A DNA stretch of 64,000 bases from Phormidesmis sp. (GTDB taxonomy: Bacteria; Cyanobacteriota; Cyanobacteriia; Leptolyngbyales; Leptolyngbyaceae), in assembly GCA_965248535.1 (NCBI GenBank), contig CBDFJR010000002.1, forward strand, positions 1,088,001 through 1,152,000, given 5' to 3'. The notes below the pieces were generated by a model, which saw nothing but the letters and a program-made list of their open reading frames with translations, made no database searches and had not been told where the DNA came from. A program made the translations under genes and the position numbers. This document shows, piece by piece, positions 1-64,000 of the stretch. Position 1 is the stretch's first letter. Every line of letters begins with the position of its first letter.

Positions 1-373
1 TGTCACCCACTTTCTCGCGCACAATGCCTGTCCCCAAAATGGCCCCTAAAAAATCCCGGTGACTGGCGGGGTCAAAGAGAAAGTTTCCGGCAATATTCAG
101 CACCACGATCTCGACTTGCTCGATCGAGAGGGGCAACTCTGATCGGGCGATCGCCAGTCGCTGCCGCTCGGCTTGGGGGTAGCCACCCCAGGCTACCATC
201 TGCACATCGGTCAAGCGCTCAAACGATCGCTGAATCTCAGCAATTTCGGGCGGCGAATAAAAGTCAGTCATGACCACATTCCAGGTTTTGATCGCCTGCT
301 CTGCCTGGTCAATGACTCTGACGACACTCTCTCGATTTTCGACACCTTTTAACAGGTCTTCCTTTGGCAACAT
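1..373 (-). CDS. Photosystem II S4-domain protein (Sll1252/YlmH family), 3' part outside the window
   Basis: Manual minus-strand translation from ATG at 373: MLPKEDLLKGVENRE...WGGYPQAERQRLAI...GNFLFDPASHRDFLGAILGTGIVREKVGD. Confidence 0.85.
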   Translation of the reverse strand, partial: MLPKEDLLKGVENRESVVRVIDQAEQAIKTWNVVMTDFYSPPEIAEIQRSFERLTDVQMVAWGGYPQAERQRLAIARSELPLSIEQVEIVVLNIAGNFLFDPASHRDFLGAILGTGIVREKVGD

Positions 374-472
374 GAAAACTAATCGTTCTTAGAAACCTTC
401 ATTCTAGCGACTAACGGCAAATCACTCGCCCCCTGCTAATCTAAAACTGGGAAGCCCATGTCGAGAGTTTTT

Positions 473-988
473 ATGAATTATCTGGTGGCCGTGCTCAACG
501 ATCGCATTCAGGCAGAAGCCGCTTATTCGGCGCTAGAAACAGACGGATTGCCGATGGACAAGGTATCTATTTTGGGCAGAGGCTATAAAAGTGCTGATGA
601 ATATGGCTTGATTGACCCCAATGAGCAAGCCGGAAAACAAGCTAAGGGAATGGCCGTTTGGCTGGTGCCGTTTGGGTTTGCGGCGGGCTTATCGTTTAAC
701 TACATCACCAAGCTGGATACGTTCCCGTGGGCGGGTGAGATTGGCAATCAGCTAATTGGGGGGGTGCTGGGCGCGATCGGGGGCGCAATGGGCAGCTTTT
801 TTATTGGCGGCGGTGTGGGGCTGGTGGTCGGGGGTGGCGATGCGTTGCCCTACCGCAATCGCCTCAGCGCTGGCAAATATCTGGTGGTAGTCAAAGGGTC
901 AGATGCTCTGACTCGCAAAGCCACCAACATTTTGCGCCAATTTGAGCCAGAAAACCTGCAAGGCTATTTCGATGCCAGCGATGTTTAG
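473..988 (+). CDS. Conserved cyanobacterial membrane protein (general-stress-protein-like)
   Basis: ORF with YLVAVL..R.QAEAAYSALE, two hydrophobic Gly-rich segments and YRNRL.AGKYLVVV. Confidence 0.7.
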   Translation: MNYLVAVLNDRIQAEAAYSALETDGLPMDKVSILGRGYKSADEYGLIDPNEQAGKQAKGMAVWLVPFGFAAGLSFNYITKLDTFPWAGEIGNQLIGGVLGAIGGAMGSFFIGGGVGLVVGGGDALPYRNRLSAGKYLVVVKGSDALTRKATNILRQFEPENLQGYFDASDV

Positions 989-1107
989 AATCGGCTGGAA
1001 TCACAGGCTGCGGCGATGGGGAGACTGCGATGCAATGCCCCGACCAGAGCGGACTTTTCGGAGTGATTTAATCTACGTCCTGCCCATCTATCCTATCTAG
1101 AAGCGCG

Positions 1108-2121
1108 ATGAAAGCTTGGGAAGTTCATGCCAACCAAGGGCTAGAGGCATTGGTGCTGGTTGATCGATCAGAGCCTCAACTCAAAGCCGGACAGGTGCTG
1201 ATCAAGATGCGTGCTTGGTCACTCAACTATCGAGACTTGCTGACGGTCAAAGGAGCCTATGGCTCTCGACAAAAACTTCCGTTCATTCCCCTGTCGGATG
1301 GGGTGGGTGAGGTGGTCGCGATCGCCGCAGGTGTGACGCGGGTCAGCGTTGGCGATCGGGTTGCCGGAATTTTTATGCAAACCTGGCGATCGGGGGAGTT
1401 GTCGGCCGAAAAATCAAAATCAGCCCTGGGCGGCGCGATCGACGGGGTGCTAGCTGAATATGTGGCCCTGCACGAAAATGGCGTTGTCCACGTTCCTGCT
1501 TATCTAACCGATGAGGAGGCGGCAACGCTTCCCTGCGCGGCTGTCACAGCCTGGCACGCGCTGATCGTGTCGGGTCAGCTAAAGCCAGGTGACACGGTTT
1601 TAACCTTGGGCACTGGGGGAGCTTCTATCTTTGCCCTTCAGTTTGCCAAACTCGTCGGCGCACGGGTGATCATTACGTCTAGCAGTGACGAAAAATTAGC
1701 GCGATCGCGCCTGCTGGGTGCCTCTGACGGCATCAACTATCTCACCACTCCTGACTGGGATCAAGCTGTTTGGAACATTACCCATAAAGTTGGCGTTGAC
1801 CATGTGGTTGAAGTGGGCGGAGCGGGCACCTTAAATCGATCTTTACGCGCTGTCAGAATGGGAGGGCAAGTGAGTTTGTTTGGGGTGTTGTCTGGCTCAC
1901 AAGGCGATATTAGCACCGTGACTATTTTGCAAAAAAATATTCGACTCCAAGGGATCTATGTGGGCAGTCGCGATATGTTTGAAGCGATGAATCGAGCGAT
2001 CGCGCTTCATCAATTGAAACCTGTGGTCGATCGGGTCTTTTTGTTTACGGAAACCCGCGAAGCTCTGCGTTATTTAGAGAGTGGTGCTCACTTTGGCAAG
2101 GTTTGTTTAAAGCTTTCATAA
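1108..2121 (+). CDS. NAD(P)-dependent alcohol dehydrogenase / quinone oxidoreductase (MDR family)
   Basis: SLNYRD, PLSDGVGEV, LPCAAVTAW, GTGG nucleotide-binding loop, HFGKV C-terminus. Confidence 0.9.
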   Translation: MKAWEVHANQGLEALVLVDRSEPQLKAGQVLIKMRAWSLNYRDLLTVKGAYGSRQKLPFIPLSDGVGEVVAIAAGVTRVSVGDRVAGIFMQTWRSGELSAEKSKSALGGAIDGVLAEYVALHENGVVHVPAYLTDEEAATLPCAAVTAWHALIVSGQLKPGDTVLTLGTGGASIFALQFAKLVGARVIITSSSDEKLARSRLLGASDGINYLTTPDWDQAVWNITHKVGVDHVVEVGGAGTLNRSLRAVRMGGQVSLFGVLSGSQGDISTVTILQKNIRLQGIYVGSRDMFEAMNRAIALHQLKPVVDRVFLFTETREALRYLESGAHFGKVCLKLS

Positions 2122-2644
2122 AGATAGAGAGCAAATCTTTGGGTCAGGGTTTACGACTTTAATTAAGACGGATAAAGTCTTGATATAGAGAGTGTAATTG
2201 GTAGAATAATGCGCTAACTTACTAGAGACCGAGAGTTTGACCTGCCTTCAAAGACTCTCATAGGCCCTACCAACTTCTACCAATCTTTCACGTTTAAACA
2301 AAGCTTTTGCAAGCGCGAAAAGGGTGCATTGACTATAACTCTCAGGGTGTAAATGTTCTCTTGGTGGATACCCCGATCGACAAGCGTTTGTTGATCCCAA
2401 GGTTTTTACACTGATCGCCATCAAAGTAGTGTGAAGCTCCTTTGTACAGTCTTATGTAGCGTTGATATAGTTAACCCGCAGTGCATCGTTGATCGGGTAT
2501 AAGGCGCTACATTGTCGTCCTGTAGATGTTTTCTCTAATCTTTTGGTTTTCGTCGTGTTGAAAAATAGCCCTATCGCAATGACTTTAAGAGTGCAGTTTT
2601 TAAGCGCCCCCCGATCTGACCGCCGTCTTTCTGGTGTTTCTGTG

Positions 2645-3658
2645 ATGAGTGATCAAACTCGAAAATCGTCTCAAAGATCTGATCTTCAGTCCAAAATTGC
2701 GGTAGGAGTGCTGGCTGGCTGGCTGATGAGCAACGTCTCAGCCCAAGCGATCGCGGCAGATCTCTCGATCGGCAATGGTGGCATCAAATTCAATCGTGAC
2801 ACCACCCTTGAGCCAAGCTTTTTAGAGTCTCATGGAGCCTACCAGTCTACGTTTGGGGTGATTAACCGTGACACCAACGAAAAGACCCCCCTACTGGTAG
2901 AAGTTAAGCCTGCTGATAGCGTTACTCCGGTGGGTCGCCCCTCGACTCGATCGAACGATCGCAGCACCCGGTTAGATTTTCTTGGCACTCCTGGAAACGC
3001 CGTCCCGCAACCGATCTCAAAATTCAAGTTTCGGGCTAACAACAACTATGTTTTCTATTTAGAATCGACCCTCAACGGTCGCCCTTCGGGAATTGTCTAC
3101 TCCACCGACACCCTCAACCCCAACAAAGAACGGCAAGTTGTTTTTGCGGGTCAACCAGCCGACCTGTGCAACCCCGGCGGGATGATGTTGGCGTGGGACG
3201 ACACTGGCTCAAAGCTGGTCAGATCTCGCCAGCAGCAAGATCGCGATTTTGATGACTTCATTGTTCGACTTCGTGATAGTGCCTGTGCACCGGGAGCAAG
3301 TGAGCCTCCGGGTGTGATAGGCAGTGGCACCTCTGGCGGCTCACTCCCCGGTGGGGCTGGTGGAGGCACTCCGGGCGGAGGGGGCGGACTGATTGGTCTA
3401 GGGTTACTAGGGGGCGCGATCGCGCTTATAGCTTCTGGTGACCATCACCACGATTCCTCTAAATCGACCTCTCCACCAGGAACCCTTCCTCCGGTGACCT
3501 CTCCACCAGGGACAACCCCTCCGGTGAAGCCGCCTGGCGGTGCTCCTCCTCCTGGAGAGCCAATTCCCACTCCCTCAACGTTTTTGGGGTCTACGATGGC
3601 GCTGGGTTTCGTTGCGTTGATGAGACGACGACAAGGCAAACGCCCGCGGAAACAATAG
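2645..3658 (+). CDS. Secreted protein with DUF4114-like motif and PEP-CTERM-like (IPTP) sorting tail
   Basis: Signal-like N-terminus, WDD...DRDFDDFIV motif, Gly/Pro-rich linker, IPTPSTFLG + TM + RRRQ tail; start codon uncertain. Confidence 0.65.
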   Translation: MSDQTRKSSQRSDLQSKIAVGVLAGWLMSNVSAQAIAADLSIGNGGIKFNRDTTLEPSFLESHGAYQSTFGVINRDTNEKTPLLVEVKPADSVTPVGRPSTRSNDRSTRLDFLGTPGNAVPQPISKFKFRANNNYVFYLESTLNGRPSGIVYSTDTLNPNKERQVVFAGQPADLCNPGGMMLAWDDTGSKLVRSRQQQDRDFDDFIVRLRDSACAPGASEPPGVIGSGTSGGSLPGGAGGGTPGGGGGLIGLGLLGGAIALIASGDHHHDSSKSTSPPGTLPPVTSPPGTTPPVKPPGGAPPPGEPIPTPSTFLGSTMALGFVALMRRRQGKRPRKQ

Positions 3659-3669
3659 GCGCAGCAGGG

Positions 3670-4089
3670 GTGATCGGGGCGATCAGTCCCCTGCTGTTAG
3701 AGATTTTGTCCTATGAGCAGCAGCTTCAATTTACGATCGATTACCCGATCAACCCCAATGACCCCAGAGAGTTGTCAGAGATTCCAGAAGTGCGCTTGTG
3801 GTTTATTCGCTGTGATGCGCTCTATCCCTGGTTGCCTTTCTTAATCGACTGGAAGGCTGGAGAGTTGGGTCGCTATACGGCGATGCTCGTGCCCCATCAG
3901 TTTCACCCCAAAGAGGGCATTCAATACAACCCAGAAGCCCTAGAGATTTTTGTGATGAGCAAGACGTTTGTGCTGATGAATTGGCTCAGGCACCAAGGCA
4001 TTGAGAGCCGATCGCGCCTCAAATCTATGACCCAGATGTTGGGCTATGAGCTAGATGACGCATTTTTTGACCTGCTAATCGAGACTTAA
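3670..4089 (+). CDS. crr6: CRR6 family NDH-1 maturation factor (DUF1817)
   Basis: DPRELSEIPEVRLWFIRCDALYPWLP and RYTAMLVPHQF..EGIQYNPEALEIF motifs. Confidence 0.85.
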   Translation: MIGAISPLLLEILSYEQQLQFTIDYPINPNDPRELSEIPEVRLWFIRCDALYPWLPFLIDWKAGELGRYTAMLVPHQFHPKEGIQYNPEALEIFVMSKTFVLMNWLRHQGIESRSRLKSMTQMLGYELDDAFFDLLIET

Positions 4090-4215
4090 TATTGGCGTGG
4101 GGAGTTTTAGAAGGCCTTCTCTAGGCTGAGTTTTAACGACTCTGGCGACGTGACGCTGAGGATTAGGCAGTGCTGGCAGGTTTCCTCATCATCGACCAAT
4201 CAACTCCGAGCTTCC

Positions 4216-6156
4216 TCACCGAGTGGTTTGCATCAGATTGAAAGCTGTATCCAGCAACGGCAACGCCCGCTCTGGCTTTTGGTTGCGGATAAAGTATTGG
4301 GCGATGTCGGTGAGTGCAGTGGCTTGAATCTCAGGTTGCTGAATTGATCGAGACATCTCAAGCGCCTTGTTAAGGCTTCTCGCATTAAGATATCCGTTGA
4401 CAACTTCTAGCCTTGCCCGTTCTTTCACTCTCAAATCACGAATAGTAGGTACGATCTCCAGAGATTTTGCAGGATTACCCACCTGAGCGTAAGCGGTTAC
4501 AACTCTGTAGAGCGCTGCGGATTGTAAATCAGTATCCCAAGATTTATCAGGAGGGGCTTCAGAGGCTTGATTCGCGAGGCTATGAATACGATCGATCAAC
4601 TGTTCAGCGCCGTTTAAATCTTTTAGTTCGCGATAGATCTCTACCGTCTCCAACATGACTCGCAATGAGTCCTCCTGAGCGTACTGGTTGCGATCGAGCT
4701 TCTCAGGAAACAGAGCAACCGCCTTGTTGAGAAACGCTAGGGCTTGGGTGCGGTTCCGCCTGCCTTGATAGAACTTTGATAACTGCATCAGTGCCCACTG
4801 TTTATCATTAGGGTCTTGAATCTGCTGGACAAGTTGAATCGCCTGCTGGTCTTTGTCGATCGATAGGTAGCTGGTTAAAACTGCTCCCATCGCTCCTTTA
4901 CTCCCTTCTCGCATCACTCGGCTATATAGCTCTGCGGAGCGTTTTTGGTTGCCCTGACGAGCATAAAGATTGGCGATGCCCAACAGCAACGCCTGCTGAT
5001 TGCTATCTCCATTTGCGAGTTGGTTTGTGAGCTTGAGCGCCTGGGTTAGATTACTAGCTCCTGCCTGATAGCTGGCAATCTCCGCGATCGCCTGGGACTG
5101 AATGCCCGCCACATTTGCAGCATATCGTGACGTGATTTTTGGGACTAGCTGAAGCGACTGAGCAAATACCTGATCCGATTTGGCTTTTTGTCCAGCTTTT
5201 TGATATCCCATCGCGACAGCAGCCAGGTATCTCACTCGATCGTCCACATCCTCAAACTTATTTGCCAATAACTCAACCCGCTTCAATGCTTGATTACGAA
5301 TCTGACGACCTTCATAACTACAAGGATCAGAACAGGTTGCAGCAATTTTGAGCAGCGCGCTGATTTGATGAGTGGACGGCTTAAGATCTTCACTGTCTCG
5401 GAGAATATCGGAGCCTTGCAAACGTTGCGCCACCTCAAAGGCATTCTGGTACTGTTGCTTCGCTAGGTAATAGCCGATTAAACTCTGGTAATTTTCATCA
5501 AGCCACCTATCGTTTCTCCTCACAAGCTGTTTGGTTGCCAGCCATCGGTCTTGCAGGGTGTTGAATTGGTCAATCATCTTCAACGCCTCGCGCAGGCGAT
5601 TTTGTTTGAGATAGGCATTGACTAGACTCTTAAACGCATCTGCCGAAAAAGAGATGTCGGTATGAGCCATTTTCGTGATGACTAGGCTTGCGGCTTCATC
5701 GACTCGATTTTGCTCCAGCAGACTTTGCACAATCCGATAGTAAGTGCTGTCTAACAAAAAGCTCTTATATTTCTGTGGAAAGGATTGAGCAATCAAGGCT
5801 TCTGCGGCTTGAGGGTTATCTTGCCAATTTGATGTTCCTGCAATCTTCGACAACAGCCGATCTTGGGCATATTGATCGAGTTTTGCTAGAGCTATCTCAA
5901 ACTTCTCCAGTTGATTAACCTGGTAGTATCCATAGGCGATGCCAACAAATGGGGAGTCTATGGATTCTATGCTCGTGAAAATGCCTCGCGCTCCAATAGC
6001 ATCTTTAGGCAGGTCAATTTGTGCCAGTTGATCCGGTGCGATAGGATAGCGTGACTGAATAAGGTCAGCCGTAGCGGCTAGCGATGTCTGATAAAACAGG
6101 GCAATATTAGGAAGACTGGCAAGCAGGACTCCGAGAAGCAGGCGACGCAACAGCAT
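4216..6156 (-). CDS. Secreted tetratricopeptide-repeat-like helical protein
   Basis: Signal peptide MLLRRLLLGVLLASL; repeated AL..IA..Y...G...KA helical units. Confidence 0.7.
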   Translation of the reverse strand: MLLRRLLLGVLLASLPNIALFYQTSLAATADLIQSRYPIAPDQLAQIDLPKDAIGARGIFTSIESIDSPFVGIAYGYYQVNQLEKFEIALAKLDQYAQDRLLSKIAGTSNWQDNPQAAEALIAQSFPQKYKSFLLDSTYYRIVQSLLEQNRVDEAASLVITKMAHTDISFSADAFKSLVNAYLKQNRLREALKMIDQFNTLQDRWLATKQLVRRNDRWLDENYQSLIGYYLAKQQYQNAFEVAQRLQGSDILRDSEDLKPSTHQISALLKIAATCSDPCSYEGRQIRNQALKRVELLANKFEDVDDRVRYLAAVAMGYQKAGQKAKSDQVFAQSLQLVPKITSRYAANVAGIQSQAIAEIASYQAGASNLTQALKLTNQLANGDSNQQALLLGIANLYARQGNQKRSAELYSRVMREGSKGAMGAVLTSYLSIDKDQQAIQLVQQIQDPNDKQWALMQLSKFYQGRRNRTQALAFLNKAVALFPEKLDRNQYAQEDSLRVMLETVEIYRELKDLNGAEQLIDRIHSLANQASEAPPDKSWDTDLQSAALYRVVTAYAQVGNPAKSLEIVPTIRDLRVKERARLEVVNGYLNARSLNKALEMSRSIQQPEIQATALTDIAQYFIRNQKPERALPLLDTAFNLMQTTR

Positions 6157-6245
6157 AATAATGGGAAATTGAGCCGAGATAGAGAGCGGTTGAAAATACG
6201 GGTGAAACAGTGCCAAACTCTAGAGCTAAGACAATCCTCTTCCTT

Positions 6246-6737
6246 CTAGCGATAGTTGTTAAACTGCAACGCCATGGGATAGTCTTCTTGCCTTAGTCGC
6301 TGCATGACAGCTTGCAGGTCGTCCTTATCCTTGGCAGACACGCGCACCGCGTCGCCCTGAATCGAGCCTTGCACCTTTTTAAACTCGTCTCGAATCAGCT
6401 TTGTGATCTGCTTGGCGACTTCTTGGCTGATGCCTTTTTTGAGCTTGATTTCTTGCCGAACTCGATTGCCGCTGGCTGACTCGACTTTGCCATAGTCAAA
6501 AATCTTTAGCGACAAATTACGCTTGGCAGATTTGATCTGCAAAATCGTCTGAATGGCATCTAGAGTAAATTCGCTGTCGGTGCTGACGACGATCGCATCT
6601 TCACCCAACTCCAGCGTCGTTTTAGTGTCTTTGAGATCATAGCGAGCGATGATTTCGCGATTGGTTTGGTCAACCGCGTTGACGAGTTCTTGGCGATCGA
6701 AGTCACTAACCACATCAAAAGAAAAATTAGAAGCCAT
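6246..6737 (-). CDS. yajQ: YajQ family cyclic-di-GMP/nucleotide-binding protein
   Basis: [19 protein letters not shown]...[17 protein letters not shown]...LQFNNYR. Confidence 0.95.
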
Positions 6738-6773
6738 AGGAAAATAAGGGACAGGGGACAGGGCAACAAACCA

Positions 6774-7205
6774 CTATCCTTTAATGGTGCTGGCAATGCT
6801 CGCGGCAATCAAGGTAAAAATGCACGTTGAGCCAAGGGCAAACATTAAAGAACGGACAATAGGCACGTTAAAGATGTAGGCGACTGAGTAGATCAGGCGA
6901 ATGGGGAGATAAGCAACGGCTGCCCAAGTGACCGACTCAGAGGTTTGACCCGTCACATAAGCCATCAGCGCCGCGACGCTAAACAGCATAAACGACTCCC
7001 ACGAGTTTTGATGGGCCCAGGTTGCCCGTTGACCAAAGGCTGGCAGTTTATCAAACGCAGCGCGGGGGGCTGCCATCATTTCTTGGTTATAGCCGATCGT
7101 GACGCGGGCATAGCCCACCACCACAAAAGGCAGATAGACCAAAACGGCAGCGATCGCGATCGCCCCTAACAAGATCGTCGGGGTAGACAGTCCAAACACG
7201 CTCAT
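6774..7205 (-). CDS. MAPEG family membrane protein
   Basis: RATWAHQNSWESF motif; about 4 TM segments. Confidence 0.85.
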   Translation of the reverse strand: MSVFGLSTPTILLGAIAIAAVLVYLPFVVVGYARVTIGYNQEMMAAPRAAFDKLPAFGQRATWAHQNSWESFMLFSVAALMAYVTGQTSESVTWAAVAYLPIRLIYSVAYIFNVPIVRSLMFALGSTCIFTLIAASIASTIKG

Positions 7206-7215
7206 GTCTAATGTC

Positions 7216-7719
7216 CTAATCGAAATAAAATAAGGTCACAATTTTGCGCTGATCTTCTGCATCTTGGCAAGTTTGCAGCAGCGTTCGGCTGTCGTGAAAC
7301 GCAAAACCGATCAACTGCTGACATCGAGAAATGATTTCCTGGTTGCACAGAGCACTGGCTTCGGCAAGAGAAAGGGTGTTGTTCTCAGGGTTTTCGACCA
7401 GGTGCATAACGTTTTCAAGCTGCTCGCGAGATTCGCGAGGCTGGCGATCCATCGTTTGGGGCAAAATCACCGTCAGCAGGCTAGGATCGGCCCGCAGCGC
7501 ACCCCTAATTGCAGCAAAATTGGTTCCGGTAGAGCCGGAGGTTATCAGACGATTTCCTTCTAAAACCAGGGCGTAGCTCATCATCTCAATCAGGTTTTGA
7601 TGAGTGATGGGCACGTGCCGAGAACCCAGCAGGGCGATTCGCTTAGAACCTGTCTGCTGAATGGTGGCTAGCTCTTGTAAAAAATCATCGACTTTGGGTA
7701 GATCGATCGACTGGCTCAA
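7216..7719 (-). CDS. DprA/Smf-like (SLOG fold) conserved cyanobacterial protein
   Basis: IALLGSRH, LITSGSTGTNFAAIRGA, CNQEIISRCQQLIGFAFHDS. Confidence 0.75.
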   Translation of the reverse strand: MSQSIDLPKVDDFLQELATIQQTGSKRIALLGSRHVPITHQNLIEMMSYALVLEGNRLITSGSTGTNFAAIRGALRADPSLLTVILPQTMDRQPRESREQLENVMHLVENPENNTLSLAEASALCNQEIISRCQQLIGFAFHDSRTLLQTCQDAEDQRKIVTLFYFD

Positions 7720-7818
7720 AGACGTATTTAGGGTAACAACGCCGCTATTTTATCAGACACGCTCGTCATCCGAACGTTTTGCCTGTGCGTTGATCGATCC
7801 AAAAGCCGCAAATCCAGA

Positions 7819-8460
7819 TTATTTGGGCTGAATCAAATAGCCGCAGCGATGTTCGCCTTTGACGAGCCAGTGAGTGCGATCGACGCGACAATCTGGCAGC
7901 GCTAGCTCAAACATCTCCAACTCGTGACCGCAAACGCTGGGAAACGACTCGGCGATTTGAGAAATGGCACAGTTATATTCCGTCAGCACAAATTTAGGAT
8001 CGGCATCGAGGTCAATAGTGTGGCATTCTGCCATATAGCCTTCCGATCGCCGCAATTCTACGAGTTTATTGACCCGATCGGGCAAGTCACTCGCCCCTAA
8101 ATTCTCTCGATATTCGATGCCCTTGCGCTCCCACTGTTTGCGGAGAATCAAACTCACCTGATCGCGCCCGACCGTTTCTGCCAGCGTATCGAGGAGCGAA
8201 ACCGCAAACTCATTGTAGCGATCGGGAAACTGCGATCGCCCCTCTCGACTCAGCGTGTAAACATGGTTGGGGCGACCCATGCCCGTCTGCATCGCCTGAT
8301 GCAAGATTAACCCTTCTGTCTCTAGATCTTTGAGGTGACGGCGAATGCCCTGCGGACTCACCTGCAACTGTTCCGCCAAGTCTTGGGCGGTCGATTGACC
8401 CTGCTTTAAAAGGTGATGCAAGATATCTTGTTTTGTCGAGGGCTGTTGAGTCGGGGTCAT
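7819..8460 (-). CDS. sufR: Fe-S cluster biosynthesis transcriptional regulator SufR
   Basis: N-terminal wHTH (IRRHLKDLE), EYNCAI...SVCGHELE...HRCGY cysteines; divergent from the suf operon. Confidence 0.95.
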   Translation of the reverse strand: MTPTQQPSTKQDILHHLLKQGQSTAQDLAEQLQVSPQGIRRHLKDLETEGLILHQAMQTGMGRPNHVYTLSREGRSQFPDRYNEFAVSLLDTLAETVGRDQVSLILRKQWERKGIEYRENLGASDLPDRVNKLVELRRSEGYMAECHTIDLDADPKFVLTEYNCAISQIAESFPSVCGHELEMFELALPDCRVDRTHWLVKGEHRCGYLIQPK

Positions 8461-8501
8461 CTTAAAGCTCACAGAAATCTAAGACAAAAACTTGACTTAA
8501 A

Positions 8502-8556
8502 CAACGTTATTGTTGCTAAAGTACCCTAGAATGGAAGTTGAGCAACAAAGATGTTG
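8502..8556. promoter_or_regulatory. Two SufR operators, CAAC-N6-GTTG
   Basis: CAACgttattGTTG at 8502-8515 and CAACaaagatGTTG at 8543-8556 in the sufR/ftrC divergent region; matches the known cyanobacterial SufR site. Confidence 0.85.
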
Positions 8557-8597
8557 TTTTAATTATAAGATCTATCGGATGTAGTGTCGTTCTGGTT

Positions 8598-8960
8598 ATG
8601 AATACAGAAACCCCAACCACCCAAGCATCAGATAAAAGCCTCGAAGCGATGAGGCACTTTTCGGAAACCTATGCCAAGCGCACAGGCACTTACTTCTGCG
8701 TCGATCCCGGCGTGACGGCTGTGGTGATCGAAGGGCTTGCCAAGCATAAAGATGACTTGGGCGCGCCCCTTTGCCCCTGTCGTCACTATGAAGACAAAGA
8801 AGCCGAAGTCTCAGCCGCTTATTGGAATTGCCCCTGTGTGCCCATGCGTGAGCGCAAAGAGTGCCACTGTATGCTGTTTCTGACCCCAGACAACGATTTT
8901 GCAGGCGAGATGCAAACCATCACCTTTGACGAAATTCGGACAACGACCAATCACGGCTAA
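8598..8960 (+). CDS. ftrC: Ferredoxin-thioredoxin reductase catalytic subunit
   Basis: LCPCRH, WNCPCVPMRERKECHCMLF. Confidence 0.95.
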   Translation: MNTETPTTQASDKSLEAMRHFSETYAKRTGTYFCVDPGVTAVVIEGLAKHKDDLGAPLCPCRHYEDKEAEVSAAYWNCPCVPMRERKECHCMLFLTPDNDFAGEMQTITFDEIRTTTNHG

Positions 8961-9053
8961 TCGGAGTCAGGAGTCAAGCTATAAGCACTTTTGACTCCTG
9001 ACCTTTAATTCCCAAACCGCTTCCTCACCCTTTGAGAAAAGAGAACACGATCG

Positions 9054-10490
9054 ATGAGTGCAACTGTTCAAAATCTGGTTAACCAACCTTACAAATACGG
9101 GTTCGTCACGGATATCGAATCCGACACCATTCCTCGTGGGTTGAGCGAAGAGATGGTGCGGCTCATTTCTGCCAAAAAAGAAGAGCCGGAATTTATGCTG
9201 GAGTTTCGGCTCAAGGCCTATCGGCAATGGCTCAAAATGACCGAGCCAGAATGGGCCCACGTCGGATATCCAGCGATCGACTATCAAGACATCATTTATT
9301 ACTCTGCGCCTAAGTTCAAAGAAAAGAAAAAGAGCCTAGATGAAGTCGATCCAGAGATGCTGGAAGCCTTTGAAAAGCTGGGCATTTCTCTATCTGAGCA
9401 AAAGCGTCTTAGCAATGTGGCAGTCGATGCAATTTTTGATAGCGTCTCAGTCGCGACGACTTTTAAAGAGAAGCTCGCTAAAGATGGCGTGATCTTCTGC
9501 TCGATTTCTGAAGCCGTGCGGGAATATCCTGAATTGGTCAAGAAATATTTAGGTAGCGTCGTTCCCGTTGGCGATAATTACTTTGCAGCGTTAAATTCTG
9601 CTGTGTTTAGTGATGGCTCGTTTGTGTTCATTCCCAAAGGCGTGAAATGCCCGATGGAGTTGTCTACTTACTTCCGCATCAACAATGGCGACTCCGGTCA
9701 GTTTGAACGGACGCTGATTATTGCAGAAGAAGGCAGTCAGGTCAGCTATCTCGAAGGCTGCACGGCTCCGATGTTTGACACCAATCAGCTTCACGCAGCA
9801 GTGGTGGAATTAGTCGCTTTAGATAATGCCGACATCAAATATTCCACGGTGCAAAACTGGTATGCGGGCGATGCCAATGGCAAAGGCGGCATCTACAATT
9901 TCGTCACCAAGCGCGGCTTGTGTCAGGGCGTGAACTCCAAGATTTCTTGGACGCAAGTTGAGACAGGTTCTGCCATCACCTGGAAATATCCAAGCTGTGT
10001 ATTAGTCGGCGATAACTCCGTCGGTGAGTTTTACTCAGTGGCGTTGACCAATCACCACCAGCAAGCCGACACCGGAACCAAGATGATTCACGTTGGCAAA
10101 AACACCCGCAGCACGATTATCTCAAAAGGGATCTCGGCGGGTCAGTCACACAATAGCTATCGCGGTTTGGTGAAAATTGGGCCCAAAGCTACGGGCGCAC
10201 GTAACTATTCTCAGTGTGACTCAATGCTGATCGGCGATCGGGCCCAAGCAAATACGTTCCCCTACATCCAGGTGCAAAACAACCAGGGCAAAGTCGAGCA
10301 TGAAGCGTCTACTTCCAAGATTGGGGAAGACCAGTTGTTCTATTTTAGTCAGCGCGGCATCTCGCCTGAAGACGCGATCTCAATGATGATTAGCGGCTTT
10401 TGCAAAGACGTGTTTAACCAACTGCCAATGGAGTTTGCGGTAGAAGCCGATCGGCTCCTCAGCCTCAAGCTTGAAGGCAGCGTTGGATAG
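9054..10490 (+). CDS. sufB: Fe-S cluster assembly protein SufB
   Basis: [41 protein letters not shown] end. Confidence 0.97.
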
Positions 10491-10495
10491 GAAGA

Positions 10496-11113
10496 ATGGC
10501 ACAAACTCTGCAAGCAAAAGATGTCACCCTGCGTGACTTGATGGACAACTTTAAGCTGCAACTCGTTAGAGATGAGCAGTTCTTTTTAGAGTGGCAAGAA
10601 GACCTACCGAGTCTTACCCAATTCGAGAAAGACTCTTTAGACAGAGTGAGAGAAGGCTACTTCAATCTCATTACTGATCCGCCTCTAATCGAGAAAACGA
10701 TTCAGCTTGCCGTGTTAAGTCCACTCTTTTTTCTTGCGGGGTTTTATCTTCCTCCCTTCCAAATCAAGGCAGAAAAATCAATTGAAATCACTGCCGAAGA
10801 TGAAGGAACCATCATTCGAGGACAGATTGATATTCTGTTGATCAAAGAGCAATTTTGGGTGATGGCGATTGAGTCAAAGAGAGCATCGTTCTCGATCGAA
10901 GCCGGACTCGCTCAACTGCTGTCTTATATGTTGGCAAATCCGCACCCTGATCGACCTGGCTTTGGCATGATCGCATCAGGAAGTGATTATATTTTTGTCA
11001 AATTGGTCAGAGGCGAGACAGCCAAATATTCAACATCAGAACAGTTCGCGATGCGCAATCGCAACGACTTGTACGAGGTGTTTAAGATTCTGAAACGAAT
11101 CAGTCAACTGTAG
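10496..11113 (+). CDS. Type I restriction HsdR-N-like / PD-(D/E)XK nuclease-domain protein
   Basis: GQIDILL...AIESKR...QLLSYM nuclease-type motif; common stand-alone cyanobacterial family. Confidence 0.7.
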
Positions 11114-11136
11114 AGAATTCATCGAGAGGTCGGCGT

Positions 11137-11925
11137 GTGATTAACGAAAACAGCGAAGTCATTTTATCAGTTAAAGATCTGACGGCAGATGTCGGCGATA
11201 CTCAGATTCTTAAAGGGTTAAATCTGGAAATTAAAGCGGGTGAAATCCATGCCATCATGGGCCCTAATGGATCGGGAAAGAGCACCTTTTCTAAGCTTTT
11301 AGCAGGGCATCCGGCTTACAAAGTGACGGGGGGCGAAGTCACCTTTAGAGGACAAAATTTGTTGGAAATGGAGCCGGACGATCGGGCAAAATCCGGTGTG
11401 TTTCTCGCCTTTCAATATCCGTTAGAAATTCCGGGTGTTAGCAATCTGGACTTTTTGCGCGTCTCCTACAACGCCAAGCGCAAACAAGAAGGTTTAGAAG
11501 AACTCGATTCGTTTGACTTTGATGAGCTAGTTCGCACCAAGTTAGATTTGCTGAAAATGGATGCTGCTTTCCTCAGTCGCAGTGTGAATGAAGGCTTTTC
11601 TGGCGGTGAGAAGAAGCGCAACGAAATTCTGCAAATGGCGCTTTTAGAACCCAAGCTTGGCATTCTCGACGAGATCGATTCGGGTTTAGATATCGACGCG
11701 CTGAAGGTCGTCGCGAATGGAGTTAATCAGCTTAGAAAACCTGACAACGCGATTTTGATGATCACTCACTATCAGCGCTTGCTCGATTACATCGTCCCTG
11801 ATTTTGTGCACGTCATGGAAGGCGGACGCATTCTCACCACGGGCGGCAAAGAACTGGCGTTTGAGCTAGAGGCACGCGGCTATGAATGGGTGCGCGAAGA
11901 AGAAGCGGCGGAGGTGGCGCGATGA
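11137..11925 (+). CDS. sufC: Fe-S assembly ATPase SufC
   Basis: [35 protein letters not shown]. Confidence 0.97.
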
Positions 11926-13256
11926 GTATTGAAGTTTCTGCCCCGATCGAGCCAACCCTAAAAACAAGAGTCGATCGAGCCGCCTATCTCGCTGGCTTGC
12001 TAAAATTACGTCCTGAATTGTCAGAGGACTTGACTGATTTGCGGGGAGTGCGCGATCGGGCCCTCGCGATCGCTCAAGAGTTAGCAATTCCTACAAATCG
12101 CGATGAAGAATGGCGATTTACAGATTTGTCTTCGCTGGTGCAAATCAATTTTCAGTCGCCCGATCGGGCATCAATAAGTTTTGCTCAAATCGAGTCGTTC
12201 ATTTTGCCCGAAGCGGTTAATAGTCGCCTCGTGTTTGTAAATGGCGCTTACGCCCCTGACTTATCGGCTACAGATGATTTGCCCGAAGGCGTTTTAGTCA
12301 CTAACTTAAGCGTTGCAGTCCAGTTTTTGCCGTCCTTGCAGAATTATCTAGCAAAGCAGCAGGGCGCAGAAGAAGTGTTTACAGCATTGAATACGGCAAG
12401 CCTGATTGATGGCGCGATCGTCCACGTCCCCAAAAATCAAGTGGTCGAAACGCCGATTCAAATTCTTTTTGTATCCACGGTTGGAGATGATGCCACGATC
12501 GCCCATCCGCGCTGTCTCGTGATTGCAGAATCGGGCAGCAGCCTGACGTTGGTTGAAGAATATGTCTCGATCGGGGATGGTGGATATTTCACCAATGCCG
12601 TGACGGAGATCGCGATCGCCGAAAACGCGCAGGTGAGTCACACTAGAGTTCAGAGAGAAAGTGAGAGTGCGTTTCACATCGGCAAAACTGCCGTGTCTCA
12701 GGCTCGTGATTCTCGCTATGTCTGCAATGCGGTTAGTCTAGGCGCTAAGATTTCTCGCCACAATCCAGAAGTTTATCAAACAGGTGAGCAGACGCAAACT
12801 ACGCTCAACGGATTGATCATGATCAACGGTGAGCAAGTCGGCGACACTCACAGTAAGATTGCCTTCACCAAACCTCACGGAACGAGCAATCAGGTGCAGA
12901 AATGTATTGTCGGCGATCGGGCCCACGCCATTTTTAACGGCAAAGTCTCCGTCCCGCAAGCTGCACAATTGACGAATGCCGCTCAACTTAGCCGAAATTT
13001 GTTGCTCTCACCCAGAGCCAGAGTTGACACCAAACCTCAGCTAGAAATCACGGCGGATAATGTCAAATGTGCCCACGGTGCGACGGTTAGCCAACTCGAA
13101 GACGACGAAGTGTTTTATCTGCAAAGCCGAGGCTTAAATCAAGAAGAAGCCCGTAAATTGTTGACCTATGCGTTTGCGATCGAGATCATCAATCAAATTC
13201 CCGTTACGTCTCTCAAAAATAATCTGACGACCCTCATCCGAACTCAGCAACTCTAA
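11922..13256 (+). CDS. sufD: Fe-S assembly protein SufD
   Basis: [38 protein letters not shown] overlap with sufC. Confidence 0.95.
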
Positions 13257-13281
13257 ATCCCTCATTCCCCATCGATCTAAG

Positions 13282-14541
13282 ATGACTATTATTCAAGAAA
13301 AGACCATTGCCGCCAAAGTGCGATCGGACTTCCCGATCTTGCATCAGCAGATTCACGGCAAGCCACTGGTTTATCTCGATAATGCGGCAACTTCTCAGAA
13401 GCCGATCGCCGTTCTCGACGCGCTACGTCACTATTACGAACACGACAATGCTAATGTGCATCGCGGCGTTCATACCCTCAGTTCCCGCGCAACAGATGGC
13501 TATGAAGGCGCACGCGATAAAGTGGCTGCCTTTGTGAACGCGGCTTCTCGCCAAGAGATTGTCTACACGCGCAACGCCACCGAAGCGATTAACCTCGTCG
13601 CCTATTCCCAGGGAAGCACCTTAAAGTCGGGTGACGAAATCATTCTCTCGGTGATGGAGCATCACAGTAATCTGATTCCGTGGCAGATGTTGGCTCAAAG
13701 AACGGGAGCCGTGCTGAAGTTTGTCGGACTGACTGAAACCGAAGAATTTGACTTTGAGCAATTCAAGTCTTTGCTGTCAGATAAAACGAAGATTGTCTCG
13801 ATCGTCCACGTCTCTAATACATTAGGCTGCATTAATCCCGTTAAAGAAATTTGTGCAGAAGCGCATCGCTATGGCGCAAACGTCTTAGTGGATGCGTGTC
13901 AGAGTTTGCCGCACATGGCGATCGACGTGCAAGCGATCGACTGTGATTGGCTCGTCGGTTCGGGTCATAAAATGTGTGCCCCAACGGGAATCGGATTTCT
14001 CTACGGCAAACTGGATCTGCTGCGATCGATGCCTCCTTTTCTTGGCGGCGGCGAGATGATCGCCGATGTCTTTTTAGATCACGCCACCTATGCCGATCTG
14101 CCCCACAAATTTGAAGCCGGAACGCCAGCCATTGCCGAAGCGATCGGGCTAGGCGCAGCTGTCGATTATTTGACCCACATCGGCATGAATCAGATTCACG
14201 CCTACGAAGAAGAACTCACGGCTTATTTATTTCACAAGCTAAAAGAAATCCCTGAACTTCGCATTTATGGCCCAAAACCAAACGAGGACGGCAGCGGACG
14301 AGCGGCAATAGCAGCATTTACGGCAGGCGAGGTGCATCCTCACGATTTGTCTACGATCTTAGATCAGTCAGGTGTTGCGATTCGGGCAGGACATCACTGC
14401 ACCCAGCCGCTTCACCGCCATCTCAAAGCTCAATCAACCGCACGAGCTAGCTTATATTTCTATAACACTCGCGAAGAGATTGATGTCTTTGTTGCGTCGC
14501 TTAAAGAAGCCGTTGCCTTTTTTGGTGACATTTTTGGATAA
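13282..14541 (+). CDS. sufS: Cysteine desulfurase SufS
   Basis: [16 protein letters not shown] (PLP lysine), RAGHHCTQP (catalytic Cys). Confidence 0.97.
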
Positions 14542-14663
14542 GTTCGCTCTTTTGGAGGGTGGCGATCGTGCCTAAAGATTGATGGTGACTTGAGGAAATC
14601 TCTGACACAATAACGCTTGATAGCCAGAAAAGTTGTCAAGCGTTTTTAGTGGGATTCAGAGAG

Positions 14664-15125
14664 ATGCTCAAATCGTGGATGGTAATCGGAGCCGTTACAT
14701 TTCTCGTTGCGTTTGGAAGCGGGATTATCAAACCCAAAGATGTGAAGTGGTTTGCTCGGTTGCGTCGCCCCAATTGGCTAACCTTTGAATTCTTAATTCC
14801 GATTATCTGGACGATTGTGTTTATCTGCGGTGCGTGGTCAGCCTACATCGTGTGGGAGCGCACTCAAAGCTGGGCATTAATGGCGTTTTATCTACTGGTA
14901 GAAGTGACGATCGTGCTCTATTCTCCCGTCATGCTATGGACTCGCAGACTCAACATCGGCACCGTGATCGGCGGAGTAGGATTCATTTTAGGGTTGATCT
15001 TGACGTTTTTTGTAATGCCAGTGTCTGGCACAGCAGCGCTTTTGTTGTTGCCCTATTTGATCTGGAGTCCGATCGGCACCTACACCACCTGGGAAATGAG
15101 CAAACTTAATCCTGAATCTGCATAA
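14664..15125 (+). CDS. tspO: TspO/MBR family tryptophan-rich sensory protein
   Basis: WFARLRRPNW...IWT, LLLPYLIW; 5 TM. Confidence 0.85.
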   Translation: MLKSWMVIGAVTFLVAFGSGIIKPKDVKWFARLRRPNWLTFEFLIPIIWTIVFICGAWSAYIVWERTQSWALMAFYLLVEVTIVLYSPVMLWTRRLNIGTVIGGVGFILGLILTFFVMPVSGTAALLLLPYLIWSPIGTYTTWEMSKLNPESA

Positions 15126-15180
15126 CCCTATCGCTCAATAGAGTTGTAGGATCGTAAGGGTGAAAATAAGGAGCAACTCT

Positions 15181-15603
15181 ATGACTCGCATCATCATGGA
15201 AACAGACAAGGGCACGATTCATCTTGATATGTTTGATCAAGATGCGCCCAAAACGATCAAGAACTTTGTAGAACTGGCCAACAAAGGCTTCTACGATGGA
15301 CTCAAGTTTCATCGGGTGATTCCCAACTTCATGGTTCAAGGCGGCTGCCCGTTAGGGACTGGCACAGGCGGCCCCGGCTACAAAATCAACTGCGAAATCA
15401 ACAAAAATAAGCACCTAGCAGGAACCCTATCAATGGCTCACGCAGGTCGCAACACAGGCGGAAGCCAGTTTTTCATCTGTCATTCGCCCCAACCTCACCT
15501 TGATGGACAACACACGACCTTTGGGCAAACCCAAGATATGGATGTCGTTAACGCGATCCGTCAGGGTGACAAAATCATCTCGGTGAAGGTCGAAGCGCCG
15601 TAA
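15181..15603 (+). CDS. Cyclophilin-type peptidyl-prolyl isomerase
   Basis: [48 protein letters not shown]. Confidence 0.95.
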
Positions 15604-15872
15604 TTCTTGGAGCTTTAAACGGCGATCGCTGATGGTCGCTGACAGCTTGTATCTTTCTCAACAAGCCTAGGTTTTGCCCCCTGATCCTCTAATTTTTTAG
15701 GGGGCTTTTTAAGAATATTCTACGGTTGCTTGTTTGCAAAAACGCTTCACCTATCGGTCGATTGGTGAATCAGAGCGCAGCGATCGCGCCACTGTCCATC
15801 AACTATCAAGCCCCTGTATTATCTATTTGGCGAGCTACATAATTAGTGGGACGGGGTTTTTTAAAAGACACG

Positions 15873-18623
15873 ATGAAGATCCTTTTAGTAGACGATGACC
15901 AGCAGTTTTCTGATCAACTCAAAGCTTCACTAACCGCTTGCTACTATACCGTAGACACCGCGATCGATGGGCAAGAAGGCTGGAATCTCGTCGAAACCTT
16001 TGACTATGACTTGATTTTGCTAGACATCTTGTTGCCAAAACTGGATGGAATTAGTTTTTGCCGACGGCTGCGAGCCAAGGGCAGCCAAACGTTAGTTCTA
16101 CTTCTAACAGCTAGAAGCACCAGTCATGACAAGATTCTGGGGCTTGATGCCGGAGCCGACGACTATGTGGTTAAACCGATAGGGTTTCAAGAACTAGAAG
16201 CTCGCATTCGCGCCCTGCTGCGTCGAAAGACTACCGCAACCGCTCCCAGACTAGAATGGGGCAATTTAAGACTTGATTCTAAAAGTGGTGAGGTCACCTA
16301 TAATCATGCGTCTTTGAGTCTAACTCGCAAAGAGTATGGGCTATTAGAGTTATTTTTGCGAAACCCCGATCGCATCTTTAGCCACAGTGCGATTCTGACC
16401 CAGCTATGGTCGTTTGAGAGTGACATCCCTGGAGAAGAGACGGTCAGAGCACACATCAAACGGCTCAGGCAGAAACTCAAAGGACTAGGAGCCTCTGATT
16501 TGATCGAAACGGTCTATGGGCTGGGCTATCGGTTGAATTCCGATTCCCACAAAAATCCGACTGCTAGCGAGTCTCAACCTAAAAGCAGCCAAAACACCCG
16601 CCCGATCGTCAAACCTGACCTAGCCGTGTCTCAACCGCTAGCGGTGAATGACTGGGAAACCACTAAGCGCAACCTGATTGAACGAACGGCAATTTTAGAG
16701 CAGGCGACCCGATCGCTGTCTCAAAATTTGCTAACAGATGATGTGCGACAGAGAGCACAACAAGAATGCCACAAGCTGATTGGCTCTTTAGGGCTGTTAG
16801 GTTTGCCAGCAGGCTCAGAACTTGTTCAACAAATTCAGCCGCAGCTACAGCGACAACTGTTGCTTAAACCAAAACAATTACAGTGGCTCTGCGAACAGGT
16901 AGCTACGTTACAAAACCTGATTAAAAACGCTGCTGACCCCAAAGATTCTAACGTTAATCAACATGAACTAGAGACACAACCACGATCGCTTCTCATCAGT
17001 GATGATCAAGAATTTGGAAGTCTTCTGGTTGCAGAAGCAACAACACGGGGACTACACCTCTTAGTAATGGCTAATATGCAGTTAGCAAAAGATGCCATTC
17101 AGCGAGTTTGCCCTGATGTGTTGCTGTTAGATTTGTCTACACCTGAGCGCTATAGAGCAGGATTGCTCCTATTAGAAGGCCTCTCTCAAGAAACGCCTTC
17201 GCTGCCCGTGATTGTCTTGATGGACAGTGCTCAGGTAACTGACCGCTTGACGATCGCTCGTCATAACGGCCGGGGAATTTTTCCAAAATCGATCGCCCCT
17301 GCTCGGATTTTAGAGGTTTTGGCTCAAACTCTAGAGCCACCTAAAAACAGCGAAGCCAAAATTCTAATCGTGGATGACGATCCAATTTTTCTACGATTGC
17401 TAAAAGCCATATTAAAGCCTTGGGGCTTACAAGTCACCACGCTCAAAAATCCCTTAGAGTTTTGGGACGAGTTGCAATCTATTAGACCCGACTTGTTAAT
17501 ATTAGACGTGCAAATGCCAGATGTAGACGGCATTGAGTTGTGTCGAATGCTTCGCAACGATTCTGACTGGGCGTGGCTCCCGGTTTTGTTTCTCACAGGG
17601 CACAAAGATACCGACACCATTCAACAGCTTTTTGCAGCGGGCGCAGATGACTATATTAGCAAACCTGTTGTTCCACCAGAGATCATCACCCGCATTCTAA
17701 ACCGTTTAGAACGGACGCGATTGCTTCGTAATCAAGCCGAAGTAGATGGGCTGACTCGCCTGTCAAATCGATCGCGGGCCACCCAAGACATCATCAATTT
17801 CCTGCACTTATCAAAGCAATATCAACAGCCTTTTTGTCTGGCAGTTTTAGAACTAGATAATCTAAAGCAGGTCAATCATCAATATGACCATAGGCTGGGT
17901 GATCAAATTCTATATCAAACGGCTCGTCTCTTGCGGCAAGCCTTCCGCAGTCAAGATGTGGTGTCGCGCTGGGATGGAGCAGAGTTTGTCATTGGCATGT
18001 ATGGCATCACTCGCCGAGACGGGGTGGAGTGGCTATCTGAGGTGCTAGAGTCTCTGCGTCAAGTAGAATTTTTAAGCTCTGATGGGGGGGTGACGCAGGC
18101 AAGTTTTAGCGTCGGAGTGTCTCAATATCCAGAAGATGGAACAGGATTGCAGACGCTCTATCAAACCACCAGAGTTGCTTTAGAGCAGGCAAAAGGTGTG
18201 GGCGGCGATCGGGTGTTGCCCGTTACCTGGCAGTCGTCGCCTACTCAACTTGATGTGATCTTGCTGCATCAAGATACGCCCTTTGCTCAGTCTCTCTTGA
18301 AGGCGCTAACAACGCGGGGCTACCATAGCCACTGGCTGCAAGGTGGAATGGCGGTAGACGCAATCTTAAAAGATGGTCAGAACAGTCTCTTTTCCCAGAG
18401 TCGTGCGATTCTAATTGAGGCAAACTTGCCGGGCTTAAGCGGACTGGAACTGATCAAACGGTTGAGAAAGCGTAACATCAATCAGCGATCGCGGTTAATC
18501 CTGCTGTCTACTCAACCGAGCGAAGCCGAAGCAGCAATGAATTTAGGATGTTTTGATTACGTCAATCTACCCTGTAGCTTAACCACCCTCATTGCTCACT
18601 TGCGTCGAGCTATAGAGGCATAA
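15873..18623 (+). CDS. Multidomain response regulator REC-wHTH(OmpR)-HPt-REC-REC-GGDEF(degenerate)-REC
   Basis: ILLVDDD/LLDILLP, ETVYGLGYRL, CHKLIGS (HPt), LDVQMP, DGLTRLSNR...RWDGAEF. Confidence 0.85.
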   Translation: MKILLVDDDQQFSDQLKASLTACYYTVDTAIDGQEGWNLVETFDYDLILLDILLPKLDGISFCRRLRAKGSQTLVLLLTARSTSHDKILGLDAGADDYVVKPIGFQELEARIRALLRRKTTATAPRLEWGNLRLDSKSGEVTYNHASLSLTRKEYGLLELFLRNPDRIFSHSAILTQLWSFESDIPGEETVRAHIKRLRQKLKGLGASDLIETVYGLGYRLNSDSHKNPTASESQPKSSQNTRPIVKPDLAVSQPLAVNDWETTKRNLIERTAILEQATRSLSQNLLTDDVRQRAQQECHKLIGSLGLLGLPAGSELVQQIQPQLQRQLLLKPKQLQWLCEQVATLQNLIKNAADPKDSNVNQHELETQPRSLLISDDQEFGSLLVAEATTRGLHLLVMANMQLAKDAIQRVCPDVLLLDLSTPERYRAGLLLLEGLSQETPSLPVIVLMDSAQVTDRLTIARHNGRGIFPKSIAPARILEVLAQTLEPPKNSEAKILIVDDDPIFLRLLKAILKPWGLQVTTLKNPLEFWDELQSIRPDLLILDVQMPDVDGIELCRMLRNDSDWAWLPVLFLTGHKDTDTIQQLFAAGADDYISKPVVPPEIITRILNRLERTRLLRNQAEVDGLTRLSNRSRATQDIINFLHLSKQYQQPFCLAVLELDNLKQVNHQYDHRLGDQILYQTARLLRQAFRSQDVVSRWDGAEFVIGMYGITRRDGVEWLSEVLESLRQVEFLSSDGGVTQASFSVGVSQYPEDGTGLQTLYQTTRVALEQAKGVGGDRVLPVTWQSSPTQLDVILLHQDTPFAQSLLKALTTRGYHSHWLQGGMAVDAILKDGQNSLFSQSRAILIEANLPGLSGLELIKRLRKRNINQRSRLILLSTQPSEAEAAMNLGCFDYVNLPCSLTTLIAHLRRAIEA

Positions 18624-18644
18624 AATTTTGGCTTCAGTCTCAGA

Positions 18645-19760
18645 TCAGGATTTCTGCTTTCGAGCCGTGATATCTCTAACAACTCCTTCATAAAACAGCA
18701 AGTCTCCCCGCGCATCATGCACCTTGCGGACTGTCTCAGCGATCCAGATAACGCTGCCATCTTTGCGATAGACCTGCGAATCAAAATCAGAGACGGTTTC
18801 CTGCTGTTCTAAACAGGCAACAAACTCCTCTCGTCGCTGCGGTTGCACATAAAGCTGTTGAGCAATGTTATTAATCGTTTGGATCAAATCGTCAGGAGAC
18901 GCATATCCATAAATTCGAGCTAAGGCTGGGTTTGCATTCAAATACATGCCATCACGAGTGGTTTGAAAGATGCCGTCGATAGCGTTCTCAAAGATGCTGT
19001 GATAGTTTGCTTCTGCGTTTCTACAGTCCTGAATACTTTGCTCTAACCTAATATTTTGCTCTTCTAATCTTTTTTGCAGCATCCGAATATTTAGCTGATG
19101 CTCAACTCGTGCTAGCACCTCTTCCATTTGAAACGGTTTAGGAATGTAGTCCGTTCCCCCCACTTCAAAAGCTTTTACTTTGTCGAGCGAGTTATTGAGG
19201 GTGCTGATAAAAATGACTGGAATCTCACGTGTTAAAGTGTTGGCTTTAAGACGACCACAGACTTGATAGCCATCTAGACCTGGCATCATGATGTCGAGCA
19301 AAATCAGGTCGGGTTTTAGTTCGATCGCGGTAGGCAAGGCCGCGATGCTACTGGTTGCATGACCCACTTCATAGCCGTGCTTAGACAATGCAGCCGAAAG
19401 AAGACGCACATTTAGGCAAGCATCATCCACAATCAAGATCGTGCCACGATGAGTAGATTCGCGCAGCTTAAACCCTAATAGCCAAAAGATAGTTTGTTCG
19501 GCATTTCTCAGTTCTTGACGATGTTTAGCTCCCTGGGTGGTTAAAGCTTGATGAAGAACTGCCAAATGCTCTAGCCGCTCGATCGCTGCATTCACTTTCT
19601 GGTCTTCTAAATACAAGCTTTCGATCACTGCATTTAAATCGCTCAAAGAATCTGCCTTGAGTCCAGCTCCTGTGGCAATTACAGAGCTTATTTGATCAAG
19701 GTTTTGGTGCAACAGTTTTCGGATTTGATAGCTTGTAGCCAGCGAAAGTTGTTTCCGCAT
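18645..19760 (-). CDS. Response regulator with REC and PAS domains, no output domain
   Basis: ILIVDD, LLDIMMP, YIPKPF, then IFENAIDGIFQT...NPALARIYGY...RKDGSVIW...RDIT ending the protein. Confidence 0.85.
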   Translation of the reverse strand: MRKQLSLATSYQIRKLLHQNLDQISSVIATGAGLKADSLSDLNAVIESLYLEDQKVNAAIERLEHLAVLHQALTTQGAKHRQELRNAEQTIFWLLGFKLRESTHRGTILIVDDACLNVRLLSAALSKHGYEVGHATSSIAALPTAIELKPDLILLDIMMPGLDGYQVCGRLKANTLTREIPVIFISTLNNSLDKVKAFEVGGTDYIPKPFQMEEVLARVEHQLNIRMLQKRLEEQNIRLEQSIQDCRNAEANYHSIFENAIDGIFQTTRDGMYLNANPALARIYGYASPDDLIQTINNIAQQLYVQPQRREEFVACLEQQETVSDFDSQVYRKDGSVIWIAETVRKVHDARGDLLFYEGVVRDITARKQKS

Positions 19761-19821
19761 AAGCTGAATAAGTATTAATTTAAAGTCTCAATTGAGTGTT
19801 CCCGTGAGCAAAATAAACGCA

Positions 19822-20238
19822 TTAAATTCTGTCAGAGCTTAAGATTTGCTGAACCGCGGACTTCAGGTGGTCATATTCCAATTTGAGCAATAAAAACTTC
19901 TCGTTACAGGTTTCGGTAGATTCTAGCTGCACACTGATTTCTAGATCTTGACAAGCGCGAGAAAATCGAATCGCACCAAAAGCAGAACTACTGAACTTTA
20001 AACTGCTTGCAAGTTTCCGAGCTTCATCCACTTCACCAAGGTCGATCGCGTGCCCAATAGCCTGTAAAAGACTAGAAAATTCGGCAAGATAATGATCTGT
20101 AAATTCAGACAAAACTTTTGTCGAGTTTTCACCGCTAACGTGTTTCAAAAACCTCAAGACATTGGGAACCAAGATGAGTAAATCTAAGTGCGGAGGGCTG
20201 ACTACAGGTTTAGAATTGCCGTCTAAAGAATCCAACAT
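19822..20238 (-). CDS. HPt-like phosphotransfer domain protein (canonical His apparently Ser)
   Basis: LASSLKFSSSAFGAIRFSRACQDLE resembles the HPt AHxLKGSSxxxGA motif but lacks the His. Confidence 0.6.
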   Translation of the reverse strand: MLDSLDGNSKPVVSPPHLDLLILVPNVLRFLKHVSGENSTKVLSEFTDHYLAEFSSLLQAIGHAIDLGEVDEARKLASSLKFSSSAFGAIRFSRACQDLEISVQLESTETCNEKFLLLKLEYDHLKSAVQQILSSDRI

Positions 20239-20286
20239 CTAATCGATCGCCTTTGTACTGTAGAAATCGCGGGTTATAAGAGTCGA

Positions 20287-23200
20287 TTAATCAACTTTTG
20301 CACGGAATCGGAAGAAGCCGTAAGAGGATGCCGGGACGCTATTCACCGACTGGACGGCTCCAACTTGCAGATGCACTGCACCACGACTGTTGTTAGTGCC
20401 AGTGCAACTGCTGGGAAACGTCGTTGGGAAAAAGCCGCTTCCTGCACCAGAACCTGGGCCATCAGTGATCGGAGTTGTTGTGCCATTAAAGTTAAGCTGA
20501 ATTGAGCCACTCACAAAGGTTTGCTTGTTAGGCACAAAGTCACAAAGGTCAACCCCGCCTGCCGTCATTGCACCATCTGACAGAAAGTAAATCGTGTATT
20601 CAACTTCATCACTAGGAGCAGGTGCACCGGGAGTCGGGGTGGGCACTTGAGCCGTATTGATTGCGCCTAAAAGATAGCTGCTGCTGCCACCAGGCCAATT
20701 TACCCCTGGGTTGTCGTTGTTGTCGGTGGCTAAATTGTTATACCCGGCGATCGCTGTGACTGTTCCGCTACCATTCTTTTTGATGCCAGTAATCCGTTTA
20801 ACTAACCGTAATCGTGGGCCGATGTTAGTCAGGGTGGGATCACCCACAGCAGGGGTGCCGGGATCGTTACTGAGCAGATTGGCGAAGCCTGCACTAGTAA
20901 TCATTGCTTGGTTGGAAAGCTGTGTCGTGCCGCTAGGAGTCACAGGATCTTTAATGGTAACCCGGAACTTAACCGTGGTCGTGTTGTTCGCGGCAGCAGT
21001 TCCTAGAGTCCCTCCGGCTGTGCCGTTGGCACCTGTTCCTAGCCGGAACACAACCTGCGAAGCGCTCGCCTCAGCCTGATCGTCTGCACTCGCATCTGTT
21101 TTGGTACCAGCATTGGCTCCGGCGGAGATCTGCAATGAGCCTGGAAGATAAATAGTGTTGGTAGGAATAGGATCGGTCAGTACCACGCTATTAACTGAAG
21201 TCGTAGTGCTCGTGTTTTTAACAACTAGGGTGTACTCTAGAATATCTCCAGGGGTTGCCACCTGACTAGCAAGCGGAGTGGCTCCACCCGATCCGTCACT
21301 ATCCACCGCGACCACTGCTGTTTTATCGACTTGCAGAGGGCTAGCGGGCGCGATCGTCACGTCTTCTGCCTTGTTAGCTGCCACGGTGCCATCGTAGCTG
21401 GAGGTCAATGCGGCAGCGTTCACATTGACCGTTGTCACATTTGCGCTAGCATTGGTATATTTGGCATCGGCTGTCGCACTGTTGTTATAGGTTGCAGAAG
21501 CGGTGCCGCTCGCGATTGTGACCGTAAAGGTAACAGAAACACTTCCGCCAGGTGGAATCGTAAACCCTGACCAAGAGGGCTTAGAAGTAGTTCCTGCGGT
21601 TGTCACAGAAGCGGGCCCTGTGGCCCCCCCTGAATAGACTGGGGTGACTGTACCTGAACTATTGGTGAACCCAGTGGGCAATCCTGCGTCAGCAATGACG
21701 ACATTCTGAGCGGTGGGCCGTTTTGCCCCGATCGGGTTACTAGCGGTAATCGTGTAAGTCGCTGTCCCTGGGGCAGCCATTGGGCCGGGAGTTGACGTTG
21801 ATTTAGTTGCAGCGATCGTGCATCCTGCTCCTGAAATGCTAGTCACTGCGTCTGTAGCTGTCGAGTTAACCGGGCCCGCTACTCCATTGCCTGCGGTCGC
21901 ACCACCAAAATTCGTCGAGTCATTCAGCGTCGTCCCTGATTGCCCCCCATTCAGAACAGTTGTTGCACCGGGACTGTAGTAAACTACCCCCCCAGCACCG
22001 CCGCCGCCGGGACCGTGGGGAGCGCCACCGCCAGTGTTCGTCCCCCCCTTGCCGCCATTGGCACTAACGGTAAGTCCGGCAGTGCTACCCGTTTGTGAAA
22101 TAACCAGAACACTTCCGCCCGCGCCGCCGCCGCCACTGCCATCGTTATCAGGAATCAACGCTGGGGTGGCACCATTGGCACTAATAGTCCCTGCGGTCGC
22201 GATCGTGCCTGTCCGCAGCAAGACGATACCACCCCCAGGCGCACCGCTACTGGCTAACCCGTTACCTGGGGTGCCAGTTCCGTTATTCGTATTACCTGCG
22301 CCTCCACCACCCCCCAGAACTAGGCGGCTAGCAGACGCTGGAAAAGGGGCACCACCATCGCCACCGAGTGGTAGCGCACTATTCCAGGTTCTACCACCTT
22401 TACCGCCCAGTCCTCCATTACCGCCGCCCGCGCCGCCCGCGTTTTCGTCGTTAGCAGAGGGATTTCCATCCACAGCCCCGCCCCCTGCGTTTCCAGGTGC
22501 GCCGCGGCCATAGCTGCCGTTTGGGTAACCTTCTGTTGCATTGGTGATTAATGTGTTTGCGGTAGGATCGAACAAATATTTGGGCGTACCTGCCGTTCCT
22601 TCACCCTTGGAACCGTTGTTGGCACGAGTAGAAACAGAAACGACATCTGCATTACTTCCAGCACCCCCTCCTAACTGAACACCACCACCGCCTCGAAAGC
22701 CTTGACCATTGACGTTGATTTGTCCCCCGCTGAAGGAGATCGCACCTGCAACGTCCATTGCGACTACCCCTCCCGTGGTTCCATCCCAGGGGATCGCTGA
22801 TATGGTGCCGCTAACCGTCAAATTGCCATACTGCGGCACCCGAATCACCTGAAACCGCCTTTGTCCTTGACTACTGCCCCCTGTATTGTTAGCAGTAACG
22901 TAGCTGTTAACCAGAGGTGAACTAATATTGATAGTACCACCACTGGCTGCAACAGCGTTAGTAGCCACCACATACTCAAAGTTCCCAGCAGTAAAATTAG
23001 AGGCGAGGTTGCCATTGACGGTGCCGTTAGCAGCGTAGGGAGCCGCAGTTGATCCATTGTTAGTAGAACTGCCATCCCCGTAGGCGGCAGTGTTCGTCGC
23101 GTCAATGTCTGCTCCCTGCATTTGGATAACTAGCAGCAAGTCGCCGGGTTTGATTGAGGTTGAAAATCCTTTTGCAGTGCCTACAGCAATGCTGGTCGTC

Positions 23201-23466
23201 CCGGCAGCAGCACTGGTTCCGGTTGCACTGGGAAAATAGGTATTGACCTGCCCTGTAGGTGCTGTATAGTTGCCGTCTTGACCTGGGACGGCACAAATTG
23301 CATTGCCACTGCCATCTACTTTATCGGCGCTAGCAGGCGAAGTAAAAAGCCAGAGATTTTGAGACGACAGTAACACAGTAGCAGCCAACAGTGGACTGAT
23401 TCTGCGAATTGACCGCGACCAGAATCGTGAATGTTTAAGGTGAAGAGCAGTTAAATTACGTTTCAT
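20287..23466 (-). CDS. Large secreted Gly-rich adhesin-like protein with DUF11 repeats
   Basis: Signal peptide; GDLLLVIQMQ...GNFEY, FQVIRVPQY, long GGGG tracts; PGDILEYTLVVKN and EVEYTIYF DUF11 units. Confidence 0.75.
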   Translation of the reverse strand: MKRNLTALHLKHSRFWSRSIRRISPLLAATVLLSSQNLWLFTSPASADKVDGSGNAICAVPGQDGNYTAPTGQVNTYFPSATGTSAAAGTTSIAVGTAKGFSTSIKPGDLLLVIQMQGADIDATNTAAYGDGSSTNNGSTAAPYAANGTVNGNLASNFTAGNFEYVVATNAVAASGGTINISSPLVNSYVTANNTGGSSQGQRRFQVIRVPQYGNLTVSGTISAIPWDGTTGGVVAMDVAGAISFSGGQINVNGQGFRGGGGVQLGGGAGSNADVVSVSTRANNGSKGEGTAGTPKYLFDPTANTLITNATEGYPNGSYGRGAPGNAGGGAVDGNPSANDENAGGAGGGNGGLGGKGGRTWNSALPLGGDGGAPFPASASRLVLGGGGGAGNTNNGTGTPGNGLASSGAPGGGIVLLRTGTIATAGTISANGATPALIPDNDGSGGGGAGGSVLVISQTGSTAGLTVSANGGKGGTNTGGGAPHGPGGGGAGGVVYYSPGATTVLNGGQSGTTLNDSTNFGGATAGNGVAGPVNSTATDAVTSISGAGCTIAATKSTSTPGPMAAPGTATYTITASNPIGAKRPTAQNVVIADAGLPTGFTNSSGTVTPVYSGGATGPASVTTAGTTSKPSWSGFTIPPGGSVSVTFTVTIASGTASATYNNSATADAKYTNASANVTTVNVNAAALTSSYDGTVAANKAEDVTIAPASPLQVDKTAVVAVDSDGSGGATPLASQVATPGDILEYTLVVKNTSTTTSVNSVVLTDPIPTNTIYLPGSLQISAGANAGTKTDASADDQAEASASQVVFRLGTGANGTAGGTLGTAAANNTTTVKFRVTIKDPVTPSGTTQLSNQAMITSAGFANLLSNDPGTPAVGDPTLTNIGPRLRLVKRITGIKKNGSGTVTAIAGYNNLATDNNDNPGVNWPGGSSSYLLGAINTAQVPTPTPGAPAPSDEVEYTIYFLSDGAMTAGGVDLCDFVPNKQTFVSGSIQLNFNGTTTPITDGPGSGAGSGFFPTTFPSSCTGTNNSRGAVHLQVGAVQSVNSVPASSYGFFRFRAKVD

Positions 23467-26400
23467 GGAGTTACACCTTCAGCAACGGGGGAACTTGAGG
23501 GGGCGATCGTGACAGCAGCAGATTCTGGTTTAGATTTGCGATCGGAGGAGGTCGGTTTTTGTAGCCCAAACCCGCTGAATAGCTCATTGAGTTTGATGGT
23601 TAGACCTAAGTAAGGCCCGCCTGCCGATCGAGAGCCGTCGAAGTCACGATCGTTGGCTCGACCAAAGCTATAACCTGCTGCTAGTCGAAGATTGGGGGTG
23701 AGATAATAGCCCGCTTCGACCACAAATCCGGTTTCGCGATATCCAGCACTGGGTTGAGCAATCCACCGAGCTTCTCCGACAATATCCCAGCTATAGCCAA
23801 AGCGATAAGTGGCGCGGAGTTGGGCTAAAGACACCGTGCTGGTGCCGACTAAATCACTAGAGAGCGTCGTCGAGCTGTGGCGCAGCGCATATTTGCCGTA
23901 AAATTCCCAGCGCCAATTAGGAGCATAGATGCCTTCGATCGCTAGCGTGTGGTCTTCTGAACCTGTGCCACTGCCGAACAGAATCGTATCAGGAATCGTT
24001 GAGGGGTTCTTGCGATATTCATAGCGAAACAGGGCATTGAAGCGATCGTCGTTGGGATCTCGGTAGGCAAGTCCGACTTTGAGACTGGAGGTATCACCCA
24101 ACCCTGTCAGTGTTTGGTTAGCAGCGTTAGCCTGCTGATAGCGCACCAGCGCTGTGAGCGAGGGTGAAATTTTGCCCGTTGCGGCAGCCGAAATTACCGT
24201 GTTGCTGCCGCTTGATGAACTGCGGTGTTCATATCGGGCGCTTGCTTGGAAGTCTTTGCTTCCCGTATATTCCAGCCCAACACTGTAGCTATCGCCGCCC
24301 TGCAAACCGAGAGAAGAAGCACTCTGTCCGACTGCAAAGGGTTGAGCAAATTGAACCCCCGCCCCGGTGCGGCCAAAGAACCCGCCGAACAGATGTTCAT
24401 AAGCTAGATCCATTCTCAGTCCGGGGGAGATTGTCCAACCCTGGTTAACCCCAATCGCGCCTTGAGTTGTCCAGCTATCGGCTCCACCCACGATGCCATA
24501 ACGGGCGTGTAGAGTCGTGTCTGTCCCAAATTTGTATTCTCCGCGCAGATCTAAATTGGTAATAGACTGTCCAGCTAGCTGCCCACGCGTATAAAACTGT
24601 TGACTCAAACCGAGGTTGACTCCAGGCATAATTGCCCAATCTAGTCCTAGCCCGGTGCGATCGCTATAGACAGAATCAACACTTGAAGAAAGCGTCGTTT
24701 CATTCTGCGCTAGAAAGGTGAGGCTATTGCTCAGAGGCACCGTGAAGCGCGATCTCAATTGATTGGAGGAACCGCTTGAATCGGGTGATAGTCGATCTTG
24801 ACGATCGCGATGGAGTAAATCGACGTTCAGGTCAGCCTTTCCAATTCGCTGCTGCACCCCGACCGCGATCGTGGTCAGCGAGTTATCGACCCGACTACCC
24901 GGAATGGCTTCAGTCCGAGGAGCAAAGAGGTCTCGTAACGTGTCAATCTGTCGAGGTGCCGTGCCGACGTTCTTTTCGCGGTCATATTGCACTCTCAGTT
25001 TGGTGCTGTCGGAAAGGATGCCTACGACCTCTGCCCCATAGCGCGTTTGTCCAGGCACAAAACTAACGGTGGCATCATTAGCAAATCCTGTATCGGTCTT
25101 GCGATAATAGCCTCGTGCCAGAATACCTGTTGTGATCTCGGCGTTGGCTTCTAACCGATAGGCAGAGCCGCTTACCGAGCCGAGAATATCCGATCGATTG
25201 TTAGAACGAGCATATTCAGCAACAATGCTGCCTTTGCCAAACGAGTAGAGAGCATCCGCACCGTACAGTTCAAAGTTTCGCGTTCCCTGATTTTCTTTGA
25301 GATAGGTGGCACCAATCCAGCTTTCTGTGCCTGGGGTGTCAGACAGATGATAGAGCGCTCGACCTGCATAGATATTGCTCTTGCTTCCCTGCTGAGTCTC
25401 GTATTGATAGGTCGTAACAATTCGACGAACTAACACCTGCCCAGTGAAATCGACATCCGTTCGCAAAATCGGTTGCCGGAAAAGGATTGTGCCCCGATCG
25501 TAATCAATCTCATAATCAGTACCGCGATTTAACTGCTTGCGCTCCAAAACAGTTCCAGGGCGGTTTAATTCCTCAACTTCTAAGAAGACATTTTCACTGC
25601 CGCCAATCACTAACCGTCGCGAGAGGAAGTAATAGCCGCTCGTGCCATCTGGCGCTAGCGTATCGCGCTGAAACCCCTGCACATTGTTGCCATAAAAGCC
25701 ACTGAGTTGGAGATTACCAACATTGTAGTTAGCCTTGAACCCATGAAGTTGCCGAGTCGTTGCCGTAAACTGCTGAGATCGGGTGGCAAATTCTTTAGTG
25801 TCATAGTCACCCCACATGAAATAGTCGATGCCATTCGAGCTAGGCGATGTGCGCTCTAGTTTGAGGAAAACGCTATCCGTCGAGGGAGTCAGAACCTCTG
25901 TTTTAGAACTATCGCCATAGACTGGATAGTTTTGATCGCAGAATTGCTGTTCACGAAACAGTCGCGAGGTGCCATCACAGGTTTGATTGAGAGCATGATC
26001 ACTGTTGTAGGCACCTGTTACAAGCCAATCGCCCACTTTTCCCGTGGCAAACACTGCGCCGTGCGTCGCTAGCCCGTAATTATTTTTGCCATTAGGCGGC
26101 AAAAAGTCTCGAAAGCTGCGATAGAAGTCTGTGCCACCCTTACCCAGGCGAAAATCGATCGAACCTGTCACCAGCGAAGAACGCAAATCGGTTTCAAACT
26201 GGACTTGAGTAAACGCATCTAAATCCTCAGCCTTTGCCTGAATTCGCACTGTTTGAGCTTGGATGCCAGATCGTAGCGTTGCCTTAAATTCGCCCTGGCT
26301 AGCTTTGACTTGATAGCCTGGCTGATCAGGGTTGAAGTCCGGTTCGACAAATTCGCCCGCCGTGGGCTTGAGGGTCACGATCGTATCGCGATTTGAGCGG

Positions 26401-27017
26401 TTGCCGTTAGCATCCAACAACTCACCCAAAACCGTCACTGTCGATCGACCATCAGCCCGAACTCGCGTTTCAGCCGTGCGAAGGGTGATTTGCTTTGCCG
26501 TTCCGCGGACTTGTACCTGCACCGATGCCGTTTGGGTCACTTGACCGTTGACGACGATTTGAGCCACGATCGTGTTGTCGCCATCCTGAAGCGGAACACC
26601 ATACCAGGTCTGAGTCGTTTGCTTCTTAGTTTTATCTTTTTCAGTCCGTCCGACGAGAGAAACACTCACCGATTTACCGTTTACCTGTAGCTCCACCTGA
26701 CTATCTAGAGGAAACCGAAGCACCACCGTTGCCGCCGGGACATCAACCACCGCTTTAGGCGTGGGTGAGACGATCGTGATACCTGCCGATGGATTTGTTG
26801 GTAAAGGTGTTACTGCCGGTTGGGAGACAGGTTTTGATTCTGGTTTAACAGTCGGTTGCCTTGGTGAAACTGATTGCACGATCGGAGTTGTTTCCGTTTC
26901 TGTGATCGCTGCCATCACGCCTCTGATCGGCATCAGCAATGCAAAACTGATACTTTCAGCAATCAGTCCTAAACCCAGTAGACAAGCAGCTATGGAATTT
27001 CGAGATTTCATGTTCAT
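23463..27017 (-). CDS. Large outer-membrane beta-barrel protein with N-terminal Ig-like domains
   Basis: Signal peptide, ADGRST Ig-like segment, YPVYGDSS, DYEIDYDRG, long amphipathic beta-strand C-terminal half. Confidence 0.7.
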   Translation of the reverse strand: MNMKSRNSIAACLLGLGLIAESISFALLMPIRGVMAAITETETTPIVQSVSPRQPTVKPESKPVSQPAVTPLPTNPSAGITIVSPTPKAVVDVPAATVVLRFPLDSQVELQVNGKSVSVSLVGRTEKDKTKKQTTQTWYGVPLQDGDNTIVAQIVVNGQVTQTASVQVQVRGTAKQITLRTAETRVRADGRSTVTVLGELLDANGNRSNRDTIVTLKPTAGEFVEPDFNPDQPGYQVKASQGEFKATLRSGIQAQTVRIQAKAEDLDAFTQVQFETDLRSSLVTGSIDFRLGKGGTDFYRSFRDFLPPNGKNNYGLATHGAVFATGKVGDWLVTGAYNSDHALNQTCDGTSRLFREQQFCDQNYPVYGDSSKTEVLTPSTDSVFLKLERTSPSSNGIDYFMWGDYDTKEFATRSQQFTATTRQLHGFKANYNVGNLQLSGFYGNNVQGFQRDTLAPDGTSGYYFLSRRLVIGGSENVFLEVEELNRPGTVLERKQLNRGTDYEIDYDRGTILFRQPILRTDVDFTGQVLVRRIVTTYQYETQQGSKSNIYAGRALYHLSDTPGTESWIGATYLKENQGTRNFELYGADALYSFGKGSIVAEYARSNNRSDILGSVSGSAYRLEANAEITTGILARGYYRKTDTGFANDATVSFVPGQTRYGAEVVGILSDSTKLRVQYDREKNVGTAPRQIDTLRDLFAPRTEAIPGSRVDNSLTTIAVGVQQRIGKADLNVDLLHRDRQDRLSPDSSGSSNQLRSRFTVPLSNSLTFLAQNETTLSSSVDSVYSDRTGLGLDWAIMPGVNLGLSQQFYTRGQLAGQSITNLDLRGEYKFGTDTTLHARYGIVGGADSWTTQGAIGVNQGWTISPGLRMDLAYEHLFGGFFGRTGAGVQFAQPFAVGQSASSLGLQGGDSYSVGLEYTGSKDFQASARYEHRSSSSGSNTVISAAATGKISPSLTALVRYQQANAANQTLTGLGDTSSLKVGLAYRDPNDDRFNALFRYEYRKNPSTIPDTILFGSGTGSEDHTLAIEGIYAPNWRWEFYGKYALRHSSTTLSSDLVGTSTVSLAQLRATYRFGYSWDIVGEARWIAQPSAGYRETGFVVEAGYYLTPNLRLAAGYSFGRANDRDFDGSRSAGGPYLGLTIKLNELFSGFGLQKPTSSDRKSKPESAAVTIAPSSSPVAEGVTP

Positions 27018-28465
27018 GGTTTGCCTGCTTCTGAAACGGCGGGCGTGACAGCAAAATTCATTCGCACCAGTCCATTGGGTTCGAGGTGCACCAGTCGAGA
27101 TTGGCTATTGCGTTCTTTGAAATAGAGATTGGGGGCAAAGGTGTAGCCGGGAACACTGCTGAGATCGAGGACTCCAGTTCGACTGCCTGGCAGGACATTG
27201 GCGATCGAGAACAGCCCATTTGGATCGGTGGTGATGCGAGTGCCATCATCTAAAAGCACGACTGCATTTGGAATTCCAGGTTCTCCAGGCTGCTGTTCCC
27301 CATCGAAATTTTTGTCGTCAAATACGCGACCGATGATGGTTCCACAATCCGATACAATGCCGGGACGAATCCGTAGCCGATATTTAGACGGCCCATCTCG
27401 AAGAATGGCGTTAGTATCGATGCGATGAACGCTAACGCTAGCCAGATTTTCACCCGTGCCCCTCACCGAATCAGGACTGAGTTGTACAGCATAAGCAACG
27501 TTTAAGACTCCATCAGGAGGAATGCTGCCGTCAAACCTAAACGTGATGGCAGAACCACTATGAGTGGTTGCGATCGCGACCACATTTCCTCCTAACTCAC
27601 CACGCACGCTCTTAGGCAAAAAGCTGAACCCTAAAGGCATTACATCCGCAATCTCAATCTGATTAGCCGCAACCGAGTTGAGATTTCGCACTGAGAGCCG
27701 ATAAATCACTGTATCGCCAGGCTCGGCAGAAGCCCGATCGGCCGTTTTGGTAATTTGAACAGGTTGAGCCGGGCCTACACAAATCGGCTGATCGAGCAAA
27801 CTCAGTGCAGAGAGCACTAATCCACTTCCGGCAGCATCATTAATAGCAACCGTTGTTGTGAAGGAAGCTGGGTCGGCATCTAAACCGATTCCTCGCCCGT
27901 CTAACGCAGTTGCAGTGTAGGAAATTGTTTTAGCAACATCATCGCGTGCAGTAATGACAAGCCGAATTTGTCGTTGGCTATAGCGTCTGGCACTCGCGGG
28001 CGGGTTCACAATGAGAATGTATCGCCTGCCAACGTCAATCTGCCCTGCGCTACGGTTCAAGAAAAAGTTATAGCCACCCTTAGGTTCGTCATTTGCCAAA
28101 AAGAAGGGATTGCTGTTTTGCACATTGGGAGACACACCCGTAAAACTGGTGCCAGCCCCAGTTCTTGGCAGAGGAAGCAGAGCCAGTGGTGTATCATCTT
28201 GGCTAGCTTGATAGAGAGCGACGCTGAATCCTGCATAGTCAGGCAAGACTTCTCCACCGCAGCCACGAATGCGCCCAAACGGGTCAACGATCTCTTGCTT
28301 CAGTGCATTTGTAATGCTGTCAAACGTATTTTTCTCAGCATCTTCAAATGTGTAGGAAGCCGTGTTAAGAATCGCGCTTTTTGCTGTAGCGGCTGAAGGC
28401 TGAAATGAAATGCTGGCAAGAAGCAACGCCGCCAACAAGCGACATCGTTTGCGGTGAGAAATCAT
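27014..28465 (-). CDS. Secreted DUF11 + SdrD-B-like domain protein
   Basis: ITKTADRASAEPGDTVIYRLSVRN; IIGRVFDDKNFDGEQQPGEPGIPNA. Confidence 0.8.
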   Translation of the reverse strand: MISHRKRCRLLAALLLASISFQPSAATAKSAILNTASYTFEDAEKNTFDSITNALKQEIVDPFGRIRGCGGEVLPDYAGFSVALYQASQDDTPLALLPLPRTGAGTSFTGVSPNVQNSNPFFLANDEPKGGYNFFLNRSAGQIDVGRRYILIVNPPASARRYSQRQIRLVITARDDVAKTISYTATALDGRGIGLDADPASFTTTVAINDAAGSGLVLSALSLLDQPICVGPAQPVQITKTADRASAEPGDTVIYRLSVRNLNSVAANQIEIADVMPLGFSFLPKSVRGELGGNVVAIATTHSGSAITFRFDGSIPPDGVLNVAYAVQLSPDSVRGTGENLASVSVHRIDTNAILRDGPSKYRLRIRPGIVSDCGTIIGRVFDDKNFDGEQQPGEPGIPNAVVLLDDGTRITTDPNGLFSIANVLPGSRTGVLDLSSVPGYTFAPNLYFKERNSQSRLVHLEPNGLVRMNFAVTPAVSEAGKP

Positions 28466-28616
28466 GGAAGCTAACTCAGGTAGAAAACTAGTGACAGGCT
28501 TAAAGTTGTGGGATTGTCAACTCCACCCAGGAGATTGAGAAGTCATCAGAAAGTTTGAAGGTTTGTCTGTAGGAACGGTCTATGACTGTCCCTACAGACT
28601 TGGCTGTTTTGAGACG

Positions 28617-29180
28617 TTAACGGATTTTGACTTGGTAAGCAGCACTCACACTTGCTTCAGGTTGCAGCGCTTGGCTGGTTTCCCACCGCACATGAGTGTA
28701 AGCCGCCGCCGGAGCGGGACGTTCTTCAACTTTGCCGTCTGGAAGCGTCACTTTCACGGTCGGGTGCGCCACAAACGTTTTGCCTTGGTCAAGACTGTAG
28801 GTGACAGTGATTCCCTGAGCGATCGTGGCAGAATCCAGTTGATAGCTCGTTCCTTGAGGAATGGGTTGAGTAATCGCAACGTTTTTCGCGTCACGACTGC
28901 CTTCGTTTTTACCCGTCACCGTGAACCGAATCACATCCCCTTGTTTTGCCTTGACTTTGCCGTCGATCGCTTGCCAGTTAGTTACCTCTTTACCCTGCTG
29001 GTTTTTTGTTACCACCTGCTGATCTGCCACCAGGTAGAGATTGACTTTGGGCTGACGCAGAACATTTTGAGCAATCGAAGACCCCGCGTTGAAAATCTGA
29101 GCGATCGCAGGTGAACCGTTGATCGGCAACGCTGAAACAACTAGTGCTGCGCTGACACTTAATAACCAATGTTTTTTCAT
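28617..29180 (-). CDS. Small secreted DUF11-domain protein
   Basis: Signal peptide MKKHWLL; GDVIRFTVTGKNEG..AKNVAITQPIP; YTHVRW; YQVKIR end. Confidence 0.8.
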   Translation of the reverse strand: MKKHWLLSVSAALVVSALPINGSPAIAQIFNAGSSIAQNVLRQPKVNLYLVADQQVVTKNQQGKEVTNWQAIDGKVKAKQGDVIRFTVTGKNEGSRDAKNVAITQPIPQGTSYQLDSATIAQGITVTYSLDQGKTFVAHPTVKVTLPDGKVEERPAPAAAYTHVRWETSQALQPEASVSAAYQVKIR

Positions 29181-29267
29181 GATCGATGTTTGTTGTGAAT
29201 GCGGTGGAAACAAAATGTGTGGGGTGATTGCTGCTCCCAATGATTAGAAACAGCAATCGTTGAACCA

Positions 29268-31811
29268 TTACTTGATCTTTCGCTGGAAGATGAACGTGCC
29301 ACCCGCAGAGCCAGGAGCAACCGATGTGACGGTGTCTTTATACTCCTGGATGTCAGTTGGAGTGCCGCTGGTTGTCACCGTGATAGCTCCACCCGCGTCA
29401 GTTGCAGAACCTGTCGCTGTGCCAGGGAACTTCGGATCAAGCGTTGGGCCAAACCAAGTGTTAGTACCCGTGCTGCCGTTCTCAGTAATCACCAAGCTGT
29501 TAGCAGGCAAGGTGACATTGTTAGTTCCACCGCTGGTTGAGATGTTTTTGTAGGTGATGCGATACTCAATCACCCTGCCAGGCGAGGCAGCCGCGCTCAG
29601 ATCAGCTTGTACCTTGGTGAAGGTGCCAGCAGCCCCTGTGACTGGCGTGACCCCATCGACTTCCAGGATTCGGGCTTCTTTATCCAACGTCAGATAGTTG
29701 GTGTAGAGGCGATCGATCGTAGTGTTGCTCGGATCACCCGTTGGGCTGCCATCCCCATTGACATCAACAAACGCGGTTACGGGAACTGGGAACCCTTGGA
29801 ACTGAGGTGCCGCAGGAAGATCAACTGTCACCTGATAATCTGCTGTCGCTCCGGCTGCGATCGTCAGTTTGACCGGGCTGGTGGCAGTTGGCGTAACTCC
29901 ACCCGTTCCAGCAGTGCCTGAGACGAAAGCAAAGCCGCCTGCTGAGGTGTAGTTATAAGTTGCACTGCCCGACACTGGGTTAGTGATCGTCACTTTTGTG
30001 TTGTCTAGCAGGGCAGTTGTCGTTGTTGGAGGAGTGGGTAATAGCGAGATGACCTGAGACCCACCGCTGGTGTTTTGAGCAGTGTTGTTAAAGGTGAACG
30101 GAGGTGTCTGAGCATCGGTCAACGGGGTTGTAGGCGATAGACCCACAGGAGTCACGATCGACTTGTTGGTGTAGTCATCATTGGTATCAGTTGGGCCCAC
30201 GGCAGCAGGCTTTGTCTGTGGCCCGTTTAGAGGAGTCGCCGCGATCGTATACACGGTGTCTTCACCACCTGCGGTCTTAGTACCTCCACCATCTACACCT
30301 GTGTTGGTGTTGGTAGTGTTCGTCGGATCAGTTCCCGTTCCTGGGTCAGTTCCATCATTTCCAGGGTTAGCCACCCCGTCGCTGATGCCACCAGCGTTTG
30401 TAGCTGTGCCGCCTGATCCTGGATCGGGGTTGTTTCCAGCTAAACCGTCGTTGGCGGTTTGGTCACCCGATTCATCATAGACAATCTGGGTTGAGGTTCC
30501 TGGTGTAATCGTGCCGGGTTGAGACTGACCAAAGACTTGAGCCAAGTTTGCAACTTGTCCGCCTCCAAACCCACTAACGGGGGTGAGGTCGAATTGGAAG
30601 CCAGAAACCGTTGTGCCAGTGCCCGCTGAACCTTTAGAAATTCCAGCAGAAGTGGTGTCTTTGATAAAACCAATTCGAGTGATTGCCGGGCCTGAGGTAG
30701 GACGAGTGGTGCTCCACGCTGCGCCCAAAGCACTGGTGGTCAGAGGTGTTTGAGAATAAACTACTTGCCAGCCAGCAGGAGCGGTGATGGTGTTGGTCGC
30801 GCCAAACTGTAAGCCAACCGGAACCGCGTCACTGACTAAGACATAAGGGGTAGCGGTGCTGCTGTTGACGTTCAGGCTGGTGCCATAGAGATCCGATGTG
30901 ACAAACCCAGCAGGAGGGCTTGAGGGATTTTCAACTCGCAGCGCTAGCTTATAGGTCAGAATGTCATCCGTTAAGATGTTGGGTGTAGAGTTGTTGCTAT
31001 AGCTGCTCACCGCTTTGAGCACGGCTGCAAACGATTGCAGTCTAGCAGCAACCACGATCGGGGTGCTGGTTGCCATTGCTTCTCGTACACCGTTGCTGGG
31101 CGCGGTTGCATTGGTTTCGCCACCGACTCCGTTTCCGTTGTCCACTGTGTAGACATCATTTGCATTGCTGCCACTTACCGCCCGATCGAGGTTTTGTCCA
31201 TCAACAGGGGTAGTGTTTCCTAGCGACACTTTTAGGGTGCTGGTTGCGGTTGCACTGGCTAAGACTTTAATAGGCACCCGAATGGTAACTGTTCCGGTGG
31301 TGCCTGTGCCTGGATTGGCAACCAATGACCCTGAGTTTGCGCCTGTTGTCCCTAGCAAGTTGCCAGTGGTGTCTCCAGCGTTGGGCACGTTGACCGCCGT
31401 TCCTAGGGTCGTGCCATTGACTGCGACAATTTGAATCTGCCCATTTTGCGAGAAGGCAGTTGTGTTAGAAAGAGTAGCCGTGCCTGGGATAAAGAATTGA
31501 GTCGGATCGTTGCCCGTGTTGGTGATAACGAAGTCTACAAATAAGGTGTCGCCTGCGTTGGGGTTGGAAACACTAGGAGTTTGAGCGGTCAGCGCTACGC
31601 CTGCCACTTCTAAAACGTCGATCGTGACTTCATTAGAGGTAGTGGTGTAGTTAGTGGTGCCATCGGTAAAGGTGCCAGTCGCCGTGTTTTTAATCGAGGT
31701 TCCGGCAGCAGTGCCGTTTGCCCAGACAGGAGAGACGAGTTGGAAAGCGCTTCCGATCGCAAGGGTCGCTGCTAGCAGGTGTCGCAAATGAGAGTGTGAA
31801 CAAGTTTTCAT
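29268..31811 (-). CDS. Large secreted Thr/Gly-rich DUF11 surface protein
   Basis: Signal peptide then GTAAGTSIKNTATGTF...SNEV, ITNTGNDPT, PGRVIEYRITYKN, FQRKIK end. Confidence 0.8.
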   Translation of the reverse strand: MKTCSHSHLRHLLAATLAIGSAFQLVSPVWANGTAAGTSIKNTATGTFTDGTTNYTTTSNEVTIDVLEVAGVALTAQTPSVSNPNAGDTLFVDFVITNTGNDPTQFFIPGTATLSNTTAFSQNGQIQIVAVNGTTLGTAVNVPNAGDTTGNLLGTTGANSGSLVANPGTGTTGTVTIRVPIKVLASATATSTLKVSLGNTTPVDGQNLDRAVSGSNANDVYTVDNGNGVGGETNATAPSNGVREAMATSTPIVVAARLQSFAAVLKAVSSYSNNSTPNILTDDILTYKLALRVENPSSPPAGFVTSDLYGTSLNVNSSTATPYVLVSDAVPVGLQFGATNTITAPAGWQVVYSQTPLTTSALGAAWSTTRPTSGPAITRIGFIKDTTSAGISKGSAGTGTTVSGFQFDLTPVSGFGGGQVANLAQVFGQSQPGTITPGTSTQIVYDESGDQTANDGLAGNNPDPGSGGTATNAGGISDGVANPGNDGTDPGTGTDPTNTTNTNTGVDGGGTKTAGGEDTVYTIAATPLNGPQTKPAAVGPTDTNDDYTNKSIVTPVGLSPTTPLTDAQTPPFTFNNTAQNTSGGSQVISLLPTPPTTTTALLDNTKVTITNPVSGSATYNYTSAGGFAFVSGTAGTGGVTPTATSPVKLTIAAGATADYQVTVDLPAAPQFQGFPVPVTAFVDVNGDGSPTGDPSNTTIDRLYTNYLTLDKEARILEVDGVTPVTGAAGTFTKVQADLSAAASPGRVIEYRITYKNISTSGGTNNVTLPANSLVITENGSTGTNTWFGPTLDPKFPGTATGSATDAGGAITVTTSGTPTDIQEYKDTVTSVAPGSAGGTFIFQRKIK

Positions 31812-32987
31812 GTCGGGTAGCAAGAGTATTGACAATCAAAAGAGTGAATTTGTAATCAGTGATGAGATTGCTGCTTTAGTCGTCGTGCAATGAGAGTTAA
31901 GAATCTAATGGAAGATAGAGCGCTTCGAGAGAACAGATCCAGACGCAATAAAGGAGGGTCAATAGAACAAGCTAGTCTTGTTAAAATCACAGGCTCCTAA
32001 GCTCACATCACAACACGTAAGCGCAGTGTTACTTGACAGTATTTCCACTAAAAGTAACAAAAGACTTGTTTTAGTGACCGTAATATTGCTGACAATGAAT
32101 TAGATGGAAAGGACGGCTCTAAGTGATTACATAGACTCCTATAAAGTGCGGAGAAGACATTAGGGATAAGGACTCAGGGCCTTCTCTGTGATGAAATGAA
32201 CCTAACAAAGACAATGATCAGAACTGTCCGGCAAGGTATCCGAACAACCAAAAACAGGAAAACCAAGTGACTTTTCAGAGTTCGTGAAAGCTTTACTGAG
32301 AGAGATTTTTAGGAATTTATTTGTCAATTCAGTTGCCTGATCAAACAAATTGGCGTTAGAAGTTATTCCTAATTACGTCTCAATAAACCACTCAATAAAA
32401 CCCTGTCAGGTTAAGACCATCCCGATTAAGAGAGTCTTTAGTTCAGTTGGGGACGACTACCAATCAGTGGACTACTTCTACAAGTTAGGTAATGATTGTG
32501 ACAAACTCGTGAAAAATTTTGCTGAGTTTCAAAAAACACATTGAATGTTGCCTGATCTAGAAATATTCAACGTTTGACATGCCCAATAGCTACCAAGTTC
32601 GCGATCTGCAATAGGTGAGAGAAGTAACAATAGTTGTCTATTGCTAATGACCTAAATCAAAAACGTTTGTTTATGCTTATGGACATAGAAAAGCTATTGT
32701 GAATCCACGTAAATTACAGGTAAATGTCCGGTTTGCAGATTGCCGTAACACCTACTGAAGTAAGTTCAAGGTCTAACCTATTTCGAGAAGACGTTTCATC
32801 CTGTTGCCTTTTGATCACTACAGGGTTGGGAATGTTTTGGCAGTGACTCTCAGCGCAATGGGTAGTGGGTATTTAACAACGGTCGATCGCTGCCTAAAAC
32901 TGTCCGGAGTGCTGGTTTTAAGATGCGAGAAAGACTTGCTTGAAATCGATTCAGTTTCTAGCCACAGCAGAAATCTTAGGAAATCAC

Positions 32988-33038
32988 TGGACACAATTGT
33001 AATATGTGTGTAGTATATGGATAAGGCGTACTACACAC
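32988..33038 (+). promoter_or_regulatory. Sigma70-type promoter (TGGACA-17-TAGTAT) overlapped by TGTAGTAT/TACTACA operator repeats
   Basis: -35 at 32988-32993, -10 at 33011-33016; inverted repeat GTGTGTAGTA (33006-33015) / TACTACACAC (33029-33038). Confidence 0.6.
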
Positions 33039-33049
33039 ACTACACTGCT

Positions 33050-33190
33050 ATGACTTACGGCTTTTTCTCACTCGATCGAACTCATTGCCGCCCCTACTCA
33101 GGGTTGAAAAGTGCGTGCGTGTCAGAAACCTGGCTGAAAAATCATCGCGTCAAAAACGGGCGAGACAGGGTAGTCCTGCTCTCAACATAA
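33050..33190 (+). CDS. Putative 46-aa leader peptide (MTYGFFSLDRTHCRPYSG...VVLLST)
   Basis: Short ORF between the promoter and a terminator hairpin that precedes the HNH gene. Confidence 0.45.
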   Translation: MTYGFFSLDRTHCRPYSGLKSACVSETWLKNHRVKNGRDRVVLLST

Positions 33191-33208
33191 GGGCACATGC
33201 TTCACCCT

Positions 33209-33247
33209 GACCCCGTTTCTGACTTAGCAGAAGCGGGGTTATTTTTT
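33209..33247 (+). terminator. Rho-independent terminator / attenuator upstream of the HNH gene
   Basis: GACCCCGTTTCTG-acttag-CAGAAGCGGGGTT followed by ATTTTTT. Confidence 0.7.
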
Positions 33248-33251
33248 AGGA

Positions 33252-33806
33252 ATGAATGCTATGCAGTCAACAGAGCCTCATATACTACAAGCGTCGATCG
33301 TGGTTTTTTCTAAAAACTATTTACCGATCGCCCGCATCAGCATCAAACGTGCGTTTACCCCGAAGGGGGAACTGCTTCGCACCGTGCTAATCGTCACCGG
33401 ACAAGCCGAAACGCTCGAATTTGAGGATGCTCATCAGTGGGAAGTCCGCTCACCCAGCATCGTACTACACGTTTCTGAACACATCCGCTTAACCGGAGCC
33501 AACCCAGAACGCTATTGGAAAGTGCCCCCTGTCAGCCGTCGAGAAATTTTGCGTCGAGACAGCCACGCTTGCCAATATTGCGGCAGCACCAAACATCTGA
33601 CGATCGACCATGTGATTCCTCGATCAAAAGGCGGAAGCCACACCTGGGATAACGTAGTCACGGCTTGCACGACCTACAACTCCCAGAAAAGCAACCGCTT
33701 TCTCCACGAGATCGGCATGAAGCTGAAATCAAAGCCCCGAACACCGATTCATCCTGCCGTTGCCTTTGCCGAACAGTTTTGGAAAGCCACTGAAAAAAAC
33801 TTGTAG
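33252..33806 (+). CDS. HNH endonuclease (McrA-like, 'RRDxxxCQYCG' family)
   Basis: ILRRDSHACQYCG...LTIDHVIPRSKGGSHTWDNVVTAC; second CxxC reads CTTY. Confidence 0.9.
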   Translation: MNAMQSTEPHILQASIVVFSKNYLPIARISIKRAFTPKGELLRTVLIVTGQAETLEFEDAHQWEVRSPSIVLHVSEHIRLTGANPERYWKVPPVSRREILRRDSHACQYCGSTKHLTIDHVIPRSKGGSHTWDNVVTACTTYNSQKSNRFLHEIGMKLKSKPRTPIHPAVAFAEQFWKATEKNL

Positions 33807-33859
33807 TATGCCCTTGACGGCCTTGTATTACATAATGTAGTATTAATGTAATACAAGGC
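33802..33859 (+). promoter_or_regulatory. tRNA-array promoter (TTGACG-18-TAGTAT) with operator repeats
   Basis: TGTAGTAT at 33802 and 33836; perfect 14-bp inverted repeat GCCTTGTATTACAT (33820-33833) / ATGTAATACAAGGC (33846-33859). Confidence 0.65.
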
Positions 33860-33881
33860 GAGGCGAACCGGAGGCGACGAC

Positions 33882-34067
33882 ATGATTCTATTTTTAAGAC
33901 ATCCCCGATCGCGCTTCCGTGCGAGGGCATCGGACTCCTGGAAAAATTCAGACAGACGCGATCAACCATCCGAATCGCAACACAAACGTCAGTGTCAACA
34001 CAATCAAATTAAATCGCTAGAAGATCTAAGAAGCAAATACTTTTTAGAGCGACGAGCAATGCTTTAG
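33882..34067 (+). CDS. Small basic ORF at the head of the tRNA operon
   Basis: GGAGG Shine-Dalgarno upstream of ATG; 61 aa, Arg/Ser/Gln-rich; no recognisable family. Confidence 0.3.
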   Translation: MILFLRHPRSRFRARASDSWKNSDRRDQPSESQHKRQCQHNQIKSLEDLRSKYFLERRAML

Positions 34068-34135
34068 CCAACACTTCATTTATCAGTACCATGAAAACTC
34101 AATAGTCACGATCTTAAACAGGCGAGATTGTATTT

Positions 34136-34210
34136 GTCCGGGTAGCCAAATGGGAAGGCAGCAGTTTGCAAAACTACTCAGCAGGGGTTCGATTCCCCTC
34201 CCGGACTCCA
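34136..34210 (+). tRNA. trnC: tRNA-Cys(GCA)
   Basis: Acceptor GTCCGGG/CCCGGAC, loop TTGCAAA, GGTTCGATTCC, U73, encoded CCA. Confidence 0.85.
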
Positions 34211-34213
34211 AAA

Positions 34214-34287
34214 TGCAGTGTCCTGACGGTCAGGATCTCGGCTCATATCCGAGACGATTCGGGGTTCGAGTCCCCGCACTGCAACCA
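34214..34287 (+). tRNA. trnM: tRNA-Met(CAT)-like with shortened D arm
   Basis: TGCAGTG/CACTGCA acceptor, CTCGG-CTCATAT-CCGAG, T arm CGGGG-TTCGAGT-CCCCG, ACCA. Confidence 0.7.
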
Positions 34288-34290
34288 CTC

Positions 34291-34364
34291 GTAGGGATGG
34301 TGTAACGGTAGCATTTCGATCTCCAAAATCGACGATTTGAGTTCAAATCTCAGTCCCTGCGCCA
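34291..34364 (+). tRNA. trnW: tRNA-Trp(CCA)
   Basis: GTAGGGA/TCCCTGC, TCGAT-CTCCAAA-ATCGA, GCCA end. Confidence 0.85.
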
Positions 34365-34378
34365 ATCAAATTAGACAC

Positions 34379-34455
34379 GGTGCTGTAGGCAAATTGGTAA
34401 AGCCACAACGCTTTCAACGTTGCGTTTGCGGGTTCAACTCCCGTCAGCACTGCCA
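34379..34455 (+). tRNA. trnE: tRNA-Glu(TTC)
   Basis: GGTGCTG/CAGCACT, CAACG-CTTTCAA-CGTTG, GCCA end. Confidence 0.85.
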
Positions 34456-34473
34456 CATCGTTAGCTCGAATTT

Positions 34474-34579
34474 GGAGCGATCGCCATCGGCAAAGCAAAT
34501 CGTTTGCTAAACGAACACCTTCGGTGAAGCGAAGCTACCGGGGTTTATGCCTCTGTGGGTTCGACTCCCGCTCTCCACC
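34474..34579 (+). tRNA. tRNA-Ser(GCT)-like element with oversized variable region (pseudogene or atypical tRNA)
   Basis: TCGT-TTGCTAA-ACGA anticodon arm, ~40-nt variable region, GGGTTCGACTCCC T arm, imperfect GGAG/CTCC acceptor. Confidence 0.5.
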
Positions 34580-34580
34580 T

Positions 34581-34653
34581 GGGACTGTAGCTGAGTTGGT
34601 TTTAGCGTCAGGTTGAAGCCCTGAAGACGCGGGTTCGATTCCTGCCATTCCCA
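34581..34653 (+). tRNA. trnF: tRNA-Phe(GAA)
   Basis: GGGACTG/CATTCCC (one mismatch), TCAGG-TTGAAGC-CCTGA, GGTTCGATTCC. Confidence 0.8.
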
Positions 34654-34674
34654 TCTCGATTGTTCGAGAATCAT

Positions 34675-34748
34675 TGCCGAGTGGACGAACTGATCAGTCG
34701 TTGTCATTCAGAGTGATAACGATGTTGGTTTGAATCCAACTTCGGCAT
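34675..34748 (+). tRNA. tRNA-like gene with CAG (Leu) anticodon and short variable loop (atypical or pseudogene)
   Basis: TGCCGAG/TTCGGCA acceptor, TGTCA-TTCAGAG-TGATA, GTTGG-TTTGAAT-CCAAC T arm. Confidence 0.55.
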
Positions 34749-34756
34749 CTCGCCTT

Positions 34757-34827
34757 TGCCCTGTGGTGTAGTGGTAGCATTTCTCACTCTGAATGAGAAG
34801 AGTCAGGTTCAAATCCTGGCGGGGCAG
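34757..34827 (+). tRNA. trnQ: tRNA-Gln(CTG)
   Basis: TGCCCTG/CGGGGCA (U1-A72), TCTCA-CTCTGAA-TGAGA, G73. Confidence 0.85.
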
Positions 34828-34885
34828 TCGGGAGGCATGAAATGTGATTGGGTCAACATTTCTATCCTCCTGTTCCTCATATTTA

Positions 34886-34959
34886 GGGTTCGTGGCTCTC
34901 ACAGGGAGAGTACTTGTTTTCCACACAAGAGATTGTGGGTTCAACTCCCACCGAATCCA
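34886..34959 (+). tRNA. trnG: tRNA-Gly(TCC)
   Basis: GGGTTCG/CGAATCC, CTTGT-TTTCCAC-ACAAG, GGTTCAACTCC. Confidence 0.75.
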
Positions 34960-34961
34960 CT

Positions 34962-35038
34962 GTGACTGAACTCGAAGTCGTGGAGAGGCTGATTTGTGAA
35001 ATCAGTGTTAGCGAGTGCAACTCTCGTCAGTCACCCCA
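34962..35038 (+). tRNA. trnH: tRNA-His(GTG), no encoded G-1
   Basis: GTGACTG/CAGTCAC, CTGAT-TTGTGAA-ATCAG, C73 + CCA; T at position -1. Confidence 0.75.
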
Positions 35039-35048
35039 ACTAAGTTAT

Positions 35049-35131
35049 GGAAAGTATCGCTGAATGGTCGGCAACTCGTCTAGAAAACGAGGACTGGGTA
35101 ACACCTGGGGGTTCAATTCCTCTACTTTCCG
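35049..35131 (+). tRNA. trnS: tRNA-Ser(AGA), long variable arm
   Basis: GGAAAGT/ACTTTCC, CTCGT-CTAGAAA-ACGAG, type II variable arm, G73. Confidence 0.75.
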
Positions 35132-35160
35132 TCAATGCTATAACGATCGGAGGTGAGGAG

Positions 35161-35226
35161 ATGCAGCGTAAATTAGTTTCTGTTCAGGCGATCGGGCAAC
35201 TCCGGCCGATCCCCAACGCCGATTAA
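35161..35226 (+). pseudogene. N-terminal stub of an RNA ligase (DRB0094/Rnl2-like family)
   Basis: GGAGGTGAGGAG RBS then MQRKLVSVQAIGQLRPIPNAD*, resembling the M-RKL-S-Q-I--I-PI--AD-IE start of DRB0094-type ligases. Confidence 0.6.
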
Positions 35227-35238
35227 CGCGATTCGGAA

Positions 35239-35271
35239 AGACCTCCGATTTTTTGAAAAAATCGGAGGTCT
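35239..35271. repeat. Dispersed palindromic repeat AGACCTCCGATTTTTTGAAAAAATCGGAGGTCT
   Basis: Near-perfect inverted repeat; a related copy lies at 56652-56684. Confidence 0.7.
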
Positions 35272-35488
35272 GTTGGGCGAGACTGGGGCATCTAGGAAAT
35301 TCCTTTCGGTAGATCTTTGAAAGTAGGCTTTTCGGTATACCTAAAGTGGGAACGCAACGGGATCATGGAAGGAGCAGGGAAAACAAGTTTTCTTTGCTCC
35401 TTCTAAATGATTTAGGCTTGAAACACTCCTGTAAGCAATTTCAGGCGATCGCTGCTTCAGACTTGCATCTATTAGGAATTGAGAATCT

Positions 35489-36475
35489 ATGTCTACGATC
35501 GTGGTCGAACATCTCAGCAAGATCTACCCTGTCGCCGTTAAAGAATCAAGTCTCAAAGGAACATTGACCCATTTCTTTAAGCGCAACTATCGTCAGGTAA
35601 ACGCTGTTCAAGATATCTCATTTACGATCGAGCCGGGAGAAGTCGTCGGCTTTTTGGGCGCAAACGGAGCCGGAAAAACCACGACTCTAAAAATGCTCAC
35701 AGGCTTGATTCATCCCTCAGCAGGGCGCGTCACCGTTGCAGGACACATTCCCTTCGATCGCCGTGCAGCGTTTCTCAAACAAGTGACGCTAGTGATGGGG
35801 CAAAAGCAGCAGTTGATCTGGGATTTGCCTGCGGTTGATTCGTTTCGCATTAACGCAGCCGTGTATGGAATCTCGGATAATGCTCTCGATCGTCGCGTCG
35901 GCGAACTCAGCGAAATGCTGTCTCTAGAGGGCAAACTGACGCAACCTGTTCGCAAACTCTCTTTAGGCGAACGCATGAAAGCCGAACTGCTCGCCGCCCT
36001 TTTGCACCAGCCCCAAGTTTTGTTTTTAGACGAGCCAACATTGGGATTAGATGTCAACGCCCAGGTTGCGGTGCGGGAGTTTTTGCGCGACTATAATCAG
36101 CGATATCAGGCAACCGTGCTGTTGACGAGCCACTACATGGCAGACATTACGGCATTGTGTAAGCGAGTGTTGATGATTCACCAAGGGCAATTGATTTATG
36201 ACGGCAGCCTAGAAGGGTTGGTCGATCGCTTCTCACCGTGTCGCGAAGTCAGCATTGAGTTTGCTCAAAATTATTCTAAAGATCGCCTGATGCTCTATGG
36301 CGATTTGCAAGAATCAGATCACCATTCAGCCCGGTTTCTTGTGCCCCAAGAAGCGCTGACTCGCACAGTTGGCAAGCTTTTAGGAGATTTAGAGATTTTA
36401 GATTTGACGGTGATTGACCCTCCGATCGAGGAAGTCATTGGGCGAGTCTTTCAAGCCGGAACCGTATCAACCTAG
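35489..36475 (+). CDS. ABC transporter ATP-binding protein (ABC-2 type)
   Basis: GANGAGKTT, LSLGERMKAE, FLDEPT, LTSHYM. Confidence 0.95.
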   Translation: MSTIVVEHLSKIYPVAVKESSLKGTLTHFFKRNYRQVNAVQDISFTIEPGEVVGFLGANGAGKTTTLKMLTGLIHPSAGRVTVAGHIPFDRRAAFLKQVTLVMGQKQQLIWDLPAVDSFRINAAVYGISDNALDRRVGELSEMLSLEGKLTQPVRKLSLGERMKAELLAALLHQPQVLFLDEPTLGLDVNAQVAVREFLRDYNQRYQATVLLTSHYMADITALCKRVLMIHQGQLIYDGSLEGLVDRFSPCREVSIEFAQNYSKDRLMLYGDLQESDHHSARFLVPQEALTRTVGKLLGDLEILDLTVIDPPIEEVIGRVFQAGTVST

Positions 36476-36518
36476 ACATAAATTAAAGCCCCTAGATCAG
36501 CACCCAGAGACTTGGCGA

Positions 36519-36590
36519 TGGGGGTTACTGGACTTGAACCAGTGACATCTTGCTTGTCGAGCAAGCGCTCTACCACTGAGCTAAACCCCC
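36519..36590 (-). tRNA. trnV: tRNA-Val(GAC)
   Basis: Reverse complement GGGGGTTTAGCTCAGTGGTAGAGCG-CTTGC-TCGACAA-GCAAG...GGTTCAAGTCC...AACCCCCA. Confidence 0.9.
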
Positions 36591-36786
36591 GATTTTGAGC
36601 GTTCGATCGAGACAACAATCGAATCTCTGACCTTATCGCCTATGTGAGCATAGCATAGGGTTCACGATCGATGCAAATCTCTATTTTCCCTTCAGCAACA
36701 CCCCTATCTCAAGAATGATTAAAGTTCATTACGAACACCTTAAGCAATTCTAAGGTCTGTGATAATTTCAGGAGAGTGAATCACCC

Positions 36787-37014
36787 ATGCAGCATTTAGG
36801 AGAGGAGAACACTTTGGAATCGCGCTCACACCAAACCCCCAACCCTGCCACTAGAGAAGACTTTAGCGAATATGTCGCCCATCTTCAGCTTCACATGGCG
36901 CTGCAAGCCCGCAACCTGATGCCCAAACTCACCAACACTGCTGACAGCCGTGAGCAATTGCTGCATCAAACTCAAGCCACCGTCGAAAAACTGGTGTCTC
37001 GCCAAGGCTTCTAG
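36787..37014 (+). CDS. Small conserved cyanobacterial hypothetical protein
   Basis: YVAHLQLHMALQARNL...DSREQLLHQTQA.EKLVSRQ; start may be the TTG at about 36813. Confidence 0.65.
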   Translation: MQHLGEENTLESRSHQTPNPATREDFSEYVAHLQLHMALQARNLMPKLTNTADSREQLLHQTQATVEKLVSRQGF

Positions 37015-37192
37015 ATCAAGGTTTCTAGATAAAATTATTTTGAGAAGTGGGTAGCCGACGAGTCTCGATCGCTGGCTACCCACTTCTTTTAAAGCAGCGT
37101 TAGCCAAAGATTAATCGCCCATTAACCTCTCAACAAACTGCCCTTGGTAGCGTGAAGCCAGTCTTCTAATCTGTGGTAGCGGTCGAGCCTCT

Positions 37193-38776
37193 ATGACCTA
37201 CCAAACCAACCGTAGGCAGTTTTTGATTCGCTCAACTTTGGCCAGCGGCGGTGTGATCGCGGCTAACCTGCTCGGAAAAACTGGGCTAGCCCGATCGTTC
37301 CCCGCGATCGTCGCATCTGACAAAATGCGTCCTGGCATTCCCTACGGCGTAGCCAGTGGCGATGTCACCCAGGGCAGTGCTGTGATTTGGAGCCGCAGCG
37401 ATCGCCCTGCCCGCATGGTGGTGGATTATGCGTTTGATGAATCTTTTCGCAACGCCAAGCGCATCGTCGGCGCACTCGCTTTAGAAACCAGCGACTACAC
37501 CGCCCGTCTCAATCTGACTGGGTTACCCGACGAGCGGCAGATATTCTACCGAGTCAGTTTTCAAGACTTAGATCACGAAACTACTGTCAGCGCACCCGCT
37601 TTAGGATCGTTTCGCACGGTTCCTAAAGCGGGAAAAGACATCACCTTTGCTTGGGGCGGAGATACGGCGGGTCAAGGCTGGGGCATCAACCCTGACTTTG
37701 GCGGCATGAAAATTTACGAGACGATGCGGCAACTCAAGCCAGATTTCTTCATTCACTCTGGGGATAATATCTACGCTGACGGCCCCATCAAATCTGAGGT
37801 GACATTGCCCGATGGCAAAATCTGGCGCAATCTAGTCACCGAAGAGAAGTCCAAAGTAGCGGAAACGCTGAAGGAATTTCGCGGCAATTATCTTTATAAC
37901 TTGATGGATGAAAACATCCGGCGATTCAACGCTGAGGTGCCGCAGATGGTGCAGTGGGATGATCACGAAACCCGCAATAACTGGTATCCCCATCAGGTGA
38001 TTGGCAACGACGATCGCTACACCGTCAAAAATGTCTCCCTGCTTTCGACCCGCGCTAAACAGGCGTTTCTAGAATACGTCCCGATGCGGCTGAACGGCAG
38101 TGACCCTGCCCAGATTTACCGATCGTTTAATTATGGCCCCGCCCTAGATGTTTTCATGCTAGATGAACGCAGCTATCGGGGCGATAACTCTGCCAATCGG
38201 CAGCCTACTCTCAGTGCAGAGTCGGCTTTTTTGGGCGATCGTCAACTGCGGTGGTTAAAACAACGGCTGTTAGCGTCTCAGGCAACCTGGAAGGTGATTG
38301 CCAGCGATATGCCGATCGGGTTAATGATCACCGACGGGCCCAAAGCGTTTGAGGCATTTGCCAACGGCAATGGCGCACCGCTAGGACGAGAACTGGAGCT
38401 TGCTGATCTGTTCCGATTTATCAAACACAACCAGATTCGCAATGTCGTTTGGCTCACCGCCGATGTTCATTATGCGGCCGCCCACTATTACGACCCTAAC
38501 CGGGCCCAGTTCCAAGATTTTCACCCCTTTTGGGAATTTGTTACCGGGCCGCTCCACGCGGGCACCTATGGGCCTAATGAGTTAGACAACACGTTTGGGC
38601 CGCAGGTTAAGTTTTCTAGTGTGCCGATCGGGAGTCCTCAAAATATTCCTCCCACCGCCGGGCTGCAATTTTTTGGGCTAGTGCGAATCGATGGCGAAAG
38701 TCAAGTGATGACGGTGATGCAATACAACATTAACGGTAAACAGGTTTATAGCGTCGATTTACCACCGAAACATTAA
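37193..38776 (+). CDS. phoD: Alkaline phosphatase D, Tat-exported
   Basis: NRRQFL Tat motif, GVASGD, HSGDNIYAD, WDDHE, LTADVHY. Confidence 0.92.
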   Translation: MTYQTNRRQFLIRSTLASGGVIAANLLGKTGLARSFPAIVASDKMRPGIPYGVASGDVTQGSAVIWSRSDRPARMVVDYAFDESFRNAKRIVGALALETSDYTARLNLTGLPDERQIFYRVSFQDLDHETTVSAPALGSFRTVPKAGKDITFAWGGDTAGQGWGINPDFGGMKIYETMRQLKPDFFIHSGDNIYADGPIKSEVTLPDGKIWRNLVTEEKSKVAETLKEFRGNYLYNLMDENIRRFNAEVPQMVQWDDHETRNNWYPHQVIGNDDRYTVKNVSLLSTRAKQAFLEYVPMRLNGSDPAQIYRSFNYGPALDVFMLDERSYRGDNSANRQPTLSAESAFLGDRQLRWLKQRLLASQATWKVIASDMPIGLMITDGPKAFEAFANGNGAPLGRELELADLFRFIKHNQIRNVVWLTADVHYAAAHYYDPNRAQFQDFHPFWEFVTGPLHAGTYGPNELDNTFGPQVKFSSVPIGSPQNIPPTAGLQFFGLVRIDGESQVMTVMQYNINGKQVYSVDLPPKH

Positions 38777-38804
38777 AAACCACAAATTCAATCAACCCAA
38801 AATC

Positions 38805-38832
38805 GTAGGGGCACGGCAGTGCCGTGCCCCTC
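38805..38832 (+). repeat. GTAG-type REP palindrome
   Basis: GTAGGGGCACGGCAGTGCCGTGCCCCT; inverted relative at 40975-40999. Confidence 0.65.
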
Positions 38833-38893
38833 ACCCACCCAATCAACCCAAAGATTTAATCCACGATCGCACCCAGTTATCCCCAACCCTTGC

Positions 38894-39349
38894 CTAATGT
38901 TTAGGTTCTTTATGTTTAGGAAACGTGCGAACGAGATACCAAAAAACCGCCCCATTCAAAACAAAAACGACAAACTTTAGCACCGAAAATCCTTTCGTCA
39001 ACTCATAGACTTCTGGCGGAATGCTAATTCCTACGAGACCCAACACTAAGACGTGGGCCCAGCGCTTTTCAAACCATAGACCGACCGCTTCGATCGCCGT
39101 CACGATCGCATAAGCCGCCGCCCCAATGCCGCTAAATTGCAGCGTTCGTGGATTGAGATTGAGAATTTTATCCAAAATCCAGTCGATGATGCCAGTTTTG
39201 CCTTCGAGTTCATAATTACTCGAAAAATCTTGCAGTCCTTCGTAGTTTTTCATGGCTAATAACAGGGCGATCGCTGTCACCATCAGCAGAGAAGCCACAA
39301 AAGATTTATAAACTACGATCGCAATCAAACCAAACGGACGCTTTCTCAA
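38894..39349 (-). CDS. DUF2127 family membrane protein
   Basis: LIAIVVYK, IEAVGLW..KRWA, SIPPEVYEL. Confidence 0.8.
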   Translation of the reverse strand: MRKRPFGLIAIVVYKSFVASLLMVTAIALLLAMKNYEGLQDFSSNYELEGKTGIIDWILDKILNLNPRTLQFSGIGAAAYAIVTAIEAVGLWFEKRWAHVLVLGLVGISIPPEVYELTKGFSVLKFVVFVLNGAVFWYLVRTFPKHKEPKH

Positions 39350-39467
39350 CAGACCTCCCTCCCTAAGTTTTGGATACCCTTATTATTTAGGCTGCATCCA
39401 GCGATGGGCACCTCTCAAGGTATGATATAGCCCGCAGTCTTTTCAGCCGCAACTTTATTAAACGCTC

Positions 39468-40552
<1,085 letters not shown>

Positions 40553-40619
40553 AGACTATTTTTTCGTGCCAATTTCGATTTTTGCAATAGGATACAGTCG
40601 GAACATCAATCGAGGGGGA

Positions 40620-40886
40620 GTGCTGGTGGTTAACACGATCGAGCAAGCAGGTGCAGGTGTGGATGATGAACATGAAACGGCGTATCTCGATCCGGCGGTG
40701 GTGCGATCGGCGCGCCTGATCTATCAGACTTATTATGAAGTGCATCCCGAACTGACGGAGCCGCCTTTAGGGGTGGCGATCAACCGACTGACGCATCGAG
40801 GCAAACTGATTTTCACGGGCAAGGCGATTTTGCTGCCGCAGGAGTGCTTTGTGCCGTTTGAATGGATTGAGTCAGAGGCTTATTAG
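40620..40886 (+). CDS. Conserved cyanobacterial hypothetical protein
   Basis: DPAVVRSARLIYQTY...PLGVAI...RGKLIF...LLPQECFVPF; GGGGGA RBS before GTG; start uncertain. Confidence 0.65.
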   Translation: MLVVNTIEQAGAGVDDEHETAYLDPAVVRSARLIYQTYYEVHPELTEPPLGVAINRLTHRGKLIFTGKAILLPQECFVPFEWIESEAY

Positions 40887-40974
40887 CCAACCTTGGGGTT
40901 GAATGACTGGTTGTGGAAGGGGTAGGGAAGATTAGAATCGTGGATTGGATGAGATCTGTTTTTGCCTGGGCCAT

Positions 40975-40999
40975 GGGCACGGCGGTGCCATGCCCGTAC
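40975..40999 (-). repeat. REP-like palindrome, inverted partner of 38805
   Basis: Reverse complement GTACGGGCATGGCACCGCCGTGCCC. Confidence 0.55.
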
Positions 41000-41079
41000 G
41001 GGAGATTGAGTTTTCGTTTAATGTGCGATTTTTGGTGCTATCAATGCTCTGACTGTTGACCTCTGCCCCTCGACCCCGC

Positions 41080-41901
41080 ATGGATTTTCTATTTGCTCTG
41101 CCCGTAGCTCTGATTGTGTTTTGGCTGGGAGCCTCGATCGGGAGCTTTCTGAACGTTGTGGTCTATCGGCTGCCTGCTGGGTTGTCGCTGCTCTATCCGC
41201 CGTCTCGCTGCCCCCATTGCCTAACTCGCCTTAGAAAACGAGAAAACGTGCCTGTGCTGGGTTGGCTGTGGCTTAAAGGGCGGTGTGGTCACTGCAAAAG
41301 CTCGATTTCGTCTCGCTATCCGCTCGTCGAAGCATCGACTGGACTGCTGTTTTTGCTGACGTTTTGGGTGTTTGGCTTCTCGATCGCCACGATCGGCTAC
41401 TGGCTCTTTTTAAGCTGGCTGCTGGCGCTGTCGTTGATTGACTTAGACACGATGACGCTGCCAAACCCGCTCACCCAGTCAGGCTTGATTTTAGGATTGG
41501 CATTTCAGGCTCTCTCAGGATTTTTGATCACTTCTAGCCTGGCAGGTGCAATTCAATATTTCGTTGCAGGCGTGATCGGCGCAGTCCTGGGAGTCTGGCT
41601 GCTCGATGCTATCTCGTTTGGAGGCACGATCGCGCTAGGGCAACCCGCAATGGGGGCAGGCGATGCCAAACTAGCGGCGATGATGGGCGCTTGGCTGGGC
41701 TGGAAACTGCTGCTGATCGGCGGATTTTTGGCCTGTGGAGCCGGAGCACTGGTAGGCGGAGGCGCGATCGCTTTGGGACTGATCAATCGCCGCCAGCCGA
41801 TCCCGTTTGGCCCGTTTTTAGCTCTAGGAGCCGCTTTGAGCCTCTTTTACGGCGAGGCGTTGCTCTCAGGCTATCTGAGGCTGTTTTTTCCTACGATTTA
41901 G
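41080..41901 (+). CDS. pilD: Prepilin peptidase / N-methyltransferase
   Basis: [45 protein letters not shown]. Confidence 0.95.
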
Positions 41902-41941
41902 CCTTTATCGTGAGAAAAGCAGTCCCAATCCTTTCGTCATC

Positions 41942-42841
41942 ATGAATCCTATTCAGCGCGTCGCGATCGTAGGTGGCACCCACGGCAATGAGTTCACCGG
42001 AGCTTATTTAATCAAAAAGTTTGAGCAATATCCAGAGCGGGTGCAGCGATCGAGTTTTTCCACTCAAACATTACTTGCCAATCCTCAAGCGTTTGCAGAC
42101 ACTCGTCGCTATATTGATCGAGACCTAAATCGATCGTTTCTCTCTCAAGATTTGCAAAACCCAAATCTTTCTGGCTATGAAGCGCAGAGAGCCAAAGCCA
42201 TTGCTCAACAGTTAGGGATCAAGGGCAGCGCTCAAGTCGATGTCGTGCTCGATCTCCACTCGACAACTGCCAACATGGGGCTGTCTCTCTTGATGGCAAA
42301 CCGAAGCGCTGCCAGCTTGCAGCTAGCCAGCTATGTGAGTGAAGCCAATTCGCTGGTCAAGGTGTGTTTAACGCAGCCCGACTCAGCCACGGGATTGCTG
42401 CGATCGCTCTCTGAGTTAGGCGTGGTGATCGAAGTCGGCCCAGTCGCGCAGGGAGTGCTGGATGCTTACTGGTTTCAGCAGACAGAGGCTTTAATTCACA
42501 CGATTTTAGATTATTTGCACGACTGCAATCAGGGCACGGTGGCGATCGCTGATCGTCCCCTAACTTTTTATGAACCCATTGGCTCGATCGACTATCCCCG
42601 CAATAAGGCTGGCGAGATTCAGGCGATGATTCACCCTGAGTTGCAGGGCAAAGACTATCAGCCGCTCAAGCCGGGTGACCCCTTGTTTTTGAAATTGGAT
42701 GGTTCCACGATCGTCTATGAGGGCGTTTCGACGGTCTATCCCATTTTCATCAACGAAGCCGCCTATTACGAGAAAGGGATTGCGTTAACGTTAACTCACA
42801 TCTTGCACCTATCTCAGGAGGATTTATTGCGATCGGTCTGA
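41942..42841 (+). CDS. Aspartoacylase (AstE/AspA family)
   Basis: [37 protein letters not shown]. Confidence 0.92.
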
Positions 42842-42916
42842 CTGAGAATGCTGCAAGATTTTAGTTAGGGAGCGTTTCCTAAACGGGGATATTGACCACT
42901 CCCTAACCTCAACTTC

Positions 42917-43288
42917 CTACAGTTGAATCGTCGTTTTGTTGTGCAACTCCTCTACTTGAATCAGTGCACCATTACCCAGAACAATGTTGAACTTCATTAA
43001 AGAACGTTCAACCTGATAACCAGGCAACACTCGAACAACTTGATACTCTGTGGTCAAATCACTCGTGCCATCCCACTTCAGAAACGCTAGTTGATTAGAC
43101 GCAATCTCACTCAGTTCTGAGACAAACTCTTCAATGCTGTCGCCAACATTCACGAGAATGCCAGACGGCACAAAGAGATAACGCTCTTGTAAATCTAAAG
43201 TCACACTCACTCGATAACGTTTTTCGATTGAGCAACGCAACTCAATGGTGAACGAAATCGAGCTAGGAACGATCGTCCTAACTGCCAT
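42917..43288 (-). CDS. Hypothetical protein downstream of intI
   Basis: 123-aa ORF with GAGGA RBS; no family recognised. Confidence 0.4.
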   Translation of the reverse strand: MAVRTIVPSSISFTIELRCSIEKRYRVSVTLDLQERYLFVPSGILVNVGDSIEEFVSELSEIASNQLAFLKWDGTSDLTTEYQVVRVLPGYQVERSLMKFNIVLGNGALIQVEELHNKTTIQL

Positions 43289-43577
43289 GTTTTTTGTCCT
43301 CTCGATTAATTCAAAGAGGACAAAAACACGGATCTCTCAGACATTCGGTTGGGGTGAAATCTGTATGCAGGATCTTGATTCCAGCCTTTCAAGATCCCAT
43401 AGCAAAGCCGACGGTGTACAATCATGAACGCCTCCTGAGTTATCAGTGCTAACTAGGGATGGAAGTCCTCGGAGTCTGATCTGAGAAATCAGGCTTCGGG
43501 GCACAACTCCATCACTGCGGTGTATTGTACTAGAGTTTTTTGTTTTTTGGAATGGTGAGTTTTTGAGGGAGGAGCGA

Positions 43578-44543
43578 TCAAGCATCCAGTGGACTAATGA
43601 CACCTCGACTACCCCGATTGAGCACATGCGTATAAATCATTGTCGTTTTGACATCTTTGTGTCCTAGTAGTTCTTGCACCGTACGAATGTCGTAGCCATT
43701 TTGCAGCAAGTGAGTCGCAAAGGAATGACGGAAAGTATGACAGCCAATTCGCTTAGTTATTCTTGAAGCCCGAACTGCTTGCTTAAGAGCTTTCTGAAGC
43801 CCACTTTCATGCAGGTGAAAGCGTTGCCAGATGGTGGTATCTGGGTCTTGAACCCGACGACTAGAAGGAAAGATCCATTGCCAAATCCACTGCCGATCGG
43901 CGTTAGGATACTTACGTGCCAGAGCAAACGGTAGCCAAACCGAGCCGAATCCCTGGTCTAAATCCTGTTGATGCAGGGTCTTTGCTTGTTGGAGATGAGT
44001 TTGGAGATCGGCGATCAGGCGCTCTGGCAGCATCGTAACGCGAGCTTTCATCCCTTTAGCGTTACGCACCATAATTTGATGTTGGTCAAAATCTAAGTCT
44101 TTGATGCGTAGAGAAAGTGCTTCATTGAGACGCATTCCACTGCCATACAGCAGTTGAATTAATAGACGATAGGTGCCGTTCATTTGGGCAATCACCGATC
44201 GTACTTCCTGGGGTGTTAGAACTGTGGGCAAGTAGGTCGATCGTTTAGCCCGAACTGCTTGAATGTCAAAGTCTAGCGTTTGATTTAGCACATCACGATA
44301 GAGAAAAAGAATCGCGTTGAAGGCTTGATTCTGGGTTGAGGCAGCAACTTTGCCTTCTACTGCCAGATGTGTCAAGAATGCTTCAATTTCTGCTTGTCCC
44401 ATTTCCCGTGGATGTCGCTTGTTGTGAAAAGCAACGTATCGCTTAATCCACTGAACATAGCTTTTTTCAGTTTGATAGGAGTAATGCTTGAGTCGAATGG
44501 TGTCCCGCACCACTTCCGATAGCATCTTGGGACGTTCATTCAT
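43578..44543 (-). CDS. intI: Integron integrase (tyrosine recombinase)
   Basis: [31 protein letters not shown], integron-specific insert [50 protein letters not shown]. Confidence 0.97.
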
Positions 44544-44613
44544 AAAAGTTTATAATTCTTCAACAAGATAATGAGTGTGATCTCATAGAATCAGAATATC
44601 TAATGAAAAGTGA

Positions 44614-44763
44614 GGGGAGATACACCGAAAGTTTCCGGGTATCTGCCCAAATCGGGGAGATATATAGAAAGTGTCGGGATATCTACCCAAATCAGGGAGA
44701 TATGCAGAAAGTGTCGGGGTATCTGCCTAAATCAGGGAGATATACGGAAACTTTCCGTATAAT
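44614..44763. repeat. Four 40-bp-period tandem units, each an imperfect palindrome (GGGAGATA..GAAA..TATCT)
   Basis: (G/A)GGGAGA starts at 44614, 44654, 44694 and 44734; the last, partial unit contains ATACGGAAACTTTCCGTAT. Confidence 0.85.
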
Positions 44764-44775
44764 CAATAGTTCCAC
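44734..44775 (+). other. attI: Putative attI, crossover G|TT at 44769/44770
   Basis: TATAATCAATAG|TTCCAC; GTTCCAC is complementary (one mismatch) to R'' GTAGAAC of the first attC, as expected for an integrated cassette. Confidence 0.6.
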
Positions 44776-44827
44776 GAGAACTGGATATAAATGTTACCCA
44801 TTGGGAACACTACATCCACCCAGTTCC

Positions 44828-44941
44828 GTAGAACATTTCGTTGGAACCGACACGCTACAAATAGTCGTAAGGTTAACCGCACTACCAACTAAAGTTGGTG
44901 TTGCTTGATTGATTTGGTGCGGTTCAACTCAATCGTTATGC
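44828..44941 (+). other. attC: attC site 1
   Basis: R'' GTAGAAC, L'' GTTGGAAC(CG) with extra base, L' (CG)GTTCAAC, R' GTTATGC. Confidence 0.75.
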
Positions 44942-45215
44942 CGCCAGCCCGACAAGCAATCAATTCGGTCTTTCAGAGTTGTCGTTCAACCGAACATCAA
45001 CGGTATTGAGAACGGGTTAGTGAATACGAAAGTCAACGTAATGCATATAAGCGATCGCGCCGACTTATCGGTGTTGACTTTAGCAAAGATACTTCGTTGA
45101 GAGTGGGAGGTGACAGGTCGCATAGGATTTAAATCCGTCCGCGAATGCCGAATTCTTCGTCTTTTGAGATGTGCGGTCTGGCGAAGTTGCGAAGCGATCG
45201 GTTGAGACGAGCAAC

Positions 45216-46002
45216 GCATAATCGGGTAACCAGGGGATTTTCTCCCCCAGTCCCCACGGCACCCCGCGTGCGGCTCCGCACGGGGCGCGTCCCCAGAAAA
45301 GTTTTAGACAAGCCAGTTCAATAGAACTGAATATCCAGGGCTGGTTGTGCAGTTAAGCGCCGACAAAATAGCTCCCCCGTTCGGGTTCATCGCCCAGTCG
45401 AGCTTTGCAACTCCTCCCTGCTTTCTAAGGTTCAGCCCTTCACCCTGTCTCACCCATTACGGTGAGTGTTTGGCTACTATGACCTCTGCTGACTTCTGCT
45501 CAATCATGAGTCCTGTTGCCATGACTCACGCTGCCTGAATGTCCTTAGGGTTCCGTGGCTCCCTAGCCGTTTCCCGCTAGACCTCAATCAGACTCCCGTA
45601 GACCCTCAGACCGCCCTTTGAGCAGATCTCCCCAGATAAGAACGTGAACTGTCTCTGCACAACTGCGTCATTTACTGTGTTCCCTGAACCAAAAGGCTTC
45701 ATGATGTTGTGCTCACTTGCCACAGGAATCTCAGCCTTCTATGACGTTTCTGTCCGTCAGCTCGCAGATTTGCCGCTGGCTTCCTTCAGACCCTTCCTCG
45801 CGGAAACGCCCTTACCTTAAGCTAGTCGTTGTCGTCACTCGGATCTTTTGGGATCATTTGGACGTTGGTTCTCCGACAGGGGACTTTCACCCCATTAGTT
45901 CACACCCATGCTGGGCGTACACAACCCGATTGGAGCGGACTGTTGTCAGATCTGGGTGAGGCTGCAAAAATCATTTACAGCCGCTCAATCGGAACGTTAT
46001 GC
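45216..46002 (+). other. attC: attC site 2, interrupted by a group II intron
   Basis: GCATA|ACAAC-CCGATTGGAGCGG...CCGCTCAATCGG-AAC-GTTATGC once the intron is removed. Confidence 0.9.
45221..45920 (-). mobile_element. ORF-less group IIC-attC intron, copy 1 (700 nt)
   Basis: Minus strand starts GTACGCCCAGCATGGG after exon TTGT; ends with domain V GCGCCCCGTGCGGAGCCGCACGCGGGGTGC and domain VI ...GGTTACCCGAT; no RT ORF. Confidence 0.9.
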
Positions 46003-46061
46003 CGCTCATCTCCTGGTGGGAACGCAGCCAGAAGCTAGTTTTTGGTGTTTAAGGTAAATAC

Positions 46062-46535
46062 ATGAACTTACAAAGCCTGAAGTGGACAAAGAACATAAAA
46101 CCAGCAGGACAAGAACCGTGGGCTTATCAGCCCTTTGAGGTTGGGAGTCTCTTTAAGTTGGCATGGAAAGATGATGAAGGTAACGCTAGCAAACCTCAAC
46201 GAGCAGACCTAATTTTGCTTAGACAGGGTGGTTATGTTACGCATCTTGTAGAAGTACTCGACGGAAAGACAGGGCGTGAAAAATGGCAAGGTAATTTCAA
46301 TATCTACCGAATTGTTGAAGTGCTCTGGGTAATTGATTGGACAAATCTGCCCATTTCTGCAAAAGCGGATGAGGTATTTGGATATTCGGTTAAAGGCTAT
46401 CAGGGCGGGGATGTGATGTTTTTGGAAACGATGCCCACTTTTCAGCAGCATTGGCAGAATCAGGGTGATTTAAGCGCATTTCAAGCGCATGTGCGGAGCC
46501 TGCTCAATCTGCCTGAAAGCGACGATAATGGATGA
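46062..46535 (+). CDS. Hypothetical cassette protein
   Basis: AAGGT RBS about 60 bp after R'; GDLILLRQ-like 'ADLILLRQGGYVTHLVEVLD'. Confidence 0.7.
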   Translation: MNLQSLKWTKNIKPAGQEPWAYQPFEVGSLFKLAWKDDEGNASKPQRADLILLRQGGYVTHLVEVLDGKTGREKWQGNFNIYRIVEVLWVIDWTNLPISAKADEVFGYSVKGYQGGDVMFLETMPTFQQHWQNQGDLSAFQAHVRSLLNLPESDDNG

Positions 46536-46567
46536 AGTGTAGTTTTAATCTTCTGAGTGGGGTAGCG

Positions 46568-46786
46568 ATGACTGAGTTACTAGAGTGCGCTATTGCTAGG
46601 CTGCAAGCCTTGCCCGAAAGCGAACAGAACGCGATCGCTTCAATAATCTTGGATGAGATTAAAGACGATCGCCGCTGGGATGAAGCATTTTCGCGTTCGC
46701 CAGATATTCTTGCAAAACTTGCAGCTTCCGCAATGGCTGAGTACCGCGCAGGTAAGACTGAAGAACTTGACCCAGAGACATTGTGA
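46568..46786 (+). CDS. Putative antitoxin
   Basis: MTELLECAIARLQALPESEQNAIA...WDEAF...; GTGA overlap with a RelE-like toxin. Confidence 0.7.
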   Translation: MTELLECAIARLQALPESEQNAIASIILDEIKDDRRWDEAFSRSPDILAKLAASAMAEYRAGKTEELDPETL

Positions 46787-47052
46787 AGTCACGCACTACT
46801 AAAGAGTTTCGTAAATTATTCGCCAAATTACCCAAACAGGTTCAAGAGCAAACCCGTACGGCATATCGTCAGTTTAAGGAAGACCCAAGCTACCCAGGTC
46901 TTCGTTTTAAGAAGGTGCATCCAGAGTTGCCAATTTACTCTGCTCGCATTAACAAAAGCTATCGAGCGGTAGGTCAATTGGATGAAGATACAGTGATTTG
47001 GTTTTGGGTTGGTTCACACGCAGAGTACGACAGGTTGCTAGAGCAGTTATAG
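46783..47052 (+). CDS. RelE/ParE-superfamily toxin
   Basis: TKEFRKLFAKLP, DPSYPGLRFKKV, YSARINKSYRAVG, WFWVGSHAEYD. Confidence 0.8.
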   Translation: MKSRTTKEFRKLFAKLPKQVQEQTRTAYRQFKEDPSYPGLRFKKVHPELPIYSARINKSYRAVGQLDEDTVIWFWVGSHAEYDRLLEQL

Positions 47053-47059
47053 TAGCGCG

Positions 47060-47146
47060 GCATAACAATTCAAATGCAGCGGACGGTCGAGAGTCGCTGA
47101 CGCTGAGTTCAAGGGTATCTGCCGCCGCTGATTTGAGCCGTTATGC
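47060..47146 (+). other. attC: attC site 3 (intact)
   Basis: GCATAAC-AAT-TCAAATGCAGCGG...CCGCTGATTTGA-GCC-GTTATGC. Confidence 0.92.
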
Positions 47147-47246
47147 GGCTTGCTTTGTTGGTTATGGCGGGGTTTAGAGGTGATCTGTGAGACGATTGAG
47201 CATCAGCGCGTTCAGGTTAACGAAGTGGTTGCTGAGGTTGAAATCA

Positions 47247-47519
47247 ATGCTTTATATGGTCATCGAGTATTTCAATGCAGGAGCGGCTGTTGATATTTAC
47301 CGTCGTGTCCGCGATCGGGGTCGTCAATTGCCACCCGGTCTTGAGTATGTAGACAGTTGGGTAGATTTAGACTATTTCCGGTGCTTCCAACTGATGCGAA
47401 CGGATGACCGAGACTTGTTCGAGGTTTGGATCGAAGCTTGGAGCGATCTCGGTCATTTTGAAATCATTCCAGTGAGGACTTCGGCAGAGGCTGCTCAACA
47501 TATTGCGGATAAACTCTAG
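47247..47519 (+). CDS. DUF3303 family protein
   Basis: MLYMVIEYF...YRR.RDRGRQLPPGLEYVDSWV...CFQLM...WSDL..FEIIPV. Confidence 0.8.
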   Translation: MLYMVIEYFNAGAAVDIYRRVRDRGRQLPPGLEYVDSWVDLDYFRCFQLMRTDDRDLFEVWIEAWSDLGHFEIIPVRTSAEAAQHIADKL

Positions 47520-47592
47520 AAGTATTCTCTGTCTGCGGCAGAAAGAGGTTTCGGTATAATGTTAGGTAGATATTTTTCCCTCATAGCCTTTT

Positions 47593-47817
47593 ATGAATTA
47601 TCAAGACATCATTACGATCGAGCCTGGAAAGCGCAGTGGCAAGCCATGTATTCGGGGAATGCGAATCACCGTGTACGATATCTTGGAATATCTGGCAGGT
47701 GGAATGACCGAAGCAGAAATTCTGGAAGATTTTTCTGAACTCACCTCAGAAGATATCAAAGCTTGTCTTGCTTTTGCGGCCGATCGTGAGAAGAAGTTGT
47801 TTGTGCCATCGCTGTGA
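47593..47817 (+). CDS. DUF433 antitoxin (VapB45-like)
   Basis: GKPCIRGMRITVYDIL..LAGGMTEAEILEDF.ELT.EDI.ACL.FA. Confidence 0.9.
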   Translation: MNYQDIITIEPGKRSGKPCIRGMRITVYDILEYLAGGMTEAEILEDFSELTSEDIKACLAFAADREKKLFVPSL

Positions 47818-48146
47818 AACTGCTTTTGGATGAAAATCTCTCAGACCGGATTGTTTACAAGATTATCGATTTGTATCCTAGTTCTGAGCATGTCAAAACC
47901 TTGGCACTTACGAATACTGATGATGGCATCATTTGGCAATACGCAAAAGCAAATGACTTTGTGATTGTTTCCAAAGATTCTGACTTTCATCAGCGTAGTT
48001 TGCTGTATGGTCATCCACCCAAGTTTATTTATCTTCAGGTTGGTAATTGTCCAACATCAAAAATTATTCAGATTTTGAGAGACAATTTTGACACGATTAG
48101 TCAGTTTGGAGATCGAGAATCAGAAAGTATATTAGTGTTGGCGTAG
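47814..48146 (+). CDS. DUF5615 PIN-like toxin (VapC45-like)
   Basis: MKLLLDENLS, DDGIIWQYA, IVSKDSDF, GHPPK. Confidence 0.9.
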   Translation: MKLLLDENLSDRIVYKIIDLYPSSEHVKTLALTNTDDGIIWQYAKANDFVIVSKDSDFHQRSLLYGHPPKFIYLQVGNCPTSKIIQILRDNFDTISQFGDRESESILVLA

Positions 48147-48158
48147 TGTGAAACCGCA

Positions 48159-48944
48159 GCATAATCGGGTAACCAGGGGATTTTCTCCCCCAGTCCCCAC
48201 GGCACCCCGCGTGCGGCTCCGCACGGGGCGCGTCCCCAGAAAAGTTTTAGACAAGCCAGTTCAATAGAACTGAATATCCAGGGCTGGTTGTGCAGTTAAG
48301 CGCCGACAAAATAGCTCCCCCGTTCGGGTTCATCGCCCAGTCGAGCTTTGCAACTCCTCCCTGCTTTCTAAGGTTCAGCCCTTCACCCTGTCTCACCCAT
48401 TACGGTGAGTGTTTGGCTACTATGACCTCTGCTGACTTCTGCTCAATCATGAGTCCTGTTGCCATGACTCACGCTGCCTGAATGTCCTTAGGGTTCCGTG
48501 GCTCCCTAGCCGTTTCCCGCTAGACCTCAATCAGACTCCCGTAGACCCTCAGACCGCCCTTTGAGCAGATCTCCCCAGATAAGAACGTGAACTGTCTCTG
48601 CACAACTGCGTCATTTACTGTGTTCCCTGAACCAAAAGGCTTCATGATGTTGTGCTCACTTGCCACAGGAATCTCAGCCTTCTATGACGTTTCTGTCCGT
48701 CAGCTCGCAGATTTGCCGCTGGCTTCCTTCAGACCCTTCCTCGCGGAAACGCCCTTACCTTAAGCTAGTCGTTGTCGTCACTCGGATCTTTTGGGATCAT
48801 TTGGACGTTGGTTCTCCGACAGGGGACTTTCACCCCATTAGTTCACACCCATGCTGGGCGTACACAACCCCAATGCAGCGGACGAACAGAATCTTCGCGC
48901 TTCGTTTTAATCATCTCTATCGCCGCTGATTGGGAACGTTAGCC
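48159..48944 (+). other. attC: attC site 4, interrupted by a group II intron
   Basis: GCATA|ACAAC-CCCAATGCAGCGG...CCGCTGATTGGG-AAC-GTTAGCC. Confidence 0.9.
48164..48863 (-). mobile_element. ORF-less group IIC-attC intron, copy 2 (700 nt, apparently identical to copy 1)
   Basis: Same ends, same length and same internal text as 45221-45920; same insertion point in R''. Confidence 0.9.
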
Positions 48945-48990
48945 TGCTTCGTTGAGAGTTACAGCTTTCATTTGCATACTTTTAAGCTTC

Positions 48991-49536
48991 ATGAATGATC
49001 GTCAATTAACCAAAGCCGATTTAATCGCACTTCTAAATTCATACCTACAGTTACTTCCACCTAGATATCAAAGCCTGCAAAGTCATATTAGTATCTACGT
49101 TACGCTTGTATCAGGAATCTTCGCGGTTACAGTAGCAGGTGTAAAGGACTTCAAAACTTTCCCAGTTAATATTTTTCTGCTAACTGATCCGATTCTTATC
49201 GTTATGTTGTCCCATTACGCAAAAGTGATAATTAGAAAACAGAACGCACACATCAAAGAATTAGTCGTTTTGACTGCGAAATTAGAATATCAGCTAGGAC
49301 TTTACGACAACTCTCAGGAAAGGACAGATCTGCTTGCTGATAAGCCTTGGTCAGAAGATGACAGTCTCCTCCCGCCAAAATGGGTAAACTCGCGCTTAAA
49401 AAGTGGCAAGAAATCAATAGAGTTTATCGAAGAGTTTCAGCCCAGCAGCTCCTCAACTTACTACAGCGTATTCAGCATTTTTCAGGGCATCGCGCTGATT
49501 CTTGCCGTGTTGATTATTATCTTTCCATTCATCTAA
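48991..49536 (+). CDS. Hypothetical membrane protein (cassette)
   Basis: AT-rich ORF with three hydrophobic segments starting about 45 bp after R'. Confidence 0.65.
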   Translation: MNDRQLTKADLIALLNSYLQLLPPRYQSLQSHISIYVTLVSGIFAVTVAGVKDFKTFPVNIFLLTDPILIVMLSHYAKVIIRKQNAHIKELVVLTAKLEYQLGLYDNSQERTDLLADKPWSEDDSLLPPKWVNSRLKSGKKSIEFIEEFQPSSSSTYYSVFSIFQGIALILAVLIIIFPFI

Positions 49537-49612
49537 AATGTTTGGAATGACAGGTACGGCGGGCACGGCAGGGTAAAATAGTAGAGGCGAGTCTTTTGGC
49601 GAGGAAACGGTT

Positions 49613-49819
49613 ATGAGGTTCAGCGTAACGCTTGATCGAGATGAAGATGGAGTTTGGGTTGTGGAGTGCCCTAGTATTCCGGGTTGCGTGAGTCAAGGTC
49701 AGACTAAACAAGAAGCTCTTGAAAACATCAAAGATGCGATCGCAGGTTGTCTACAGGTTCGGGCAGAGCGTGGAATGCCTCTGACTGTGGAAACCTACCA
49801 AGTTGAGGTCGTAGCCTAA
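49613..49819 (+). CDS. hicB: HicB family antitoxin
   Basis: DEDGVWVVECPSIPGCVSQGQTKQEALENIKDAI. Confidence 0.9.
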   Translation: MRFSVTLDRDEDGVWVVECPSIPGCVSQGQTKQEALENIKDAIAGCLQVRAERGMPLTVETYQVEVVA

Positions 49820-49866
49820 AGGAACCTTGCGAAGTTTAATCCGCAATGCTGAGTTATCGATTGGCT
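49818..49866 (+). pseudogene. hicA: C-terminal remnant of a HicA toxin
   Basis: KGTLRSLIRNAELS directly after the hicB stop; N-terminal part deleted. Confidence 0.6.
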
Positions 49867-49912
49867 ATCACAGAATACCTCTACCACACATTAACGCTAC
49901 GCTATCAAAGCG

Positions 49913-49998
49913 GCATGACAACCGCAATGCACCGAACCTTCAAAGTATACTGGTTTATGGCTAGGTTTATCTGAGTCCGGTGATTGCGACCATTAGGT
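49913..49998 (+). other. attC: Degenerate attC site 5
   Basis: GCATGAC (AAC>GAC)-AAC-CGCAATGCACCG...CGGTGATTGCG-ACC-ATTAGGT (GTT>ATT). Confidence 0.75.
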
Positions 49999-50024
49999 GG
50001 CAACCCAAGCGCCTTTCCCGAAAA

Positions 50025-50975
50025 CTAGATTAGACGATCGCGACTTCCACTCAAGAATGAACCTATCGGCATGATGAGCATAGCAATGCCTGCTGCCACG
50101 AATAACCTCGTTAAATTTATTTCCATTAATACCCCAGAAATCGCCTGGGAAAATGGGTCGAGCGCCACAGAAGCAAACATAACTAAACTCATCATGCGTC
50201 CTTGCATATGTGTTGCCGTTTGTTGTTGTAACCAGGTGATGCCAAGTACTCCAATGATGCCTCCACTCAACCCCATCAGCGCAATGACAACGCCCGCCAT
50301 CCAAGCTTGTTGCATAAATCCCAGGGCGATCAGTCCTGCACCTAGCAAAGCAGAAAGCAGCGCTAAAGGCATTTTCAAATCTTTAATGGCGCTGAGTCGG
50401 CTGGCAACGACCACGCCCAATAGCGCACCGATTCCGTAGGCGGATTGCAAGTAGCCAAAAGTCGTCGCACTGCCGTCAAAGCGTACCGTCACCAGTTCCG
50501 CCACACCAATCATAATCGGTTCCAAAACTGCAAAATTGATCATGGCAATCAACTGTAAGCTAATCCGAATAGCGGGTTGTTTCCAGGCATAGTATAGCCC
50601 CGCCATAATCTCCCCACTCAACGAAGCGGCACTAGATGAAGTGACAGGCGGTGCAACAGGATGCGATCGCGTCTTCACCAAGGCAATCATCCCGCTACCG
50701 ATCGCAACCAATCCAATCAATGTGGTGTTGATGGCGGCAGCGATCGCGGCGACAAAGTGGGTCGGCAAGCGATCGCTGATTGCCTCGCCGACTAACATGA
50801 ACAGCCCCCGTGGAATTACTGCGGCCATTAACACACTCCCCAGAGCAAAACCCGAACCTGTCTTTTGGAGGATGAGCCAAGTTAATGCGACAAACCAAAA
50901 CTGTGACGCGCACAGAATAAAAGTTTGCCCGAACCAAAGCCAACAAAAGCTAGGCAGTTGTAACAGTGATTTCAC
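50025..50975 (-). CDS. MFS transporter, apparently internally deleted
   Basis: LWFGQ..VALTWLILQKTGS, GEAISDRLP, MQGRMMSL; only 316 aa with an abrupt jump after TM3. Confidence 0.75.
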   Translation of the reverse strand: MKSLLQLPSFCWLWFGQTFILCASQFWFVALTWLILQKTGSGFALGSVLMAAVIPRGLFMLVGEAISDRLPTHFVAAIAAAINTTLIGLVAIGSGMIALVKTRSHPVAPPVTSSSAASLSGEIMAGLYYAWKQPAIRISLQLIAMINFAVLEPIMIGVAELVTVRFDGSATTFGYLQSAYGIGALLGVVVASRLSAIKDLKMPLALLSALLGAGLIALGFMQQAWMAGVVIALMGLSGGIIGVLGITWLQQQTATHMQGRMMSLVMFASVALDPFSQAISGVLMEINLTRLFVAAGIAMLIMPIGSFLSGSRDRLI

Positions 50976-50981
50976 AACAAT

Positions 50982-51626
50982 TCACCCCTGAATCGGTTGA
51001 ATATTTAACTCCGCTTGCCATTGGGTCAGTGGCTTATCCCATTCCTCTTCCCACTTTTGACCGAATAAAGCCTGAGCTGTTTCACCCATCCGCCAACCTT
51101 GTGCAATCGCCGCTAGCAAGGATGGCAACTGCGTGGAATCGAACAAAGTCGCAGCGATCAAACTATTGGCAATCACCATTGTTGCCAGTGGGTAAGAAAA
51201 CTGAGGAAGATGAAACGCCTGTAATCCGATTTCACCATTTTCCGACGTGTTAAATCCAGTTAAAATATGCCAGATATCGTGGGTTTGGCTAAGTCGCAGT
51301 TCGACATAATGAGCATCCGATTTGGCAGTCATACCCGCATGTAGATTGGGGTCATATCCTGACTCTTTCATGGCTTTGGCACAAATGTAGCCCAATGAAT
51401 TATCAGGATAGGTGAGTAATCGATCAAGGTCATGAGCCGGGGGAATATAGCGATCATTAATCAGTGCAGCACAAGCCGGATCGCATTTTAGCTGTTTCAC
51501 CACCAAGTCAAAAGCCGAGGTGTCTAACAAAGCCGATGACATCTCAAAGACTAATTTCAGGCTGTCATCAGCGATCAACATGGTCATAAAAGACTTGAAA
51601 ATCAGCATTGCTTGAATAATTTTCAT
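50982..51626 (-). CDS. Coq4 family protein
   Basis: PDNSLGY, RLSQTHDIWHILTGF...GEIGLQAF, WEEEWDKPL..WQAELNI. Confidence 0.88.
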   Translation of the reverse strand: MKIIQAMLIFKSFMTMLIADDSLKLVFEMSSALLDTSAFDLVVKQLKCDPACAALINDRYIPPAHDLDRLLTYPDNSLGYICAKAMKESGYDPNLHAGMTAKSDAHYVELRLSQTHDIWHILTGFNTSENGEIGLQAFHLPQFSYPLATMVIANSLIAATLFDSTQLPSLLAAIAQGWRMGETAQALFGQKWEEEWDKPLTQWQAELNIQPIQG

Positions 51627-51666
51627 GACAAGATCTCCAGAAAATTCAGCAGAATCAGGTTAATAT

Positions 51667-51739
51667 ATGAGCAACGCTCATGATTTCAATATATGAGCGT
51701 TGCTCATATATTGTCAAGCAAAACATGAGTTATACTCAT
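51667..51739. promoter_or_regulatory. Three ATGAG-N5-CTCAT palindromes, likely TetR operators
   Basis: At 51667-51681, 51693-51707 and 51725-51739 in the divergent coq4/tetR gap. Confidence 0.75.
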
Positions 51740-51765
51740 TTATTTTTCAAGCAAAGCGAATTCCC

Positions 51766-52452
51766 ATGGCTATAGACCCACAAAAATCGATTGGGATGCG
51801 GCGACAGCCCCGACAGGCTCGGAGTCAGGAGCGGGTGAAGCAGATCTTGGATGTGGCGGAGCAAATGTTCATTACTGAGGGCTACGGTGCGACGACTACG
51901 AACGCGATCGCCGCTCGTGCAAAGGTATCGATCGGGTCGCTCTATCAGTTTTTCCCGGACAAAGAGGCGATTGTGCAAGCGTTAGCGATGCAGTATATGA
52001 AGCATCTATACCAGCGATTGGTGGCACTCAATGCTGCTGATATGACTGATCTGCCGTTGTCTACCTATGTCGATCAGATGATTGATGCGACGGATCAATT
52101 TTTCACGGACTATCCGGGCTACCATGCCATCTTCATTCAGGTGCAAGGAATTGTTCCGGAATTAGCCGAAATCGAAGATGCGGCTGATGCCCAACTCATT
52201 CAAAATTTTGCAACGTCGTTGTCCCAATATTATTCAGGCTTGGACTCCACGGATTATGAGGCGATCTCGTTTGTGTTGGTGAAGGTGATCGGAACTTTGC
52301 TCTGGTTGTCCCTCAGTCAAGAGAAACGTTTTCGGCAACGCCTAGTTACAGAAACAAAACGATTTACCTTAAGTTACCTACAAAGCTATTTTCCGTTAGA
52401 ACAAAAGCCACCTAACAACGCCCATGCACACCGATCGTATAAAGGTTATTGA
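51766..52452 (+). CDS. TetR/AcrR family regulator
   Basis: RRQPRQARSQERVKQIL, TTNAIAARAKVSIGSLYQFFPDKEAI; C-terminus runs into the attC. Confidence 0.92.
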   Translation: MAIDPQKSIGMRRQPRQARSQERVKQILDVAEQMFITEGYGATTTNAIAARAKVSIGSLYQFFPDKEAIVQALAMQYMKHLYQRLVALNAADMTDLPLSTYVDQMIDATDQFFTDYPGYHAIFIQVQGIVPELAEIEDAADAQLIQNFATSLSQYYSGLDSTDYEAISFVLVKVIGTLLWLSLSQEKRFRQRLVTETKRFTLSYLQSYFPLEQKPPNNAHAHRSYKGY

Positions 52453-52498
52453 TTGAGTCCACAAAGTCACTAGCGGCGGTTGATGGGCACCGTTAGCC
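52410..52498 (+). other. attC: attC site 6
   Basis: ACCTAAC-AAC-GCCCATGCACACCG...CGGTTGATGGGC-ACC-GTTAGCC. Confidence 0.85.
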
Positions 52499-52560
52499 TG
52501 CTTTTCACAATCGAGATGGGCAATAAAATACAAACCTTAGCTGCCATAGCGGGTATTTTC

Positions 52561-52781
52561 GGTGAGAAGCATCCAGATGGATAGGTTGCTTATCCCATTG
52601 GTGTCGTGGGTGCGATTGTTGGACAGGGAGACACCTACGAAGAGGCTTTATCGGATGTGAAATCTGCGATCGCTTGCTACGCAGAAGTCTTTGGCAAAGA
52701 AAGGTTAGATGATACTCCCTATATTGAGGTTTTCGTTGCTGAGGCACGAGTTGCGGTTTAATGCCGAAGTTTCCGGTTGAT
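52561..52781 (+). pseudogene. hicB pseudogene (in-frame TAG) plus truncated hicA start (MPKFPVD)
   Basis: EKHPDG*VAYPIGVVGAIVGQGDTYEEALSDVKSAI..., then TAATG overlap into MPKFPVD. Confidence 0.65.
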
Positions 52782-52799
52782 GGAACTATAATTCTCAAT

Positions 52800-53200
52800 A
52801 TGACCGAACACAGTGTATGGCGAATTTCGTTAGCTCACAAAATCGCTCCGGCTTTCACTGTTAATGCCAAAGTTGAAGCGCGTTTTGTGTTTGGCTCGGC
52901 AGCATTAGGAATCTCAGATCAGTATTCAGACCTTGAGTTGGCTTTTATCTGATCACAACTCCCGTCTACTGAAGAATTACATCAACATGCTGCTCAGGCT
53001 AAACCGCATTTATCATCCCGGCTTCAAATGGACACGCTACTGGATTGAAGAAATGAACATCAAATCGCCTGAGTTTTTTGCGCGGTTGGAGCGCGTTTTT
53101 CAATCTGATGCTGCAAGTGGAACCCATGAATTGTGACAACTCTCGGAGGAAACGTTCAACCTTGTAGAGCAGCACTTGCCGCAAGTTGACTTCAAGCAGC
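52800..53200 (+). pseudogene. Nucleotidyltransferase-domain pseudogene
   Basis: FVFGSAALGISDQYSDLEL (GS-x-DxD NTase motif) followed by a stop, a frame change and a second stop. Confidence 0.6.
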
Positions 53201-53251
53201 AGCTATTAGTCATAATAAGAATTGCTGGTGAGCGATCGCCAGATCTGAGTT

Positions 53252-54550
53252 TCACCCGAAGCTATCAGCCGTGTAGAGATAGCCTCTAGAGGTGCCGTCG
53301 TCGAGCCAAATAATCGCGCCATCGCTTTCGAGGGTTTGGCTCTGAGAGATGCCTTGATTGATGATTCTAATTAATCGCTGTGGGCTAAAGGATTCTAGCT
53401 CGACAAAGTTTCCTTGATCGAGCCAGGTTAATTCATCGGCTGATAATGTTTGCCGTATCTCGATCGGCAGTTGTTTTGAGGCTTGAGCCGATGGGTCTGA
53501 AGACTGGACTAATAAGTGACGAGCCGATAAAATCTGGCGAGGCAACAGCCCCAAATCAATCAGTTGCACGGGGCTGTTTTGAAACCAATTAGGACTGGTC
53601 TTTAGTTGATTAATGAGGCGCATTCCTTGGGGGGTGCCGTCATGAAGCCCATAGACTTTTAGATCGGGGTTGCGCTTCAGCATGGTCATTACGGTGGTAA
53701 AAATGCTTTGCGGATAGCCTGTGATGCTGAGAACGGCACAGTTGTTTTCAAAGTGAAAGTTGTTGGCGATCAACAATTGAGCGATTTTGGCGCTATCACA
53801 CACCACCGCCCGATCGAAGCTATAAGCGCTTACGTCAGGGTCAACCAGTTGAGCAGTTTGTTCTTCGCTCGGTGGCGGCAAAAGTTTGGGAATTGCCCCA
53901 TTGATCAAAGTCCAGCGATCGAGCCAAGTTTTGAATTGAGCTTGTTCAAATAGGGGAACTTTAGCGATCGTAGCCTGCCGTTTTTTTTGCCAGATGCCGA
54001 GCACGATCGAGACCATGCCCAACAGCACAGCTAGAAAGTAGATCAGAGCAGAATGCGAGACAAGACCCCAGAAAACCCCACTAATCAGAATTAAACCCCC
54101 TAGGATTTGTAACTTTCTAGCGTTGGCTCTGCGAATGGCATAGCTAAATTGATTAGACTTGCTAAGTTGGAAAAATTGAATAATAAAGATTACATTGATC
54201 ACAACCCCAAAGATCAGATAAAGCAGGGGAATTGCCCGCGTAATTAGGGCTATCCAAACGCTGATTACAACATAGACAACCAGCAACGCAGTCCCTATTG
54301 AAGCCGATCGCGCTGTCAACCGTTTGTCTAACAGATAATAAAGCTGCTTAGGCGTAAAAAATAGTGTGCCGTCAGACGAAATATCGGCGATCGCTTTAGC
54401 AAAAAATGGGTCAGTAATCAGCAATCTTTTGTCGGTGACGGTAGTTGGCTCAAAGGCAAACGGATGGTTGCAGCTTTTGCAGCGACCTGAGTGATCAGTG
54501 CGATCTTTTAGAATATTGTCAGTTCCACACTGAATACATTTCATACCCAT
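53252..54550 (-). CDS. Membrane protein with N-terminal Zn-ribbon and C-terminal TOPRIM-like domain
   Basis: CIQC...CKSC, four TM segments, LSITGYP, VYGLHD, VELES. Confidence 0.65.
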   Translation of the reverse strand: MGMKCIQCGTDNILKDRTDHSGRCKSCNHPFAFEPTTVTDKRLLITDPFFAKAIADISSDGTLFFTPKQLYYLLDKRLTARSASIGTALLVVYVVISVWIALITRAIPLLYLIFGVVINVIFIIQFFQLSKSNQFSYAIRRANARKLQILGGLILISGVFWGLVSHSALIYFLAVLLGMVSIVLGIWQKKRQATIAKVPLFEQAQFKTWLDRWTLINGAIPKLLPPPSEEQTAQLVDPDVSAYSFDRAVVCDSAKIAQLLIANNFHFENNCAVLSITGYPQSIFTTVMTMLKRNPDLKVYGLHDGTPQGMRLINQLKTSPNWFQNSPVQLIDLGLLPRQILSARHLLVQSSDPSAQASKQLPIEIRQTLSADELTWLDQGNFVELESFSPQRLIRIINQGISQSQTLESDGAIIWLDDGTSRGYLYTADSFG

Positions 54551-54571
54551 AAATTAAATGCTCCCAACAGT

Positions 54572-55771
54572 TCAAAACGGACTCGGATCAAAAATCTGAT
54601 TGTCTAGCAAAACTCGATAATCTTCTCGCTTGCGAATCAGAGAATGGTGTGTTCCTGTTAACAAAACCTCTGCGGGTCGAGGGCGATGCAGAAAATGCGA
54701 AGACATCGCATAGCCATAAGCGCCCGTGTCGAGAATGGCGATCGTGTCTCCACTATTTAACGCTGGAAGCGGACAATTGCGCCCTAAATAATCGCGAGAA
54801 TAAGTTGTGTTGCCACACACATCGGTGGAATATTGAGACGCACCTTTAGCCCAAGTGACAATCTGCCGATAGCCCCCATGCACAGACGGAACCGAGAGAT
54901 TTCCAACGGTGGTATCGACTCCAACAATTTGTTTCTCGGTTTGCCATTTGGTTGAGACAACCTGGGTCAGCAGCGTGCCACAGTGGGCGATCGCGGCCCG
55001 TCCCGGTTCAACCATCAACTCAATCTCTGGCTGAATCGCGGTTAGCTTTTGGCTCAAGGCGGCTCCAAACTCTGACCAGTTAAACGCGGCTCCGTCTGGC
55101 TGATAGGGATAGCCAAAACCGCCGCCAAAATCAAGCGATCGCCAGTCGGGGAGTTGTTGAGCAATGGCAATAACATCATCTATCACTTGAGTAAATGCTT
55201 TTGTGGCGTTCGTTCCAGTCCCGCGATAGAAGTGTAACCCCGTGATGGCCAATCCTGATTTTTTAGCAATCATCAGCGCGTCTTCAAACTCTTCTAACCG
55301 GATTCCTATTCTGCTATCTCCTGTGATCTCTGGCGCATTTAACCGGATGCCTAACTTGATTTTAGAAGACGTTGGCTTTGATTGCAGTGTTGTGCACAAC
55401 AAGTGTAGCTGAGACGTGCTGTCTAAATTCAGTTTAGTAATCTTCCAGTCTAATAATTGTTCTAGATCAGCACGGTTTAAGTTACTGCCGCTATAGACGA
55501 TTTGCTCTGGGGCAAAGCCTGCGGTTAAGCCTAAATAAGCGTCTCCTGGCGTGTTGGCATGAAGCCCCCAGCCTGCATCACGCGCTATCTGCAACAGAGC
55601 AATGTTGCCATTGGTGACGCTGGCAAAGTGAAAGCGCGTTTGAGGATAAGGAATCGCTTGAGTGATCTGGGCAATGGTTTGCCGGAAGCGATCGCCGTCA
55701 TAGACATAGAGCGGTGAGCCGTAAGTCGCAATCAATTCCTGCATTAAAGACTCAGAAAAGGGCAGATTCAT
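54572..55771 (-). CDS. Diaminopimelate-decarboxylase-like (fold III PLP) protein, atypical active site
   Basis: YGSPLYVYD, GLHFYRG, LDFGGGFG, VEPGR, DTGAYG..MSS...RPRPAEV. Confidence 0.8.
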   Translation of the reverse strand: MNLPFSESLMQELIATYGSPLYVYDGDRFRQTIAQITQAIPYPQTRFHFASVTNGNIALLQIARDAGWGLHANTPGDAYLGLTAGFAPEQIVYSGSNLNRADLEQLLDWKITKLNLDSTSQLHLLCTTLQSKPTSSKIKLGIRLNAPEITGDSRIGIRLEEFEDALMIAKKSGLAITGLHFYRGTGTNATKAFTQVIDDVIAIAQQLPDWRSLDFGGGFGYPYQPDGAAFNWSEFGAALSQKLTAIQPEIELMVEPGRAAIAHCGTLLTQVVSTKWQTEKQIVGVDTTVGNLSVPSVHGGYRQIVTWAKGASQYSTDVCGNTTYSRDYLGRNCPLPALNSGDTIAILDTGAYGYAMSSHFLHRPRPAEVLLTGTHHSLIRKREDYRVLLDNQIFDPSPF

Positions 55772-55928
55772 CCTTAATTCTTTATTTTTTAGCAAAGGTA
55801 ACCCTCATGGCTTGGGGCGAAAAATCTTCATCACTCATGGGAGGGTCACAGACAGATAGTATTAATGATGAACAGGAGTCGCCCGTTGACCCCTCACCCA
55901 TTAAACGAATTGTTTAGGACTTTTGATC

Positions 55929-56639
55929 ATGAGTGTAGAAACTGACCCCGCAAAAATCATGAAACAGCAGGTGGGCATTGCGGCCGCCGCTAGAGTAAAG
56001 TCTGGTTCTATTGTAGGGCTGGGCACCGGGTCAACCACGGCCTACGCGATTCAGGCATTGGGCGATCGCCTTAAATCAGGCGATCTCAAAGATATTAAGG
56101 GCGTTCCCACCTCGTTTCAAGCGATCGTGTTGGCGCGGCAATATGGCATTCCCCTCGTGACGCTGGATGAAATCGATCACATTGATGTGGCGATCGATGG
56201 GGCCGATGAGGTCGATCCGCACAAGAATTTGATCAAAGGGGGCGGGGCAGCCCATACTCAAGAAAAAATCGTGGATTCTCTCGCCGATCAGTTTATTGTC
56301 GTGGTCGATAGCGGCAAACTCGTCGAGCATTTAGGGTCAACGTTTTTGCTGCCTGTCGAGGTGATTCCGATGGCGGTGACTCCGGTGATGAGAGCGATCG
56401 TCAAACTAGGCGGCAAACCCGAACTGCGGATGGGCATCAAAAAAGCGGGCCCCGTGGTCACCGATCAGGGCAATCTCGTCATCGATGTGAAGTTCGATCG
56501 CATTGACAACCCGGCTGATCTTGAGAAGACGCTCAACAACATTCCGGGAGTGTTAGAAAATGGCTTGTTTGTCGGCGTGACTGATGTGGTGCTGGTGGGC
56601 GAAATCAAAGACGGTCAACCCTCAGTGCGGGAGTTTTAG
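55929..56639 (+). CDS. rpiA: Ribose-5-phosphate isomerase A
   Basis: [28 protein letters not shown]. Confidence 0.97.
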
Positions 56640-56651
56640 GTTATCAAATAC

Positions 56652-56684
56652 AGATCTCCGACTTTTTAAAAAAGTCGGAGATCT
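56652..56684. repeat. Dispersed palindromic repeat AGATCTCCGACTTTTTAAAAAAGTCGGAGATCT
   Basis: Inverted repeat between convergent genes; relative of 35239-35271. Confidence 0.7.
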
Positions 56685-56698
56685 TGGGGTCGGGGAGT

Positions 56699-57463
56699 CT
56701 ACTGCTGCTGATAGGCCAAATATATGGCTTCTAGAAAGAGATCGGGAGTCATTTGAAACGGCAAATCTTGCAGCCCGATTATCTGTCGGGTCTGACGGGC
56801 TAACTGCAAACTTAAGTCCGATCGTGCCTTCGTTTCCATTAGCGATCGCCGCTGCAAATATTCTCGAATCACCGCAAAATCATCGGGCAATAGCTGACTG
56901 ATATTAGCCGTCGCTAAAAGCTCAGTTGCCAAAAGCGTTGATTGCTGCGAGGTTTGAAACGTTGCAGACACCACAGGACGGTCATTTTGAACCACGATCG
57001 TTCCGGCAACCCAATCTCCTAAACGTTTTTCTCGTTTTCCTAGAATAATGAATAACATCCCGATCGACAAAAAATCATCGATCGGGCGCAGCAGCGATCG
57101 CAGCAGCGCTTGCGAGACTCCGGCGGGTTGACCATCTTCTCTAATCACCCGAATCTTGGCATAGCGCTTGCCGGGGGTTTGCCCATGCCAGAGGGTTTCA
57201 AAGACAACAAAATAGCCCACATAGATGGCAAAGCCGAGGACGATCGAGATAGCAGTCAGCCAGAGTTCTAAGTTTTTAGACTGGATGTAGTTGGGCAATT
57301 GGCTGGCCAGAACGCCCCACACCACTAAGAACACAAATAAAATACATCCCCAAACGACGTAATCAACTAGCAGCGCCAGAGCGCGATTGCCAATGCCTGC
57401 CAGAGTAAATTCTAGCTCGACGCTTTCGGGCGTTTGAACTTTGATTTGATTAAAAAAGCGCAT
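56699..57463 (-). CDS. RDD family protein
   Basis: TPESVEL, GNRALALLVD, GQTPGKR, RLGDWVAGTIVV. Confidence 0.9.
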   Translation of the reverse strand: MRFFNQIKVQTPESVELEFTLAGIGNRALALLVDYVVWGCILFVFLVVWGVLASQLPNYIQSKNLELWLTAISIVLGFAIYVGYFVVFETLWHGQTPGKRYAKIRVIREDGQPAGVSQALLRSLLRPIDDFLSIGMLFIILGKREKRLGDWVAGTIVVQNDRPVVSATFQTSQQSTLLATELLATANISQLLPDDFAVIREYLQRRSLMETKARSDLSLQLARQTRQIIGLQDLPFQMTPDLFLEAIYLAYQQQ

Positions 57464-57474
57464 AGGTAGGGAGA

Positions 57475-58296
57475 TTAACGATCGCGTAACTGCAAGCCCA
57501 GACCTTCACGCCGAGCGCGCAGATCATAATAAACCACTGCCTTGATCACCTGCCAGTAGGGCATAATGAGCGCCGACAGCACAATTCTGACCGCTATATC
57601 GACAAATCTTAAAAGCACCACCAGTCCAGGATTTTCGTTTCTAATAGTCAGAGCCGTTATTAGCCCAAAGAGCATGATCGCAGGCAAGTAAACCAGCAGC
57701 GTGACTAGGAAGGCAACAAACAAAATCCATTGAATTCGCCCGACCGATCCCTTCGTCAGACTCCAACTGCGGCTGATCGACGTGGTGCTGTCAACGTTAT
57801 CTTCGATCGCCATCGGCAGATCAAAAACAAACAGCCGAGAACCAAATCGAATCAAAATAATCAACGCTGCAATGAAGATAGCAATATACAAAATCACAGC
57901 CAGCGGTAGCAATGGCCGACTTGTAGCCGCCGCGATCGCGCCAACGCCACCAATTAGTGAACCTCCAATCACGACTCCAATAATCACCCCGATAAAAATC
58001 AGACCGACCAAGAGATGGGTGACAAAAAATTGCCAGAGGCGCGGGCTGGTGTGTCTGCGCGCATCGGTCACCGTTTCAGGCTGATCGACCAGTTCACTAT
58101 AGGCAAGGCGAGCGATCGCCCCTGCAATCTCGGCGAACTTTGCGGTTCCATAGATCGGCACAATGGCCCACAGAGAGGCTCTCAGCGACAGCGTAAGGTA
58201 TTGCTTCAGATGGGAACGATAAATTCGCACACCTGCATTGACAACATTGCCAACACTGAGCGGGCCGAGCGGATTGGCGGGACTAATATTTGACAT
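57475..58296 (-). CDS. Membrane protein (DUF975/GPDPase-membrane-like)
   Basis: PLSVGNVV, SISRSWSLTKG, YYDLRARREG. Confidence 0.75.
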   Translation of the reverse strand: MSNISPANPLGPLSVGNVVNAGVRIYRSHLKQYLTLSLRASLWAIVPIYGTAKFAEIAGAIARLAYSELVDQPETVTDARRHTSPRLWQFFVTHLLVGLIFIGVIIGVVIGGSLIGGVGAIAAATSRPLLPLAVILYIAIFIAALIILIRFGSRLFVFDLPMAIEDNVDSTTSISRSWSLTKGSVGRIQWILFVAFLVTLLVYLPAIMLFGLITALTIRNENPGLVVLLRFVDIAVRIVLSALIMPYWQVIKAVVYYDLRARREGLGLQLRDR

Positions 58297-58386
58297 AATG
58301 AATGGTGTCCAACAGCATCCCCTATTAGGATGACTATAGAGTTGACGCTATCTTAGGCGACCTAACACCGAGTGCTCTAAAATTTT

Positions 58387-59361
58387 ATGAATGTTAAACG
58401 TTGGATTGCCAGACGAGAACCCGATTGGAAGCAGTTAGACGCATTGCTGACTCAGATAGAAAAGCGGGGGCTGCGATCGCTGCAAACCGACGAGATTAGA
58501 AAATTAGCGAGTTTATATCGATCGGTGTCGGCAGATTTAGCGCGGGCGAGAACAAATCAAGTGGCGATCGGCAATACGCTGGTGCATGATTTACAGCAGT
58601 TGACGGCGCGGGGCTATAGTCAGGTTTACCAGGGTTCGCGGCGACAAGAGTGGCGATCGGTGCTCGACTTTTATCAGTGGGGCTTTCCGGCGGCAGTGCA
58701 GCAGACGTGGGGCTATATTGCTCTCTCGACCGGATTGTTTTTGCTCGGTGGCTTGATTGGCTGGTGGTTTGCTTGGGGTGACCCGTCGTTTGTGGCGCTG
58801 GTTGTGCCCGAATCGATGATTCACATGGTGCGCGACGATCACAAGCTGTGGATGGGGTCTATTTTGGGCACCGAACCTGTGGCATCCAGTCAGATCATGA
58901 TCAACAATTTAGCGGTTTCGTTTCGAGCGATCGCCGGGGGCATGACCCTAGGAATTTTGACGGTGCTTCTGTTGTTTTTTAATGGGTTGATGATTGGCAC
59001 GATCGGGACGTTGGTCGGTCAAAATAATCTAGCTTTTTCTTTCTGGGCGTTTGTGTTTCCCCACGGGGCGTTAGAGCTTCCTGCGATTTTCTTAGCAGGG
59101 GCGGCAGGGTTATTAATTGCAAGAGGAATTCTGTTTCCCGGTCAGTTTCGGCGACCTGATGCCCTCAAGTTCTACGGGCTACAAGCGGCTCAATTGGTTT
59201 ATGGAATCGTGCCGATGTTGGTGATCGCAGGCACGATCGAGGGCTTTTTCTCCCCCAGCCCAGCCGTGCCCGAATTGCTTAAATACACCGTTGGTATTGC
59301 ATTGTTTACTTTACTGATCATGTATTGCAGTCTAAAAAGTCCCAGTAAAAAACTGGCGTGA
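58387..59361 (+). CDS. Stage II sporulation protein M (SpoIIM) family membrane protein
   Basis: LYRSVSADLARART, INNLAV, PHGALELPAI, AGTIEGFFSP. Confidence 0.9.
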   Translation: MNVKRWIARREPDWKQLDALLTQIEKRGLRSLQTDEIRKLASLYRSVSADLARARTNQVAIGNTLVHDLQQLTARGYSQVYQGSRRQEWRSVLDFYQWGFPAAVQQTWGYIALSTGLFLLGGLIGWWFAWGDPSFVALVVPESMIHMVRDDHKLWMGSILGTEPVASSQIMINNLAVSFRAIAGGMTLGILTVLLLFFNGLMIGTIGTLVGQNNLAFSFWAFVFPHGALELPAIFLAGAAGLLIARGILFPGQFRRPDALKFYGLQAAQLVYGIVPMLVIAGTIEGFFSPSPAVPELLKYTVGIALFTLLIMYCSLKSPSKKLA

Positions 59362-59496
59362 GGTATTATTCAACGAATGGTTTTAGCAATACAACGATGA
59401 AAGCATCGTAGATAAATTGAACACTACTCAAAAAACAACACAAATCAATGGGTGCAGAGAGCGATCGGGTCAACTTCTCATGGGGCAATGAGTTGC

Positions 59497-60366
59497 TTAA
59501 CGATCGCGCAATCCTAGTCCAAATCCCTCTCGACGACTCAGCAGACTATAGTAACTGGCAGCCTTCACCGCTTGCCAAAGAGGCATGGTTAAAACGCTAA
59601 AAACCAATACTAAAACGATTGAAAGAATTGAACTCAAATTTGAATAAGCTTGATAAGGGTTTGCTGAAAATCTAGTAGAAAACCAAGCGATTAGAAACCC
59701 AAACGATTGAATTGATATGAACAAAGAAGTCACCAATACAAAGGTTACTGTCATCACTCCTGGTAAATAAAAGGTAGAGCCTTTTGTAAGCTTCCAACTG
59801 CGACGGATAGCAGCGATTAGCCCAGATCCTTTCTCACTTCCCAAGAGAAGCTCAGTTAAGAAAAAACGGGAATAAGTCCAAAAAATCGTCAAAGGAAACA
59901 GCACAAATATTGCTATGCCAAGCAACACCCCAAGCAAATGACCCACTGCTTCTAAGTCACTGTGGGGTAGTTTCAAAATACCCACCGTGAAGGCAGTTGC
60001 TGTAGCCGCCATAATGGTTAAGAGCAGTAGGAAAACGATCGTCACTATTGTCGAGACCAACGACAGCAGAAACACTAGAATATTCGTGACTAAAAATCTC
60101 CAACTCTGACACTTAACCTGACGAAATATCGTTTGATAACTTTCAACCTGCTCTGTTAGTTCGTTAAATGTCAGTCCAGCAATAAAAGCCGATATCTCAA
60201 AGAATTGAATCCAGCCATAAACGGGAACCACGAGCCAGAGATGAGCAGTCAGCGCCAGACTTAAATAGCGGCCAAAATTTCTACGATAAATTTGCAATCC
60301 AGCGCTAACGACATTTCCGATGCTTAAAGGTCGGCTTAGGCGAGACGGAAAGACGTTTTCAGTCAT
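59497..60366 (-). CDS. Membrane protein, paralog of 57475-58296
   Basis: PLSIGNVVSAG, AIRRSWKLTKG, YYSLLSRREG. Confidence 0.75.
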   Translation of the reverse strand: MTENVFPSRLSRPLSIGNVVSAGLQIYRRNFGRYLSLALTAHLWLVVPVYGWIQFFEISAFIAGLTFNELTEQVESYQTIFRQVKCQSWRFLVTNILVFLLSLVSTIVTIVFLLLLTIMAATATAFTVGILKLPHSDLEAVGHLLGVLLGIAIFVLFPLTIFWTYSRFFLTELLLGSEKGSGLIAAIRRSWKLTKGSTFYLPGVMTVTFVLVTSLFISIQSFGFLIAWFSTRFSANPYQAYSNLSSILSIVLVLVFSVLTMPLWQAVKAASYYSLLSRREGFGLGLRDR

Positions 60367-60377
60367 GAGTCAAATCT

Positions 60378-61688
60378 TTAGAGTTGATTTTTGGCTTTGA
60401 GGTGCAGATAGCGATCGACGAGTTGTTCGGTGATCTGATTAGCAGGCGCATCCAGCACCAACACCCCTTTTCGCTTCAACTCAGCAAACGCAACTTGACG
60501 TTGAGCCAACAGATCCAACGCCACCGCACGAGCATAAGTAGACGGCACATCTTCCGTAACAGCATTGGCTTGACGATCGACTTGGGGATCACGAAGCGTT
60601 ACACAAAATGGCAAATAGCGCGGCGTTAAGCGACCGAGGGCAGCCAACAATTCAGCCGATGCCGTAATATCTACGATATCAGTGATGAGAACGACTAACG
60701 CACGGCGAGTTTGCTGATTTGCTAACGCTGTGACCGCGCCCAAATAATCAGGTTCGATAATCTCTGGCTGAATGGGAGTGAGACGCTCAATTAAATGGGT
60801 TAAATGCGATTGACCACGCTCTGGCGGAATCCAAGTGTGAATTTGACGATCGAACACCCCAACTCCCACCCGATCGCCGCGATGCAGTCCCGCTAAAGCT
60901 AAGGAAAGAGTCGCATTCAGCCCCCAATCAAATCGAGATAATCCTTTAACGTTGGCGGTCATTAAGCGGCCTCGATCGAGCAAAATAATCAAGGTTTGCT
61001 CTTGTTCTGGCTCTAACACCCTCACCAACGGCTGCCCGCGTCGTGCCGTCGCCTTCCAGTCGATAAAACGTGGATCGTCCCCCACACCATAGTCGCGCAG
61101 TTCGGCAAACTCGGTGCCCATGCCCAATCGTCTCGCCCGTCGAATCGACCCTGATGATTGCAGCGTCAGCCGAATGGAGAGCGATCGTAGCCCAATCAAG
61201 TCGGGATACACCGCCACTTTCTGAGGTTGCGGAACCTTCCAATCTTGCCACGCCAACCGCCAGGGACTCAATTGCCGCACCTGAATCGCGCTCCACAAAT
61301 ACTCGCCGCGATGGGTGGGATGCACCGTGTAGAGCAAGTTTTGAGCACTATCGCTTGACAACTTTGCCGAGAGGGGCATCTGCGACACCCCAAACTCGAT
61401 CGGATAACTGTCGTAAATCTGCACTTCGGCCGCCTGCCCAGCTTCGACCGAGAGGCTGACGACGTTATCGCGCCCGATCGAGAGCTTTGACAACGCCGAT
61501 CGCTCAACCCGAACGCGACTAACGCGGCTGCTGTCCCAGATCACCAAACCGAGCAATAGCCCATCCCAAATCAGCAGGGTGATCAGCCAAGCAGCAACGC
61601 GAGTGCGATCGTCCCAAATCGTGGCGACAATGGCCGCGATCGCCATCCCCAAAATTAATAATCCGTAAGTCTGACGAGAAGGAATCAT
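60378..61688 (-). CDS. DUF58 (vWA-like) protein
   Basis: GTEFAELRDY..GDDPRFIDWKATAR, LLDRGRLM. Confidence 0.9.
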   Translation of the reverse strand: MIPSRQTYGLLILGMAIAAIVATIWDDRTRVAAWLITLLIWDGLLLGLVIWDSSRVSRVRVERSALSKLSIGRDNVVSLSVEAGQAAEVQIYDSYPIEFGVSQMPLSAKLSSDSAQNLLYTVHPTHRGEYLWSAIQVRQLSPWRLAWQDWKVPQPQKVAVYPDLIGLRSLSIRLTLQSSGSIRRARRLGMGTEFAELRDYGVGDDPRFIDWKATARRGQPLVRVLEPEQEQTLIILLDRGRLMTANVKGLSRFDWGLNATLSLALAGLHRGDRVGVGVFDRQIHTWIPPERGQSHLTHLIERLTPIQPEIIEPDYLGAVTALANQQTRRALVVLITDIVDITASAELLAALGRLTPRYLPFCVTLRDPQVDRQANAVTEDVPSTYARAVALDLLAQRQVAFAELKRKGVLVLDAPANQITEQLVDRYLHLKAKNQL

Positions 61689-61694
61689 GAAGCG

Positions 61695-62645
61695 CTATCT
61701 AGGAACAGGAACTTGAGTCAAAACAGAAGCAATCACAGCATCGACATTGACCCCATCAAGTTGCGCTTCGGGGCGAAGAATGAGGCGGTGTCGCAATAGC
61801 GGCGGAGCAATGGCTTTAATATCGTCAGGGGTGACAAATTCGCGCCCTGATAACCAGGCTTGAGCTTTGCTAGCTTGCAGCCAAGCGACCGCCGATCGGG
61901 GTGAAGCCCCCAACACTAAATCAGGGTGATTGCGCGTTTTTTGCACCACCCCTAACAAATAATCCAGCACTGATTCTTGAACCGCGATCGCGCTCACTTC
62001 TTGTCGAGCTTGCAGAATTTGCTCGACTGTTGCCAAAGGCTTAAGCTTGACCAAATCTAATCGCTTGGCTTGAAAGCCGGCCTCACTGTTTAACAACATC
62101 CGCTTTTCGGCGGCCGCATCGGGGTAGGGAACAATCAGTTTGAACAAGAAGCGATCGAGTTGCGCTTCGGGTAAAGGATAGGTGCCTTCAAACTCTAGAG
62201 AATTTTGCGTAGCAATTACCCAAAACAGGGGTGAAAGCGGCAGACTTTCGCCATCTAGCGTGACTTGCTGTTCTTCCATGGCCTCTAGCAACGCAGACTG
62301 CGTTTTAGGCGGCGTGCGATTGATCTCGTCGGCCAGCAGAATTTGAGTAAAAATCGGCCCCTTTTTAAGGGTGAACTCGCGGCTGTTCAGGTCAAAAATA
62401 GTTGTCCCTAAAATGTCAGAGGGCAAGATATCAGGCGTAAGCTGCACCCGACGAAAATCTGCCTCAACCAATCGCGCCATCACCTTGACGAGCAGGGTTT
62501 TACCCGTTCCTGGCACCCCTTCTAAAATCACATGCCCCCCCGTCAATAGGGCGATCGTTAGCTGCTGCACGATCGTAGACTGCCCCACCACAACTTTATC
62601 AAGGGCTTGTCTAAGACGAGTAAAAACGGCGTGGAGGTCTGACAT
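61695..62645 (-). CDS. MoxR family AAA+ ATPase
   Basis: EGVPGTGKT, LADEINRTPPKTQSALLEAM, EGTYPLPEAQLDRF, GASPR. Confidence 0.95.
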   Translation of the reverse strand: MSDLHAVFTRLRQALDKVVVGQSTIVQQLTIALLTGGHVILEGVPGTGKTLLVKVMARLVEADFRRVQLTPDILPSDILGTTIFDLNSREFTLKKGPIFTQILLADEINRTPPKTQSALLEAMEEQQVTLDGESLPLSPLFWVIATQNSLEFEGTYPLPEAQLDRFLFKLIVPYPDAAAEKRMLLNSEAGFQAKRLDLVKLKPLATVEQILQARQEVSAIAVQESVLDYLLGVVQKTRNHPDLVLGASPRSAVAWLQASKAQAWLSGREFVTPDDIKAIAPPLLRHRLILRPEAQLDGVNVDAVIASVLTQVPVPR

Positions 62646-62785
62646 AGATTCAAAGATGAAGGTGAACTGTAGATAGGGTTAGTATCGACAAACAGCACAT
62701 TCATCTTACGGGCTGATCTGCAAATTGGGGCACCCGGTTTCAAAATCCCGTCGTTTCCTCAGGAGATCTCCCGCTTCAACATCTT

Positions 62786-64000
62786 CTAAAATGCAAACGT
62801 AGTCCGAATGACACCCACCACAATATCTTTATTGTCTTGATTATGGTTGGGGGCCGTTAACCAAATGATTCCGGGAGTGATTGAGATATTGTTATTTAAC
62901 GCATGGCGATAGAATCCCTCAATGTGCAGACCCGTATCACGATCGCGTCTCGCAGACAGCCCACTCAGCAGCGCCGTCGTGCCTGTGAGCTTAGGCTGCA
63001 TGCCGACAATAATCCCGCCTAGGTTTCCTTTTTGACCCAAATCTGGAAACGCCAGCGTCACCGCATAGTTCCAAACATCTCCATCACCGCGCACCGTTCC
63101 AGTTAACGCACGAGCCTTTGTGTAACCCACCCATCCACCTGCTTGCAACCCACTGCTGATTTTAAAATTGGCTTCAACGCCATAGGAGTTAGAAGCAACG
63201 GCTCGACCAGACAAATTAGACAAGAGGCTGCCTGTTCCTGTGTTTAGCCCGTTGTCACTATAGGCATTGACATAGGTGAGGGCGATCGTGCCAAATTTGG
63301 GCGTAAAAACCACTTGACCCAACGCCGCATAGTTGCCATTAAACAACCCCGCGCCCCGACCGGGACTGCTAGCTTCGTTGGCGAGATAGGCAACCTCCAA
63401 CTTTAAAGCTGAACTCAGCTTGATATTGGCAGATCCGCCCGTGTCAAAACCTAAGCGATAAATGGGATTGTAGCGCCCAAAGCGAGAAATGCTGGCCTGT
63501 GCATCACTGGCTAGCGGGTTGATGATATCGTCGAGCACGTCAATAAAGCCAATATTAAAGCCTGTGGCCGCCGTCAATTTAACGCTTTTATTCAGAGGAA
63601 AGCTGTATTTGAGCAGGCTGAGAAATCCGGCGTTTGACGTGTCGCTGCCTGACTGAAAACTGAGCCGAGCTTCGTTACCAGGAGCCGTATTGGTCGTTGA
63701 ACGAGGATCAATAACGTTAGTAGCTTGAATGCGCGTGGTGAGCAGGTCTTTGCCTGTGAAGCTCGTGTTTAAATTGAGCCGAACGCGATCGGACACGGTG
63801 GCATTATAGTTATCATCTTGACCATTGCGACTTGCGCCTCCAAAGGCATCGGTGACGGCAAAGATCACCTGCCCACTGAGTTTAGTCGTGGTCGAAAATT
63901 GCTGTCGTTCTAAGGTGGTTGTTCGCGCTTCTAAACCATCTACTCGTCCCCTTAAGGTGGCTAACTCTGCTGCAAATTCTGCTTGCAGCTTTTGCAGTGT
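62786..64000 (-). CDS. Cyanobacterial iron-uptake / OprB-type porin (5' part outside the window)
   Basis: LQAEFAAELATLRGRVDGLE, FSTTTKL, RVRLNLNTSFTGKDLL, ITPGIIWLTAP, RTTFAF. Confidence 0.92.
   Translation of the reverse strand, partial: TLQKLQAEFAAELATLRGRVDGLEARTTTLERQQFSTTTKLSGQVIFAVTDAFGGASRNGQDDNYNATVSDRVRLNLNTSFTGKDLLTTRIQATNVIDPRSTTNTAPGNEARLSFQSGSDTSNAGFLSLLKYSFPLNKSVKLTAATGFNIGFIDVLDDIINPLASDAQASISRFGRYNPIYRLGFDTGGSANIKLSSALKLEVAYLANEASSPGRGAGLFNGNYAALGQVVFTPKFGTIALTYVNAYSDNGLNTGTGSLLSNLSGRAVASNSYGVEANFKISSGLQAGGWVGYTKARALTGTVRGDGDVWNYAVTLAFPDLGQKGNLGGIIVGMQPKLTGTTALLSGLSARRDRDTGLHIEGFYRHALNNNISITPGIIWLTAPNHNQDNKDIVVGVIRTTFAF

Follow-up and report, generated by a model that had tools for sequence, protein, structure and literature searches.

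The window analyzed here is a 64,000-nt stretch of DNA from Phormidesmis sp. (GCA_965248535.1, contig CBDFJR010000002.1, positions 1,088,001 to 1,152,000 of the forward strand); the assembly consists of 5 contigs and is 99.76% complete. The window contains an integron, with an IntI-type integrase gene, cassettes between attC sites, and three attC sites in all (Table 1). The integrase matched the NCBIfam integron integrase family TIGR02249 at 466 bits (cut-off 265) and possesses the Pfam domains Phage_integrase and Phage_int_SAM_4. The first cassette has two paralogues elsewhere in the same genome. No Pfam match was obtained for its 77-aa minus-strand ORF, and no Rfam match for the cassette itself. 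This is the one complete integron of the genome, and two of its three attC sites are split by introns.

Table 1. Features of the integron and its two introns (positions in the window)
Feature	Position	Strand	Basis
intI, integron integrase gene, 321 aa	43578..44543	-	NCBIfam TIGR02249 and Pfam domains
First cassette, about 270 nt, without a convincing ORF	44944..45215	+	alignment of three paralogous loci
attC 1 (split), left 5 nt of R'' (GCATA), 3' exon of copy 1	45216..45220	+	flank comparison
ORF-less group IIC-attC intron (probable type), copy 1, 700 nt	45221..45920	-	Rfam RF02001, RF01998, RF00029
Domain VI, copy 1, with bulged branch-point A at 45227	45224..45255	-	helix 36 covariation
Domain V, copy 1, 30 nt, CGC triad, AC bulge, 3-bp upper helix, GAGC loop	45259..45288	-	RF00029 alignment
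Domain IV stub, RNA 487-628, without RT	45293..45434	-	comparison with full-length relatives
Candidate EBS1, ACAAC	45706..45710	-	loop GCACAACA, RNA 209-216
attC 1, remainder (R'' AC, L'', loop, L', R' GTTATGC), 5' exon hairpin of copy 1	45921..46002	+	
attC 2, intact and unoccupied	47060..47146	+	attC profile and ssDNA fold
attC 3 (split), left 5 nt of R'', 3' exon of copy 2	48159..48163	+	
ORF-less group IIC-attC intron (probable type), copy 2, 700 nt, identical to copy 1	48164..48863	-	Rfam, alignment
attC 3, remainder, 5' exon hairpin of copy 2	48864..48944	+	

Two identical group II intron ribozymes without an ORF

The initial annotation had described two apparently identical 700-nt introns in antisense orientation, which interrupt two different attC sites at corresponding positions. 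When the copies were aligned, their identity was 100%. The exact shared run (45216-45927 and 48159-48870) is 712 nt long, of which 700 nt are the element and the rest is attC, with GCATA (5 nt) on one side and ACAACCC (7 nt) on the other; the flanks beyond are unrelated. Both copies are on the minus strand, antisense to the cassettes, and both cut R'' at the bottom-strand TTGT|T, as had been claimed. This TTGT|T sits 5 nt past the L-box stem in each case, which is the arrangement of class C insertion at hairpins.

The Rfam search confirmed a group II ribozyme. On the minus strand of both copies, RF02001 was matched at 127.8 bits (gathering 32) and RF01998 at 63.7 bits (35). DV-DVI was matched by RF00029 at 43.5 bits (gathering 40), a match that came from the local E-value scan only and was absent from the whole-window gathering scan. 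Together, the matched models cover D1, D3, and DV-DVI, the group II core. The intron RNA starts with GUACGCCC and ends in ...CCCGAU. The candidate EBS1 was found where the annotation had placed it, in the loop GCACAACA, whose ACAAC is complementary to the 5' exon GTTGT. Domain V is short and carries the CGC triad as described, whereas its bulge, described as CG, is AC according to the alignment with the Rfam DV consensus. The bulged A of domain VI is also present, at RNA position 694, 7 nt from the 3' end. Domain IV had been said to lack an RT/maturase; indeed, the element contains no RT, and no ORF of at least 60 aa lies wholly inside it on the intron strand. The domain IV stub contains a Shine-Dalgarno-like GGAGGAG, and of the lost RT ORF it retains the first ~15 codons. 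We conclude that both repeats are group II intron ribozymes from which the ORF has been lost, and they are called the mini-intron below.

An outward promoter (Pout) as in S.ma.I2 was sought by a simple sigma-70 scan of 44550-46100, and none was found inside the intron. The sole sigma-70-like site, at 45943-45971, is outside the intron and at chance level, since shuffles average 1.5.

The split sites are recognizable as attC. With nhmmer, the remainders of attC 1 and attC 3 matched the attC profile with E-values of 1.2e-15 and 3.6e-12, and their ssDNA folds gave z-scores of -2.95 and -2.66, respectively. The intact attC 2 is the top attC profile match (E 2.3e-19). Its bottom strand reads TTGT|TATGC and gives a fold (z -3.09) in which an R box, an L box, and bulged bases are present. 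Its earlier designation as a free target holds. The predicted change of the R'' triplet from AAC to CAC upon insertion was borne out at the sequence level. The insertion may inactivate the attC site and lock the neighboring cassettes together. A CRISPR-DR12 match at 46001-46028, at the R' end of attC 1 and just beyond, was below gathering (E 0.044) and was treated as a chance match.

Independent insertions and conserved RNA structure

The search for further copies proposed in the annotation was successful. The genome holds eight ORF-less copies: six in total that are 100% identical, a decayed one of 98.6%, and one of 85% identity. It also holds a full-length relative of 1998 nt (C2:1673018-1675015). 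The identical, decayed, 85%, and full-length members are each in a different attC site. The TTGT|T junction was found in 6/6 identical copies and in the full-length intron; the 85% copy is inserted at ATGT|T, and the 98.6% copy has a damaged 5' junction. Eight of the 36 attC-like sites in the genome are occupied, and TTGT|T is kept in 22 of the 28 free ones. Thus, occupancy is far below saturation. Furthermore, an intron-free paralogue of the copy-1 site is present at C2:2140700-2140788 and reads GGGTTGT|TATGCGTTGCT.

Since the two identical 700-nt stretches in the window are only 2.9 kb apart, a segmental DNA duplication or an assembly error might have made the second copy. We regard this as very improbable. 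Beyond the element, the two copies agree for only 5 nt on one side and 7 nt on the other, and these are conserved attC bases. The six identical copies are distributed over two contigs and their flanks outside the element are unrelated, which excludes duplication at the DNA level. Moreover, related copies occur in nine other genomes at the same position of attC-like hairpins. Given the intron-free paralogue, neither DNA duplication nor mis-assembly explains the copies. These results show multiple independent insertions of the mini-intron.

Contigs from four read runs were compared with the window. In those of a DNA-like run (X1), a joint 45220>45921 was detected that skips exactly 45221-45920, with 11 differences and a 3-nt gap relative to the window. 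This joint was tentatively attributed to the intron-free paralogue. The same joint in an RNA run (X10) is indistinguishable from an empty site, for example in a relative. Relatives of the intron were observed in two metatranscriptome runs (X9 and X10), in which DNA carry-over is possible.

Conservation of the RNA was analyzed with 12 ORF-less members from 10 Leptolyngbyaceae-type genomes. The 210 predicted pairs were 97.7% paired, as compared with 92.0% in shuffles, and 0/500 shuffles reached the observed value; the structure was predicted on the same alignment that was used for the covariation test, which favours the structure. Compensatory change was detected in 58 of the 210 pairs, against 30.5 in shuffles (0/500) and 10-20 in slid controls. 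In domain V (helix 35), all cells of the 12 pairs were paired (100%), with compensatory change in two pairs; in domain VI (helix 36), compensatory change was found in five of 13 pairs. The branch-point A was unchanged in 12/12 sequences. The EBS1 loop GCACAACA was also unchanged in 12/12, and its stem (helix 15) covaries in two of four pairs. Since the branch-point A and DVI either do not vary or covary, the lariat chemistry appears to be kept. The core of the domain IV stub (alignment columns 594-644), which is homologous to the ORF start of the full-length relatives, had the highest mean pairwise identity among the intervals measured, 0.90 versus 0.88 in DV and 0.85 in DI. A residual domain IV ORF of 28-32 codons is open in several members; however, an indel shifts the frame between copies. 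Thus, judged by eye, the conservation is at the level of RNA, and the ORF was rejected as a peptide. These results show that purifying selection acts on the RNA structure across genera.

The same domain IV stub is common to the 85% copy in this genome and the copies in the nine other genomes. Thus, the ORF was lost before the copies spread, in agreement with the proposal that the loss preceded duplication, and the ORF-less form is old and of one shared origin. One relative, in the genome G097, follows a non-attC hairpin. Another related genome, G010, contains nine full-length copies in nine different hairpins, which differ by 0-4 bases and whose IBS1 pairing is 2-5 bp. In addition, G010 has three 5'-truncated copies with exact 3' ends. 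They were not accepted as proof that reverse transcription took place. Since the sequences upstream of them are not attC, the truncations are explained equally well by a subsequent deletion and by a cDNA that was left incomplete.

In a polyploid cyanobacterium that is proficient in recombination, repeats may be identical without having moved recently. The copies might be ancient insertions, kept identical by gene conversion between the 700-nt repeats and now splicing-only or inert, and the broken RT described below, the decayed copy, and an internal fragment in the genome are compatible with such relics. We consider this doubtful. Conversion would make the nine copies of G010 uniform, whereas they differ at scattered single positions, and the 85% copy co-exists unconverted in this genome. 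The purifying selection on the RNA and the many free TTGT|T sites also argue against it.

The cognate reverse transcriptase and the mode of spread

A full-length IIC donor had been expected in the genome. Such an intron exists, the 1998-nt relative, but over D1-D3 it shares only 79% identity with the mini-intron. Its RT gene is frameshifted: an imperfect 79/68-nt tandem repeat divides it into ORFs of 172 aa and 325 aa. This assembly has two RVT_1 loci. The second is retron-like by its best NCBIfam matches, all of which are below cut-offs. No intact group II RT was found in this assembly, in which the frameshifted gene is the only group II RT gene.

Intact cognate RTs were found in five of 90 family genomes. 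However, full-length ORF-less copies occur in 11 family genomes, none of which has an intact cognate RT of at least 69% identity. In several carrier genomes, broken RT genes adjoin the copies, which indicates that donors existed. Against PDB, the cognate RT matched the GsI-IIC RT best (331 bits), as compared with 82 bits for LtrA and 74 for the T.el RT; this class C assignment of the RT was made on the related full-length introns only, as the mini-intron has no RT. An intact 444-aa relative contains RVT_1 and GIIM only and no endonuclease domain. The cognate RT is 53% identical to the RT of the class-1-integron intron in S. marcescens. That intron shares the GTACGCCCAGCATGGG 5' end and the DV with the mini-intron, and its target is ttgt|t. 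On sequence grounds, assignment of the mini-intron to the IIC-attC type is supported and appears probable.

The mini-intron is probably a non-autonomous, ORF-less group IIC-attC intron that moved by reverse splicing into attC with a class-C RT supplied in trans, in a burst that has now ended. It is a retroelement RNA with domains I-VI. Of its RT/maturase gene, nearly all has been lost, except for the ribosome-binding site and the first ~15 codons, which form a structured domain IV stub. The RNA would recognize the single-stranded attC bottom strand via the L-box hairpin, and EBS1 (ACAAC) would pair with GTTGT, plus one base pair with the following T. Within R'', the RNA would then reverse-splice at the TTGT|T junction. 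To be copied into DNA, it presumably needed the cognate class-C RT in trans, for which the conserved stub is, judging from its sequence, a likely binding site. Disruption or loss of the RT of the resident donor would have stopped the burst, a timing that we infer. As the cognate RT is no longer intact in the genome, such an ended burst is the best interpretation of the six identical copies. The conservation of the stub core, the homology of the stub to the ORF start, the near-identical copies in G010, and the intact RTs in five of 90 genomes were counted for an RT in trans; the absence of an intact RT here, the 79% identity of the donor, and the lack of an intact cognate RT in all 11 carriers were counted against it.

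The lack of an intact RT here and in the carriers would fit RT-independent spread, in which a HYER-like ribozyme reverse-splices into, or hydrolytically cuts, ssDNA attC hairpins without an intron-encoded protein, and the DNA is fixed by host polymerase, a retron-type RT, or repair. Carrier copies are identical or nearly so even though this genome has no intact group II RT and the 11 carriers have no intact cognate RT, and ORF-less IIC introns (HYERs) are described as DNA-cleaving ribozymes in PMC11754743 and PMC12990946. Nevertheless, we judge this mode of spread unlikely. The domain IV stub, a remnant of the lost ORF, is the most conserved interval measured, as continued dependence on the cognate protein predicts. 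The lariat chemistry is apparently kept, and the broken RT genes beside copies in several carriers point to former donors. It is similarly improbable that the ORF-less IIC-attC lineage persists and amplifies in Leptolyngbyaceae without a cognate RT, as a HYER-like mobile RNA independent of protein, with the single-stranded attC hairpin as a landing pad, host enzymes fixing the DNA, and the sites of sedentary integrons being progressively split.

The mini-intron, with RT supply in trans as the preferred reading, offers a compact natural system for the question of how ORF-less bacterial group II introns multiply. A single genome combines six identical copies with a cognate RT that is frameshifted, 22 attC-like sites whose TTGT|T is free, and one occupied site that has an intron-free paralogue. 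The intact cognate RTs in related genomes make trans-mobilisation and RT-free propagation directly comparable. If split attC sites are dead, such insertions would be one way in which a chromosomal integron turns into a fixed array of cassettes.

Comparison with known systems

The consensus for insertion of IIC-attC introns is TTGT/T according to Sonbol and Siam (2021, PMC7923331). The mini-intron resembles the IIC-attC introns (S.ma.I2 type) as described by Leon et al. (2010, PMC3001079) and in PMC7923331: both are class C ribozymes, both interrupt the bottom strand of attC at TTGT/T in antisense to cassettes, and both occur also in attC clusters without an integrase. With the class 1 integron intron of S. 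marcescens (plasmid CP083755.1), it shares the 5' end GUACGCCCAGCAUGGG and the 30-nt CGC-triad DV. In contrast to IIC-attC introns, the mini-intron has no RT/maturase ORF, is 700 nt instead of about 1.95-2.0 kb long, is multi-copy in one chromosome, and resides in a Leptolyngbyaceae-type cyanobacterium, not a proteobacterium. Unlike S.ma.I2, it carries no outward sigma-70-like promoter by the simple scan.

HYERs are reportedly ORF-less group IIC introns that are multi-copy in their resident genomes (Liu et al., Science 2024). Like them, the mini-intron is a multi-copy ORF-less class C element (eight copies here; nine and three truncated ones in G010), a likeness drawn by description. As described, both are class C ribozymes of about 0.6-0.7 kb without an intron-encoded protein. 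By the same comparison of descriptions, the mini-intron appears to differ from HYER1-6 in targeting integron attC and conserving the branch-point A. Our literature search gave nothing specific on ORF-less attC introns or Leptolyngbya integrons, and Liu et al. (2024) may already list the lineage.

In Thermosynechococcus elongatus, ORF-less group II introns proliferate, presumably via the RT of related introns, according to Mohr et al. (2010, PMC2882425); both they and the mini-intron proliferate as ORF-less derivatives in a cyanobacterial genome. The mini-intron, however, is of class IIC, has a DNA-hairpin target, and has no intact donor in its genome. The T. elongatus introns are said to be IIB-type, to home into specific sequences, and to have intact donor RTs in the genome.

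Like MITEs, the mini-intron is internally deleted for the enzyme gene, keeps the cis parts, and outnumbers its autonomous parent. Since MITEs derive from DNA transposons and the mini-intron would be RNA-mediated, this likeness is functional only. The kind of element is already known, from IIC-attC introns on the one hand and ORF-less IIC/HYER introns on the other.

Integron array and the two window copies

Self-comparison of the window showed that 45216-45927 and 48159-48870 are identical over 712 nt. This run consists of the 700-nt element and of 5 and 7 conserved attC bases, past which the flanks of the two copies are unrelated. Both copies were recognized by Rfam as group II intron RNA, with the 5′ end GUACGCCC and the 3′ end CCCGAU, and no RT gene was found inside the element. 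These results agree with the initial annotation, which had described two apparently identical group II ribozymes lacking an RT. Its other details also stand, apart from the 2-nt domain V bulge, read there as CG, which is AC when aligned to the Rfam consensus.

Coordinates of the integron, the introns and neighbouring features (window positions, or contig C2 of G000, the genome of the window)
Feature	Position	Strand	Evidence or remark
Seven tRNA genes	34136-34959	+	Rfam; within ~830 nt
tRNA gene	36519-36590	-	Rfam; 1.6 kb from the seven-gene cluster
Integron integrase ORF	43578-44543	-	TIGR02249, 466 bits (cut-off 265)
Three tandem 40-nt repeats	44614-44733		83% identical to the first, each internally palindromic
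Cassette left of copy 1	44944-45215		~270 nt
attC split by copy 1	45216-46002		
Intron copies 1 and 2	45221-45920, 48164-48863	-	RF02001 (domain I part), 127.8 bits, and RF01998, 63.7 bits (whole-window gathering scan); RF00029 (domains V-VI), 43.5 bits (gathering 40, local scan)
Three-ORF cassettes	46532-47052, 47593-48146		
attC, intact	47060-47146		
attC split by copy 2	48159-48944		
Full-length RT-encoding intron	C2:1673018-1675015		1998 nt, 79% identical over positions 1-447
Tandem repeat in its RT gene	C2:1673801-1673948		locus L011 1360-1507
Uninterrupted cassette paralogue	C2:2140700-2140788		

The cassettes and three attC sites lie downstream of the integrase gene on the plus strand. 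Since two of these sites are split by copies 1 and 2, two-thirds of the attC sites are occupied in the sole integrase-linked array. When folded (z -3.09), the bottom strand of the intact attC forms an R box and, across a spacer, an L box with bulged bases. The L-box hairpin is retained in the 5′ exons of both copies, the intron beginning 5 nt past it, and the R box is lost in the folded 5′ exon of a split attC. As the initial annotation had stated, insertion changes the R'' triplet AAC to CAC; over the seven bases preceding AACCC, GCATAAC becomes CGTACAC. Its idea that the site is probably inactivated and the cassettes locked together was based on this base change. At 45914-45927 and 48857-48870, the intron 5′ end mimics the displaced R'' half; by eye, the bottom strand GT-G-TACGC agrees with the original GT-TATGC at 6 of 7 positions with one extra G bulged. 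The R box might be partly re-formed at this junction.

Among the genes carried by the cassettes are two pairs, one with a ParE-like toxin and one of DUF433/DUF5615. The two three-ORF cassettes, above the usual one ORF, each carry an extra gene and then a toxin-antitoxin-like pair (an 84-aa ORF with the ParE-like toxin; DUF433 with DUF5615). The 40-nt repeats sit between intI and the first cassette and may be part of the attI or promoter region.

Copies and target sites across the genome

The search of G000 (5.03 Mb, 5 contigs, 99.76% complete) that the initial annotation had proposed yielded further copies. In total, six copies are 100% identical and lie on two contigs; one is 98.6% identical, its 5′ junction damaged and four short stretches deleted; a 698-nt ORF-less copy is 85% identical; and there are an internal fragment of 130 nt and the full-length RT-encoding intron. 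Every one occupies the bottom strand of an attC, and the flanks differ from copy to copy. The insertion point is TTGT|T for the six identical copies and the full-length intron, and ATGT|T for the 85% copy. With an attC profile trained on nine of the G000 sites (threshold E <=0.02), 36 attC-like sites were detected, the nine training sites included, dispersed as integrase-less clusters and singletons. Of these, eight are occupied; among the 28 that are free, 22 read TTGT|T, as counted by eye.

Two paralogues of the cassette left of copy 1 lie elsewhere in G000, next to C2:1675016 and C2:2140700. In the first, the full-length intron is inserted at the same position. The second is uninterrupted, reads GGGTTGT-TATGCGTTGCT, and thus provides an empty-site control for the exact intron boundaries. 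This paralogue and the unrelated flanks exclude both DNA-level duplication and mis-assembly, which had been named as findings that would speak against the annotation, and an artefact is very unlikely. No convincing ORF and no Rfam or Pfam match was found in this cassette, though it is kept in three copies; it may carry a non-coding RNA or a promoter.

Contigs from four of the 22 listed sequencing runs were examined. A contig of run X1 joins 45220 to 45921, differing at 11 positions and by a 3-nt gap, and this joint was attributed, without sequence comparison, to the intron-free paralogue. The joint is also present in the metatranscriptome X10, where an empty site would look the same. Relatives of the intron occur in contigs of the RNA libraries X9 and X10, where DNA carry-over may explain them.

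We consider it probable that the element is a non-autonomous retroelement. Its RNA would enter the single-stranded bottom strand of attC by reverse splicing, the inserted RNA would be copied by a cognate class C RT acting in trans, and the donor RT in G000 would later have been disrupted or lost.

Age of the ORF loss and selection on the RNA

The domain IV stub of the 85% copy is the same as in the identical copies, as expected from the earlier proposal that the ORF was lost before the copies spread. Full-length ORF-less relatives (~77-90% identical) are present in 10 of the 89 other family genomes searched (G106, G109, G097, G010, G007, G076, G015, G014, G092 and G086) and outside the family in one genome (G047). 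An exact-match scan of 185,579 species genomes for the domain IV motif gave 12 stretches, a lower bound owing to the exact matching, all in Leptolyngbyaceae-type cyanobacteria (Leptolyngbya, Stenomitos, Phormidesmis, Oculatella, Kovacikia and Pantanalinema).

G010 possesses nine full-length copies, 0-4 bases apart, in nine different attC-like hairpins at NGT|T, and three more that are 5′-truncated with exact 3′ ends. Old immobile copies homogenised by gene conversion are an unlikely explanation, since the single differences are scattered among the G010 copies and the 85% copy of G000 was left unconverted.

Twelve members from 10 genomes were aligned, without the two copies truncated at contig ends or interrupted by a nested intron. 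RNAalifold predicted 210 pairs, 58 with compensatory change (10-20 in slid controls), and paired cells reached 97.7% against 92.0% in shuffles (0/500 as high); the prediction was made on this very alignment, a bias in its favour. Neither the EBS1 loop GCACAACA nor the branch-point A varies among the members. Judged from these comparisons, the ORF loss is old and the intron RNA is under selection.

The domain IV core (alignment columns 594-644) has the top mean pairwise identity among the intervals measured, 0.90, ahead of domain V (0.88) and domain I (0.85); by this measure, domain IV is not junk. The core, GGAGGAG and CGAUGAACCCGRAYGGGGGAG, matches the ribosome-binding site and RT codons 1-15 of full-length cyanobacterial relatives. 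The same region, DIVa, serves well-studied group II introns as the primary site at which the intron-encoded protein binds.

Two unusual arrangements were observed among the relatives. The G097 member (L073, G097:C108) follows a non-attC-like hairpin (gtttaggcaa...ttgcctaaac) and then ctgt|t, an example of the general tendency of class C introns to insert behind any stem-loop. Twintrons occur in two genomes (L094, G109:C1:128500-133100, ~1569-4387 on the minus strand; L049, G007:C509). In these, an ORF-less IIC-attC copy (positions 1-662) is broken between domains V and VI by a second group II intron, which starts with GTGCG and has its own DV-DVI (RF00029, 49.9 bits) and a 527-aa RT (RVT_N, RVT_1, GIIM and, by eye, an HNH-like C-terminus); the outer DVI and ...CCCGAT come after it.

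Source of the RT and relation to known class C introns

The RT source is the weak point of the initial interpretation. Above cut-off, RVT_1 matches two loci of G000 and GIIM one. The full-length IIC donor that had been anticipated was found as an intron, but an imperfect tandem repeat (79 nt followed by a 68-nt copy at 85% identity) lies in the RT finger motifs of its RT gene, the only group II RT gene of G000, and breaks this gene into two ORFs of 172 and 325 aa. The repeat could have arisen in one step by template switching. The two pieces correspond to residues 1-151 and 119-443 of an intact 444-aa relative. Since the 325-codon piece is open and 89% identical to this relative, its state suggests a recent break. 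The second RT of G000 is retron-like by its best NCBIfam matches, all under the cut-offs.

Intact cognate RTs (at least 69% identity, residues 1-443, no stop) were detected in 5 of 90 family genomes (G018, G102, G035, G074 and G016); in G035, the ORF-less element is only a 5′-truncated remnant. None of the 11 family genomes with a full-length ORF-less copy has one, a count weakened by fragmented assemblies, but G000 (5 contigs), G010 (3) and G109 (9) are contiguous. The cognate genes in these carriers are frameshifted, interrupted, stop-bearing or not found; that of G010 is in two parts ~8 kb apart with a TGA stop. The missing RTs speak for RT-independent, HYER-like propagation, HYER being a name reportedly given in a 2024 paper to ORF-less, multi-copy class C introns. 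However, the domain IV stub, of the protein-binding type, is strongly conserved, and we regard such propagation as improbable compared with mobilization by an RT in trans. The system is of interest as a clean test bed and because none of the carrier genomes examined has an intact cognate RT.

The RT of the full-length relative possesses RVT_1 and GIIM and matches the solved class C RTs (GsI-IIC, 331 bits; 7uim, 260) far better than the IIA/IIB structures (LtrA, 82; T.el, 74). In the literature collection searched, nothing specific came up on ORF-less attC introns, cyanobacterial attC introns or Leptolyngbya integrons. According to a 2015 review (PMC4424553), ORF-less bacterial introns are rare and usually occur alongside related RT-encoding introns. 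By form, the window introns are ORF-less, multi-copy class C introns of the HYER kind, elements described in PMC11754743 and PMC12990946. By ribozyme and target, they classify as IIC-attC introns, for which PMC7923331 and PMC3001079 give insertion at TTGT/T in R'' on the bottom strand of attC, in antisense orientation, as the hallmark. The RT of the full-length relative is 53% identical to that of an intron in a Serratia marcescens plasmid class 1 integron, which lies antisense between blaIMP-26 and qacEdelta1. This intron shares with the window introns the 5′ end GTACGCCCAGCATGGG, a 30-nt domain V with the CGC triad and GAGC loop, and the ttgt|t target.
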